NCBI GenBank assembly: GCA_048013815.1
Contig: CM106585.1
Coordinates: 2,046,001-2,110,000 of the forward strand
Length of the DNA stretch: 64,000 bases
Direction of reading: 5' to 3'
From: Setoptus koraiensis
Lineage: Eukaryota > Animalia > Arthropoda
Position numbers and translations under genes: made by a program. The notes beneath the pieces are model-generated. The model was not told the DNA's origin, searched no databases, and saw only the letters and a program-made list of their open reading frames with translations. Of this stretch, positions 1-64,000 are shown piece by piece. The stretch's first letter is position 1; each line of letters opens with the position of its first letter.

Positions 1-2
1 TC

Positions 3-569
3 ATAACAAGATCTTCACTCTTGGATGACCCTACCAATTGCTTCAATCCTTCTAGTGACTTAGATAACTTCATACCACCTGCACCTGTAGTAGTTCATTG
101 CGATAAAGTAAGTACATTTTGTCCACTATACCTACTAACTAAAATTTTCTGAAAATTGTTTGCTCCGGTTAGTCTAGCAGTGTTATTAATATCCACTCTT
201 TTTAATATATTTCTGCTACAAAATCCTTATTTACAGGGTAACCGATCAAGCGTCGTAGTTGTGCTCACATTCTTGATGCGTCAGATTATACGGGAGCAGC
301 GCGTCGATCTAGTACAGACTTGTCGGCTAGTCAGATCTCAGAGAATGGGATTGATCAATGCACCATCTCAATACGACTTGATATATAGGTGCTTGTTAGA
401 GTATGTAAATCAACAAGGAAGTATTAGTATACAGCCAATTGATGAATATCAATTGGAAAACGCCAACGGCCAGCAACAAGCAGAGTCCGAATCACAGTAT
501 CAGACGCAAATACTAGCCAACGGGTCTTGTTCACATGTTACTTCTATGTTACCGATTGTTATGGCCTGA
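3..569 (+). CDS. 3' end of a protein-tyrosine-phosphatase-fold protein, probably a pseudophosphatase; model join(<3..107,237..569)
   Basis: Open frame ...PPAPVVVHCDK ends at a GTAAGT donor (108). It splices in phase 0 to the TTACAG acceptor (236) and continues GNRSSVVVVLTFLMRQIIREQRVDLVQTCRLVRSQRMGLINAPSQYDLIY. This matches the PTP C-terminal pattern PVVVHC...(D)...V..+R.QR..+I..QY. The 5' part lies outside the window. Confidence 0.85.
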
Positions 570-940
570 ACCGTTATTTCTTACTCAAATGTTAAAGGTC
601 TATTATTGTTAAAATGTGGATGAAGGATGTAATAAATACTCGTGATTGCCTGCTTATGAATGAAGTCTTTAACTTTCTTCCCAAATCACCACATTTAATA
701 TAGTGAGGATAGGTTACTCATGCTGCAGCCAAATGTAGGAGGGTTCAATGTCAAGTAACAATGAATAGCTCACAAACACAAAGACTTTGAGTCTATTCAG
801 AATCTAGGCACTCGGAAAACTACTTCCTAATCGAGTAGTGACCTGAGGTGTTTCGCATGATAACACATTTAAATGCATCCACTATTTCAATTGCGAACTA
901 TAATTGATTTAGTCAAGTAGACTAAGAACTATTGTGATGA

Positions 941-1090
941 TTGGCAGTTCGTCAAGATTTTGAAGTTGGACAAAAGATGATTACAAGAATGATGAGCATT
1001 AGGATAATGATTATGCATGATAATGTACAAGTAAAGATATCTCCAACTAGTACGAGAAAAAATGCTTCTTACAGATTACAATGCTCACTT
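941..1090 (+). mobile_element. Possible decayed Ty3/gypsy integrase C-terminal fragment
   Basis: RQDFEVGQKM...KNASYRLQ resembles the R..F.VG.KV ... YRL pattern of the gypsy integrase C-terminus. The match is by eye only; the central GPY motif and the rest of pol are not visible. Confidence 0.25.
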
Positions 1091-1332
1091 TGTGAGGCTT
1101 GCATCAGTGCTCTTCCCTTCGAAGCAGGTCGCACCTATCACCGGTCATAATTGTTGTTGGCAGTTCGAAGCCAGTTGATAGCCCTCACTGACGGAAACTA
1201 TCACAAAGTGAATAAGAAAAAGAAAAAGGGAGAGACAGAGATTGCCTTTCATTGATTGTTGACATATGGTGATAGTGACTGGGATGATGGGTGTAGTTTT
1301 AAGAACAAGTCAAAACTGTACTTGCTGCACTG

Positions 1333-1437
1333 TATGTGGTATACCTGTTGATTTGCATTCAGCACATTAGTAGAGAAGTAAAGATACTGGTGATGGCAGA
1401 GAAAATAGTGAGGTGCAAATCAAATCGCACACATGAA
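1333..1437 (+). repeat. Dispersed repeat A, copy 1 (partner at 3862-4009)
   Basis: TATGTGGTATACCTGTTGATTTGCATTCAGCACATTAGTAGAGAAGTAAAG...GCAGAGAAAATAGTGAGGTGCAAATCAAATCGCACACATGAA aligns directly with 3862-4009. Confidence 0.9.
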
Positions 1438-2354
1438 TCAAGTTTCATTTAAACAGAGAAAAAAGGAAACCAATGGAAACCAATGGAAACAACAAGGTTA
1501 CATAACTGCTTATAACTTCAACTCAACTAGTCAAAGGAAGGAGAATATATAATGTTGGAGACAGTTAACGACTCAAATCCTACTTGACTTTCACAATTTA
1601 CGGTGCCAAACCACACACACTGTTATACTAGCATCATATAAAACGGTTCATACGAGTCCAACTAATATGTATAATATATCAGGTAGACTGGTGGAAAGAC
1701 ATGATATTCTTGAAACACAAGTAAATCTATTGAGTTAAAGATAATTCCAGGTGTTAAGAATGTACCATGTTTCATTTTTCAGACAGAAGCAATCTCCCTT
1801 TCTTATCTATGCAACGGTCCACCTATCTCACTTTCTCACTTAATGTAGCTGGGTGTATATATCTGCAGTAGACAAAATCAATATGCTACTGGTCCGGGTA
1901 ACTATGTGGAAACAACTACTTTAACTGAAAGAAACTTGATTCGATAAACGAATGTATATACCGTTAAGAACAAGTCTCTCTAACTGGCCTTAGGAAATCA
2001 TCAGATCAAAGTGATTACTTGTATAACTGTTTATTGCCTGTTACATAAGCTGTATGCTTTATAATTTAAAACAAACACTAAAACATGCTTGAGCTAAAAC
2101 TCACAAGTTGTCAGTTGACGACAAGATTATGGGCGTAAATTATGTGATACAACAATACAGTAGTTGACAAGAAAGTGTGCAAATAGGATCTGAAGCTGGA
2201 GAGAAATTCCTTCAATTTGGTTTGTTCTTCTTCCCTCAATTTCACTCACTTTGTTTAGTTTTTTCGACAGTGTGTCGATTGTTTATTTTGTATATGATAG
2301 TCAATGAGAGTTTATAAATTCCTCAAAGTTAGTGCATTTAAACAAATTTTCAAC

Positions 2355-3516
2355 ATGTTCAATTCAGGTGAGAATCACAGAGTTTACTCGACAGATCAAA
2401 TGAAGAAGATATCCATTGTCAAAACTAGTGATTAATACTTTTTGTATGAACATTAATAATTTATCCCTTCTTGTGATGACAAAAATCAACATAATCAACA
2501 AACCAAATTGAAGAGTTTCGAGTTAGATTCATCACTATACCCCTAATTGTTGTGCTTCTTGTCATAGTATCCGCATCATTAAGTGATGCTCAAGCGCAAC
2601 GTCCGAGTAGACAGAGAGGAACCTCTCAACGAGCAAAAAATAGAGGAAAATCTGATCAATGTCATGGCAAAGAAATCGATAAGTGTTATGAAACAATCCA
2701 AGCTTATGGCAAAGCGGATAAGCCAGCTGAAATAATCAAAACAAAAGAGGGTCTTGATAGCCTATGCAGGTAAGTAGATTTATATTTTGTATCGCTAGTA
2801 TAGTTCATGAGTTGCCAGTTAGCCTTACTAATATGAACTGTCAACTTTCAAAATAAGTTCCTTCAATGGTGTTGCCGAATGTCAAAAGACGTACATAAAA
2901 AAATGCGCCACCCCATTGCAAAAGGAACTATTCGATTTCTTCCTAGATTCTATTACGAAGACCATTGAGGAATTTTGTAATAATCCTGAGAACAAACAAA
3001 GTAAGTTTGACAATTCGGTGGTTCTCGCCTATCTACTGGCCAATTTTACAGGATTAGTACGATTAACATAAAACATATTCCCTGTATATAGAATTTCTCA
3101 ATTACTCACCTTGTTTGGTAGATAGAGTGTTTGAAACTAACGATTATAGAACACAATGCGTGGACAAGTTTCTTGCCTCAGTCGATTATTTAAACAGCAC
3201 CTCTAGACTTACTCAAGACGATAGATACGATACGGCCTGTTGTGGATTCACTCAATGGCAGAGATGTTCCAAAGATCGCGTGACAACTGCTTGTGGCAAA
3301 GATGCTTATGATGCATTTGAAACATATATTTTGAACACATTTGGTGGATTCAACGGTCAAATATGCCCAGAGGATGTGTTTAGTCTTTCTTCGAACACTT
3401 GTAAAAAAGCTCTTCCACCTGCATCGTTCAAATCTAAAGGAAAACTAAGCGATAATCCAATAACACAGTACATCTCTATCTATTTTGGCTTCTTATTCGG
3501 CAAGGCAGCAAACTGA
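2355..3516 (+). CDS. Secreted cysteine-rich protein of unknown function; model join(2355..2367,~2514..2769,2858..3000,3092..3516)
   Basis: First exon ATG TTC AAT TCA G|GTGAGA (the acceptor for exon 2 is uncertain). Hydrophobic signal (ITIPLIVVLLVIVSASLSDA). Phase-compatible GT-AG introns 2770-2857 and 3001-3091 give a continuous frame with regularly spaced Cys (CHGKEIDKC, LC, ECQKTYIKKC, EFC, SPC, QC, ACC, QRC, TAC, QIC, NTC). Confidence 0.8.
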
Positions 3517-3861
3517 TTGATTTCGTGGATAGATCAGTTATTGAAAAGATAATAAAATAATTTCACTGTAAATATGACCTTGGTAAGGTTTCTTTTGTGT
3601 GTCAAAACAATTGTGTCAACTCGGGGTGACCGTCTCGTCATTCAACATTTACTTTTCCCGACCATTTCTATTCTCTCTGGAAGCGGATCAGCTCTCAACA
3701 TCGAAGCATATTCGGCTCTGGCCAGAACAAATCCATCCTTCCGCGTTGAATCCTTTACTAGGTGCATACAAGCAAACGTCTTTCTCTCGAATATTATCTC
3801 AAAAATATCTTGGATTTTATTGCAAATTGTTGGATATGGCTTTTGAGTGGTCCGACTTACA

Positions 3862-4009
3862 TATGTGGCATACCTGTTGATTTGCATCCAGTATATTAGT
3901 AGAGAAGTAAAGGAACCTTGATGTGAGCTGTTCATTACAACCCTATCTATCATGAATACTGATGATAGCAGAGAAAATAGTGAGGTGCGAATCAACTCGG
4001 ACACATGAA
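3862..4009 (+). repeat. Dispersed repeat A, copy 2 (about 45 bp longer than copy 1)
   Basis: Same orientation as 1333-1437, with an extra internal block (GAACCTTGATGTGAGC...TATCATGA). Confidence 0.9.
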
Positions 4010-4467
4010 ACTACTTGCAAACAACTTGTGTTAATTCAGCTCAAATTGATGCGACTATCAAGATGGTAGGTTGCTGTCGTTCATTTTTCGGACTCATATT
4101 ACAGTTTAATTGATATTGCACCCAACCCGGACAGAAGGAGGGAACTTTCACTTCTAGTTTTGAGCATAGTTGAGTAATTCATTATGCGTAAATTCATGCA
4201 CATAAACATAGACATATAAACAACGAAATGGAGCTTGATAATCGAGGAATAAAAGAATTCAGAAAAATAAAAGTTATTAAATGATCCATCTAATGCCGGC
4301 TATAGCTATTAGTGTTTTGTCAGATATTGAAATGAGATTCCCTCAGTCGATGTGTCGGTAGATTATGCACGACGAGCGTTGAGCTTTAAGTCATTTACAG
4401 ACAGTATTATCGCGATCGGGCAGGTTATCAGTTGGTCCGCTTTTTCTTTGTGGGCCATCAAATCTCT

Positions 4468-4468
<1 letters not shown>

Positions 4469-4519
<51 letters not shown>

Positions 4520-4539
4520 GGGAGAGAGAGAGAGAGAGA
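4469..4539. repeat. (AG)n microsatellite
   Basis: About 70 bp of AG dinucleotide with two interruptions. Confidence 0.97.
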
Positions 4540-6397
4540 ATCTACCTAAATGTTCGTGAGACGTGAGTGTGCGTCTGACTAGTTGTGGCAGTTATGACGT
4601 AAAAGTTGAATCACAGTTAAGCGAAGTGAATGTAGTGATGTAGTTGCATTTTGTTGCTGTCCGTACAACTTGGGCTCAGTAAATGAGCTAGAACGAAAGA
4701 AATAACAGGCCAGCACGCTATGGCTATCTCGCTGTTGTTGTCGTTGCAGCCAGACTTGAGAGTTTATTTTTAATTACATTGTGGAGCTTGGAAAAAAGAA
4801 GTTAAAGCTGTCCAATACTAACGCTATAACTTCGGCGACGATACGAGACTGCACCCGCTTTCAACGTTAAGGATAGTACTACTCTCTGGCTAGCTAGCCA
4901 GATAAGGCTCATGCCAGCTATGACACATACCTTCCAGTAGTCATTGTTGTCATCGTCGATATTTTGAGAGATTCTTCTTGTGCAACGACAGTCTTGACTT
5001 GTGCTTATACAGAACAACTACTATTACTATTAAAGATGACGGCGGCATCGACGCCGATGAAGACAGCAACGAAATAAATCCAACTCTGGAAGAAGAATCA
5101 CTGAGTAAGTGTAGCAAGAGAGGGATAGTAGTTGATCTGCAACACGAAGAAGAGAGCATGGCAAAAGAGAGGATAACTTTAGCGAAGCACACAAGTTGGA
5201 AAGAGAGAGAGAAAGAAAAAATCGTTGCCAATGTTAGGTAGCAGCACCAGGTAGACAATGTTGGAAGAGAGCGAAAGAGTCTCGAAGTTTGATGTTGCTG
5301 TAAAGATTTTGCTAAAAACGCTGTGCCTGTAAGTCCGTTGTCCTTGATTATCCACATCGGTTTATATATATATATATATATATAAACAATAATATGAAGT
5401 ATCTCACGAAAAGAGAGCGATAGCAACATTTCACTGTTAATCATCATTTGAGGATAAAAAATACACACATAGAGAAACACACCGTCATAAGTATTAGTGG
5501 ATAGTCAGACAACTAGCGGCGCTTAGTTGATATTTATTATCATTTCTATCTCTAGTTAGTACAGATAATCTGTCTCTAACAAGTTGTTGTAATTGTATAA
5601 CTTCTTGTGTATATGATATAACCCATATGATATAACCCATATGATACAGGCAAGCAAAAGTTGTTAACAAAAAAGCCCGCTGAACAGTTTTTCTGTTCCA
5701 CTTTTTCATTCTGTGTCTCAGTCAGCACATATAGCGAGTGAGATCATATTGTGTTCTTCTGAGCTACAACAATTATACGTTGCATAATTTGTTGCTGCTG
5801 GAAGTTGTTGCATAACAATATATCATATAAGATAATAATTTGAATAATAATCATTCGTCAATAACCGACAGACGTTGTCCTACACAAACCGACAGCAAAA
5901 ACACCAAGACAGACCATCTTGTATTGCAATAACACACAAGTTGAGTAGCTCAAACAAATAAACTAAAAGCTGCCCACTGTACAAGCATTACACTATTCAT
6001 CCAACTGTACAAGTGAAAATATTCACACCCTGTGCCGCACAGTCACTCTCTGTTCTGAGGCACAGAATATGTATAGTCCAATTGTGTGTGGAGAAATAAA
6101 ATAGCAAGCCAAAACAACATCCACTACAAAATTAAAATAGCAAGCCAATTCAATATTTACTACAAAATTAAAATACACAACGAAAAAAAAATGCAGTGTC
6201 TCACCAGCGACTTTAGATAATAATAGTTACTAATTATTATTATTATATATCATATAAATTATTACATTCAGACAGGGATATAGCATAGGCCAGAATATTT
6301 CTTGTTGGTGGCCAGTTCATCAGTCATTGGACAGAGGTTTTGTTGAAAATAAAATCGATAACCCCAACATCAAACAAACGGCTCAACCGACTATTAC

Positions 6398-7081
6398 ATG
6401 TATATATCAGTCGAGCTTAAAGAAAAGAAGAAACTCTCTCTCCCTCTATTCCACATGGATATGCCTATGCAAATATACACAAACTCATCGAATCACCACT
6501 CCGATGAACATGTGAATAGCCCAACAAATAGTTATCAGACTTATGACAACGACGGCCTCATCATTCCCAAGCGAGTGATCTGTCCCTCTGGTGTTCAGCC
6601 CATAATAAAGGACCTCCATCGAGAGCTCAAATTTAACCAGACTATGGGCAGGAGTGTTCTGGACCAGAAGTCAGAATTGAAGAAGGCTCTCGAAAAGAGA
6701 GAGGACAACAGAAAGAAAAAACAGCTCGAACAGGACAGACTCAATAGGCGAACCAGTCTAGAATTGAGATTAGAAGAAAGAGCAGAAAGACTCGCTAGGG
6801 AAACTGGCAGCTCTCCGACAAACGATGAATTTATCTCTAGGCCCAAAACTAGCGGCGACATTGCACCCTCATCCAGTCCAGAGATTGGACAGCAATCATC
6901 CAAATCACCCCGCAATGAGTTCCTCGAGATACATGCCAAATTATGCCAGCATGCCAGCGATATCAATCAAAGAGTGACAGAAAGGAGCAAATCAGTCAAA
7001 CAGGATGAGCCTCATATCGCAACGCAAAAACCGTCTAGTTTCAACGGCACATTAACAAAGAATGGATATACTTGGTTATAG
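6398..7081 (+). CDS. FAM107: FAM107 (DUF1151) family coiled-coil protein; the start may be ATG 6455 or an upstream exon
   Basis: GLIIPKRVICP...IKDLHRELKFNQTMGRSVLDQKSELKKALEKR...RTSLELRLEERAERL matches the FAM107 pattern LI.PK+..NP...DLHREL..N.K.G.....K.EL..VL..R. Confidence 0.75.
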   Translation: MYISVELKEKKKLSLPLFHMDMPMQIYTNSSNHHSDEHVNSPTNSYQTYDNDGLIIPKRVICPSGVQPIIKDLHRELKFNQTMGRSVLDQKSELKKALEKREDNRKKKQLEQDRLNRRTSLELRLEERAERLARETGSSPTNDEFISRPKTSGDIAPSSSPEIGQQSSKSPRNEFLEIHAKLCQHASDINQRVTERSKSVKQDEPHIATQKPSSFNGTLTKNGYTWL

Positions 7082-7699
7082 TGTAAACGAAAGTTGAGGG
7101 GTCAAGTGCTAACTATCCTAAAAATAATTGCCAATAATTGATGGTAATTCTCGCCAAAAAGAATTTCATATTCTTCTTCTAGGCCAAACTATGTTCATAT
7201 TGGAGTCAAGTCGGAACAAAGAGCCAAAATGTGCATGGCTACCTGAGTATATGTAAATATCATCATCAACTTATGATTACAACACTACAAAGAATTGACG
7301 ACCTAGTGATAATTCGGGATACATATCGCAAGTCGACGCGTGACAGATTAGAATAAATAACAATTTAATCTTGAATACCTTACCTGAATACATATGTGTG
7401 TTGAAATCTAGATATCTATAGTACATTTCGTTTGTTTGTGTATAACCCAATGATAGGCCTCTTCTTGTGACACCTGTTTTATGATTATTTGCAAGTGCTT
7501 GCGACAAATAATCACGAGGAATTCTTTTTTGACAAGAGGTAAACTCTTTTCCGCTTACATTCGAATACAATGAACCATGGACAAGAAAGTGCCAACAAGA
7601 AATCTACGTTTTTCTTGGCTTTTGAAATAATGAAATGACAAAATTCATTTCATCTTTCAGGATGACTTGTCGACCGATGCTGGATCGGAAATTGCATGA

Positions 7700-8575
7700 A
7701 ATTTCGTTCTCAGGAAATCATTTTTTCTTGTCATCGTTATCGTTTCCATTTTCGCCAAAAGACTGTAGAGACAGTTGGCATGAATTCCGCTTCACATTCT
7801 CGACAATGAACACTCACCCAGCGAGACTCAGCTATCGGCAAATTGACCCATGTTTCGAAGAATGCTTCGCATGATGATCACGAACATGAGATTGAAAATT
7901 ACCGAGGGCGGCAAGTTTTCGCGAAGCATCCAAAAATTGTCTCACTAACTGCAACACATCCTTCACAAAATTTTGCCAAGTCAAGGAGGTGGTTTTATTT
8001 TGAGTGAAGTGGCGCCATGTAGTGAGTCCTGTTCGGATTGTTATCTGTTCAAGGTGCGAGTGAGGAAAAGAGATGGCGCATCAGTAGACAGTCGAATCCT
8101 AGTCTAATCTTGCTGAAATTATCTGATAACACCGTACTACTAGCTCGACATCACTATTGTTAATTCTTGAGCAAGAAAATATCCATTTTGTTCATGATTG
8201 AGCGAGTTGAAAATTCGGGAGTTGAAAATTTCGGGAAAAAAATGATATTTTTCGGACGATCGCACATGAGCAATTGATATCAAGTATCCTTGAACCGGCC
8301 CAAGGACTAAGGTGGTTGCACTAGTCAGGTGCAAAAACGTTTGACTAAATATATTAATCATGACTCATGGATACTCTGCCCTACTCATGACAATCAGATT
8401 TCGCACAGTATATTGAGCGTTGGATATCGTAAAAGCAATTCCCTCAGCCCATAGATTGGATTATTGAATGATCGGTAATGTTTCAATTGTACAATGGAGC
8501 AATGCAGTTGTCGAAAAGTATATGTAGAAGGAATCGGTTATGGCCGATGAAAATCACAAATGCGCCGTTCGGTAA
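7700..8575 (+). pseudogene. Possible heavily decayed papain-family (cathepsin L-like) pseudogene
   Basis: Motif remnants occur in the expected order across several frames with stops: hydrophobic FLVIVIVSIFA; SWHEFRFTF; GA...SC*; AIDIKYP*TG; KVVALV; HSILSVGY (8404) followed by DWIIE*S (8454); MADENHKCAV. Matched by eye only. Confidence 0.35.
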
Positions 8576-9041
8576 CAAAATCAGCATAGTAACTTGGAAG
8601 ATGTTACAAAAAGTTATCTTAGAAGATGGAAGATAAATCACAGTTGCCATATTGAAATTATGTGTGCTGCAGATACACAAATGGCACCATCTTACACTGC
8701 TTATCCTGATTGAATGAACTTTTTTCCTACTTAACTCTTTCTAATCAACATACAGATGGAAGTGTAGTTCCTCTCATGCTATGCCGACTAACGAGGGAAA
8801 TAATCAAGCAAGCAAATATTTAGCCACAGAGCGAATAGAATTGGCTTGATTGTCATCAAACTACGAATAATCAATAATTCATCAGTGTATAAATATAACG
8901 AGATGCAATTATCTTTGAGACCATGTCGTAATGAGAATTGAGCACTTAATGACCTTTTTGTAGTCATTGACTCCTCGATAATCGATGCTCTTAGATAAGA
9001 GACGCGATATGCAGCAATTTCACAATGCTAGTATCATCAAC

Positions 9042-9185
9042 TTGCGCATAAATGCAAACAAGTGTAAAATGGAATGGTCTACTTTTATCGGACTCTGCGA
9101 CAATTTTCTGGGGCAGAGGATCTGCTGAATTGACTGCGCCTTGTAGCCCCGGATGAAAATTCCGTCTCCGTTATCAATAATGGAC
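9042..9185 (+). mobile_element. Possible decayed gypsy-type reverse transcriptase fragment
   Basis: LRINANKC...FLGQRI, then (frameshifted) PDENSVSVI, resembles L.+N..KC...FLGH.+...PD..KV..I downstream of the YxDD box. No YxDD is visible. Confidence 0.25.
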
Positions 9186-10417
9186 ATCATTTGATTATGA
9201 ATCAGTTTGCTCGAACGAAAATATGAGGACGAGCGCCAGTAGTTTTGTTGCATGTTGCTTACGAGCGCAGCCTAAACATTCTAATGGTTTTTTTTTGTCT
9301 GTTGACGGTAACATTTTTTTCTATCATCAATAATGATCTATTCCATCACCAAAGAACGATTTGATCATTTGGAGATGATTGTATTGTATTGTAACTTTAG
9401 GGGATGAGGAACGAGACAAAATATTGTCAGCAACTCAGATGATATTATATTTAGTCAACTTGAACCGAACTTGAAGTATAAACTAGAGTTCACGTTGAAT
9501 TTGTTGTCTCAACGAGAGTGTGTAGTCATTTCGAGTGATGGCAATTCGTTTTTTTTTTTGTCTCATTTGGTGATATACTCAATGTATTTCCCCTGGCATC
9601 TAACAAGTTTGCTTCGCTGGCAACTTCCGAATAACAAGATAAAGGGTGAAAGTTGCCATACTAATCACACTCATAATAGCAATCAGTACACTCACACTTA
9701 ATGTAGCATGCCAAGATATCATATTTATCATTACATAAACTGTTCGTTTGCAAAATCTCTCGCTCTCTTTTTTCAGGACATTATCATGAAAAGTTTGTTG
9801 AAAATATTACCATGATAATGTTATCGTTTCTCCAGCCATGTACAATCGACGCTCACTTAACTTGGATGAACCTTGGATGAGTATCATACTAAATCTATCC
9901 ATTTCTGTTTGCCTGCTAGCATTTCTGGGAGTAGAATTCTAGGGATTGATAGTTGAAGCTATCTGTAGATTACCTGATTGGGTTTTATATCTCGGAATAC
10001 AATCGTTTCATCAGCGTATTTTTCATTTTCGTACACTTCCTGAGCGCTCAATTCAAAGAACGGACATTTCGTAGAACGAGTACTTCATGGTCGTACATTT
10101 CATACACATTTAATCTAATGTTAGAGATGCCTCTATTCTTCAATATGAGAAAAGATGTTTATTTTTAGGTCTTCTCGTTAGTTTCGCTAATAATCATCAT
10201 ATCATGGAAGATGTATTGAAGCAATGACGACATAAAGCGTCGCAATCCACAAGTTTCGAAGGATTCGATGCTAACTTCGGAAAAAATATCGTTAGAATCG
10301 TGAAAACGAATCTAAGACAACAATGATTAAGATGCCACACTGAAGAAGGTCTGGTTGGAGGCAGCTTTTGCAAGTTACCAAAGATATCACTAAAGATCGA
10401 ATGAATAGTCAAGATAT

Positions 10418-10607
10418 GATGCAGTCTGCTTCAACTATGCAACAACTATGATTCGACCATCATCAACATCGGTGATAAACACTGTTTCCTACTCGGGATA
10501 CACCGCCTCAAGCTCTTTATGTGAAAGCTCCGGCTATTTTAGCTCGTCTTTTAACAAAGGATCTCTTAATAATAACAATCTAGACAGCGCGCGAGTGACG
10601 TCTGCCT
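10418..10607 (+). repeat. Dispersed repeat B, copy 1 (partner at 37529-37734)
   Basis: Shares GATGCAGTCTGCTTCAACTATG, GATAAACACTG.TTCC.ACTCG, TTTTAGCTCGT and CGAGT.ACGTCTGCCT, in the same order, with 37529-37734. Confidence 0.85.
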
Positions 10608-11228
10608 AAGCCATTTTAAGCCATCTTGCTAGCATCCTCGAGATTTTCCGAATAAATCGTATAATGTCCGCCACTCATTTTGAATAGATTCGTGTCGGTC
10701 TATGTCCCTGCTTCAACTACTATATTCTCTTAGATTTTATCATTATCGTCCTAATTGACTTAATTAGTCATCAGAACTTATTACTTGGGATGTATTTGTT
10801 AAACGCAAGATTGCCAATCCGGCCAACTCATCACCTAAACAGCAAAGCAGTAATTTATCAGCAAGTGATTTTCAGATGCAGATAGTGCTAGTAGATATAA
10901 AAACACTTGCAATATGAAAGTTTAATGCTAGACAATTTGATTTTGCTGTCTGAGTGCGGTTCGGTTGTCAACTGCAGGCTTCAGTTGAAAACTATGAGCT
11001 TGATTGGTTCGACTGAACACTGTTTTTCGTAATCGTATCTACCGAATTCTCACCTATCTATTAAAAAATGTCAGTTTTCATGATTTCTACCGATTTCTAG
11101 CAAGAATGACTACTGATTCTGTTGGCACTTACAATAAGCATCGTGTGGCTCTCCTAGTTCGTTGAGATGTATGTTTCATCATGAGTCCTCTAACAAGGTA
11201 AAATATACTTCTGTTATGTCATATAAAG

Positions 11229-11455
11229 TGAGGTGTACGTTGATGAAACGAGCCAGACCCCTAATTCTCGATGTGCCCTCAATGTCAACGTGTGTAAGGG
11301 TTCGCGCAAGGTTAGCTGCAACTTGCGAATAGACTCGTGGTCTTTTTTGCTCAAGGTCATGATTGGCTTGATAAGATCAATGTCTTGTATGCAAATATAA
11401 ACGAAGAGCGCAACTGTTATCGTATTATTCTTCTTATCGACCATTCACCCTATCG
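11229..11455 (+). mobile_element. Possible decayed DDE (pogo/Tc1-type) transposase fragment
   Basis: EVYVDET, then in another frame HDWLDKINV...RIILLIDHSPY, resemble the first (DET) and second (LL.+D...H) acidic motifs. The spacing is shorter than normal. Confidence 0.25.
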
Positions 11456-13604
11456 TTACAAAAGCTTAAAACAAAAACAGTTCGCCGTTCTGTAGGCCTG
11501 TCAAGATTTGATAGCTTCCATAAATATAATTGCCGCTAGCGTCTTGTAAGTTATAAATGTCTGCGGAGTAGGAAGTCTTAGTTAGTGCGTCTGCAGTGAG
11601 CCACTTGTTTCCAATAAATACCTTAGCCGCTTATGAAGCGAATGAAGCGTAAAACTGCCACAATTATGCAACAGTTTTCAGGATTACGATATATGAAGGG
11701 TTGAGATCAACTTTGCATATGAGCAGCGATTTGCATCAGTCCTTCTACTGTATGATACATATGCAAAGCTATGATTAAAGTTGCCCAAAGATATCATCCT
11801 GATCAGCGTTAGCAACATGACGGTCATCATGGGACGTCTCCTTAGAATGTATATCAGAAGAAGAAGATATATGTTTCCATATGTTTCCTGACTGCTGACA
11901 CAAGCTGTTGAAACACCCATCGGGAAACAAAGAACAACGCACAATCGAATCACGAATTTGAGGCAAAGCTTCAAAACAAAGAACAACAACAATTAAGTGT
12001 TGTTAGGGTGGCGAACAATGTTGTTATACAATGTAGTTAGCTTGTTATACAACCAACAGCTTGTTACCGAATGAAAATTTTATAAGAGGGCGAATTGTTT
12101 AGAGGGGTGCGATAACCCATAAAGTTATAAATACAATTTTGTGCCCACTGACTACTTGATAACTATATCAAATGGTAAGAATGTGATAGGTAAATTTAAT
12201 TCAAAGTTCAGTCACCGCTGGCGATGAGTTTGTACGATGCAATAGGTAAATGTTACAATTGATTCTTTGTTTTTGACACATCAAACAAACGAGCAACACC
12301 AACTGACTATGCAACGATACGCAACAACCAAAGGCAACAACCACCACTAATGACCGAGCTCGGTTATGGCTGCAATAAACAGACACGAGTCGAGACTCTT
12401 TATTACCTATTAGCAGTATCATTCATTAGTTAAGTTTAGTTGAAACAAAGTACAGAAATTTACTGCCACCACTATGATGATTTGTTGAAAAAGATTAGCA
12501 ACGGCAAGATGCTCGAGATGCTGCTGTGATGATGTTACGTATTGCATTTGCATACCACGAATTTAAATTATGATACGTGGGCTAACTAAATATATTACTA
12601 TCTAATAACGTAATATACATAAGCATGTATAACATACCATACATAACACAGGTAACTTGTAGCGGCGTCACTTGAGCGCATCGGCGTAAACGTTTTGCTC
12701 GCTAATAATAATAATAATAGTAATGATAATGATAATCACTACTGACATTGGATTAATGATTGGAGGAGGAGCTCCGGTGGTAACTAGCGATAGCCAGTGT
12801 CATGTTGCGCTGCATTTACATTACGTAACAACCAGAAGTTTAGCTTGATTTTGCCTGGCACTGTGTATAATGTGTAGGCAATTCTTGCTGGCTATTTTGC
12901 TTGCATCTTGAATCATATTAGCAACATTACAACAACAATGGATAAGCTTGCCGTGAATTCAAGTTCAAAACGAACAAAAATATGAGCGAATTTCATTAAC
13001 GATGAGCCTGAGACAACGGTTACCGGACGGTTGTATAACAGCATACTTCTGGTCAAGCTTTGACCTCTGACAGAGAACTCTACGAATACTAATTCTGACT
13101 CGGCATGACTGTCATACACTTGAGAAGAAGGTGGCCTCCTCCTCCGCCTCCTTCTTCATGCTTGTTAGTGGCTGCAATTATCAAGTGTACAATTTTAAAC
13201 TGAACAAATAAAGCTTAGCATACCACAGGTAGCTTATACAGGTTGCTATAAAAAGACCAACAATTTTCAAGGTGAGAATCAAATTTGTTTGCGTTATTTG
13301 CAACGACACTGCAACCGACGACAAACTAATAAACTTTTGCAAACTTTTTGCATGTGAATATAATCTAAAAAAGTTCTGTGATCAGTTAGTGATGCAATAG
13401 CAAGCGGTGTCAGTTGATATTAGCTATTAGTAGTGATTGAAAATAGTGATTAAACAAGAGCAAAAACAATCAATTTAGAGCGCGTACAACCCGTCAGTCA
13501 GCATGAATTCGAATCTAATTTGATTCAACAAACATTTGATCATCATCTTAACAATCAAATAGATAATCAATTGATAGATAAGAGCACAAGCAACACACAC
13601 AGAT

Positions 13605-16600
13605 ATGATGAAATCACAATATTGTAAAAAATTGCCAAAGAGAGAGAAGTTCATAGTGAGGCCCTACTCATGGCGATACATTTTATTTGCGGCAGTTCTC
13701 GCTTTAATCTCAACCTTTGTTCTTTTTATCATTGGATCCATGAGAACAGTCGAGGCATCCGCAAGCAAACAACACAATCCCAACTATGCAACAAGAAATA
13801 TTGAGCAGTTTCAATCGTCACGTCAACCACGCAAACAGATGACCGGAAAAAGTCACTCGAGACGACTGGAAAATTCTTATTATGATGCAAGCACAAATGA
13901 CGATTATACTGACAATTACAGAAGTCACCTTTCAGCGAATCGTCGCCAAAGTTCGTGGTATAATCAACAAAAAGGAGCCATAAAACAGAGGTCAAACAGT
14001 GGCAATGTTTCAGGAACTAAAAGAAGATCACCAGCAGCGCAAACTAGACAACGATCGTCATCAACCAAGACATCGCCACCGAACAAGTCACATTTCAGCC
14101 CAATCGACGGATCCGCGCCAGACAGCAACACCACTTTGATATCTCGGGCAGTGGTCAAGCCAAGACAGAAGACAGGTAAGTGCGCCGACGCCAACGATTT
14201 ACTCCCACCCAGTTAGAAAGAATATGCCCACGACAGCTCCGCTTGCTCAATACACAACTTGAGACTTTGCACATATCCAATTAATATATATGGATATTAA
14301 TTAATTATTCTTCTGCTTGTGGCCACTGAACAAAATTAATCATTGCAGAACATGGAAAAAAACTTGTTTGCTACTACGGAACATGGGCAGTATATCGGCC
14401 AGACGCAGGCCGATATCCAGTGGAAAACATAGATCCATTTCTTTGCACTCACATCATCTATGGGTAAGTTGTTATTATCATTGTTTCTTATAATTTTCAG
14501 AAAGTGCCCACTTCAATAGCTCGGTTGGCAAGTTTTGTTGCCGTCGCAGGGACTCCAATTGCATATATTGCATTGAAATCAGGGTTGCCCACTTGCTGCC
14601 AATTTGCGGTAAATTGACGGCAAGTGGCACTTGATTCTTTCACAATTATTCTTTGCATATTTGGCAATGCTCATTGTCATTGATATTGCACAACATGATA
14701 CGGCCACTCAATTGGTAGTGCTGTAACATATCGCTCCATGATACGACCAAGAGAAAACTGATCGAGAACTATTATTTCGTCAATGAACTAATACAATGCA
14801 ACACAACAGATTTACAGGGCTCAGCTATGATGGCTTGATAAAGCCTCTTGACCCTTGGAATGACTTGGAGGACAATTACGGCAAAGGAGCAATGAAAAGA
14901 TTTACAAACTTGAAAAAGATCAATCCAGAACTTAAGACTCTTGTCGCTATTGGAGGTAAATACATGCACGCATAGTGTTGCTTAATTAATGATGAAGGTC
15001 AATTAGTTGTAATCTTAACTCTCGCAAATATTTTCTGTCGCTTTTTGCTGTTTGCAATATTTTCGATAGGCTGGAATGAGGGTAGCACAAAGTACTCCAA
15101 TATGGCCATGGATCCCGAGAAGAGGATAAGATTCGCTCAAAGTGTTGTGGAATTCCTTAAAAAATACAACTTTGACGGCTTAGACCTCGATTGGGAGTAT
15201 CCTGGATCTCGCGGTGGAAAATCTTTTGACAAGCAAAACTTTGTGTCGTTATTGCGCGATTTGAAAAATGCCTTCAGGGAAGACGATTTCCTGTTGACTG
15301 CAGCAGTGTCGGCAGGCAAATGGTTTATCGACCCCGCTTACGACATACCCCAAGTGTCCAGGTGAGTACAGTTTAGCTGGCCTTTTTTTATTACTTCATT
15401 CTATTCTAAGCGCTTCTTTATGACTAAACTGATCAACCAAAACTGAATTATCGTTTCCGTCAATTATCAGATATCTCGATATCATAAATCTCATGACTTA
15501 TGACTATCACGGCGGATGGGAAAGCAAAACCGGAATGAACGCTCCATTATACCCGTCGCCTGTGCACGACAAAACAAAGGAGGACAGAATGTTGAATGTT
15601 AATTTCTCCGTGAATTATTGGATTGACAACGGTGCATCACCGGCGCAAATTGTGCTGGGTGTTGGCTCGTACGGTAGGTCATTCACACTGGATAGAAGCA
15701 ATCAGAATGGCATAAATGCACCCGCCAGCCAAAAGGGTCAAGCGGGCCCGTATACTCGAGAGCCAGGCTCGTTGGGTTACAATGAGATTTGTGAATCGTT
15801 TCAAAGACACCCGAACTCTTGGACTGTGGTGCGCGATCCTCATTACTTGGCACCCTATGCCTACAACGAGCGACAATGGGTCGGCTACGACGACATGGAA
15901 AGTCTGAAAGTGAAAACGCAATACGCAAAATCAATGGCATTGGGAGGCATGATGATGTGGTCAATTGAAACGGACGATTTTCATGGCAAATGTCATGACG
16001 AGAAATATCCTCTGCTCAATACCATTAAAAGAGAATTAGAATCCGGTACTACAACAAAACCGACCACTGGCGCCCCCACCACAACAACCGGCAGACCAAC
16101 AGTTGCACCAGCAAAACCGACAACTTCACAGAAACCAATTACATCAGTCAAGCCAGTCAGGCCGACCTCGACAACTTTCAAGCCATCGGTCACCACCAAG
16201 CGACCCACTGCTGCCACAAGCAAACGGCCAACAACTCTTCGGCCATCTACAACTACAACAGGTAGAGAGGTCGAAGAGGACGAACGACCCAGACCCACCA
16301 GGCCGGCCCCATCAACAACAAGAAGACCGACAACCGTAACGAAGAGGCCAACAACAACAACGAGACGACCGTCAACAACTGGCAGACCAGTGGTGATAAT
16401 GCCATCAACGTCTAGCAGGCCCATCCAAGGTGGCAGTAGCCAGAAATTTACCTGTACTAGCGAAGGTATGTTTGCCGATCCGAAGAAATGTACAGTTTTC
16501 CATCGTTGCGTGCCAGGCTTCATGACAACTGCGTTCATTGATTACAGATTTGATTGTGCCCCAGGAACCGCCTTCAATGAAGAAATGCAAATATGTGACT

Positions 16601-16662
16601 TCATAGCTAATGTGGCCTCATGTACAAAAAACAACTATGTTGTATATAATGATTATATGTAG
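13605..16662 (+). CDS. GH18 chitinase with N-terminal hydrophobic segment, Thr/Pro-rich linker and C-terminal CBM14; model join(13605..14175,14349..14463,14810..14955,15070..15361,15471..16662)
   Basis: Four phase-compatible GT-AG introns join LVCYYGTWAVYRP...CTHIIYG-FTGL...KTLVAIGG-WNEGSTKYS...FDGLDLDWEYPG (intact DxxDxDxE) ...MTYDYHG...MMWSIETDDF. A T/P/R-rich linker and a 6-Cys peritrophin-A/CBM14 domain (CTSEG...C...C...CAPGTAFNEEMQIC...C) follow. Confidence 0.95.
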
Positions 16663-17644
16663 ATGCGATACAATTCACGATGCCAATAGTAATAATAATG
16701 ATGATAATTGAAGTTTTATTTCCGATGCATATAGATATATGATTATTTATTTTCAATAATTCCACAACAACAACAACAGCGACAACAACGCCATCAATAA
16801 TAATAACAATAAAAATTACAATAATAATAATGATGCTGACAGTATGTTTAACGAGACGAGAAGTGTTGCAAGTTCTATTTGGAATTCTCTGTAACCGAGA
16901 CACTGTAAAGAGTGAAGGAACAAGGACGAGCCAAACATATCCAGTGGGTTTGTATAGATTCAGATCGATTTCCACAGATGGCTCATGTATATCTGACATC
17001 GTTTGCGTCAGATCTGTTGCAGATCATGAACCACCCATTTAACTATCGGACACTCTACACTTTTACCAATGATACTGGTGTCCATTCATCCGTCTCGTTA
17101 TCTGTCATTGCATCATATATGTGTATTACAGTGTTGATAGTAGCAAAGAAAGAAAGAAAGAAAGAAGGAGAGAAAAAAAAAAACTACGAAGAAGACGTTA
17201 CCTGAAAGATAAAATAGGAAGCTTTATTCTCACAAACAATTATTAGCAGCATCAGTGAGTATCCGACTCAAGTATGCTGAAGGGACAGTTTGATATTGCC
17301 ATACTGATGTTACATTTTAGTAGTATCTCAACTTGTTAGTCAGTAGTGTCTCAGACTAACCGAACTAGTATTCTCATAGTATGGCTAGTGTCAACTGCGA
17401 GTGGCCATCTAAAATAGAGATCACTGTTGAGAGATACATAACGAACAGTAAAGGAAGATGGAGCTTAAGTGGACGGGAAGGTGGATAAAAAGTGGATAAA
17501 ATAGTATCATATATACGAGTGTCGGCCCAAACTGCCTGACACAACAGCCACGCCAATCACCAGGCCCTGTGGCACTAGTCACCTTGTTGGTTGCCGACCA
17601 CCTTCTTGAAAGCTGATGCAATTTGGACACAGATCTTGTGAGCA

Positions 17645-17689
17645 AGCCGAACCGAGCCGAACTGAATCGAATCGGATCGAACCGAAGCG
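17645..17689. repeat. Degenerate pentanucleotide tract (RRYCG-like, 9 units)
   Basis: AGCCG AACCG AGCCG AACTG AATCG AATCG GATCG AACCG AAGCG. Confidence 0.85.
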
Positions 17690-17955
17690 AACATCTTGTT
17701 ATCCATTGGATTCCACAAACCTCTCGATGTGGCTCTATGTGGTACCACTTCTCATGGCTTCCCTCGGCTCACAAAAGATATACCAATAAATGTGGACGCT
17801 TTTTTATGCCATCTGCTCTATTTCTTCAGCGATTCTCTTCTATAGCAGTTCTTTTAGTTGCCCAATTTTGAATAACACAACCGACTTGTGAGCATCTGTT
17901 GATGCCTCTCGTATGTTTGACAATTTCATGTTTCTCATATTGGAACTGGGCAACA

Positions 17956-17990
17956 ATCAGTGTTGGAAACACGTAAGATCCAACACTGAT
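17956..17990. repeat. 12-bp inverted repeat with 11-nt loop
   Basis: ATCAGTGTTGGA / TCCAACACTGAT are exact reverse complements. Confidence 0.85.
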
Positions 17991-19132
17991 GGCTAACTAG
18001 ACCGGATTGAACAGCATTATAGCGTAGCAAAACACAACGAAAAAATTGATAGTTTTTCCCAGATTTATTGTTAGTTTTCCCTGTGGCTAGAGCACATTGT
18101 CTTGTCGCCCCTCTAATAGGCCGAACTAACTTTTTGTATCTTTCTTTGCCTGTCTAGTAGATATCGATTCACATTGAGCCAATTTGTATCAAACTATAGT
18201 GACTGTGTGCAATTCTTTAAAAGAATAACCTTATATCCTACCTATGTTTTGGCTCGGATAAAAGAACCACCAGCAAGTATTCTATTGCTCACTGTAGCTA
18301 TTGTGGATAGAAACAAGTCGTAACAGCGATCAAACCATTGTAAATTTGAGATTATCTGAGATGGCACAAACAGCCATATAGTACAAACGCCATCATGTGA
18401 TTCGATCATGCCAGATGGTAGACTTGAAATCTGAAGCTATCAAACACACTAGCAGATACTTACAAGGAATATGTCTTTTTTATCCGTCTCACCAATGATA
18501 CTCGCATATAATATATGTGCACATCTCTTCATATGTGTTTGATATACATTTATTTATTCATTAATACATATATATATTTATATATAAATAAATATATCTA
18601 TGTATATATGAAGCGCAATGTTATTGAGGGGAATATTTCTCGCATATGTCAGTCATCGACAGTGTAGCTAGTTTATCGTGGCTCACAGCGCTTTATCTGA
18701 AATATGTCTTATCCAGCTCACATCCATTCAATCTTATCAAGCTAGCGATTGGTGGGCAGCCCCAGCAGAGAGATAGATTGCACATGGAAGAATCGAGATT
18801 TGATCTCATATGATCAATTCTTAAAGTGGTTGACATAAACTGTAGACACACATAGACACTCATACACACATATGCAAATAAATATATGAAATTCATTGCA
18901 CTTGTACTTGGTATATAAATAGTCTTGTTGCGAATGGATGAGGACTACATCATATAACAAGTTGCAAGATATCTAATAGATTTAGTTGAATATATGCCAA
19001 AAAGCCAAAGCTAATGCGTTATGATAATAACTAGATACGTGTGATATAATAAATAAATATAAAAATAATGCCCATCGATAATAATATCAAATCGTCTTGA
19101 TAGGTTGTCATAGGTTTTTTGCACCTAGTTCA

Positions 19133-19178
19133 AACTATTTGCGATTATACCATTTCAATGGTATAATCGCAAATAGTT
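19133..19178. repeat. Perfect 22-bp-arm inverted repeat with 2-nt spacer
   Basis: AACTATTTGCGATTATACCATT-TC-AATGGTATAATCGCAAATAGTT; the arms are exact reverse complements. Confidence 0.97.
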
Positions 19179-19908
19179 ATATGGCATGGAGGTTACGAAC
19201 GTATATAAATACGACGAAATGAGAAAAATAATAATAAGAGTGACAAGTAGCTGATTCGCAATCGTGTCATTTTTCCAGTTATCATTACTTTTGTATTTTT
19301 ATACATGCATTTGTGTTGGTATATGTAGTAATAATAATAATTTATATTATTTTATATCTATGACAATCTCTTGTTATTAAATCTGTGGCTTTTGTTTATA
19401 GCTGCTTGTCTAGACACAAGACTAAACATAAATGAGTCTAGACAAAGTGCAAGTGAAGTTGTCCTTTACACTCTGTTCGATCAATCCACAACGACGGGCG
19501 CACTCGCCCACCAATCCATCACATATCCATTATTGCACTGATTGGTGTATCGCTTTCAAGATACGTATCGAGTCTCGTTTGTGCCGATTATGTCATCTTC
19601 TCCTACGCAAACTAACGAACATCACGTGCGATTACAATAATAACAAACGTGTCAACTTTGTTTTATAATCATTATAATTCTGCATGACAATTGTTTGCAA
19701 TTGTTACCAATTGTTAGTGCGATTACAGGCGGATGAATATCGCATGAATAATATTTGAACAATCGGCTCACAATTGTCAGCATGCCACGTTCAACTGTGT
19801 GCCAAACAACAACTTGCCCTGGACACATAACTGTAATCATCAGAGTCTAATGTGATTATACTACCGCTTCCGGTTGCCACTCGCCTCAAATAATGTATAA
19901 TCTATCGC

Positions 19909-21168
19909 GTAAACACACACACACACACGTGATTGTGGGGCCCCTTGTATTTGTTGGTGATGTGACTGGCGCATCATGTGAGCGCATAAAAGTTATATGA
20001 TATAACAACAAATAGTTGTGAGTCAACAAAACGCGCAACATGAGTCTGTGCCAACATCATCGTGTGCCGACAAAAGTTTGAGCGGACGCGACAATGAATT
20101 TGCCAACAATGAATCGAACAATCGGGCTTTCGCGCCATTCCGAGCTCATGGTTGCAGCAGCAGCGCGCTGTTCGAGTCGAACTGTTCGACGGAGGCCCGC
20201 AGTCCGCGTGAGCGAGCCATCCGAATCATTCGAACCATTCGATCAATGTGTGCGCGAGCCACCAAATGAGGAACGGACAAACAAGATGGCGCCTCCCGGT
20301 GCGCATAGACGCGGGCGTCGCATGCGGTATAAATGGCGTATATATTAGCAAGTAAAAAGTATAGATAACGATGGCATATCTATACTTTTAGTTGTGACAC
20401 GATACGACGGCGATGATGAGAGTTCGTTGCTCCAAGAGTTCGATTTTAAATGGTGCGAGCTAATCTTATATACACTTTATTACAACTGGCTGTGTTATGG
20501 CGAGATGCAACACGATAACGCAGCCACACACACACACACACACACATTATGCGAGTCGCATATCCGTTCCGGCGTGCACCGTGTGCCAGACGACGAGCCG
20601 GTTGTTGTAATATCGATATGTCAGCCGGGCCACATCAAATCAGGGTACGCACAAGCTGCGTTGATATACTACTACTAGTATATGTGAGCCGTGTAGGTAG
20701 GCCGTCGTGGAAATATCCGTGAGCAATAGCATGGATATTTGTGTGGATTCGCCGGCGTTGCAGGCCGGTGTTTGTGTACAGTGTGTAGTGGATGCAGCGC
20801 TACAGTAAGAGATTGAAAATGTATATACGACACGCACAGCGACGCCCAAAGCGCGCAACGCACACTTTGTCAGTGGATAATCAAAAAGGCCCGACAGCAT
20901 GCTGGTGGCTATTTGCAAGTGGTCGTTCGATTCCGACGATTCGCCCTGTGCGTGTGTGTGTGTGTGTGTGTGTGTTTGTGTACAACTGGCTTATAATCAC
21001 GAACAGACCGGGTGTGTGTGTGTGTGTGTGTGTGGTGCGGTGCAGTGCGGTGTGTGCGACCAAACGAGCGCCACGAACCTGGGGTAGATGTTAGAAAAAT
21101 TCTAACACGCCAGATATACGATAGATATACGGGGAATATTCGATTTGCGTCGCGTATATATGCATTTA

Positions 21169-21199
<31 letters not shown>

Positions 21200-21785
21200 A
21201 GTAATGGCATGGCCGGGAAAGAGGGGGGAGCGAATAAAGGCAAGCGCTGTTGTTGTTGCTTTTTATCGCGCGGACTTTAGTCACACACACACACACACAC
21301 ACACCATGGCATGGCGGATGGTACATATATAAGTAGGCATCGAACAAAACGCATACGTCCGCTTCTAGTCGTTCTCGTCTAAGCGCGCGGCGCTGCTGTG
21401 AACTCGCTGTGGCAACACACACACACACACATTCTATATAATACATACAGTAATACATACAGTGTAGGATGATTCTATAATTCGTCGTCATCCTTGAAGA
21501 CATGCACACACACACACCCGCCTTGTGCATGCACGACAGGCACACACACACACCGGGGTGAGACGTGTATGGTCTGCCGGGGAGCATGGCGCACAGTCTG
21601 AGCCATACACTGTATGCCATAGTCTATGGCCCATGAACTGTATGGCATACCGTCTGTGGCGCACACAGGCCAGACAGGCCGACTGGCCGACTGGCTCACC
21701 GACAGACAAAGGCAGAGAGCATCGAACGAGACAAAAAGTGGCAAATTATCACTGGTGCCGGCGCACAATTCTACGCTGCCCCCCG

Positions 21786-21816
<31 letters not shown>

Positions 21817-22033
21817 ATCCGCAACCCGACATTGTGACGGCGATAATACCGTGGGGCGACACTGGGCCTCTCTTTCGGCAAAGGTGAACTGGCCGCCGCT
21901 TTGAGTGGCGCTGACTCCCCGAATGGGCGTCGTCTGTTGTTGCCAACAGGATGAGCGTAAAAATAAAAATGGAGGGATAATCCATCCGTGAGCAGCACAA
22001 GATTATGCCCGACGACTCTGTGTGTGTGTGTGC

Positions 22034-22077
<44 letters not shown>

Positions 22078-23060
22078 GTGTGTGCGTGCGTGTGAGAGTA
22101 TAAAGTAAAGATAATAATAATAATACTGCTGGTGGTGGTGACAGTAATTGTAAGATAAAGGCGGACAGTGTCACATTGGGCCAACTTGATCGCTGGCTCG
22201 GATCATCACCGCCAGAAGTCGTTGTTGTCGGTTGCTGGCATATAGTCGGGGAGCATGTACATTTGTTAGTTGTTGCTGTTGTCGTCGTCGTTGTTGTTGT
22301 TGTTGCTGTTAGCGTGAACTAGACTAGTCGCTAGTGGCATTTCAAGAGTAATGGCTCAACTCGCACAAGGGGCAACCACCAACTATATATCGTGGGGCAG
22401 GCCAACAAGGACACAACAGCAGCAACAACAGGCTAGCTGACTCACTGAGAGAATTGTTGAGGCAGACAGGCCTGGCAACAATCAACAGCAACCACCACCA
22501 CCGACAACAACAACTGAGCCGACACTTGAGAGTATATTTTTGCCATGGATGCAGCAGTGGTTGTTGCAGCTTGTTCTATGTAGCTGCCTGGTGCTGTCGC
22601 TGAGATCACAGTGGATCATTCATCGATGATTGTCAGCCTGTCATGCAAGCGCACAACAGCGAGAGATAGGTAGGTAGGTTATAACATTTATCCACCATCT
22701 CTTTGAGATATTCACTATATAACGCACACAATTCAATGCTGTAACTCACTGCTAATGTAGGAACTGAGCCATAGATTGGATCAGATCAAATTGACTCAAG
22801 AGTCTCGAAAAAGTATATAGAACACACAACTAATACATACTATAAGGTACAAACAAGCGCACACACACACACACACACACACACTCTCATTGCTCGCACT
22901 CACACTCGCTAGCGCTCATTACAGCGATAAGTTATCGCCGATCGCCGATGAGAAACAAAAAATAACCATTTAATATATATTTATATAAAAACCAATATAT
23001 ATATCTTTATATATATATACATAGACATATATATATATACACATATCTACATACATGTCT
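19909..23060. repeat. Cluster of (CA/TG)n, (CT)n, (GTT)n and (AT)n microsatellites upstream of the homeobox gene
   Basis: More than ten dinucleotide tracts, e.g. near 20527, 20950, 21012, 21172, 21282, 21786, 22018 and 22860, in GC/CpG-richer DNA. All ORFs here are VC/HT repeat artefacts. Confidence 0.9.
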
Positions 23061-23186
23061 CACAAAAGTCAGCCAGAGAAAATATCACATCACAAGACAA
23101 CCAAATCCTAATGATATACTTACTTACCATTGAACAATCGGACACTCACTCAATTAAATACTTGTTAGATATACCAGTATCCCAAA

Positions 23187-24698
23187 ATGTCTAAAATTTC
23201 TAAAGGTAACAAATTCAATGCTCCCAAAGACAATGTCAAGCAACAACAACCATCATCCACCTCCTTGTTGGCCATAAATCAACCGTCCGCTTCCTCTTTG
23301 GCCAGCCTATTGTCTTGCCAAAGAAATGTAAATAGAAGCTCCACAACAAGCAAAAATAAGAAACAACTCAATAATTCGGCTCCTATCAATGCTAGCCTCC
23401 CTAAAAAGAAAAATACCAAAAATATCAGCAGTGAACAGCAATTAAACTACAATTATAATAATAATATTAGTAATAGTAATAACAACACTCATACTACTAA
23501 TACCTACAGCGATAACATGACACAAAAATTTGATGCAATCACACTCAGATTGCTGGAATCACTCTTCACCATCAATGAACGTCCATGTAGTGAGGCCATC
23601 GAAATGATAGCGCAAAGAATAAAATCTGACTTCACCACTGTCTCTCATTGGTTCCATGTCAAAAGAAATAGATCGCAACAGTTCCAAGAGAGAAATCAAG
23701 CCTCTAGTTTATTAAGAAATAATCCTCAAACGAAAAACAAGAGAAAAGAACAAACATATGATATCACTGATGATGATAATATTACCACCCCAAGTAACAA
23801 TAGTATCAATACTTGTAACAATAACAACAAAAGATTGAACATTACCAAGAATCATCGCACATCCACCGAGTCTTCATCTGCAGATTCCTCTACAAATTCC
23901 AATCTGATCTTCCCGTTCGATGCTAGTCAACTTCTGAAGCATCTTCAACAACAATTATTGCAACAGCAACAATTGCAACAGCAACAAATGCAACAGCAGC
24001 TATTGGAAAAAAATAACAAATCTATTTATGATGACAGTTACGATCTAGATGATAGGTTAGAAGACGATCTCCAACCAGATGTACCACTCAACGATATCGA
24101 TTATTACGCATCCTCAAATTCGGCTGCACCAAGTGCCGACTGTGAAGACTATGATGATGTGGATATCCAAGATTATTCCTTCGAAGAGATAGCCGCAGTT
24201 TCCGAAATGGTCAGACATAGACGGATGACCATGGGCCTTTCACAAACTAAGGCGAGCCAGAGTTTCAGAGCATTCACCGGCGGCCAATGCGAATTCGGAG
24301 ACAACTTTATCGCTCAATTTGAGAGTATGCAAGCAGAACAGCATACTGCAAAGTGGGCTCTGAGATCGTTCGGTCCATGGCTGGATTATATTGAAGGAGA
24401 GCTTAGCTTGGGCCGCGAACTATTATTCATGGCACATGATGATCCCACACGGACAGCACGACGCCGCGAGGGCCGAGTATTTACCTTTTCTGAATACCAG
24501 AGAACAATTCTTGAGAATTGCTTTGCGGAAAGCCAGTACCTCACACCTGAACAATTCGACGAATTGTCGCGTACAATAAGAGTCCCTAACAGAAGCTTGA
24601 AAACCTGGTTCAAGAACAGAAGAAGCAAGCAGCGTTCGCAGTCAAAAGTATCAGAAACAAATGTTGTGAAATCATGTAATAAGTTCGTGGTACATTAA
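23187..24698 (+). CDS. Divergent intronless POU-related transcription factor: atypical homeodomain + POU-specific-like domain + K50 homeodomain
   Basis: 503-aa ORF. HD1 (~23517-23680) FDAITLRLLESLFTINERPCSEAIEMIAQRIKSDFTTVSHWFHVKR. POU-specific-like domain (~24183-24400) EEIAAVSEMVRHRRMTMGLSQTKASQ...IAQFESMQ...WLDYIE. HD2 (~24459-24640) RRREGRVFTFSEYQRTILENCFAESQYLT...LKTWFKNRRSKQR. Asn- and Gln-rich linkers. Confidence 0.85.
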   Translation: MSKISKGNKFNAPKDNVKQQQPSSTSLLAINQPSASSLASLLSCQRNVNRSSTTSKNKKQLNNSAPINASLPKKKNTKNISSEQQLNYNYNNNISNSNNNTHTTNTYSDNMTQKFDAITLRLLESLFTINERPCSEAIEMIAQRIKSDFTTVSHWFHVKRNRSQQFQERNQASSLLRNNPQTKNKRKEQTYDITDDDNITTPSNNSINTCNNNNKRLNITKNHRTSTESSSADSSTNSNLIFPFDASQLLKHLQQQLLQQQQLQQQQMQQQLLEKNNKSIYDDSYDLDDRLEDDLQPDVPLNDIDYYASSNSAAPSADCEDYDDVDIQDYSFEEIAAVSEMVRHRRMTMGLSQTKASQSFRAFTGGQCEFGDNFIAQFESMQAEQHTAKWALRSFGPWLDYIEGELSLGRELLFMAHDDPTRTARRREGRVFTFSEYQRTILENCFAESQYLTPEQFDELSRTIRVPNRSLKTWFKNRRSKQRSQSKVSETNVVKSCNKFVVH

Positions 24699-24960
24699 AA
24701 ACAAACTGTAACATCTGAGTTGATGCTCTCGAATTTGATGTTTAATGTTTGAATGCCTTTATTCTGATATTCTTGATAGCAAGCTCTTCCATACTGTAGA
24801 AAAATTTCTGATCGATTCGTGTCCATCGTGCATTAGAACCTCTGAAGAGATGGTTATTTACGATCATTACTGTTTGAATCACCTATACTTTATTCTCTAC
24901 TTTCTATGAGAATAACAACTATATACAGCAAATTTCATATTAAGTAAATTAAATACCTAT

Positions 24961-27066
24961 TCACACAGCATCTTCTCTTATCCTACAACACCCTTCTTGT
25001 ATATATCTAGTAGGACCAGATTGCAAAATGGTCTGATTATTATCTTTCACTGTATTTTGATCCACAGAAATAATACTTTGATTGTTAGTGTCGAAATCTG
25101 AATAGAAAATTGTATTGGGTGTGCGTCGATTACTGTCATTAGCTACTACACTCTTGGTGGTATTACTTTTAGGTAATTTTTTAGACCCCATTTTTCTGAA
25201 CCAGCCAGTTCCAGTGGAATTAGTATTACAGTTAAGATTATTGGTAATCGGTTTCTTCCTTGCACTATTATTCGATAACTTAGATTCCTCAAAAAAAGTC
25301 AGCACGTGATTAGGATGAATGCACGACGGTAGTGAAAGAGTCCTGTTCATACCTGGGCCAATATCTAAGTCTAGATGATCCACGATAGTAGTGTCTGGTC
25401 TTTTGGGTCTGAATCTTGCTGATCTACAATGATTTCTACTTCGTAAAGCTCTCGTGGCCACATCTACTTCACGTTCAGTGATTCTAAATCCTTCCAAATC
25501 ATCATTTTTCACGATTTCTCTTTCTCTGGCAAACGATTTCAGCCATTCCTCTTTTTCTTTTTGATTTCGTGTTGTAAAAACAAACCATTTTTGTTGCTCA
25601 GAACAATAAAGCTTGAAACTTTTTCGAACCTTATATTCCTCAACATCCACTACTTCAGTCACCGTGTCCATGCAAACTCTGCCCCTCATAATAAGACTAT
25701 TACGTTTTAGCAAGTCTTTCTTAAAATAAACTAACAGGTGGTCGAATAAGTACAGCTGAACTCCTTGAGACCATGTGTGAGATGTCATTTTAGTTACTTC
25801 TCCGCAATGGATGAGAATAGAACTAGTTTCCCATAACTTTGGCCCAAACCAATTATCAATTTTGTCTTGCAGCGAGATGAGTTCCGCCAGGGATTCTATG
25901 CGACGCTTACGCTCGTTGGCTAAGTTGGCGCAGTTACGCATAGATTCTAATGCATTCAGGACAGGTAAATAATCTTCATGATCTTTAGGAGTGTGCTTAA
26001 GTAGCTCATTCAACTGTAGAGGGTATTTGCATATTTTCTGGATTGGTGTTAGTAGGAAACCATCCAAAGATATATCAATCATACTTCGTAGTAGACGGCA
26101 TGCTTCAAAAAATCGAGCATATCTTGGTTTGACATATAAATCCTGTAACTCACTAATAGCGTTAGGATGGTTATTACAATAATGATAGTAAACTTCAAAT
26201 CCTTTTTCGTAGTCCAAGAAGCATTGTCCAACTTCACTCGCTGACAGATGCGACCATTCTATACATGACTCCAGTCTATTCAGGAAGTCACATTGGAAGT
26301 CGTATAGTTGTTCGATATTCGAAAATATAGTAGAGATCCTCACAGCATTAAACATTTCTGGATGTCTCCTAGCCGGATATAAGTAACCTTCTATAACGTC
26401 TTTTAAATGTTTCACGAAGTCTCTTTCGCTATTGATCAGCTCCAAAACGACATTAGCTCTCACCTTACTCTTTTTGATAGATTGCTCTTTTTCATGGTTG
26501 TCATCGTCGATTTGTGTTGATTGTTTGCCTTCCGAGATTTGCAATTGATCATTATTAGTAGGAATACTATCTACTTGATCAATTTTAATTGAAGACTGCT
26601 CTCTAGGGAGACACAACGAAGTCTGTTGTATATAACTGTAATATGCAATTAGTTCATGAAGAGGCACAGTTGGTTGCTTCGACAAGACTGAGGCCAATGT
26701 TTCTTGAGAGTCACCGTAGTAATCGTCCCGATCTGAAGTGGCTAGATCTTCCTCCTCGTCATCCCCTTCATCTCCACAATTCGAAAATGATTTTTGCGCA
26801 ACATGTGAAAGATCTTCCAAATCTGATTCGTCGTTCTGAAAATCGTGATCTTGCTCTTGCGTGCATTCATTTGTGACTAGAATTTTAGGTTGCGAAAAGA
26901 AATCATGATTGTCATCGGGATTATTTAGTCTACGGAGTTGATTGGTTGCCGAACTATTTTGTTCTTCGATAGATGTTGCGGATGCCATGTGATTATTTGT
27001 AACATTGTTACGCAGCCTATTAGTTGATTCTGTGGTATCTTTTTCAATATCCGCCTCCATATCCAA
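24961..27066 (-). CDS. Dbl-family Rho GEF (DH-PH), ARHGEF4/ARHGEF9/SPATA13-like; single exon
   Basis: 701-aa ORF. RANVVLELINSERDFVKHLKDVIEGY...IFSNIEQLY.FQ...YCNNHP...RFFEACRL...DISLDGFLLTPIQKICKYPLQL.ELLK.T...INERKRR-like, then a PH domain (LYLFDHLLVYFKKDLLKRNSLIMRGR...EKEEWL). These are Asef/collybistin hallmarks. Confidence 0.92.
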   Translation of the reverse strand: MDMEADIEKDTTESTNRLRNNVTNNHMASATSIEEQNSSATNQLRRLNNPDDNHDFFSQPKILVTNECTQEQDHDFQNDESDLEDLSHVAQKSFSNCGDEGDDEEEDLATSDRDDYYGDSQETLASVLSKQPTVPLHELIAYYSYIQQTSLCLPREQSSIKIDQVDSIPTNNDQLQISEGKQSTQIDDDNHEKEQSIKKSKVRANVVLELINSERDFVKHLKDVIEGYLYPARRHPEMFNAVRISTIFSNIEQLYDFQCDFLNRLESCIEWSHLSASEVGQCFLDYEKGFEVYYHYCNNHPNAISELQDLYVKPRYARFFEACRLLRSMIDISLDGFLLTPIQKICKYPLQLNELLKHTPKDHEDYLPVLNALESMRNCANLANERKRRIESLAELISLQDKIDNWFGPKLWETSSILIHCGEVTKMTSHTWSQGVQLYLFDHLLVYFKKDLLKRNSLIMRGRVCMDTVTEVVDVEEYKVRKSFKLYCSEQQKWFVFTTRNQKEKEEWLKSFAREREIVKNDDLEGFRITEREVDVATRALRSRNHCRSARFRPKRPDTTIVDHLDLDIGPGMNRTLSLPSCIHPNHVLTFFEESKLSNNSARKKPITNNLNCNTNSTGTGWFRKMGSKKLPKSNTTKSVVANDSNRRTPNTIFYSDFDTNNQSIISVDQNTVKDNNQTILQSGPTRYIQEGCCRIREDAV

Positions 27067-27475
27067 AGTTTGCTTTCATTTTAATATCAGATAAATAGAA
27101 GAGATCTTTTCATGTCGATTAAATTCGACAATCCGTGATCCATCCGTTTTGGCTGGCTTTAGCTACAATTGTTTGTTGTTGTTGATATTTGTCTAATAGG
27201 CTGATGGAAAAGATTATAGATGAGACGCAATTATTATAATACCTTGAGTAAATCTAGCGGATGTATTCCAATAATACTGTGCTGATATAATAATATCTTA
27301 ATATCAGATAAAAAACGTATCATTAATGATAATAACAAAGATTATTGGCATCTGATCCAGGTAAGCACTGTTGAAATACAAACAACGGACAGGAGAGAAC
27401 CGAAAATGCACTGTGTGAGTCACTGAGTCATTTTACACGGTCACCCAGCATAAGGAAGCAAGTGGCCGTAACTAG

Positions 27476-27774
27476 TGTTGCGGTTACGAGAGCTGCTGGA
27501 ATGGGTATGCCCGAACTACGAACCCGCCCCAAAGAGCGCTCGGGCATACTTGGTGTTCGGGCGGATGGTGATTGGTGTTAAAGGGAATGAGTTTTTTCTG
27601 GTGTTTTCTATCAAATTAGCTTGATATTATCATCTACTTGTCGCATCGGTTGGGCCTGGCAATTTACAATGAAGGTATCTTGTGAAAAATCATCTTACGA
27701 GATCACTGCGCGTCCGACCGAACACGCAGAAATCTGGCCGGAGGCGGCCTCCACCCATGAACTTTCCCGCAACA
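27476..27774. mobile_element. 299-bp inserted element with TG...CA ends, 8-bp terminal inverted repeats and 4-bp TSD (solo LTR or Ginger-like MITE)
   Basis: CTAG|TGTTGCGG ... CCGCAACA|CTAG. Identical CTAG at 27472-27475 and 27775-27778. Interior is GC-richer than the flanks and contains a 10-bp stem GTATGCCCGA/TCGGGCATAC. Confidence 0.7.
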
Positions 27775-28064
27775 CTAGTGCACACATTTGTTTGTGTTAG
27801 TTAGGAATGAGCGAAAGTTATTCCTAAACAAAACAAGACCTTGAAATACTAACTTGTGCGAATCAGCATGGAAAGGCAGTCCAAGGAAGGTGGTATATAA
27901 TTGTTGCCCAACTTCAACAATCCAACTATAACTAAAATACTATACTCTTTTTACATGTCGGGATATAAACAAAATCGTACAAGCGTAAGCCACCCTATTA
28001 TTTTTCGTACTCTGCTTTATTCGATCATACAATGAAAGAGAGCTTGCTCTAGTTTAAATTGTGT

Positions 28065-30043
28065 TTATAAACTCTTATCGATTTTTGGCTTTTTTGATGT
28101 CAGTGCATGGATCGGACCAAAAGCAGTAGCCACAACAGTGCTTACAAGGCATATCACGTTGTAAGGCATGCTAAAATCTGGTGTTGGCAGAACTACCAAT
28201 AATGGTCGGGCATACAATCTAACAAGTACATGACTATCCTTCACCCTGGTACCATCACTCATTGATTCCACTGCCCGCATACTTTGGAGTACATGAGGTG
28301 ATATGAATAATTCTTCGCTCGATTTCGGTAATGTAATACTTATCACCGCGGCTGAGAGGAGTACGCCTCTATTCGCGTCCGGCCTATACTCTGTCCAACT
28401 TAAGAAAGCTCGCTCAAAATCTATTGAAATATCCACAACAGTGTTGGGTGGTATCGTTAATTTAAACTCAATGGACGCTGGTCTACCTCGATCGTGGCTC
28501 GGAGTAAATTGAAGGTTTTCATATTGCAATAGCAGACCTGACCTGGTCCGGATCTTGAGAGTGTGCAGATAAACTCTCAGGTAGCTTGGTAATATGTCAA
28601 AGTAGGTTATGGAAATGGATTTATCGTCGTTATTCTTTACTATCCCTATGATGGTACCACTAGTGAGACCAACACCAGCCACATGTGTCGAAAATTCTAC
28701 TGGAGGTTTTTTCATGTCGGAATGCTTGAATGGACTATTGAAGCGTTGGCCAACGTTAGTGCTCGACTTGTTAGATTTTTTCGATTCCTCAATAATTGAT
28801 TTCACGTCGAACTGTGCAAACGTTCTATCACCAAGATCAGCCCTCTTCATTGTATTGTCGTTTGGAAATATTGAATTAGCACCTAGTTGAGTCCTATTGG
28901 TATCTTCAATATATATCTTACTAGATTGAGCAACAGGACAAACTTTCGTTAATGGTGAACCGAACAATTTAATGAGTGACCAACTATGCATACCTTCGAA
29001 AAGCCGAACAGCGTTGAACACAATTGTCATGGTTTGAGAGACTTTAAAATTAGTGTGCAAGCATTCGACATCCAAGCAATTCGGAACTACATCTATGGCG
29101 AGAGAAGAATAAGTAGATTTAAATAAATTTCCACTATTGAGTAGAGTTGAAAGTCCAGACTTTGAGAAGCACGGTAGCAGTTTCTTCCATGGAGTCAGAT
29201 TTTCGGTGCACAGAGATTCATCGGCGATATTGGAGTAATAGATTGACTCCTTTGAGGATCCGTCCATTGCTTGAAACGATAACCTCGGATGAGATGTTGT
29301 CCTATGATCGATGGATGTCAATGATGCACAAAATTTGCCGGACAATGCCTTGACAAGCAAATCCCAGGATTTGTCATTATCTCTGTTGTATGGCACAAAT
29401 CTTGCCCACAATTGTGCTCCTGGTGGACTAGGCCGAGAGGGATATCCCCAAGTGTCATAGAGCCAGTTTCCTTTTGTGAGACTAAAGTGAAACTCATTAG
29501 CTTGAGTAGTTGAGATTATCTCCGCGATTGGTAAAGGGAACAACTGAAATTTGTCCTCTGTTTAGTAAGTGAAAAAAGGATAACCATAACAAATCATTAA
29601 GTCGTGAGCATGATAAGAATTGATAAAGGCATGAGGATATTAAGCTTAACCTTTGATCTGTGCGAAGTGGCGTGTCGATACTAACCCCATATTAAGTGGC
29701 CTAGGTCAGAACGGTAGAATGTGTCAAATTGGAATTCCACGTGTATTTGGCCATCAATCATGGGACGAATAAATAGATTCTCCTGGTAATAGTCATTTTT
29801 CGGATATGAAGGCGAGTGTGGCACATCATTTTGTGTGTGCTGTCTAGACGAATTTAACTTATTTGTTGCATCCAAGTCTGTGATAAATGTAATAGTTGTA
29901 ATAAATATAAAATAGAAAAAACAATTGTATAATGATAAATGACTCCTGCCTCTGGGATATGTCACATTTACGGCTATTTGCCGGCCGGTGCTAACATGTG
30001 AGTATCTTGTATCGGTGGCTGTTACAAGAGGCATTGTTGTCAT
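28065..30043 (-). CDS. PIGT: GPI transamidase subunit PIG-T; model complement(join(28065..29557,29686..30043))
   Basis: Hydrophobic signal, then DYYQENLFIRP...FQFDT. A phase-1 intron (29558-29685) gives W-EDKFQLFP. Conserved G.W.Y..WG, FCASL, CTENLTPWKKLLPC and C-terminal PTPDFSMPYNVICL plus TM segment. Confidence 0.95.
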
Positions 30044-30864
30044 TCTGTTTTTACTAGTTCTATTTACTAGTAACGAGTATCAGTAGGATTATGATTAAAG
30101 TAATAATAATATAAATAATATTGTGAGTAACAATGCTAACAAACAAATTCTCTATATGTTTGCTTTTTTTATCGTGTCAGCATCAATGCATCAGCAATAT
30201 GAGTTGGGATACAGAGAATCTTGATTGCACACTTTCGTATGTTGAGTGTACACGGTGCACTATAAGAAATGGACAGTACTTTAGCATAGAATGAATGCAT
30301 CAATAGGCCCATTTGTTTGTTCTTGGCGTGTCTTCCACATGGTAGTAGAAAAGCGGACATATTATAAAGTAATTAGAGAGTTTATGTTCATATTCATTAG
30401 CACCAGGCTCTTCCAACATCACCATTGACATTCTAATATACTGTATAGGTGCACCGAATATATATAATATAAATATATATATTATATTTACATATAAATA
30501 TATAGATATAAGTGTTATCAAGTTTACTCAATCGAAAATCAAGTCTATCATCTCATCAATCATATATAGCTACGGTCGATCTTATTGCCATAAACACTGC
30601 TGCTGTAAACACTACATTGACAGTTGTCATGATCTTACCTAATGATGACAATATTTGATTGATTGAGTAAATTCTATGCAGCGACGAGAATCAAGGGTCC
30701 AAAATTAATCCGTTTGTTGCAGTTGCGAGCACTTAACTTTCGTTGACCAGCTTATCAGCTCATAGGTTGAACAGAGAGCAACAGGACGACAACAACAGCA
30801 TAACATCAGTAACAACCACTTAAGCTAGGAAAAGAACACATCACATCTAGTAACTAGTGTCAAA

Positions 30865-31457
30865 ATGTGCCAAGAGCAAGTGCCAGTGCAAGAGCAAGCA
30901 CGAAACACCGATAATGACGGCGCATCAGCTGGACAAGTAATTATAATGACAAACGAAAGATCGGCCCCATCTCATGAAGAAGACATCATAGTATATTCAA
31001 TATTTGGAAAGAAAATGCCTTACGATTTGTTAACACTAATCTATGCCTCTCTAGTGGCATTCGGGGGAATACTCGGATACGTCCTAAAAGACAGCAAGCC
31101 ATCGATAATATCAGGTTCTATATTTGCTACTATTTTACTTGTGGGTGCCTATATCGAGGCCAAATACAAGTGAGTAACCAACACCAGTGTCAACAATTTT
31201 TTTGTTGCCTGCTTGCATTAACATCAACACCCAATATCCCTTACTAACTAACTTTTATCTCTCTTTTTCTGGCATTTAGAAACCACTACCTTTTGATTGC
31301 AGCCTCAGCCACATTATTTGGTGTAATGGGGTTCAGAGCGTTTAATGCGTCCAAATTTTTTCCAGGCGGACTTGTCGCATTGTTGTCATTGTTCATGCTG
31401 TTGCGCTACTCTTACTTTACGTATTTAAGATATCAGAGAAGGACAAGAACTCAATGA
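30865..31457 (+). CDS. TMEM14: Transmembrane protein 14 family; model join(30865..31169,31280..31457)
   Basis: YASLVAFGGILGYVLKDSKPSIISG...MGFRAFNASKFFPGGLVALLSLFML matches TMEM14 (YA.LV..GG..GY....S..SL..G ... MG.R...S.KF.PAG). Phase-2 GT-AG intron. Confidence 0.9.
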
Positions 31458-31692
31458 GAACCACTTGAATAAGTTGAATCGCCAATGTATCAGCAACAAC
31501 AAAGCATAATCAAATTTCAACAACAATACTTAGCATTCAACCTAACATCATTGATATTATTTAAATCTTTGGCACATCGTAACTTCCCTCATAATAAACA
31601 TCAAGTTGTTTGCAATCCTCGGCTCTCTGTTCGCTTCCAACTATCCTATGCGGCTAGTTTTTCCGGCGGGTCGATTCTAATCGATCCGGTGA

Positions 31693-32307
31693 CTAGGCAC
31701 ACTCTTTGGGTTTAAGATGATCGGTGTTGTAGGTGTCAAACTCAAAAGGTGGGCAACATATCGCACACGTCTTCGAGGTCAAGCCAAGTCCAGCGACAAC
31801 GCAAGAATCAGTGCACGCATTAGCTGGCCCACACTTTCTTCTGATCGTTGTCAACACTCCATTGATGTAAACAGTTTCAGTTGTGCAATTCCTTGAGGCC
31901 AATGGGCATTCAGTTATCAGCTCCAATTCTGCGGTTGCTAAATTGTAGCGTGGATTGAAACAAGGATCATCGATAGTGACTCTCTTTGTCATGTAATCTC
32001 CATGGCAAATGGGGCAATTAATTCTGAGGCTATTCTTTGGCATGTTAGGCGGCCTCTTGTACTTCTTCACAACCTGACGTCTTAATTGTCTTTGACCTGA
32101 TTGGCGTATAATGGTAGATGCACATGCATTACAATGAATAGAGAGAAAAGTTTGAAGATCTGGGATTCTCTGCAAAAAAAGAAAAACTCTATTCATTTAG
32201 CTATAAATCTAACCTGATATGAAATTCTCCATTAATAGTAAAACTATTATTAGGAGCATTATTTTATATGGCCCCGATAGACGTCTGTTGTTTATCCAGG
32301 TAGCCAT
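31693..32307 (-). CDS. Secreted three-finger (Ly6/uPAR, quiver-like) cysteine-rich protein; signal exon 32214..32307 plus main exon (acceptor at 32159 or 32096)
   Basis: MATWINNRRLSGPYKIMLLIIVLLLMENFIS|GTTAG donor (phase 1). Domain CPIC...DPC...ECPLASRNC...RRKC...CTDSC...TCAICC...EC has three-finger Cys spacing. Confidence 0.7.
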
Positions 32308-32799
32308 AGATGAGATTTAGAGCAGTTTCTGATTCGGAATATTAGTTCATGTAATAACAATAGTTGCTTTTTTATTTGATCTTACATTTGTATGATACTA
32401 ACTACAATTTTGATTGCACTTTGAAAATTTTAGACAACTCAACAGTAACTGAGGGTCCGGAGGGCATCATCATGAGTGATCCATGGTCATCACCATGGCA
32501 ACAACAGAATTTACTGACCACTAATCTATAGCTGACCCATGCACGTTCTGGTTAGATTCAAAAAGTATATTACAATGTGTCCAACTTAGCGGTATTATTC
32601 GCACAGGCCTGGACGCAATCTCGACATTGAGAGCGGCAGAATTGACATGGACATCGCATGATGGCCCCCATTTTCGCCCACGCGACTCGAAATATTTTCT
32701 TCTCAAATCATTGAGTTTACATCATCTCAGCTACGTGCAATAAGCCTTCGAATTCGAGGAAATTCACGGTCTGAACTCATTCATATCCTAATTGTCCCA

Positions 32800-33175
32800 C
32801 TGAACGAACAATCTCTGATAGTGATCTGTCCAGCTACTAACTGTTAATTCACTAGATACATAGCGTTTCAATGAAATGAACTAATCCAAGAGCAATCTAT
32901 GCTGATAATACTCAATCAGGATAGACGTTATCATATTGATGTCTACATGTCACGTAAAAGCGACTTTTTTATAAAGTAGTCAGAAATAGATTCATATTTA
33001 TTCGGGATAGATCCTACTTGCATCTAGATTGCCTCATCCACATACAAATTCACCACTGATATATCACTTCGAGATTCCGACTTCACACCTCAATTGGCTG
33101 GTCGCGACTATCTTGGCTAAAGATTCATCAAGGCCCACATTTGTATTCATTGATTCGATATAAAGATTTAGATCG
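32800..33175 (-). mobile_element. Possible decayed Ty1/copia reverse transcriptase relic
   Basis: On the minus strand, across frameshifts and stops: KSLY (33158-33169), NLYVDE (33036-33047 core), LRDM, SILIE, ISLKRYV. This is the order of copia KSLYGLKQ, LYVDD, MKDLG, LGIE, LSQ.KYI. Confidence 0.3.
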
Positions 33176-34177
33176 CAGCAAGTGAGTTAAAAAATGACTG
33201 ATGAGTATTAATGTCAAGCTAGAAAATGAATCAATGAATCGATGAAGTCATCGGGGGTTTTCACTAACTGTCTAACCATCTTGATCATGACTCAATATGA
33301 CGCACGATTTTAGCTCATTTATAATTTCACGGAAAGAATTCATTGAAAGTGAAATTGGAGCTTAGATCGACGTCTATAAAGCAGTGAGCAAAGTTTTCGA
33401 GGTAACTGCTGAATCGACTCATTTGTTTTTTTTTCTGATTTGTAGCCCACTGATTCGTTTCTCGTTAGTTTTCTGAACAAATGTGTATCTTCAAGTCGCG
33501 ATCTAGCCATTGATGCGATCACTGGCAAGTATTTGAGAGTTCCGAACCCATCATCATGTGTCTAAAGTTATATGATTCATTTACAACAGTTGGTTACAAC
33601 TTTGTTTGTTTGTGTTTTGCTAGCACATTGTTTGCTTTGTTGATGCGATCATGATAAAATTGAGTTTGAGCTATAAAGATGCCCAACTCAAACACTAGCA
33701 ATAAACGAGCGCCTCGAATATATAAAACAATAAGCGAAAATTCAGTAGTGATTGTTTTGATGTTGTTCGTTTGGAGAGATTATCATCAGACTCAAACTCA
33801 TTCTGTAGCTTGTCGATAGTAGGCATTCACATTTATCATGTTGTTCCATAACTATATATTTATATATATGTTTGGCATACACGTTGAACTATCCACTGAT
33901 TTTGTGAATGATAGTAGTCCATTATAGTCGATGAGCAACTTAGCTATGATTCTGTACCATGTTTTATATGATTCCTGTGAAGAAAAAATTTGTTTCTATT
34001 TGCCTGAATAGTCGCACCTTATCGTCTTATGCTGAAACCTTGTCCAGCCAGAATTAATTATTACGATTATTAATTTATGAAATTATTGTTAGTCAATCTA
34101 CTTCCGTGCTTTTATTTAAATATCAGGGAATTGTTTGCTCTTCCAAAGTGAGACAGTTTTCATTTAAGATATTCAAC

Positions 34178-35240
34178 ATGGCCTCTGGTCGGTCAAGCGC
34201 GACGTACAATTTAGCTAAATTCTTATTATTTGGTCTGAATTTTCTTATATTTGTGAGTATTCTACTTATCTAGTTCCCATGCAATCGACAACAATAACAT
34301 TTCAATTAACAATAAGCATTAATATCCAATCGACACGATTTACGCCAGACATTTGGCGTACTACTACTAAGTTTGAGTTTGTGGGTTCGGAGTGACAGTG
34401 GATTATGGGTATATACAGAGAATCTAACTTTGAGCAGGTACTATTGGGCTTGTTACATGGGCATGGGAGCCGGAAGTCTTCTAGTGCTAGTATCATTCAT
34501 TGGTTGCATGGGAACCCTTCTGGAGAGCCGCTTATTGGTGACTACAGTAAGTTATCTAGTAATTTTGTACATTGAAAGCGCATTCCATTGATGCAGCTCA
34601 ACTGATTATTAATAGCGATCACAATCGATTCGATTCATAACCCAACTGAAAAAAAAAAGTTTACAATAGTCACAATAGTTACAATTGTACTGGAGATCAT
34701 TCTAATGGTATTCGTTTGGAGGATACCCGGAGGTGATCGACTTCAAAATGAATTGGCGCAAGAATTAAAGTATCACATTGACATGATGGACTATTCTGCT
34801 AGGTCCAGAGATTTTCTGGATCTGGTACAATTGAAACTGCAATGCTGTGGAGCTTACTCTTTCGTTGACTACAAGAACATGCAAATGCCTGTACCTCAAT
34901 CCTGCAGCAACGATCTGACTAACAACATAAATTACAGGGTCAGTATGTGAATTAGTATCATTACATATCCTTGCATCAATCATCACGACTAATCTAATTG
35001 AATCTATCATTTATTATTTTTCTAATTCCTCGTTCGTAGCCCTGTGGCGAAATGCTTCGACGTTATCTAGAAATACGAGGCGGAGCAATGGGCGGCTTTG
35101 CATTGTCATTACTATTATTGCAATTTATACTAATAACCTTATCTATTGGTTTCAGCTACGTCTCAAAGCAAGCCAAAAACACATTTTATACAAATCAGAA
35201 AGAGGTCACTTTAATCCGAAAAGAAGATGCAAGACGTTGA
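34178..35240 (+). CDS. Tetraspanin; model join(34178..34252,34349..34546,34660..34938,35040..35240)
   Basis: Four TM segments (KFLLFGLNFLIF-TFGVLLLSLSLWVR; GAGSLLVLVSFIGCMGTLLES; FTIVTIV...; GGFALSLLLLQFILITLSI). Large loop with LQCCG, PVPQSC and RPC. Three phase-0 introns. Confidence 0.93.
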
Positions 35241-35504
35241 ACTATGAATGGCGCGGATGTTAATCACGATTGAAACTTCTAGAACTTCTATAGTACTGAC
35301 ACAATTGAGTAGATTCAGAGTTCTAAACTAAAACTAGAGAGCAGTAGATAAATTGTAACTCTATATTCATCAACAAGCTTGCGAACAACCAATAGAAAGA
35401 AATTGTTACCTTTAACCTATTCTTCAATGCTAAATCTAGAACCAATTACAGCAGGCAAGCTCGTGTAATAAACTTTATTGACATGACATCACGCTCTATT
35501 TGTT

Positions 35505-36492
35505 TTATTTTGATACTTTTGGTGACAGGGTGAGCGACTCTTTGACGACATTCGGTTCTTCTGTTACTGGGGCACCTCGACCCATCCATCCGCCCACTCT
35601 CGTGAAACCTCCTCTTACCAAACTAGAGGTAGCATGTAAACCAGACGAGACAAACATGCGAGCCTCAGCTACTTCGGTAGTCAAAAATAGATAGGCGCGC
35701 GTGTAGAGGGAAAACAATGGATCTAGAAAAGATTTGACCCGACCGACGAACCCTTCTCCCATAGAAGCCGGCTTTTGATCCGCTCTCCTGATTGTTGGTT
35801 GGATTTGTTGCAGGTGACGCACAACTTGATTTGCTATCGAGCAGGCCTCTGGCTTGGAAAATTCCGCTTGAATCCAAGCGGTGTTGAGATGAGAAATGAG
35901 ATGCTTGGAACTGTTGGCTTTGACATCATAAAAGACGTTCTCAAAATCCAATACGACAGATTGGTTGAGTGCTGCTCTCTTGAATTCGTCATACAGCACA
36001 TCCATGACGTCGTCCAACGTTTGGCATCTGAGAACCTTGCTCACAGAAAATTCAGTGGCGTTGATATCTCCAAGAATGGGGTAAGTTGCAGCTTCCTCAG
36101 CACAAATACTTTTGAATAGTCTGATAGTGGCGTTCACATTATCTTGATCATAATTGGCGACATCGAAGAAATTATTCATCTGATTCACTAAATAGTGTTC
36201 AGCAGTTTCATTGTAGCCTGCGACAGGATCAAGGTTGTGGCAATGAGTGAATCGCTCTAGTGCGTGTCGCACATGCAAAAAACTCGATGAAAACTACAGG
36301 GTTTCGATAATTTCGTGGATGGGGTCGTGAAATAGTTTAGTTAGGAAATGTCGTTATGATTCATTTTGAAAAAGAACCTGTTACAATTAAATAGATGTGA
36401 CTTACCCATGGACTGATGGCACAAGTTGGGTAGGCACTGAAGCTCAACAGAGCCAGACCAAGCAACATGATGCTTTTCGTATTACTTGACAT
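35505..36492 (-). CDS. Secreted protein of unknown function (~291 aa); model complement(join(35505..36293,36406..36492))
   Basis: Signal exon MSSNTKSIMLLGLALLSFSAYPTCAISPW|GTAAGT joins in phase 0 at the CTGTAG acceptor to the 257-aa ORF. Several N-x-S/T sequons (NET, NAT, NAT, NQS, NSS). No domain recognised. Confidence 0.8.
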
Positions 36493-36749
36493 GTTGAATA
36501 TCCGTTTTAGCTGTATGGTATGTTGGTGATGATATCAATTTTCTGCGAATGTTACCGTTATCCAGTAAGTGTAAAATGAAACTGAAATGGCTTCGGTTGA
36601 TTTGACTATCAACAACTGAAAATGGGCGGTTGAATCCTTTGTGCTCGCATGTTTGTTTCGAGTGAAACTCGTGGCACTCCTATGTTCTCTTTGGTCGTGC
36701 TTCTTTCTCGGTGGTCACGATGGAAAGGATTTTAAGCGAAACAAAGATG

Positions 36750-36990
36750 CGAAAGAAAGTGGGCTCGTCCCTATTGCTTTACCTTTATCCTAGTGCTCGT
36801 CTCCTTCTTGAATCTCATCCATGATCGGTTTCGAGAATGAAGCACGACCATGATAAATGGCAGAAGGAATTGAGGATGGCCACGAGTTTCACGTGGAACA
36901 AGTTTTCGAGCACAAAGGATTCGGCTGAATTCGTTGTTTATTCGCACAAATACAACAATCTGAGATGGAACGTACATTTAATCGAACCAA
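36750..36990 (+). mobile_element. Possible decayed gypsy integrase C-terminus with chromodomain-like tail
   Basis: RKKVGSSLLLYLYPS...SHP*SVSRMK resembles KKVG..Y.L.LP...HPVFHVS.LK. After a frameshift, EDGHEFHVEQVFEHKG resembles the chromodomain start E.Y.VE.I..H+. Confidence 0.35.
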
Positions 36991-37153
36991 ATGAGCCACT
37001 TGCAGCAAACAAAGAACAAAGCTTCTCTCATTGTGCGCAGAACTAAGGCGTCCAAATCGAATAGAAGACATCTAAACCATGAACGGAGCGTCACAATTAA
37101 GGTAGAGACGTTGTCGATAATTGCATTCATTTATAGGAAATATCTTTCATCTT

Positions 37154-37392
37154 TGTTGTTCTCTAGACAACTGTGGCTACTGCTGTTCGGGTTCGCGCTG
37201 CTGAAAGTTGCCAGAATCGAGACTCGAATCAAAATTTGTTGTTCGTTGCTGTTGCTGATTCTTCTCCGGTTCCGAATCTCGTATGTTCTGTTGAGTTTGC
37301 TGAGGCGCCTCTAGCTGTTGACGTTGCCCAACTACAGTCTCTTGTTGTTAATCGGTATCAGCGAAGCCAGTGTGTTGCTGTCGATCTTGTGG
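37154..37392 (-). pseudogene. Duplicated, internally deleted fragment of the Gln-rich gene (source 45271-45584)
   Basis: Near-identical blocks such as CTGCTGTTCGGGTTCGCGCTGCTGAAAGTTGCCAGAATCGAGACTCGAATCAAAATTTGTTGTT and CCGAATCTCGTATGTTCTGTTGAGTTTGCTGAGGCGCCTCT. Gln codons are converted to TAA and TAG in the parental frame. Confidence 0.93.
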
Positions 37393-37528
37393 AAAGAATA
37401 TCATTGGAATTGTTGAAATCACGACAACAGTGATCACGCTAGTTTTGTTGATATAAATACATGAGGAGGTTCTGACACGAGACAGATTTGAAAGAAAGAC
37501 ATCACTAAATACCAGAGTGACTGGTCAA

Positions 37529-37734
37529 GATGCAGTCTGCTTCAACTATGAAGCAACCATCATTCGAACGGCTTGATTAGCATAGATAATCGGACAACAT
37601 CGTCGATAAACACTGCTTCCAACTCGAGGTACTCATCCAACCACCTCGAGCTCATCATATGAAATTTTAGCTCGTGTCCATCACAGAACCTCGTTATAAT
37701 AGCCATCTAAAAAGCACACGAGTAACGTCTGCCT
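37529..37734 (+). repeat. Dispersed repeat B, copy 2
   Basis: Collinear with 10418-10607, with indels. Confidence 0.85.
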
Positions 37735-37855
37735 GAACAGTTTACAGAAACAACAGCAACAATCTATATAAACATCAATCAATACTAATTAAACCATTAC
37801 ATAAGTGAATCTGAGTATATAAGGCGTGACAGAGTTTGTTTATTAGGGATTAGTA

Positions 37856-39563
37856 TCATTGCTCAAGTTTAGGTGCTTTTGTAGATGTAAGACCAGCTCT
37901 CATGATCTCATCGACGAGTAATAGATTGTTAGCGATGACTGAGCATGAGTTGATAAGTTGCTTCTTAACTGTATAATTATCGAAAATACCGACATCAACT
38001 GGATTGACAGGTTCTCCGGTGTTAAGATCAAGACCAACTACCAAATTTGTAGCTGAACGTTCGTGTATCAATTTGACCATAACCTCTTGTTGATCGAAAC
38101 CTGAGTTCAGTGCCAGGGTTTTTGGTACCACTGTTAAAGCGTCGGCGAAAGCTTGGATACCATATGATTTCTTATCTTTTATGGTGTTCTTGTACTCCAA
38201 TAAAGCAAGATATGCTGCTATCTCAAAGGCTCCAGCACCGGGTATTAGAGCTTTGTCTTCGATCGCATTCTTGACAGCGCGCAGGCCATCATAGACGGCA
38301 TCCTTGATTTGAGTCATTCCATGTTTGGTTGCTGCTTTTATTAAGATAGTCGAAGATTTGGGATTTTTAACCTCTTCAACAAAAGTATATTTCTCCTCAC
38401 CTAAAACATACTCATAAATACTGCCAGCCCTACCTAAGCATTCCGGACTCAGTTCATCAAGACTGTTTATTGGGTAACCACCACAACATAATGGTATTCT
38501 TTCCATGTTACGGCGTTTGGCTCTCCTAAGTCCAAGAATACCTGCTTTGGCTAATGTATCTAGACTGTTTGGATCAATGCCTTGCTGATTGTACAAGAAA
38601 AATCCTTCTCCGTTTTTGCAAACTTTTTCCTTAAGTTCAATAATCTTTTTACAGCGATCATCAATGTATTTTCTCTCAGCCTCAACTAGCTTTTCACGTT
38701 CCTCGGCTGTTTTGTAGAAAAACCCAGAATGGACAGTTGTTTTCTCATATTCTAGACTAACATTCATGGCCAAAACGTAAGCATCTTTAAGGACTTTTGG
38801 CATATCCGGGTGCCTTGAGCCATGGTCCAACACCAGACCTCTGATTAGTTTAGTTTCATCTTCGGTTTTGTGATGCATCTCCATTATTTCCACCATGTGT
38901 AAGTCGATTGGTGTATCGGGGCTGCGGACAATGTTTACTGCATCAACACATATGTCTGTAAGGTTATCAGCCACTTTAGCATTAACTTTGGTCCTAAGGC
39001 ATGTGTTTGCCACTTTAATTAAGATGTCTCTGTCTTCGGGATTGATTGGAATTTTCATTTCCTCTAAAATAGCTAAGGATTTCTTTTTTGCCAATTCAAA
39101 CCCATCAGCGATAACTCTTGGGTGCAGGCCATCATTGATGTAGATTTCACTCTGTTTCAATAGTTCACCAATAAGTAAAACTGTCGAAGTGGTACCATCT
39201 CCTGTTTGGTCATTTTGCGCTGTCGATGCTTTGGCAATCAATGATGCCGTAGGGTGAGATATTTGCATTTCATGCAATAGAACATTCCCATCTTTTGTTA
39301 GCTTGATGTCACCAGCTCCGGAGACAAGCCTAAGAAAACATTTGGTTGCATAAACAAATGGATGAGTGTCAGTTGATTCGGTTCTATGACAACTAGATTG
39401 AGTATTGATAATGATGATAAACTTACATTTTCATTGTTCCTCTGGGTCCTAAGTTACTTTTGAGTACATCTTGAAGCCCTTTCGCACCGCTGATGTTGAC
39501 CGCCAAGGCTTGGGAGTGGCGAGCAATCTCGGCTTTGGGATTCAATAAAGTTATGGCTGCCAT
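37856..39563 (-). CDS. CCT6: T-complex protein 1 subunit zeta (chaperonin CCT6); model complement(join(37856..39329,39427..39563))
   Basis: [46 protein letters not shown]|[73 protein letters not shown] and [10 protein letters not shown] are zeta-subunit signatures. Phase-2 intron. Confidence 0.98.
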
Positions 39564-40323
39564 TGTAAATTGGGTAGGCTTATCTCTCTACTCTACTGGG
39601 TTCTATAGTGTCGACAAAAAGCTGACACCCTATCTATCCTTTATGAGATTAGAAAGTTTTTAATAAAATGTCTTGCTGATTAGTAAATTTAGTTAGAGTT
39701 CGAGGATAGGTTGAGGAATCGCTCCAGTTCAGTTGCAGCATTGATTTTGTTTAATTCGGTAAGGAGGTTCGGTAGCATGCTTGTATTTTTGCATTGCGCA
39801 TGCACCGATATGTTGGCCGCTTAATTCGAAACGCATTTTTCGCATTGGGGGAAGGGAGGGCGCTTCCATTGCGCGAGACGGGGCGGCACCAATCTAGTCA
39901 GCATAGTCTCAGGCAGATCTTCCCTCAAATAAACTCACTTCTTGATACCCCTTGATACGTACGAAAGCAGTGATGTAAAAATATAAAATACTTCTCTCCT
40001 GGAGCACCCATATTATTATTATTTTCTCGTGAGAGGGGCATCCAAAATCAATGGATGAGTCACGTGTACCTAATTTTATTCAATGGAGATTGTCAATGGA
40101 GAATCAGTGTTATTTAAAAAAACAACATCTAACATTTATACCATCATAGCATGAGTCATTAGATTGGAACGGATTATTGTTAACTATCCTGCGTCATGTT
40201 AAGCTTCTGACAAGTAGCCCTATTGAACCCGTCAAATAGTTCCTTTCAATTGTTTGCCATGAGAAAGCTTTATTGTTGCCATTTATACATCAATTGTCCG
40301 ACACTAATTAACTTACAGTTAAA
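39564..40323. promoter_or_regulatory. Probable shared (divergent) promoter region of CCT6 and the copine
   Basis: 760 bp between two head-to-head ATGs, with a GC-rich patch (~39790-39900) including TGCGCATGC. Inferred from gene layout. Confidence 0.45.
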
Positions 40324-42148
40324 ATGACATCTCCAAGCACCTACGCATCCGCACCAACAGTTCAGCAGGTGGAACTCTTGCAGCAAGACCACGAACACAG
40401 CAAAACAACGGTAGAGTTGAGTATAAGGTGCAGGAACTTACCTGACTGTGACATTATTACGAAATCCGACCCACAAGTCATTGTTTTCCGATTTGATCCA
40501 AAACAAAAAGATAAATTGTATGAGCTAGGACGGACCGAAGTCATAGCCGATAATCTCAATCCTATTTTTGCCAAAAAGATTTTTATCAATTATCATTTTG
40601 AACAAATTCAACGACTCAGATTTCAAGGTATGTTATTACAGTACCCTAGGTCGACACCTATTCCAGTACTACAATCTATTACATTATCTATGCTGCAAAT
40701 CAATATTAGACGTCCATTTTTTCTAAAGCTCTATTTGCTCATTAATTTTCGTCACAATAATCTACTACTTTCGAACAGTCTATGATGTAGATCCCGTTGG
40801 ACAAGACGATTTCCTTGGTTACGTAGATACAACGTTAGCAGATATAATAGCTGCTAAGTCTGGAGAGTTCAGTCAGAAACTATTGAATGGTCCACAAAAG
40901 AATCGTCCCGGAGAAATTTTTATATCTGCCGAAGAGCTTGTTTTTTGCAAACAAGAGGCTAAATTTACCATTTGCGCATCTAATTTAAGCCCAGTATTTT
41001 GTGGTTTGTTGAATCCTAGTCCTTCTCTGTATATTTATCGCTTTAACGAGGGTGGCAGCCTGACTATCGTTCACAGATCCCCCACGATCGCTAGAACAAC
41101 AAACCCAATCTTTAAACCATTTCATTTGAAGTTATCCTCACTCTGCAATGGGGACTTTGATCGAACATTGAAATTGGAATTAATTAATCATAGATTTGGC
41201 GCTCAAAAACCATTAGGCTATATAGAAACAACAATCAATAGTTTGAAGCTCAACAAAGAAAGTAAAATTTTTCAACTTTTGGATCCCTACAGCAACTCTC
41301 CTAGCGTCTCTAGTATCTCAATCAGTGACTTTCACATCATCAACCAGGCATCTTTCCTTGATTACATTAAAGCTGGATGTCAGATACACTTTATTGTTTC
41401 GATTGACTTCACAGCGTCAAATGGTGCCCCCAGTGACCCATCGAGCTTACACTATCTATCCATGATCAAAAATCCTTATGAAATAGCTCTAGAAGCAGTG
41501 GGTAACATAATTCGACCCTATGATACCACCGGGATGTATGCAGGATTTGGGTTTGGTGCAAAGTTGAAGGGTGCTAGAAATCCTCCCTCTCACTTATTCC
41601 CTCTGAATGGAGTTGAAGCACACCCCTACGTTAATTCCATAGAAGAATTACTAAAATCATACAAGTCTAAACTCAGTGAGGTAATTTTATCTGGTCCAAC
41701 TTGTTTCGCGCCGTGCATCTCTTATTGCAACTCAATTGCGGATAATTACTCAGATGGTAATCATTACTTTGTGTTGTTGATCATAACTGACGGCATAATT
41801 AGTGACTTGAATCAAACGAAACAAGCCATCATCAAAGCGAGTGGTTCGCCATTATCTATTATAATATGTGGTGTTGGAGATGCGGACTTCACAACTATGA
41901 ATGAATTGGACTCCGACGATGAATTGCTCACATATAATGGGAAGCCAGCTGAACGAGACATTGTTCAGTTTGTTCCAATGAATAATTTTCTATCGTTTGA
42001 TTCTAATGTCAAACGAAGATCGCCTGATTTTTGGGTAGAATCTCAACGTCTGTTAGCCGCAGAAGTATTGGCTGAAATACCTGACCAACTGACTTCTTTT
42101 ATGGTCTCACGTAATTTACATACAGAATTAACGCATGTCTCGGACTAA
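40324..42148 (+). CDS. Copine (C2A-C2B-vWA); model join(40324..40627,40779..42148)
   Basis: VELSIRCRNLPDCDIITKSDP...ELGRTEVI.DNLNP.F...Y.FE..Q.LRFQ|VYDVD...DDFLG (C2A), a second C2 domain, then SFLDYI..G...IDFTASNG.P..P.SLHY...NPYE.A...GFGAK...LLIITDG.ISD...LSIII.GVG.ADF...ERDIVQFVP (copine vWA). Confidence 0.96.
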
Positions 42149-42473
42149 AATCTCCAATCGAAGAACAGAAAACAAATTATAAACACCATTGAGGAATCGA
42201 ACAAAAGATAAATTCACGAGGTAAAAAAAATCGCACAGCAACATATGTGGTGGCAATATGATACTATATCCAATAAAGTCCATCGAATATCATCATTTCT
42301 GATTAATGGACCAAATCCGAAGCAAATATTGACTTATGATAACTATTAGTATACTGCCACTAACTGCTTCTATCTGTCAATGCACAGAACTGACTAGTGT
42401 GGTGAACTTTATTCGGATGACTGTTTTATTTATCGACTATGCTATTTAGTTTAGCTCCCTGTTCTTCTCTGCT

Positions 42474-42848
42474 TCATGGCGCGTTCTTTGGGCGCATGGA
42501 TACGGCGCTTCTTTCTTTTTTTTTGAGGCCGAACTTTTTGTCTCGATAGTAGCGAATAGTCGCTCTGTCAACTTTATAATCAGTTGCGAGCTTCGTTATG
42601 GTTTGCGGATTCTCAATCAGCAATTTACTTCGTAAGGCGTCTTGCTGTCTGGGAGACAGCTTCGGCTTGCGGCCTGGTTTTAACTTGTTCTTGGGTGTTT
42701 CGAGTCTTCCATCCAACTTCTTCTTGACATTACTTATGAAAGTGTTCGAAATAGTCATATTTTCTTCTCTGCATCGCTTAATTATCATAGAATAGGACCA
42801 ATTATCCCTCAGAAGAGAGTATACAAAGCCTCTCTTAAAATCGCCCAT
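42474..42848 (-). mobile_element. Tc1/mariner-like transposase remnant (N-terminal DNA-binding region; catalytic domain lost)
   Basis: HTH-like segment, linker KPGRKPKLSPRQ (GRPR-like), second HTH QTITKLATDYKVDRATIRYY, then a poly-A slip into KRKKRRIH. No intact DDE domain and no TIR pair found. Confidence 0.7.
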
Positions 42849-43427
42849 TTTGTCAATCAAGTGGATCAAAGATCAACTGAAATTTGTCAACACACAAAGA
42901 AGAGTTACACGACAGGCAGCAGTTAAAAAAACCGTTGAAAAAAAAAACATTCAGAAATTATGAACACACAAAATCGCTCCACTGAATATATCCCACATAG
43001 GTAGATGGGCGTGTGTAATGAATAATCGAGGCGTAAAGTGATTTAATTTTGAGAGAATTATGATATTATAGTTTATTTTATTATTACACTCTTATCACTT
43101 AGTATCAAATAATATTAACCCATGGATGAAAGTGGTTGATGAAGCCGATATATATATATATACTTATATATATATAAATGAGATATCTACATAGAAGGAG
43201 AAAGTAGTATTGATAGAGATTTCCAGGAGTTAAGTTAGTTCTAGAGCCTTCATAGAATTTAAATCATCAGCTTTATCAGGCCTCCAAATGTTGCAGGCCC
43301 TCATTGTATTTAGTGTAATCAATTGGTGGGCTCGGGTATTATTCGAGAAATACCTAAAGATTCTTGAATTGAGCCAATTAGTTTAATGTGATATGGCTTT
43401 CTGTTTGTTTGTTCTCAACCAATTGTT

Positions 43428-46400
43428 TTAATATGAGCTAATCACTCTTGAGGCCGGCCTACTTATCCTCTCTGGTTCGAATTGTAATGGATTAAAATTC
43501 GCTAGAACCTGTGGTGAAAAAGTCTCTTGGGCTCCATTTTGTGTAGGTATCACTCGCTCTTGTTGATTGAAGTAATTGCCAGGCCTTTTGGATGACTTTG
43601 GCCTGATACGTCGCTTCACTGTACTAACTGGAGCCTGAGCCGCAGGAGCCTCTACTCTATAATTGTTTGACTGGAAACCATCATTTGAGTTGCCAGTATT
43701 ACCATCGACAGTGGTGGTTGATGTTTGTATAGATTGTTGTTGTGGTTCCTGTGGTCGTTGTTGTTGCTGTTGTTGTTGTTGTTCTTGATTCTGTTGCTGG
43801 TCCACAGATGGGGTCGTTTGAGTTTCAATCAAACTTTGTTCAGTTTTTGTTGTTCTAACCTGTTCTAGGTTATCATCAAAACTATTTAAATCACTTTGGC
43901 TACTAGACACTCGGTCGTTATTCTCATTTGGCAGACTCTCTTGTTGTTGTTGCTTGTCTGTTGATACTTGCTGCTGCTCATTGTTGTTATTTGATTGTGG
44001 TTCTGTAACAATTTTTTGATCACGATCATCAACTGAGACTTGTGGCTTTACAGTTGTCTGTTCCTCTTGTTGCTGATTGCTCTGCTGAAATGTATTTGTA
44101 GATGATTCGTCGTTTCTATTTCCGCCACTTCTATTTGAATCATCTACCAAGCTAGAGGTATTGTCTACGTCAACAGTGTTCTGTTGTTGTGGTGTAGTCT
44201 GACTCGTGACACCAGTGTCATCATTAGATGAAAACTGACCACTGGTTGTCGTCAGGCCAGACTGGTCATCTTGGTTACTGATGGCCGATGTTGCCTGCAA
44301 TTCATTATTCAAAGCGCCACTAGAAGATGCTAGACCCAATTGTGAAGATGATGATTCACTTTGACCACTCTCATTGTTGATGGTTTGCTGTTGTTGATCG
44401 CTGTTGGCTTGTGGAACGGCACTACTGAAAGAGGGCACACTGTCCACTTGACGGTCCAATGAACTCAACTGAGCAGAGGCGCCTGAAGACTCAAAGCCTT
44501 GGGTGTTTTGATTCAAGCCACTGTCACTTGATTGTTGTGCTGGCCTCTCTGGCGCTGCCGCCACCGATAATTGATCATCTGCGATAGTTGGCTGTTCACT
44601 GGCCTCAATGCCAACACTTGCAATAGTTGTGGGCGGCGGAAGTGGCGACCTTTGTATGAATGGGCGATCTTGCGCAACAGTTTTCTGTTGTTGTTGCCTG
44701 ACTTCTTTTGCTCTCGGCTGTGATTGTTGCAATTGTTGCTGCTGCTGAAGTCGCAAGTTGCTATTGTTAATATCCTGTTGTTGCTGTTGCTCGTCCAACG
44801 ACTGGGCGAACACATAACCGCCATCTTGTTGTTGTTGTTGCTGTTGTTGTTGTTGTTGTTGTTGCTGGTCAATGTTTTGCTGTGATACTCTCTGTTGATT
44901 GCTCTTGGCGACACTTTGAATCTTTTGCTTATTTTGCGCTCTCGGTCCGACTTGTTTGGCGATTAAATTCTGTTGTCTTTGCTTTTGCAATTGGGCCTTT
45001 CTCACCTCCTGCTTTTCTCGTTCTTCTTGGGCATTGATTATCGGAACATTTGAATTATCCTGTTGCTGCTGCTGCTGCTGCAACTGCTGTCTGTCATCCC
45101 CGAAACCTTCCGGTTGCGCTTGTTGGCCACTTTCGTCCTGTTGTTGTTGTTGTTGTTGTTGCGGCTGTTGCGGTTGCAAGTCGTCGTTGTCCTGATCAAC
45201 ATTTGTCTGCTGCTGATTGTTGGTGACTTCAAGTGGCAATTGAGAATTAGTGGTCACTTGCTGCTGCTGCTGTTCTCTAGGCAACTGTTGCTGCTGCTGT
45301 TCGGGTTCGCGCTGCTGAAAGTTGCCAGAATCGAGACTCGAATCAAAATTTGTTGTTTGCTGCTGTTGCTGATTCTTCTCCGGCTCCGAATCTCGTATGT
45401 TCTGTTGAGTTTGCTGAGGCGCCTCTCGATGTTGTTCTAGCTGCTGTTGCTGCTGGACATCCTCTCGGAATTGTTGTTGAGCAATCGTGCCTTGCAATTG
45501 TGGTTGACGTTGCTCAACTACAGCCTCTTGTTGTTGATCGGCATCGGCAAAGCCAGCCTGTTGCTGTTGCTGTTGTTCTTGTGGTTGCTGCTGAAAAACA
45601 ATCTCTTGTTTCTGCTGCTGAGGTTGCTGAAAGGTATCAGCTAATTGTTGCTGTTGAAGTGGTTCCTCATTTTGTTGTAATTGTTGCGACTGGACGATAG
45701 GCTCTCTGACTTGCTGTATAGGTTCCTGAAACTGTTGTTGTTGTTGTTGTTGTTGTTGGTAAGCCAACATTTCTCGGGGCACTTGTGCTGGAGGCAATGG
45801 ACGCGGTTTAATAGACAATCGATTCTTTGATGAGTTTACTTTGGTGGGCGATTGAGGCGCTGAATTGTCGCTCTGACTGATTGCCTGTGCTTTTTGAGTT
45901 TGCTTGCTTGGGGCGACCTCTTTAAGGCCCTTTGAAGCTGATGAAATCTTGCCACTCTTAAGGGCAGATTGTGCAATTGCCTGAGGTGAGCGAGGTGCCG
46001 CCAGTTGTTGCGTTATTGCCTTTGTTGACGTCTTAATGGCATTACTTTTTTTACTTCCTGACACCGGAGATTGTTGTTGCTGTTGTGTTATTTTGCTATG
46101 ATGTTGTTGACGCGGCTGCTGTTGTGGTTGGCTGAAACCTTTGGCCGAATCTATCGACGGCTGCTCGAAAGTATCAACGTTTGACTTTTGTTCAGTATGT
46201 TGACTCTGTTGGTCGTCGTCGAAGTTGTCACTGTCCGTCTTTTGTTGTTGTTGTTGTTGCCTCAGTTTGTCGGTTTTGCTCATTTCTGCCACAGCTTCAG
46301 CGATAAACGCAGTGTTCAGAGGGACAAACTGTTGCTGTTCTCTCACCTGCTGGATAGGTTCCCTGATCTGCTGGACGGGTTCTCTGACCTGTTGAATGGG

Positions 46401-49400
46401 CTCCCTCAATTGCTGAACTGGTTCTCTCAATTGCTGAACTGGTTCCCTCAATTGCTGGACGGGTTCCCTTAATTGCTGGACAGGCTCTCTGATCTGTTGA
46501 ATTGGTTCCCTCAATTGCTGAACGGGCTCTCTGATCTGTTGAATTGGCTCCCTCAATTGTTGGACAGGTTCTCTGATCTGTTGGATGGGTTCCCTCAATT
46601 GCTGGACGGGCTCCCTCAATTGCTCAACGGGTTCCCTGATCTGTTGCTGTACCTGTGGCACCTCTCTGATCTGCTGAATGGGTTCCTGTTGCTGCACTGG
46701 CTCTTGGGGCACCTCGAACGATGGCTCTCTAACCTGTTGCAGGGGTTCTCTCAATTGCTCAAATTGCTGAACTGGTTCTCTAACCTGTTGGACCTGTTGT
46801 GGTTCAATTGCCTGATGAACAGGTTCCTCTCTTACTGGCTCTCTCACTTGCTGAACAATTTTTTGTTGTTGCGCCACTGGTGCAACTCTTGTGGTTTTGG
46901 TTGCGCGGGCCTTAGTTGCCAGTGATTTACTGGTTGTGGATTTAGATTGCGCATCGTCAGCGAAAAGTGACTTTGTTGCAGGTTGAGGTCGCACACGAAT
47001 GGGCTCCTCTAAAGGTTGTTGTTGTTGTTGTTGCTGCTCAGAGACATTTTCTTGTGTTAGGTCGGTAGTAGTAACTTTTTGTTGCAAATTATCACTATCA
47101 GACAATACTGTGGTCTGACTGATTGGCTTCACGCGTCTCACCTGTTGATTGGCACGATTGTCGTTGAATTCCCCAAAACCATTTTGTGCGTCATCTTGCG
47201 ATTGTTGCTTTATTTGTGCATTATCCCTATTTCTTTGTTGCTGTTGTGATTTCAAGCTATCATCGAATCGTTGTTGTTGCTGTTGCAAATCGGCCTCAAA
47301 TCTCTGATGTTGTTGCTGAGAATTATCTTTAAATCGTTGCTGTTGTTGCCCACTGACATCCTCAAACCTTTGCTGCTGTATGTTTGAGTTATCCTCAAAG
47401 CGTTGTTGCTGTTGTTGAGTATTGTCTTCAAATCTTTGCTGCTGTTGCTGTCGTTGATCACGATTGTTGCTGAAATCATCTATTTGTTGATCATCATTGC
47501 CAAACGTTTGCTGCTGCTGCGGCTGCTGCTCTCTTACCTGTTGGATGGGCTTGCTTGGTTGCACAGCCTGATTTAAATTATAGCTTGGCTTTCTCGGGCC
47601 CTGGCTTGGCCGACCCTTTCTGGAGTTGTCCTGTTGTTGCTGGATGGGTTTCAGACGTTCTTGTTCAATTATCTGACCGGCAGTGCTGGTGCCGTCTTCA
47701 TGTTGCTGCTGTTGCTCTTGCTGTTGTCTAATTTGTTCATTAATATCTTGCTCGTTGCGTTGTTGGTGCTGCTGGCTAAGGGGCTGATGTACAATTGACC
47801 CAGAATCCTTGTACCTCGCGCCAGTTGATTGTCGATCGTCCTCGGAATAGGAGCCTGGGCGAAGTTTTTGCTGCTCAAACTGTTCAACTGGAGCGGCTAC
47901 AGGGGCCACGGGCGATACGGGTATCGAGGGTGCCTGGGCACTCTTGATTGAGCTTGGTTGCACGCGTTGTTGCTGTTGTTCTTGGTTGTCTTGGTTTGAA
48001 ATCATTGGCTTGAAGCCGCCGTCAAATTTTGGAAAATTCAAATTCTTTGAATCACTAAATTTGATTGAGTTTCCTTTGGTTTGTTCTTGCTGTCGGACTG
48101 GTTCGGGCAACCTGCAAAGCCGAAAGAGCAACGGTGCAAATTATTGGGCATGATTGAGATGAGCCAACAAAACAAACAGTGAAAACAAACAATCAGAATG
48201 AGCTGCTTTTAGAGTGAGCAGATTTAGCTCCGATGAGCAAAGAGATTATACATTATTATTATTGCACATTGTGGGGCACTTACCTAGCCTGGCTGGTCTT
48301 GGCATCATCGTTCGTTGCTGGTCTGTATCCGGTTGGTTGCCAGCGCAACACTGGTTGTTGTGCTGGAATGGTGTACACCATTTGCTGGTTCAGCAGAGCC
48401 GACGACGTTGGTCGCTGAATGTTGTGGTATGAATCATCTTGTTGTTGTTGCTGGACAATTGGTTGTTGTCTGACAGGCTCCTCGATGATTTGCTGAACTT
48501 GTTGCTGGCCTCCTTTGGCACTATTGACGGCGTTGAATCGCTGATCTTGGTCATTGCTGAATTCTTCTTGCTGTCGAATTTGTTCTATTGGTTGCTGCTG
48601 CTGCTGCGGTTGTTGATTGCTCGGAAACAATTTAGATTTTGCTTTATCGGCCAGATAATTAATTGATTGCTTGAATTTGTTGACCTTCTGAAGAGGATCT
48701 ACAAACTCGTACGAGTATATGGGCTCCTTCTGTTGTTCAACAGCAGCTAGGGGCGCCTGTACCGGTGCTGCCGGCTCCAATGGTGCGGCTAGCGGCTGGC
48801 CTCCCTTAACGGATCCCTTGGCACTTTCGGTTACAATTCGTTGCTCTTGCTCCGGTACCAACTGTTGCTGTTCCTGTTGTATAATTTGTTGTTGTTGCTC
48901 TATTTGTTGTGGCGCTGAGAACAATTTCGATTTTGCTTTGTCGGCCAGATAATTGACAGACTGTTTGAATTTGCTCACTTTTCCTTGGGCCTCAACAGTA
49001 GGTACAACATTGGCAACGGGAGCAGGCTGCTGATATTGTTGCTGCTCCTCGACTTGTCTCACTGGACCGGCAGCCGCGTTCGAAGTCTTTGTTTGTTGCT
49101 CAACAACCTGTTGTTGTTGCTGTTGTGTAACTGGCAAGGGTTCCGCTTGTTGTTTGTATTCTGCATAATTCTGCTTGGGTGCCGATGTCTTACCCTGTTG
49201 CACTTGTTGTTTGCCGCTAGCTTGCTGGCTGGCGTGCTCAACTGTCTGACTGATATTTTGTTGCTGTTGTCGTGGCTGATTGTCTTGTTGTTGCTGCTGC
49301 TGCTGCTTGAGAGAAGCTGGTCCGGCCTCACGCAAAAGTTGTGCCGGAGATTTGACCGGTTGGCTGCTAGTGAGAGGTCTGTCCAGGGGGCGCAAATACT

Positions 49401-50859
49401 GAACTTGCTGTGCTTGTGGTTGGTGCTGTTGTTGTTGTTGTTGTTGGTGTTGTTGCGGCTGCTGTTGTATTTGCTGGTTAAAGTGCGGCTGCTGCTGCTG
49501 CTGTTGTTGCTGTTGGAATTGATGCTGCAACTGTTGAAACATATGATGGTGTTGAGGTTGCTGGCTCATTTGATGCTGGTAAAAGTTTGTTCTAATGGGG
49601 CCCGGCATTGCAAGAGGGAAATAAGTTTGTTGTTGTTGTTGTTGTTGGTGTTGTTGTGGTGGTTGTAGGTGCTGCTGTTGCAGTTGTGGTTGAAGTTGGA
49701 TGGGCACCGTCTGTGGCGCTGACTTGCCTGGTAGCTCGTGATTTTCAGTCATCGCATTGAAGATGCTCATTAGACTCTTCTCCAATTCTGGGTCGTATTG
49801 TTCGTTTTGGCCAGCCAAACCGTAGTCTCTCAGTGAACCAGATTGACCGTGACTGTCGATAACCTGCAATTGTGACAGAAAAGAATTGTCATTGGCATTC
49901 TGTGCCACTCTGTTGTAGCCACTGATTAGTGACTCGCTTTCTGTTGCGGGGGCGGGCGCCTGACCAAAGAGACTTGCACCCTTTGATTTGAAGCCAGAGA
50001 AGAAGTTTTTCAATTTGTTTTGACCATTGTATTGTGGCTCGACAGCAGGGCCTTGTATGAGCTGTTGATCGTTGGCAATCACTTGCTGTTGCTGCTGTTG
50101 TTGTTGTTGTTGCTTCTCTTGATGGAGGCGAACCGGACTTTTGACGGGCGCTGACACGGGCTGTTCGGCCTGAACCTGTTGCTGCACCTCACGCTGTTGT
50201 TGGGGCTGTTGTTGCGACTGCTGTTGATAAGATTTGGATTGTTGTTGCTGGTGTTGCTGTTGAGGCTGTTCGCGAGTTTGCGAGTCCACCATGAACATAG
50301 TTGGCAACGAACGGTCAATTAGTTGATTTTTGGTTAGGTAATCGCCTAACATGGTCACTATGTGTCTGGCCATGTTTGGTTGCTGGTCGAGAAATTTCTT
50401 TTTTGTGTAACCGTCATGCAATTGCAGCGTGTTTTTTGGAATGTTTAGTTCAATCACATTATTCTTTGTCACAGGTATTGTGGCTATTGCGGCCTCAATA
50501 AGTGCCATTTGATTGAGTTGTTCGTCCAACAATTGTTGCTGCTGTATGTCAGATTGCTTGCTCGACTGTTGCTGATCCGCCGGCGCTGCCGCAGCCGCTT
50601 GCTTGGAATAGGAACCTGTTGCTGGTTGTTTTTGGTTGTTTGCATTGTCAATTACATGGCTCTGTTGTCTCTGCACAGTCTGATCTGACTGGCTGGCTGG
50701 GGCGACATTCTTTGTTGCGCTGGCCGCTGACAAACTCGGCGATGGCGACGACGACGAAGACGATGGGCTGCCATGGCAATATGACAGTGTCGTTGTAATT
50801 AATAGCAGACCTATGAGCGAGAGATAAACTCTTTGATTGTTCTCCAAAGAGAACGACAT
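43428..50859 (-). CDS. Giant secreted glutamine-rich low-complexity protein (~2,419 aa); model complement(join(43428..48111,48284..50859))
   Basis: The 869-aa ORF ends ...QAR at AG|GTAAGT (48283). It splices in phase 2 to the TTTGCAG|G acceptor (48112) of the 1567-aa ORF. ATG 50859 starts MSFSLENNQRVYLSLIGLLLITTTLSYCHG (signal peptide). Poly-Q tracts and tandem peptide repeats throughout. Confidence 0.88.
46340..46646 (-). repeat. Coding 21-bp tandem array encoding about 14 copies of (Q/E)Q(L/I/V)REP(V/I)
   Basis: QQIREPV EQLREPV QQLREPI QQIREPV QQLREPI QQIREPV QQLREPI QQIREPV QQLREPV QQLREPV QQLREPV QQLREPI QQVREPV QQIREPI. Confidence 0.95.
47255..47450 (-). repeat. Coding repeat of six QQ(Q)RF(E/K/D)(D/A) units
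   Basis: QQQQRFEDNT QQQQQRFEDNSNI QQQRFEDVSG QQQQRFKDNS QQQHQRFEADL QQQQQRFDDS. Confidence 0.9.
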
Positions 50860-51430
50860 GGTGGACCAATTGGTGTCGCTGTCACTCAATTAGTTGCGAT
50901 GGTCGATATCTGATTTTGATCTTTGGTCTTGGTGGATCGGAAATTATTAGGCAATTAAGATAGGCAAATCAAGATTGAGCTGTGTGTCGTTTGCGGCAAA
51001 GCAGTGAAGTTTGACTGATTTATCTTGTATTTTGTTGGTTGTATTCTATTGATTGTTGCTCGTTTTGTGGCTCATGTCAGACTGATTCGTTTTTCTCTCT
51101 CTTATTCTCATTCTTGCCGGCCTCACTTTTAGCTGTGCTTGTGTCCACTTGTTGACACACTCTCACACACTCTCACACACTCTTACGCGCTGTGGCTGTG
51201 ATTTGATTTCGTTGATGAAAAGTTGATGGTCAAGTTGAGCCGCGCCGATGATGAACTCACTTGACTATTTGAACTGGCCACTTAATTGACTAATCAACTT
51301 ACTGCACGTAACTAAACGCAACTATACGTAATAAGTAATCGATCAAACACACACAGTTCCGTCCGTATAGCTCTCGAGTTGCTATAGCAGCCTGTGCGAT
51401 AATCAGTGTGATTGTGTCTCGTTGTCTCTG

Positions 51431-51500
51431 TCGTTGTTGCTGTCGTTGCTGTCGTTGCTGTCGTTGCTGTCGTTGCTGTCGTTGTTGGTGTCGTTGTTGC
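51431..51500. repeat. 9-bp tandem repeat (GTCGTTGCT)n
   Basis: Direct reading of GCTGTCGTT units with degenerate flanking copies. Confidence 0.9.
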
Positions 51501-51968
51501 AGTGAGAAGTAACCAGACTGATAAGTGGAGAAAGTGAGAGATAGGCTGGCTCCCTCTGGTCAGCTGACACAGCTCTGTCCACACAGACTTGCGTCCACTA
51601 TCTTACGTAACACTAACAACAGGTAAGTGCAACCAACAAACTAAACGCTACAGCGCTGTCTCGCTATTTGGGCGTGATCTGGGGCGTAGTTTTGCCACTG
51701 ACCACTGGCCGAGCTCGCCAGTCAGCCAATCTAGTACCAACATGTGACCACATGACACTGCGCCAGTGTTAACTTGCTCCGTCTGCAAACAACGGCCACA
51801 CTGGCCACTGCACACTGTTCATTAAATACAAACTGACCATTGCATACCGACCAGTGCATACTGACCATTGCATAGTGACCAGTGGATGCTGCGTTAGGCG
51901 AAAGTGATGTGCGCCAACATGCAAAATCTGGCCACCCTACTGCTCGCCAGTGAGAGTGTTCCAGATGT

Positions 51969-52174
<206 letters not shown>

Positions 52175-52849
52175 GCAAACTACGAGCATGACGCCGTCTC
52201 ACGTTTCGTGCATCCTCGCCGCGCACCAGCCAGTGGCCGCCGAAACAAGCAAAATCTGGCCAGGTAACTGGCCTAACAAGAGTATTAGTGCTCCATCTTC
52301 CTATTTATCACCACCAGTGGCTAATATAGCCGCTTATGTTTGTGTTGTGTCTTCTAGCCGCGTTCCGTCTCATCAGCGACAGCGGCCGAATAAAGCAAAG
52401 TGCAAAAATGTAAAATGGAAAAATGGAAAATGGGAAATCTTGCCATTCGCTTTGCGCCGTCGCCGGAGTGTGTCGCAGGCTAACGCATGCGAGACACCAA
52501 CAACAGGAGATTATCTTCTTACTTTGTTGTTTGCATGCACCACCAACAACAACCACAACAACAGCAGCAGCAACAACGGCAACAACTGCTCTTTATCTCT
52601 CGCCTCTTCACTCTCATTTTCTGGAAACTTATCTAGCAAATGCCACATACAAATGCCACTCCGGCCAGATAATTTATACTTGTTCATCGGTATCGCTCTC
52701 ATTATGCACACTATATATACTATTTAAGCGATAATGGATACAAACGATGCTGGCCTGCGAATTGTGCGCACTGTTACATCATACTGGTATGATGCACAAG
52801 TTCGCTCTTCACATCGGCAGCAAGACGCGCTGCCAACCCGATGTTGCGC

Positions 52850-52890
52850 AACAGGTGAAGCTAAACAGGTGAAGCTAAACAGGTGAAGCT
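52850..52890. repeat. 14-bp tandem triplication AACAGGTGAAGCTA, each unit with a CAGGTG E-box
   Basis: Three copies read directly from the sequence. Confidence 0.92.
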
Positions 52891-53341
52891 GTCCACTTAA
52901 GTTGAGAGATGATATCAAACTGGCCCGCCGCTTCTCATGCTAACAACAATGCTGACCTTCAGCCAGATGCTATCGCTAGCGAGCTTTATTTTGACTATTA
53001 CTTATTATTGAAAATTGTCTGGCTGCGCCAACGATGCCCAAATGATTGTGATACAAGATACTGCAAACGTTTGCTGGCTGCTGCTTGCGCCAGCAATAAG
53101 TCGCCAGTGATATAAACAAATTCGGCCAGGTAACTTGTTGATGCCAATGTTGTCGGGCCAATGAACGGCTGACAATACAACGGTGGCAACATCATATGCC
53201 ACATGTGGAAGCATGATGAGATGTTAAGCTAAGCCGTTATGATAAGTGTGTTTGGCAGATAAATAAAAATGCTAATGTGCTAATCGGTTGGCGGCGAGAT
53301 CGAAAGTTGCAACCATGAGCAGCCTGCCTACCAACCTGTTG

Positions 53342-53471
53342 CGGCCCGACTGGTTGGCCCGGCGGATTGGCCTGGCGGGTTGGCCCGATGAATCAGCCCG
53401 GCGGATTGGCCCGGCGGGTTGGCCCAATGAATCGGCCCGACGGATCGGCCCGGTAGATCGGCCCGGTGAAT
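53342..53471. repeat. GC-rich 13-bp minisatellite (10 units, consensus YGGCCCGRYGRAT)
   Basis: CGGCCCGACTGGT TGGCCCGGCGGAT TGGCCTGGCGGGT TGGCCCGATGAAT CAGCCCGGCGGAT TGGCCCGGCGGGT TGGCCCAATGAAT CGGCCCGACGGAT CGGCCCGGTAGAT CGGCCCGGTGAAT. Confidence 0.95.
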
Positions 53472-53931
53472 CGGCTGGGGTGCGCGAGCAGAAGGAAGAA
53501 GCCAGCACCAGAGGGTTGCCAGCCAACCAGCGATGGCGTGTCGCTTGGTTGTCCGAGGGATTGTGTTGGCCGGCGAGCAGTCACACATAAGCCAGAAATA
53601 GACCAGACTGGGCACTGTTGCCAATTCTCCTAATTTTAAATCCAATTCTTCTTGATGCGCGGTGTTAACACTGCGATTGCTGGATTAATAAGTCAAGTTT
53701 ATTGGCTCTCGCTCGCTCGCTTGGTCGTGTAGCCTTAATTAGATTTGGAGTATTGCTGTTGGCTGGCCGGCCGACTGGCTGGCTGACTGACTGGCTGGCT
53801 GGCTGGCCGGCGGTGCTAGCGACGCCAGCAACGGTTAGCAATTAATGTGAAGCTGGCCCAAGAGTCGAGATCTGGATTGTTGAACAGGTCAATTTACCTC
53901 GCTTCTCTCTGTGCGTTTATCTCGCTCTCTC

Positions 53932-53995
53932 CGAGAATCTCTCTATGCGAGAATCTCTCTATCCGAGAGTCTCTCTATCCGAGAATCTCTCTGTA
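53932..53995. repeat. 16-bp tandem repeat x4 (CGAGAATCTCTCTATC)
   Basis: Four units read directly; GAGA/TCTC-rich. Confidence 0.92.
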
Positions 53996-56900
53996 ACTCG
54001 CTACGAGAATCTGTTTGGCTGTGTCTCGTTTGTGGCTGGCACAGCCAGCGCGACAGAGAGATTGCGCACTGCTGTTGTTGACCAATCAATCTTATTACGT
54101 CTTCTCTCTCTCTCTCATGTTCACCTGTTGTTGCAGCCACTAGCAGCCTCTAGCAGCCTCTAGCAGCCTGTTGCAGCTTGTTGCGGCATCTGTGGCGCTG
54201 ACGTAATGTGACGTATCGCCGTATCGCCCGATGGGCCGACGCCACACGCCGCTACTATGGCGGTGTCGTCATGATGCCGGTCATCATCGTGACGACGACG
54301 ACGATGGTAGCATCACAGCATCACCTCATCACATAACAGATAACATATAACATATAATAGTACATATATTACATATTACATTATATTATAGTGGTAGCAT
54401 CGTTTTAATAAAATCAGCCGGCAGAAGCATTTTATTTCTATTGCGTAATTTAATTCATTTTATTTCTATTTTACTTTCTAATTTCATTTTAATTTTTGCA
54501 AGCGGCCAATGGGCTAAAAGGCCCAACAGAGAGTGAGAGTGGACGGCTGCATCATTCATGCCGACATGAGTCAGTCGATTTGTTGGCTCTTCTCTGTCGC
54601 TCGCTGCCTGCCCATTCATTCTTGCAACGCCGATGGGGCGCGCAAAGCCATACTCACATTTATACTTGTGCCATATACTCGTATCACATCGTAATACATC
54701 TCTGTTGGATATATACATCTGGCTCGGATATATTTATCTGGCTCGGACATACATGTCTGCTGCTGCTGCTGCTGTCGTATGTATGCATATGACAGCGATA
54801 TGGCAATATGACACAACATGCAGCAAAATCATGTCGACATGTTGCCATTTTGGGCCTAATTGAGAACATCTCGGCTAATCTCTCATCTCTCCGGACAGGA
54901 TATGTGGACAGGATATGTGAGTGGGGCTGGCTGGCTGGCTGTGTTGCGCAACCTTATAACACCATGGCATGACCATTAGTGCTAGTTTAAATTGGAAATA
55001 ATCACCGATTTGAGCTCAAGTGATGGATTGAGTTAGTAGTTTAATTTCCTTCTCTTTTCACCTGGCTTCTCTACTCTGTTCCTCATCATGTTGCTCTGTT
55101 CTCTGTTGCTTTAGTCGCTGTTCATCTCTCGTTATTGTACACTCTGGACACTCTGTCTGGCTCATCGTTTTGGCAACCATTTCCACAAGCCGTTCAGCTT
55201 GAGCCGATCTTTTATGTGTCATAAACGTATCATCATCATCATCGTGGTCGTCATTGATGTATTGGTCTATCTCAATTCAATCCTCCACCACTAAACAACA
55301 AGCCGACATGCACGCACAACCATCAGCCCAACAAACAGCCTGTTGCATAATGAGCTTATCACCATTACGACAAGCTACTCACTTACCGGTGTAACAGACC
55401 CAGCGATGGTAGCCTCTCAATTGGCGATTCTCAATTGCCGATTCTCAATTGCCGATTCTCGCTTCTCGCTCTGAGTTGCGTTACATCGTCTGTCAATTAC
55501 AGCCAGTGGGACCATTGCTATTTCCTTGGCCCTTTTTCTCGCTCGCTCTCTCTCTCTCTCTCTCTATTTCGTGCTCCATCAATTGAGATAATGTTGGCAT
55601 GACGACCATTAGTACCGTCCCACAATCTAATAACCACACTCTCTCACAATGAGCATGCGTGCACTTGTCAAGCCAGTGTAACAATCGAATTAGCAATTGA
55701 CTTTAATTAACAAATCAACTTAATCACAGTTGTCTCACTCATCTCATTGGCCAAGTGCTGCCAAATTGAGACCCATACTCAGCCGATACGAAGCGCATAT
55801 TGAGCGACATTCTTGCCTCTGGCTGACACTTCGTGAGTGACACATTGTGGTCAGTTTGGCTTTTGTTTGCACTTGCCACCATTGGTCAGGTGAGCTTGCA
55901 ATGTTTGAATCGTCAATTCAACCGTCCCAAAACGATGTTTATACCAATCACATATCACACAAACGCCTAAACGCTTGAAGCTCGAAGACCAAAACTTGAT
56001 GCTCCAATGCTCTCACAGCTGTCGTGCGAGTAGCCTTGACATAAAATAATCATCAATCTATTTCTAACGAGTTCCGGTGAGCCAAGCGAAGCGTTTACCT
56101 GTGCGAAATTGCAAATTGATGCATTAGTAAGTGGACAGCGGCGACAATGGACATTAGTCTTGACGACGGTGCTGACTGGACACAACCTTGAGCCTGGCCA
56201 CAGAAGCCTGTGTCACATTAGCTCATGCTCATGCACCTTGACAATCGTTGTATCAATGATTAGACAAGATTAGATTAGATGAGATGAAGCGAGATGGCCC
56301 AGCTATTAATCATAGCATAGATTAAATGGTGCACAACATGTCACAGTGCAAAATTCTTTATCTACCAGCCATTTATCTCTGGCCAGTCACCATAGGCGAA
56401 TATTTCAAAGCAAAAAGATTTCTATAAAAAGATCACTCACAGATTGATCCATGTGCTGGTTAAACTAACAAGTCTAGACAATTATAATTAAACTGAGTCG
56501 GTCAAGGACACCAACGCATAACACATCACTTTTGCGCTTTTGCTTTTATCGCTGCCATGAATTCATCTCAAAAGATCTAATATGATAACTCAAATTCAAA
56601 CTAATGATCATAATCACTAAACAATATATGCCCATTAAATCTGTCCTGTGGGACAACCGCATTCTGACACTTTCTCTCAGCTGGTTGCGTGATAACTTTT
56701 GGCTAGCTTGTTGTCGAGTGACATTTGCTCGGACACGACCAATGAGGCCGGCATTTTGCTACTATTCATCAGAGGTAAATTTGAAATAGCAGCTTATTTG
56801 ATTCGAATAATTTGAAGCAGCAACAGCTAACTAATTTTGGGACACCTTCGTGGTTTGTCGCTAGCAAATGTCAAAGCTGGTGGCTCGATTACATGTGCAG

Positions 56901-59786
56901 GTGATTATAAGTAATTTGATTATGATTATTAATTGTTGTAAATACAAACGATAAAACCACACATGCTCAACATTGCTAATTAGTGCACACCAATTTAATA
57001 GCTCAAACAACAACAACAACAAACTCTGCAATCATTCCAGTGGAATGTGTGCAGCGACTACCCAGAGCCTATTCTAATATATCCAGATAGTATACAATTT
57101 TAATTCTAACTGGCTGCTCGTTTGAGATTAAAGATTGTTTGCATGATAGCAATCAATCTTTAGATAATTTCACATTTGCCTTAATAAAGATTCAACTCTC
57201 CGCATTCCTCGCCATACACCTGTCACAAGTGTCGCATTTTTGCACAATTTCGGCGTCGGATGTGCCTACTAACCGAGCTATTATTAGTATTGTTATTTAT
57301 TTATATTTAGTTATTTTTGTCGGACACTCTTGTCAGTCAGCTATGAGGGCGCATGTTTGCAGAAGCAAGTCGCATAAATCAAGCGAGCATGGCATAACTT
57401 GTATAACTTACAGCTTGGTTTTGCACACAAATCGCTCGCTTGTTTCAGAGGGAAGAATGTTTTAATTTGTTGCCCGGTAATTGTTAATTAATTCAGTTGA
57501 ACAAAAAGAGGCCCCAATCATGGCTAGATCGCCTGTCACTGGTTGTGCAATGTTGTTTTCTGTGTGCTGTTGTCATAATTGTTGTCAGCTGTGTTCAAGA
57601 GCAACAACAAATGAGGACACAATCTTTTCTTTTCGTGTGCCCATGAATATTGCAGATGACCAACGTTTGCGACGCCAATACACTCACCGATTTGCTGTCT
57701 TGCCAGCTGGTGTTTTGAGTTCATATCGGGCAAGGCATTTTGTCGTAACAGCAAGCAATTTACCTGTGGCTCATTCACCTCTAATGAAAAGAATGTCAAA
57801 CAATGCCAACGCATTGTTTGTCGGAGCGAGGTAACAGCGCTGTTGAATTGCCGAGCTGCGGGATAAGGATAACAAACAGACGACAGGTGACGAACTGCAA
57901 CTGGACAACGAATTCATTAGTTAGAAGAAATCGGCGTTATTCAATCGCGATGATAGTCGCAAATTCGGCAGCCTAATAATAATAATATAAATTGCGTAAT
58001 AATGATAAATAGATAGAAATAAATAAATAGACAGCGGTCGATGGCACGAATAATGCCATCGCTCGGCAACAACGGCACCAGCGGCAACAATAGCAACTAC
58101 AATGATAATTGCATTAAATTGATAACCGGATCAGATGATAATGCTATTGCTATTATTATAACAATCCGGTGTTTGCTATTACTATCAATTATGTTTGCCA
58201 TTCCTTTTCACAAACACTCAAACAGAGAGCGATGGGGAAGAAAAGGAAAAGTGTTTTTTGACAATGGCTGCACACTAGAAGACACTAATATGCATATTTA
58301 TGGTGATAATACAACGTCTTAGTGTGGCATATCTAAACTATTTACTAGCTCGCAAAAATTAGAGCTCGCCAACTGTTATTAGATGTATGTTTGTGGCGTA
58401 ATCACGACCTCAAATTGGATAATAAGCTGTATAAAAGCTGCAATGTGTGTTGGTTCAAACTGCAAGGTAAGGTCGTAATGGTCATCGTTGTCTTGGCCAT
58501 TTTTGCACAGACATGGGAGGTAAAAAGAGATACCAAAAGAGAGCGAGAGTGAACCGTAATGAAACGGCTGAACGAGCGATGCAATCATCACGATTGCATT
58601 ATCCGTTTGGCTTGTTGGTCATGATTATACAATCAATAAATGATGATAAACGCTGCATGCTATATATGCTACAGGGCATGTTTGTATCATTATGATTGGT
58701 CGGTTGTATCTTGTTAGAAGAGGCGCTTAAATTTGCAATCAAACGGATATTTATATATTTATAGATTTATAGACCATATGTTATATCATATGTATGGGCT
58801 TATGTGGGGTGATTTTGGTCTACTCTCGCTTTCGTTGTTACATTATGTAGCGCTAGTATAACAATTAATATATTTATATATATAACATGGGATATATATA
58901 ATAAAAATAAATAGCTGAACAGGTTCACTGGTCAACTGCAACAGGAGGCCACAAGTTGCAAGTCAGTTTTTTGCGTGTTGCTATACGCAAAGGGCAACAT
59001 TATCTGTACGCATGAGTGCGATTATGAAAACAAATGCCGAGGTAACTATAGCAACTCGAAATAGCAGATCCGACAGGTAAACTGGTGCAACAAACAAGTG
59101 CAAGAGAGCGACCATCGTGTTAGTGGTTGCAGTTTTAGTTGTTGCTGTTGTTGTTATTGTGTTAGCAGTTGTATTAACACATGAATAATTATCATGATAA
59201 TATGAGAGAAACTCGTGAGATTCATGTCAAGTCGATTCTAGCTGCAACAGCAACAACAGCAACAACAACAACAACAACAGCAACGGCAACAACACTCTTC
59301 CAGTTCACCTGTTACTGTTGCACCATTCACCTGTTTGTTGCTCTTGTTCTCGCCATGTCTGTCCGTTTCTTCTTCATTTATCTAGCTTTAGAGCTAGATT
59401 AAAATTTAATCAGTGGTTGCGATTCATGTGCGTGTACGCAGAGGGGCGAAAGATGATGAGAGAGTGGATAAGATGCAACGATGAGAGGCAACGAATTGAA
59501 ATGATTCTAAAGCGAACTATCTCCGAAACAAAACGAATCTGACCGAAGCAAGTGAAATGAATTGCATTGGATCGCATTGGATTGGTATAAATTGAATTGG
59601 ATCGCATTGAAACCAAACCAACTAATGTCTGTAATGTTTATTAGTTTCGCTAACTGCACAACTAAAACAACAGACAATCAACTGACCAGACAGAGCGAGA
59701 ACGGCAAACAATTAAGCAATTCGTGTAAAAAAGGCTAAAGAATTAATTATTAGTCTCTGTTACCATGATCTATTCCCGTTGATGCC

Positions 59787-59840
59787 GTTGTTGTGTTGAC
59801 CAGTGGCCGTTGTTGTGTTGACCAGTGGCCGTTGTTGTGT
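59787..59840. repeat. 22-bp tandem duplication (GTTGTTGTGTTGACCAGTGGCC x~2.5)
   Basis: Two exact copies plus a partial third. Confidence 0.9.
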
Positions 59841-61555
59841 AAACTTGATCTTCTTTCGTTGCTGTCGCTCGCGATTTCGTAAACAAATTCGCCGTCGAAC
59901 AGAAACTTTCTCAGAAACTGCCAACATGTCCCAAGCGTATATTGCTGTGTGTATCGCCCTGTTTATAGCTGTGTATATCGCTGGCTATATCGCTGGATAT
60001 ATCGCTGGATATAGGCAGACGACGAGAGACAAAATTGCCGCATTTGCTTCACAATAACGGCGAGCAATTGCAATGGCGCCGATAATGGCGCCGCACAAGT
60101 GATAGTAAAAGTAAAAGCAATTGCAAGCACCCCAAATGACCTATGAGCCACATAGAGTCGTCGATGATAATGAGTCGTTAACTTGTGCGCCGAGCTCACA
60201 ATCAAAAGCAACAGCCTCGGCTAATGAGCAAACAAACCAAGACAACAGTGAACAAGAATGACTAATAACGGTTAACCTTTTGCATTAACGTTGCCCAAAA
60301 TACATAATAAAAAGCAAATCTATCAATCTATGTATCATCCGTTTTTCGCGCTTCTCGATCACTTGTTCTCAATCAGTTAGTCTCAATCAGTTAGTCTCAG
60401 TGAGTTGCTGCTCTCTATCAGTTAGCAGGTTTATTTTATCTCTCTTGTTGGTTGGCTTGGTTCACAAATGCTTGCAATAGGTTTGTTGCTATTGGTTGGT
60501 CACACAGTATACATACATAATGTATGCGTTACGTAATGCGTGTGTTATCCAAGTATATATATATTATGTAAGTGCAAGTGTGATGGCAAGTCGGATGGAG
60601 CCCGTCAGCAGAATAAGAGTTCATTCATTCATTTATTATTGATGTGAGACAGCAAATAAAAGGGCCATTCCAAACGAAACGAGCCACTCTTTACGGCCGC
60701 CACTTTCGCCGGCTGATGATACCTGTTCACTCAATGATTCAGTCAGTGCTGGAAACACTCAATTGAGAGTCAATTCAATTAATTTATAATTCATTTAGTT
60801 TATTTGAATATTCAATACTAGCAACAATATATAAATAAATAACTAATATACATGTATTAATGGTAATGAGATGAGCTCGCATGATTGAGCGACACAGACC
60901 CAGAAGCAGACCCAGAAGCAGCATTGGATAACTTTGGCTCTGAGATGACTCACAACACAATTAGCAACATTAGGTAATAAATCATTGGCCACTATTGACG
61001 ATTGATTATGCTATCATCAATTGATGGTCGCCATTGTGGCCGGCCAAATATTATAATGTGCATAATTTGTGTATTTACTTGAGTGGCTTTCATTCATTAC
61101 CTGGTGTCGTCTGCGAGCTGGTCTTATACTTTGTTTGCAGCAATAACGGTCAATAATTAAGGTTTCCGCATAGTACGGGCGCACGGTGACCAGCGTCCTC
61201 ATAATGAGATTAGATGAGACATTTGTATCAGGACTCGCACACTTGATTACCTAACAATCTTGAATTGCAAATATACGTATATACCCATTTGTACACTACA
61301 TTTGTATCTACAGCTTGTACACTACAAGATGTGTGTGTGTGTGTGTAATACAAAATACAGGTATATGCAAAAATAATTCTAGTCCAGGTAATTCCCGCTC
61401 TCTGCCGTGCTGAGCCATCATGCCGAATTGCACCTAGTCACTGGATGGTTGTAGTATGATAATTGCATTGTTTCGTGTCCATTACTCATCATTTTATAAT
61501 CATCATATCCATACATTCATACAACAACATAATCGCAATCGTCTCTCTGGTCGCC

Positions 61556-61595
61556 GGACTGGGCCGGAATGGACTGGACTGGACCGGACTGGATT
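61556..61595. repeat. Degenerate pentanucleotide tract (GGACT-like, 8 units)
   Basis: GGACT GGGCC GGAAT GGACT GGACT GGACC GGACT GGATT. Confidence 0.88.
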
Positions 61596-61896
61596 TAGCT
61601 AGTCGCACAGAAAATCATGAGAGATCGCGTTGAACGCAATAGTAGCCGGCCAAGGTAAAGTGGCGCGAAATGAAGCGAAATGAAATCAGAATAAATCGAG
61701 CTGAAACAAAATGAAACGAATCAAGATAAAACAAGATGAAAAGAAATAAATTAATAGTGTTTAACTGTAGAAAATGTACAGTATCTCTAATTGTTTCTGG
61801 CGCTGCAGCTGACCAACCGAAGTCACCGATTCACTTCCTAGATCAATTGCTGCCGTGTTGATGGTTTGATAGACGAAAAGTATAACGGCAACAACC

Positions 61897-61931
<35 letters not shown>

Positions 61932-64000
61932 ATTCGACAACAGCAAACGACGAGATGAGCGACCCGAGCAACAAACGTTGAACAAACAGCGACGAATCGC
62001 TGCCACTCGCAGCCAAGAATGTTAATTAAGATAGATGAGATATGAATTAAGTTATATAACTGATTATCGCGCAGCGAGTTTGCGCTAACGGATTCACGAA
62101 TGAGTGTAAATATTGTATCCCACATGATGATGTAACACCTTCCTTGACCGTTTACTATTTACTATTTATTTACTATTAGTTTTTTGTTTTTTTATTTCTA
62201 TTTGTCTTGATGTCGGGCTGCGATGTCGGCCAGTCGCAAATTCCAAGTTCGTTTCGACCGCCACAGTCCAGTTAGGCCGTTACACAACTGACCGTAGGCC
62301 ACAATGCCGAACCAGCTAAATAACTGCTGGCTTTATGATATTAAAATCATAATAATAATAATAATGTTCGTATGTTAGCGACGGTTGTGATGAATTGCGA
62401 AACAGGTACATTGTCTTACCCGATTAACGGTTATTGTGTGTGTTTATATCATATTATTATTATATTATATCATATCCTCCCATCCGTGCCTTTATCGCGG
62501 GCCTTTATCAATGCAAGGCTCGTCTCTTTATTCTCGCACTACAGGTGGATCACTACGTCTACTGCTACTACCGTTACTGCCACTACCTCTACTACTAATT
62601 CTACTACAACTACAACTGCAACTACAACTACTACTTCTACCTCTATTATCACTACCACTATTATCACTACCTCTATTATCACTAGCAGTGCCGCCACAAG
62701 TGCCGCTACTTCACTTGCAAAATCATCAGAACGAAGCCACTGAGTAGCTTATGTTATGTGTCATGTTTATAAACCGTTTAGCATGACTAGCGGTCAGTTT
62801 GTTGCAGTCGGTGGTGGTGGTCTGGCCAACTAGAATAATAAGAAAAAGATGGGATTATTGAATAGAGAGAAAGAGATGAGTAGTAAGAGCAAAATGATAG
62901 CGAGATAAAATTAGTGGTTATTTGTTGCGCTAACTAATACCGCTGATGCTAAACTACTGATGTCTCGAGTCTCATGTCTCATTTCATGGATATAATACCG
63001 ACTATTAGCTGGCCTTCCAGCCATTTGAGCAGCCGCATTACGTCACAACAACAACAACAACAACAGCAACAACAACAGCGCCAACTTGTGCCAGCGTAAC
63101 AGCGGCCGTTTAACCTTTATCAAATCGTCTTGTTGTTTCATTCAGCTCGTTGCAGTTATTGGCCTGATAACCGCTCAAACATTATATAACATATAAACGC
63201 ATATGAACAGCGACAACAAAGGCCATGCAAATTAGTTAAGCTGCCAACAGGAAGTTGGCTCGCTGGTCAATCGTTGAGACAGTACAGTGTTGAACGCAAA
63301 CAATGGCACTGTTTTTGTGTGAGTGCTTGATATGAGAGCAACAATGATTTGATTGTTTTCATATCATATAGTGTTTGTGTGCCACTTGTAACAATCGCGA
63401 GACATCACACTTGTTTAGATGGGAAACCTTCTCTTGTAAAACAGCGGCCAATTCGATGGGTCGCAATTAATTTGGCAAGCACCATTGGCCGTAGATTACG
63501 TGAAGGTCGCCGCTGATGTGGCCCGCGTCACGTGAATCAGTTCAGTTGACTCGATCTATTTTATCAAGACAGCGCTGATGAACTAAACCAACAAGTCCAT
63601 AGCGTGTCTCTGGTAATATCTGTAGCAGCATAAAGAATTGCCCCAGACCTGTTGCGACCACAAGCTACCCAAACGATTGTGTTGCATAATTTTATGTGTT
63701 GTTGGTGGCAACAAATTGATGCATTAGATGCGAATTTGGTGTTGGGGTGCAAAGGTAAGAGAGTGCGAGAGAATCGTTATTATCAGATCAGCCTTAAAAA
63801 ACTTAAATTTGCAACTTATCGGCATGCAACTCTTTATCGCCACTATAGGAGTGGCCGTAGAAACGAGCGAGCGAGCGAGCAAACAAACGACCGACAAACG
63901 AACAAACAAACAAGCTGACAACTATCGTTACAGATAGAAATTTTTAATGATATGCATTAGAATGCCCTTTTGATTTCTATAGTAATTGAACCAATAATTT

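What the first reader, a model, noticed from the sequence alone, without database searches (positions are those of the whole stretch)
23187..24698. Novel transcription-factor architecture: homeodomain - POU-specific domain - K50 homeodomain
Seen: three DNA-binding-type modules in one intronless ORF. The middle one aligns by eye to class VI POU (EEI...RR.(S/T)(L/M)GL(T/S)QT...I..FE...WL...E) and is followed after a ~19-aa linker by a homeodomain. Established: canonical POU proteins have one POU-specific domain plus one homeodomain with Cys50 (WFCNRR). Lys50 (WFKNRR here) defines Bicoid/Otx/Pitx-type TAATCC specificity. The C-terminal HD (TFSEYQ..LE..F....YL) looks more ANTP/PRD-like than POU-like, while the extra N-terminal HD looks more POU-HD-like (N..P...I..IA....D...V..WF). 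Inference: a lineage-specific chimeric or shuffled POU derivative with rewired specificity. Best candidate here for an undescribed regulator.
Basis: partly seen in the sequence, partly recalled or inferred. Interest (0 to 1): 0.85.

Follow-up and report, generated by a model that had tools for sequence, protein, structure and literature searches.

The report
Mite POU factor with swapped homeodomain
An intact, strongly conserved mite gene encodes a DNA-binding regulator that joins a divergent POU-specific domain to a lysine-50 homeodomain of a different homeobox family, plus an extra degenerate homeodomain; I found no description of this arrangement.

Summary
Window 23187..24698 (+) is one uninterrupted 503-codon ORF. 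Pfam, PDB sequence search and AlphaFold/Foldseek all confirm three modules: an N-terminal homeodomain fold, a POU-specific domain, and a C-terminal homeodomain with Lys50.

- **Real gene:** an orthologue in a second species has the same architecture and the same RhoGEF neighbour. dN/dS is 0.066 overall, 0.005 in the POU-specific domain and 0.017 in the C-terminal homeodomain.
- **Start corrected:** conservation begins at Met111 (nt 23517). The conserved protein is 393 aa.
- **N-terminal homeodomain:** it has no basic arm and Val replaces the near-invariant Asn51. It is probably not a standard DNA reader.
- **POU-specific domain:** it belongs to a POU clade found here only alongside mite-type proteins, with rewritten base-contact residues (Q44D, T45N, R49Q).
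- **Both homeodomains:** they belong to a separate "multi-homeodomain" family that includes Aceria tosichella "Double homeobox protein 1".

The best reading is a module-replacement chimera with composite specificity. An ancestral mosaic is not excluded. Read-level transcription evidence could not be obtained. I rate it a new variant of a known kind, of moderate interest.

The parts
23187..23516 (+). Non-conserved 5' extension of the ORF (residues 1-110, low-complexity, rich in S, N and K). It may be 5' UTR or a species-specific N-terminal extension.
   Evidence: The orthologue L001 has a stop two codons before the Met equivalent to residue 111, and no DNA similarity upstream of it.
23517..24698 (+). 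Conserved intronless coding sequence (393 aa plus stop) of the chimeric homeodomain-like / POU-specific / Lys50-homeodomain factor.
   Evidence: The orthologue P0001 is 93% identical over aligned residues. dN/dS is 0.066 at dS 0.53. The RhoGEF neighbour is shared.
23517..23678 (+). N-terminal homeodomain-like module (residues 111-164). It reads W48 F49 H50 V51 K52 R53, so it has no Asn51, and it has no basic N-terminal arm.
   Evidence: Pfam Homeodomain 27.5 bits. AlphaFold three-helix model, pLDDT 86, TM about 0.8 to homeodomains. Nearest kin are the distal modules of the mite multi-homeodomain family, at up to 44.6 bits. dN/dS 0.047.
23931..24011 (+). Glutamine-rich stretch (residues 249-275).
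   Evidence: Read directly from the translation.
24027..24179 (+). Acidic, aromatic-rich region (residues 281-331, net charge -17). Its role as a transactivation region is inferred.
   Evidence: Composition. Nearly identical in the orthologue.
24180..24401 (+). Divergent POU-specific domain (residues 332-405). Its recognition helix reads GDNFIAQFE where canonical POU proteins have SQTTICRFE. Q27-equivalent Gln353 and the RR pair are kept. The equivalents of Q44, T45 and R49 are Asp372, Asn373 and Gln377.
   Evidence: Pfam Pou 30.2 bits alone. POU6F1 E 5e-7. The top 30 Foldseek hits are all POU domains. Alignment A2. Clade with divergent POU families A and B at 98/98. dN/dS 0.005.
24402..24464 (+). 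21-aa linker (residues 406-426). It carries the motif GRELLFM, which is shared with divergent POU families A and B. The junction between POU-like and multi-homeodomain-like sequence lies at about residues 417-426.
   Evidence: Alignment A2. 100% identical in the orthologue despite dS 0.67.
24465..24644 (+). C-terminal homeodomain (residues 427-486) with W48 F49 K50 N51 R52 R53. Lys50 lies at nt 24612-24614.
   Evidence: Pfam Homeodomain 55.2 bits. Sister to the C-terminal homeodomain of the mite multi-homeodomain family at 98/91. An AU test rejects placing it with POU homeodomains without that family, p 0.026. dN/dS 0.017.

Best explanation
This is a functional, intronless gene in what earlier scan notes describe as an eriophyoid mite. 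It encodes a sequence-specific transcription factor whose conserved form is 393 aa (window 23517..24698). From N to C it has:
- a degenerate homeodomain-like module without Asn51;
- a long low-complexity, glutamine-rich and very acidic region;
- a divergent POU-specific domain;
- a conserved 21-aa linker;
- a homeodomain with Lys50.

The parts come from two homeobox families that I found only next to mite-type proteins. The POU-specific domain and linker resemble two divergent POU families. The two homeodomains resemble a "multi-homeodomain" family built from one to three Asn51-less modules plus a Lys50 homeodomain. In this gene the POU-specific domain sits where that family carries its proximal homeodomain-like module. 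The most likely origin is therefore replacement of one module by recombination between paralogous homeobox genes.

Inferred mechanism:
- The Lys50 homeodomain anchors the protein on a TAATCC-like core.
- The tethered POU-specific domain keeps its backbone-contact residues but has new base-contact residues (Asp, Asn and Gln in place of Gln44, Thr45 and Arg49). It would read a neighbouring half-site that is not the octamer ATGC.
- The N-terminal module acts in protein contacts or non-specific DNA contacts.
- The acidic region activates transcription.

What is shown: the architecture, the folds, purifying selection and the kinship of each domain. What is inferred: DNA specificity, the roles of the N-terminal module and the acidic region, and the direction of the evolutionary event.
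For: - The ORF is intact.
- All three domains are found by Pfam, the bipartite POU match by PDB sequence search, and the folds by AlphaFold plus Foldseek.
- An independent assembly of a second species carries the same architecture in one ORF, next to the same RhoGEF gene.
- dN/dS is 0.066 overall. By domain it is 0.005 (POUs), 0.017 (C-terminal homeodomain) and 0.047 (N-terminal module). The neighbouring RhoGEF gives 0.068.
- Domain-by-domain phmmer gives different nearest kin. The POU-specific domain is closest to family B (48 bits) and family A (37). The C-terminal homeodomain is closest to the multi-homeodomain family (72-77 bits) against 18-39 bits for A and B. The N-terminal module is closest to the distal modules of the multi-homeodomain family (33-45 bits).
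- In the homeodomain tree the query pair joins the multi-homeodomain family at 98/91. Families A and B join canonical POU homeodomains at 85/77.
- The AU test rejects a POU placement of this homeodomain without the multi-homeodomain family, p 0.026.
- In the POU-specific-domain tree the query, A and B form a clade at 98/98 against canonical POU. The query sits with B at 82/88.
- Similarity to A and B runs through the linker motif and stops just before the homeodomain arm.
- Family B lies at a different locus, next to ATG8, in several species.
- The roles of Lys50 and of the POU-specific contact residues come from established structural knowledge of Bicoid/Otx-type homeodomains and the Oct-1 POU-DNA complex.
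Against: - The only hint is one run guessed to be RNA that holds 37% of the sampled words of the 3' 599 bases.
- DNA binding was not measured. The POU-specific domain has net charge -3 and an Asp at the head of its recognition helix, so it may not bind DNA.
- Position 5 of the C-terminal homeodomain is Val, not Arg.
- AU tests do not reject a single clade holding this homeodomain, the multi-homeodomain family and the POU homeodomains (p 0.12-0.27). The mosaic could therefore be ancestral rather than a swap.
- Only two species are known to carry the gene.
- Trees built on 60-75 columns are weak.
Confidence: 0.68

Rival explanations
1. The mosaic is ancestral, not a swap. An early mite POU-class gene already had N-terminal homeodomain-like modules, a POU-specific domain and a Lys50 homeodomain. 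This gene keeps that state. The multi-homeodomain family later lost the POU-specific domain, and families A and B lost or never had the N-terminal modules.
For: - AU tests do not reject one clade for this homeodomain, the multi-homeodomain family and the divergent or canonical POU homeodomains: p 0.16, 0.12 and 0.27.
- Family B also has Lys50, and its IPSRNI motif before helix 3 matches VPSRNIK of the multi-homeodomain family.
Against: - The free tree puts A and B with canonical POU homeodomains and this homeodomain elsewhere.
- The sharp change of nearest kin at residues 417-426 fits a junction.
- Only two species carry the architecture, against many clusters of the other families.
Confidence: 0.22
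2. Only the Lys50 homeodomain binds DNA. The POU-specific domain and the N-terminal homeodomain-like module have become protein-interaction modules, and the protein works as an ordinary Lys50 homeodomain factor with cofactor docking sites.
For: - All three canonical base-contact residues of the POU-specific domain are replaced, and an acidic residue sits at position 44.
- The domain's net charge is -3.
- The N-terminal module lacks Asn51 and a basic arm. Its position 50 differs between the two orthologues, His against Asp.
Against: - Backbone-contact residues of the POU-specific domain are kept (the RR pair, Gln27, and the fold core F50 and E51).
- The new recognition-helix residues are polar and fully conserved, with dN/dS 0.005.
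- A canonical POU5-like domain in the same alignment also has net charge -2.
Confidence: 0.3
3. The gene is an artefact or dead: an assembly fusion, a frameshift read-through, or an untranscribed pseudogene.
For: Read-level RNA evidence could not be obtained.
Against: - The same single-ORF architecture stands in an independent assembly of another species with conserved synteny.
- Purifying selection is strong in every domain at dS about 0.5-1.0.
- Several DNA runs hold 100% of the sampled words.
Confidence: 0.03

Closest known systems
Canonical POU-class transcription factors (Oct-1, Pit-1, Brn-5/POU6F1)
   Same: A POU-specific four-helix domain is tethered by a flexible linker (21 aa here) to a homeodomain. 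The best PDB sequence hit is POU6F1, and the 30 best structural hits are all POU domains. The RR pair, Gln27 and the F50-E51 core of the POU-specific domain are kept.
   Different: The homeodomain is not POU-type and has Lys50 where POU proteins have Cys50. The base-contact residues Gln44, Thr45 and Arg49 are Asp, Asn and Gln. There is an extra N-terminal homeodomain-like module.
Divergent POU families A (P0014, P0022, P0152) and B (P0020, P0021, P0023, P0096, P0102, P0153); known only from Logan assemblies, unnamed, taxonomy not checked
   Same: The POU-specific domains form one clade at 98/98. Shared features are Asp44, the FRAFTGG / FRAYT motif, the linker motif G(R/K)(E/Q)L.(F/M)M, and a non-Cys residue at homeodomain position 50.
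   Different: Their homeodomains group with POU homeodomains (85/77) and score only 18-39 bits against this one. No N-terminal homeodomain-like module was seen in them. Family B sits at a different locus, next to ATG8.
Mite multi-homeodomain family (UniRef A0A6G1S3H3, Aceria tosichella 'Double homeobox protein 1'; P0002-P0006, P0008-P0013, P0017-P0019)
   Same: The C-terminal Lys50 homeodomain shares the TFSEYQR...WFKNRRSKQR signature (sister at 98/91). The family also has N-terminal Asn51-less homeodomain-like modules with the LLExLF.IN..P...AIE.IAQR signature.
   Different: That family has a second, proximal homeodomain-like module directly before the Lys50 homeodomain and no POU-specific domain. 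Here a POU-specific domain occupies that place.
Lys50 homeodomains (Bicoid, Otx, Pitx, Goosecoid, CRX)
   Same: Lys at position 50 with the WFKNRR helix. By established knowledge this directs recognition of TAATCC-type sites. CRX, OTX2 and Bicoid are among the PDB hits.
   Different: PRD-class membership is not shown. Outside the mite families, the best-scoring matches are sequences I judged Hhex-like and Cdx-like by eye. Position 5 is Val.
HDX (highly divergent homeobox), placed tentatively in the POU class
   Same: It is an atypical member at the edge of the POU class.
   Different: According to Holland et al. 2007 (PMC2211742), HDX has no POU-specific domain. I recognised no HDX-like protein among the hits I read.

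Membership tests
POU class of homeobox genes | A POU-specific domain lies N-terminal to the homeodomain. | tested here: met
   Pfam Pou scores 30.2 bits for the domain alone (cut-off 27) and 25.5 bits in the whole protein. POU6F1 E 5e-7. The top 30 Foldseek hits are all POU domains.
POU class of homeobox genes | The homeodomain belongs to the monophyletic POU homeodomain group, typically with Cys50. | tested here: not met
   The homeodomain has Lys50 and is sister to the mite multi-homeodomain family at 98/91. The AU test rejects a POU placement without that family, p 0.026. A joint clade including that family is not rejected, p 0.16.
POU class of homeobox genes | Canonical base-contact residues of the POU-specific recognition helix (Gln44, Thr45, Arg49 in Oct-1 numbering). 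| tested here: not met
   Alignment A2 shows GDNFIAQFE against SQTTICRFE, giving Asp372, Asn373 and Gln377.
POU class of homeobox genes | A flexible linker of roughly 15-56 aa lies between the two subdomains. | tested here: met
   The linker is 21 aa (residues 406-426), and the model has low pLDDT between the two folded domains.
POU class VI (POU6 / pdm3) | The POU-specific domain groups with class VI members. | tested here: inconclusive
   POU6F1 is the best PDB hit. In the tree, however, the domain sits in a clade with divergent families A and B, separate from all five canonical sequences available, including two I judged POU6-like by eye. No named full reference set of the six classes was available.
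Mite multi-homeodomain family (Aceria tosichella 'Double homeobox protein 1') | A C-terminal Lys50 homeodomain with the TFSEYQR...WFKNRRSKQR signature. | tested here: met
   72-77 bits by phmmer and sister position at 98/91.
Mite multi-homeodomain family (Aceria tosichella 'Double homeobox protein 1') | A proximal Asn51-less homeodomain-like module lies directly upstream of the Lys50 homeodomain. | tested here: not met
   A POU-specific domain occupies that position. Only the distal-type module is present.
PRD-class Lys50 homeodomains (Otx, Pitx, Gsc, Bicoid-like specificity) | Lys at homeodomain position 50. | tested here: met
   WFKNRR, with Lys476 at position 50.
PRD-class Lys50 homeodomains (Otx, Pitx, Gsc, Bicoid-like specificity) | Binding to TAATCC-type sites. 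| not testable with these tools
   This needs a protein-binding microarray, HT-SELEX or EMSA.

The most novel reading that the evidence does not exclude
This would be a naturally occurring, selectively maintained domain-swap transcription factor. A POU-specific domain with rewritten base-contact residues has been grafted in front of a non-POU Lys50 homeodomain, in place of a homeodomain-like module. That would create a bipartite DNA reader with a composite specificity not seen in any described homeobox class. It would also be one of several shuffled homeobox genes in a miniaturised eriophyoid genome, since earlier scan notes list chimeric LIM-homeobox genes there.
Probability: 0.45. Interest if true: 0.7.

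Novelty: new variant of a known kind. Interest (0 to 1): 0.55.

Why it matters
POU factors are the textbook example of two tethered DNA-binding modules that evolved together. The POU homeodomain forms a single clade and nearly always carries Cys50. This gene pairs a POU-specific domain with a homeodomain from another family that carries the specificity-switching Lys50. It also changes all three base-contact residues of the POU-specific domain, and it is under purifying selection as strong as its housekeeping-type neighbour.

It therefore offers a natural test of how freely such modules can be recombined and how composite specificity arises. It also adds to the picture of unusual homeobox evolution in eriophyoid mites, whose streamlined genome and loss of conserved transcription factors were described for Aculops lycopersici (PMC7738191). 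The interest is limited by its narrow distribution, with two species known, and by the lack of any functional data.

Tried and rejected
- **RNA reads:** There is therefore no read-level transcription test. The DNA alignment started at 23100, and the local tblastn used a copy with those places masked.
- **HDX as the known family:** rejected. Holland et al. 2007 state that HDX has no POU-specific domain.
- **CUT/ONECUT or HNF1 for the middle domain:** the protein-atlas feature search ranked a ONECUT cluster first at 0.85, a lead-level score. Pfam gave no CUT or HNF-1 match, and the Foldseek top 30 were all POU, with HNF-1A at rank 32.
- **Hhex origin of the C-terminal homeodomain:** Hhex-like proteins (named by eye) are the best matches outside the mite families, at 42-47 bits. 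The tree places the query outside the Hhex-like/Cdx-like group, whose separating branch has 95/97 support.
- **N-terminal homeodomain as POU-like:** a profile of the module family scored various multi-homeodomain proteins and family A's homeodomain similarly. It showed no preference for canonical POU homeodomains.
- **Tandem paralogues:** none found in the window.
- **Region-restricted word search:** the search with the POUs-plus-homeodomain region found only the orthologue.
- **Literature:** I searched for POU-specific domain with two homeodomains, for domain shuffling, for mite or chelicerate homeobox surveys, and for Eriophyoidea. No description of this architecture turned up. A search for the SRA accessions did not identify the sample species.
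- **Coexistence in one genome:** look-ups of family B contigs did not hit the orthologue's sample, so coexistence of the paralogues in one genome is not shown directly.
Full report
**Observation**

Window 23187..24698 on the + strand is a single open reading frame of 503 codons. Pfam finds three modules:
- a Homeodomain at residues 433-483, E 6e-17 in the whole protein and 55.2 bits when scanned alone;
- a Pou domain at residues 333-382;
- a second, weaker Homeodomain match in the N-terminal part, 27.5 bits against a cut-off of 22.9 when scanned alone.

The Pou match scores 25.5 bits in the whole protein, just under the gathering score of 27. It scores 30.2 bits (E 4e-7) when the domain is scanned alone.

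The best solved-structure sequence match is POU6F1/Brn-5 (3d1n), E 5e-7, aligned over residues 332-481 in one stretch. Isolated homeodomains such as CDX2, PRH/Hhex and CRX follow.

An AlphaFold model of residues 322-490, built on a 17-sequence alignment, has mean pLDDT 81. It shows four helices, a low-confidence linker, then three helices. Its 30 best Foldseek matches in the PDB are all bipartite POU domains. The N-terminal module folds as a three-helix bundle (pLDDT 86). It superposes on many homeodomains at TM about 0.8.

**Is it a real gene?**

A word search of 5.8 billion protein clusters and an exhaustive HMMER scan of 1.84 billion representatives each found exactly one close relative, P0001. 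P0001 is encoded on a 12.8-kb contig of an independent Logan assembly. It lies in one ORF with the same domain order. The same DH-PH RhoGEF gene follows on the opposite strand.

The two coding sequences are 93% identical over aligned residues. Nei-Gojobori dN/dS values are as follows:

| Region | dN/dS | Note |
|---|---|---|
| Whole conserved CDS | 0.066 | dS 0.53 |
| N-terminal module | 0.047 | |
| Low-complexity middle | 0.20 | |
| POU-specific domain | 0.005 | dS about 1.0 |
| 21-aa linker | 0 | |
| C-terminal homeodomain | 0.017 | |

The neighbouring RhoGEF gives 0.068 at dS 0.68. This gene is therefore as constrained as a conserved neighbour. That rules out an assembly fusion or a pseudogene for practical purposes.

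One correction concerns the start. The orthologue's ORF begins at the Met that corresponds to residue 111 here, with a stop two codons upstream. The DNA alignment loses all similarity upstream of that ATG. The conserved coding sequence is 23517..24698 (393 aa). The first 110 codons of the window's ORF may or may not be translated.

**Transcription**

I have no read-level evidence. I kept those places out of all later searches.

The run index lists one run guessed to be RNA that holds 37% of the sampled words of the last 599 bases. Several runs of unstated type, presumably DNA, hold all of them. This is a hint of expression and no more.

**Anatomy in detail**

- **N-terminal module.** In homeodomain numbering it starts at about position 4, so it has no basic arm. 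It keeps the core residues L16, F20, W48, F49 and R53. It reads W-F-H-V-K-R, so the near-invariant DNA-contacting Asn51 is Val. Position 50 differs between the two orthologues, His against Asp.
- **Middle region.** It contains a glutamine-rich stretch and a 51-residue region of net charge -17 that is almost invariant between the species.
- **POU-specific domain.** It keeps the RR pair, the LSQ (Gln27) motif and the F50-E51 core. Its recognition helix reads GDNFIAQFE where canonical POU proteins have SQTTICRFE. By established knowledge of the Oct-1 complex, Gln44, Thr45 and Arg49 contact bases. Here they are Asp372, Asn373 and Gln377.
- **Linker.** It is 21 aa and identical in both species.
- **C-terminal homeodomain.** It has W48 F49 K50 N51 R52 R53 and a basic stretch before it, but Val at position 5.

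**Kinship of each module**

Domain-by-domain phmmer against the retrieved proteins gives discordant nearest relatives.

*POU-specific domain.* It is closest to two families that carry Pfam Pou plus Homeodomain and are known only from Logan assemblies. I call them:
- family B (P0020, P0021, P0023, P0096, P0102, P0153; up to 48 bits; their homeodomain reads FFKNRR);
- family A (P0014, P0022, P0152; 37 bits; WFTNRR).

All share Asp at position 44 and a linker motif G(R/K)(E/Q)L.(F/M)M. I did not check their taxonomy.

*The two homeodomains.* They are closest to a different family represented by Aceria tosichella "Double homeobox protein 1" and a dozen Logan clusters. That family has one to three homeodomain-like modules that all lack Asn51. 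They are followed, after about 17 residues, by an almost invariant Lys50 homeodomain. The scores are:
- this gene's C-terminal homeodomain: 72-77 bits against that family, but only 18-39 bits against families A and B;
- this gene's N-terminal module against that family's distal modules: 33-45 bits;
- this gene's N-terminal module against its proximal modules: 24-30 bits.

*Trees.*
- In a 76-sequence homeodomain tree the query pair is sister to the multi-homeodomain family (98/91). Families A and B join the canonical POU homeodomains (85/77).
- An AU test rejects placing the query homeodomain with the POU homeodomains without the multi-homeodomain family (p 0.026).
- In a tree of POU-specific domains the query, A and B form a clade (98/98) apart from the five canonical POU sequences available. 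The query sits with B (82/88).
- The best-scoring matches outside these families are homeodomains I judged Hhex-like and Cdx-like by eye, but the tree does not place the query with them.

**Interpretation**

The protein is a mosaic. It has the ends of a multi-homeodomain gene, and a POU-specific domain plus linker of the A/B type sits where the proximal homeodomain-like module would be. Similarity to A and B runs through the linker motif. It stops about ten residues before the homeodomain, where similarity to the multi-homeodomain family begins.

Family B lies next to ATG8 in several species, a different locus from this gene. The simplest account is module replacement by recombination between paralogous homeobox genes in a recent eriophyoid ancestor.

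The alternative is that the mosaic is ancestral and the other families lost parts. It cannot be excluded. AU tests do not reject a single clade of this homeodomain, the multi-homeodomain family and the POU homeodomains (p 0.12-0.27). Family B also shares Lys50 and an IPSRNI-like motif with the multi-homeodomain family.

**Likely mechanism (inferred)**

- The Lys50 homeodomain should bind a TAATCC-type core, as Lys50 homeodomains do.
- The tethered POU-specific domain keeps backbone-contact residues. It has new polar residues on its recognition helix that are completely conserved. It most likely reads an adjacent half-site different from the octamer ATGC half-site.
- The N-terminal module has no Asn51, no arm, and a variable position 50. 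It is more likely a protein-contact or non-specific module.
- The acidic region is a candidate activation domain.

A rival reading is that the POU-specific domain no longer binds DNA, given its net charge of -3 and Asp at position 44. A canonical POU5-like domain in the same alignment also has net charge -2.

**Comparison with what is known**

The protein works like a POU factor, with two tethered helix-turn-helix modules. It fails two defining features of the POU class: a POU-type homeodomain and the canonical contact residues. It also fails one feature of the multi-homeodomain family, the proximal module.

HDX, the odd member of the POU class, has no POU-specific domain (PMC2211742). The eLife paper on the Aculops lycopersici genome discusses loss of transcription factors but not this gene (PMC7738191). 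Full-text searches found no description of a homeodomain, POU-specific domain, homeodomain arrangement.

Earlier notes of this scan are unchecked leads. They call the genome an eriophyoid mite's. They list other divergent POU genes and chimeric LIM-homeobox genes in it.

**Verdict**

It needs correction on four points:
- the start codon;
- the supposed class VI affinity;
- the supposed POU-like nature of the N-terminal homeodomain;
- that homeodomain's likely loss of standard DNA reading.

This is a new variant of a known kind. It is of moderate interest, and transcription and DNA specificity remain to be shown.

Noticed in passing
L001:521-1840 (orthologue P0001), after the N-terminal module; corresponds to window about 23660-23740: The orthologue carries three tandem copies of a unit of about 26 aa (KRNRSQQFEEKN..SSLLR.N.Q..IKR) directly after the homeodomain-like module. 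The window species has one copy. This is a 52-aa in-frame expansion in an otherwise tightly conserved gene.
   Followed up: partly
window 24961-27066 (-): A 701-aa DH-PH RhoGEF ORF converges on the 3' end of the gene, leaving 262 bp between the two stop codons. Its orthologue carries Pfam RhoGEF and SOS1_NGEF_PH. It is syntenic in the second species, at 90% amino-acid identity and dN/dS 0.068. The orthologous locus also has a Gpi16 gene beyond it.
   Followed up: partly
window about 21771-22184: Long dinucleotide microsatellites of CA/TG and GA type. They show up as His-Thr and Arg-Glu repeat ORFs upstream of the gene, in a stretch with higher G+C (about 0.50 against about 0.35 in the gene's 5' part).
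   Followed up: no
L003:700-1320, L004:700-1320, L008:107-592 (divergent POU family B): Family B genes are short and intronless. Their POU-specific domains carry Asp44, Asn45 and His49, and their homeodomains read FFKNRR. In several species they sit next to an ATG8-like gene. The family appears to be undescribed, with no named member in the collections searched.
   Followed up: partly
P0002-P0019 (mite multi-homeodomain family): The family has an almost invariant C-terminal Lys50 homeodomain and one to three homeodomain-like modules. In those modules position 51 is never Asn (A, K, T, L, M, C, V, S or E). N23, P26 and F49 are invariant and W48 nearly so. The only named member is Aceria tosichella 'Double homeobox protein 1', an automatic name.
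   Followed up: partly
I did not examine it further and sent none of it to any search tool afterwards.
   Followed up: no
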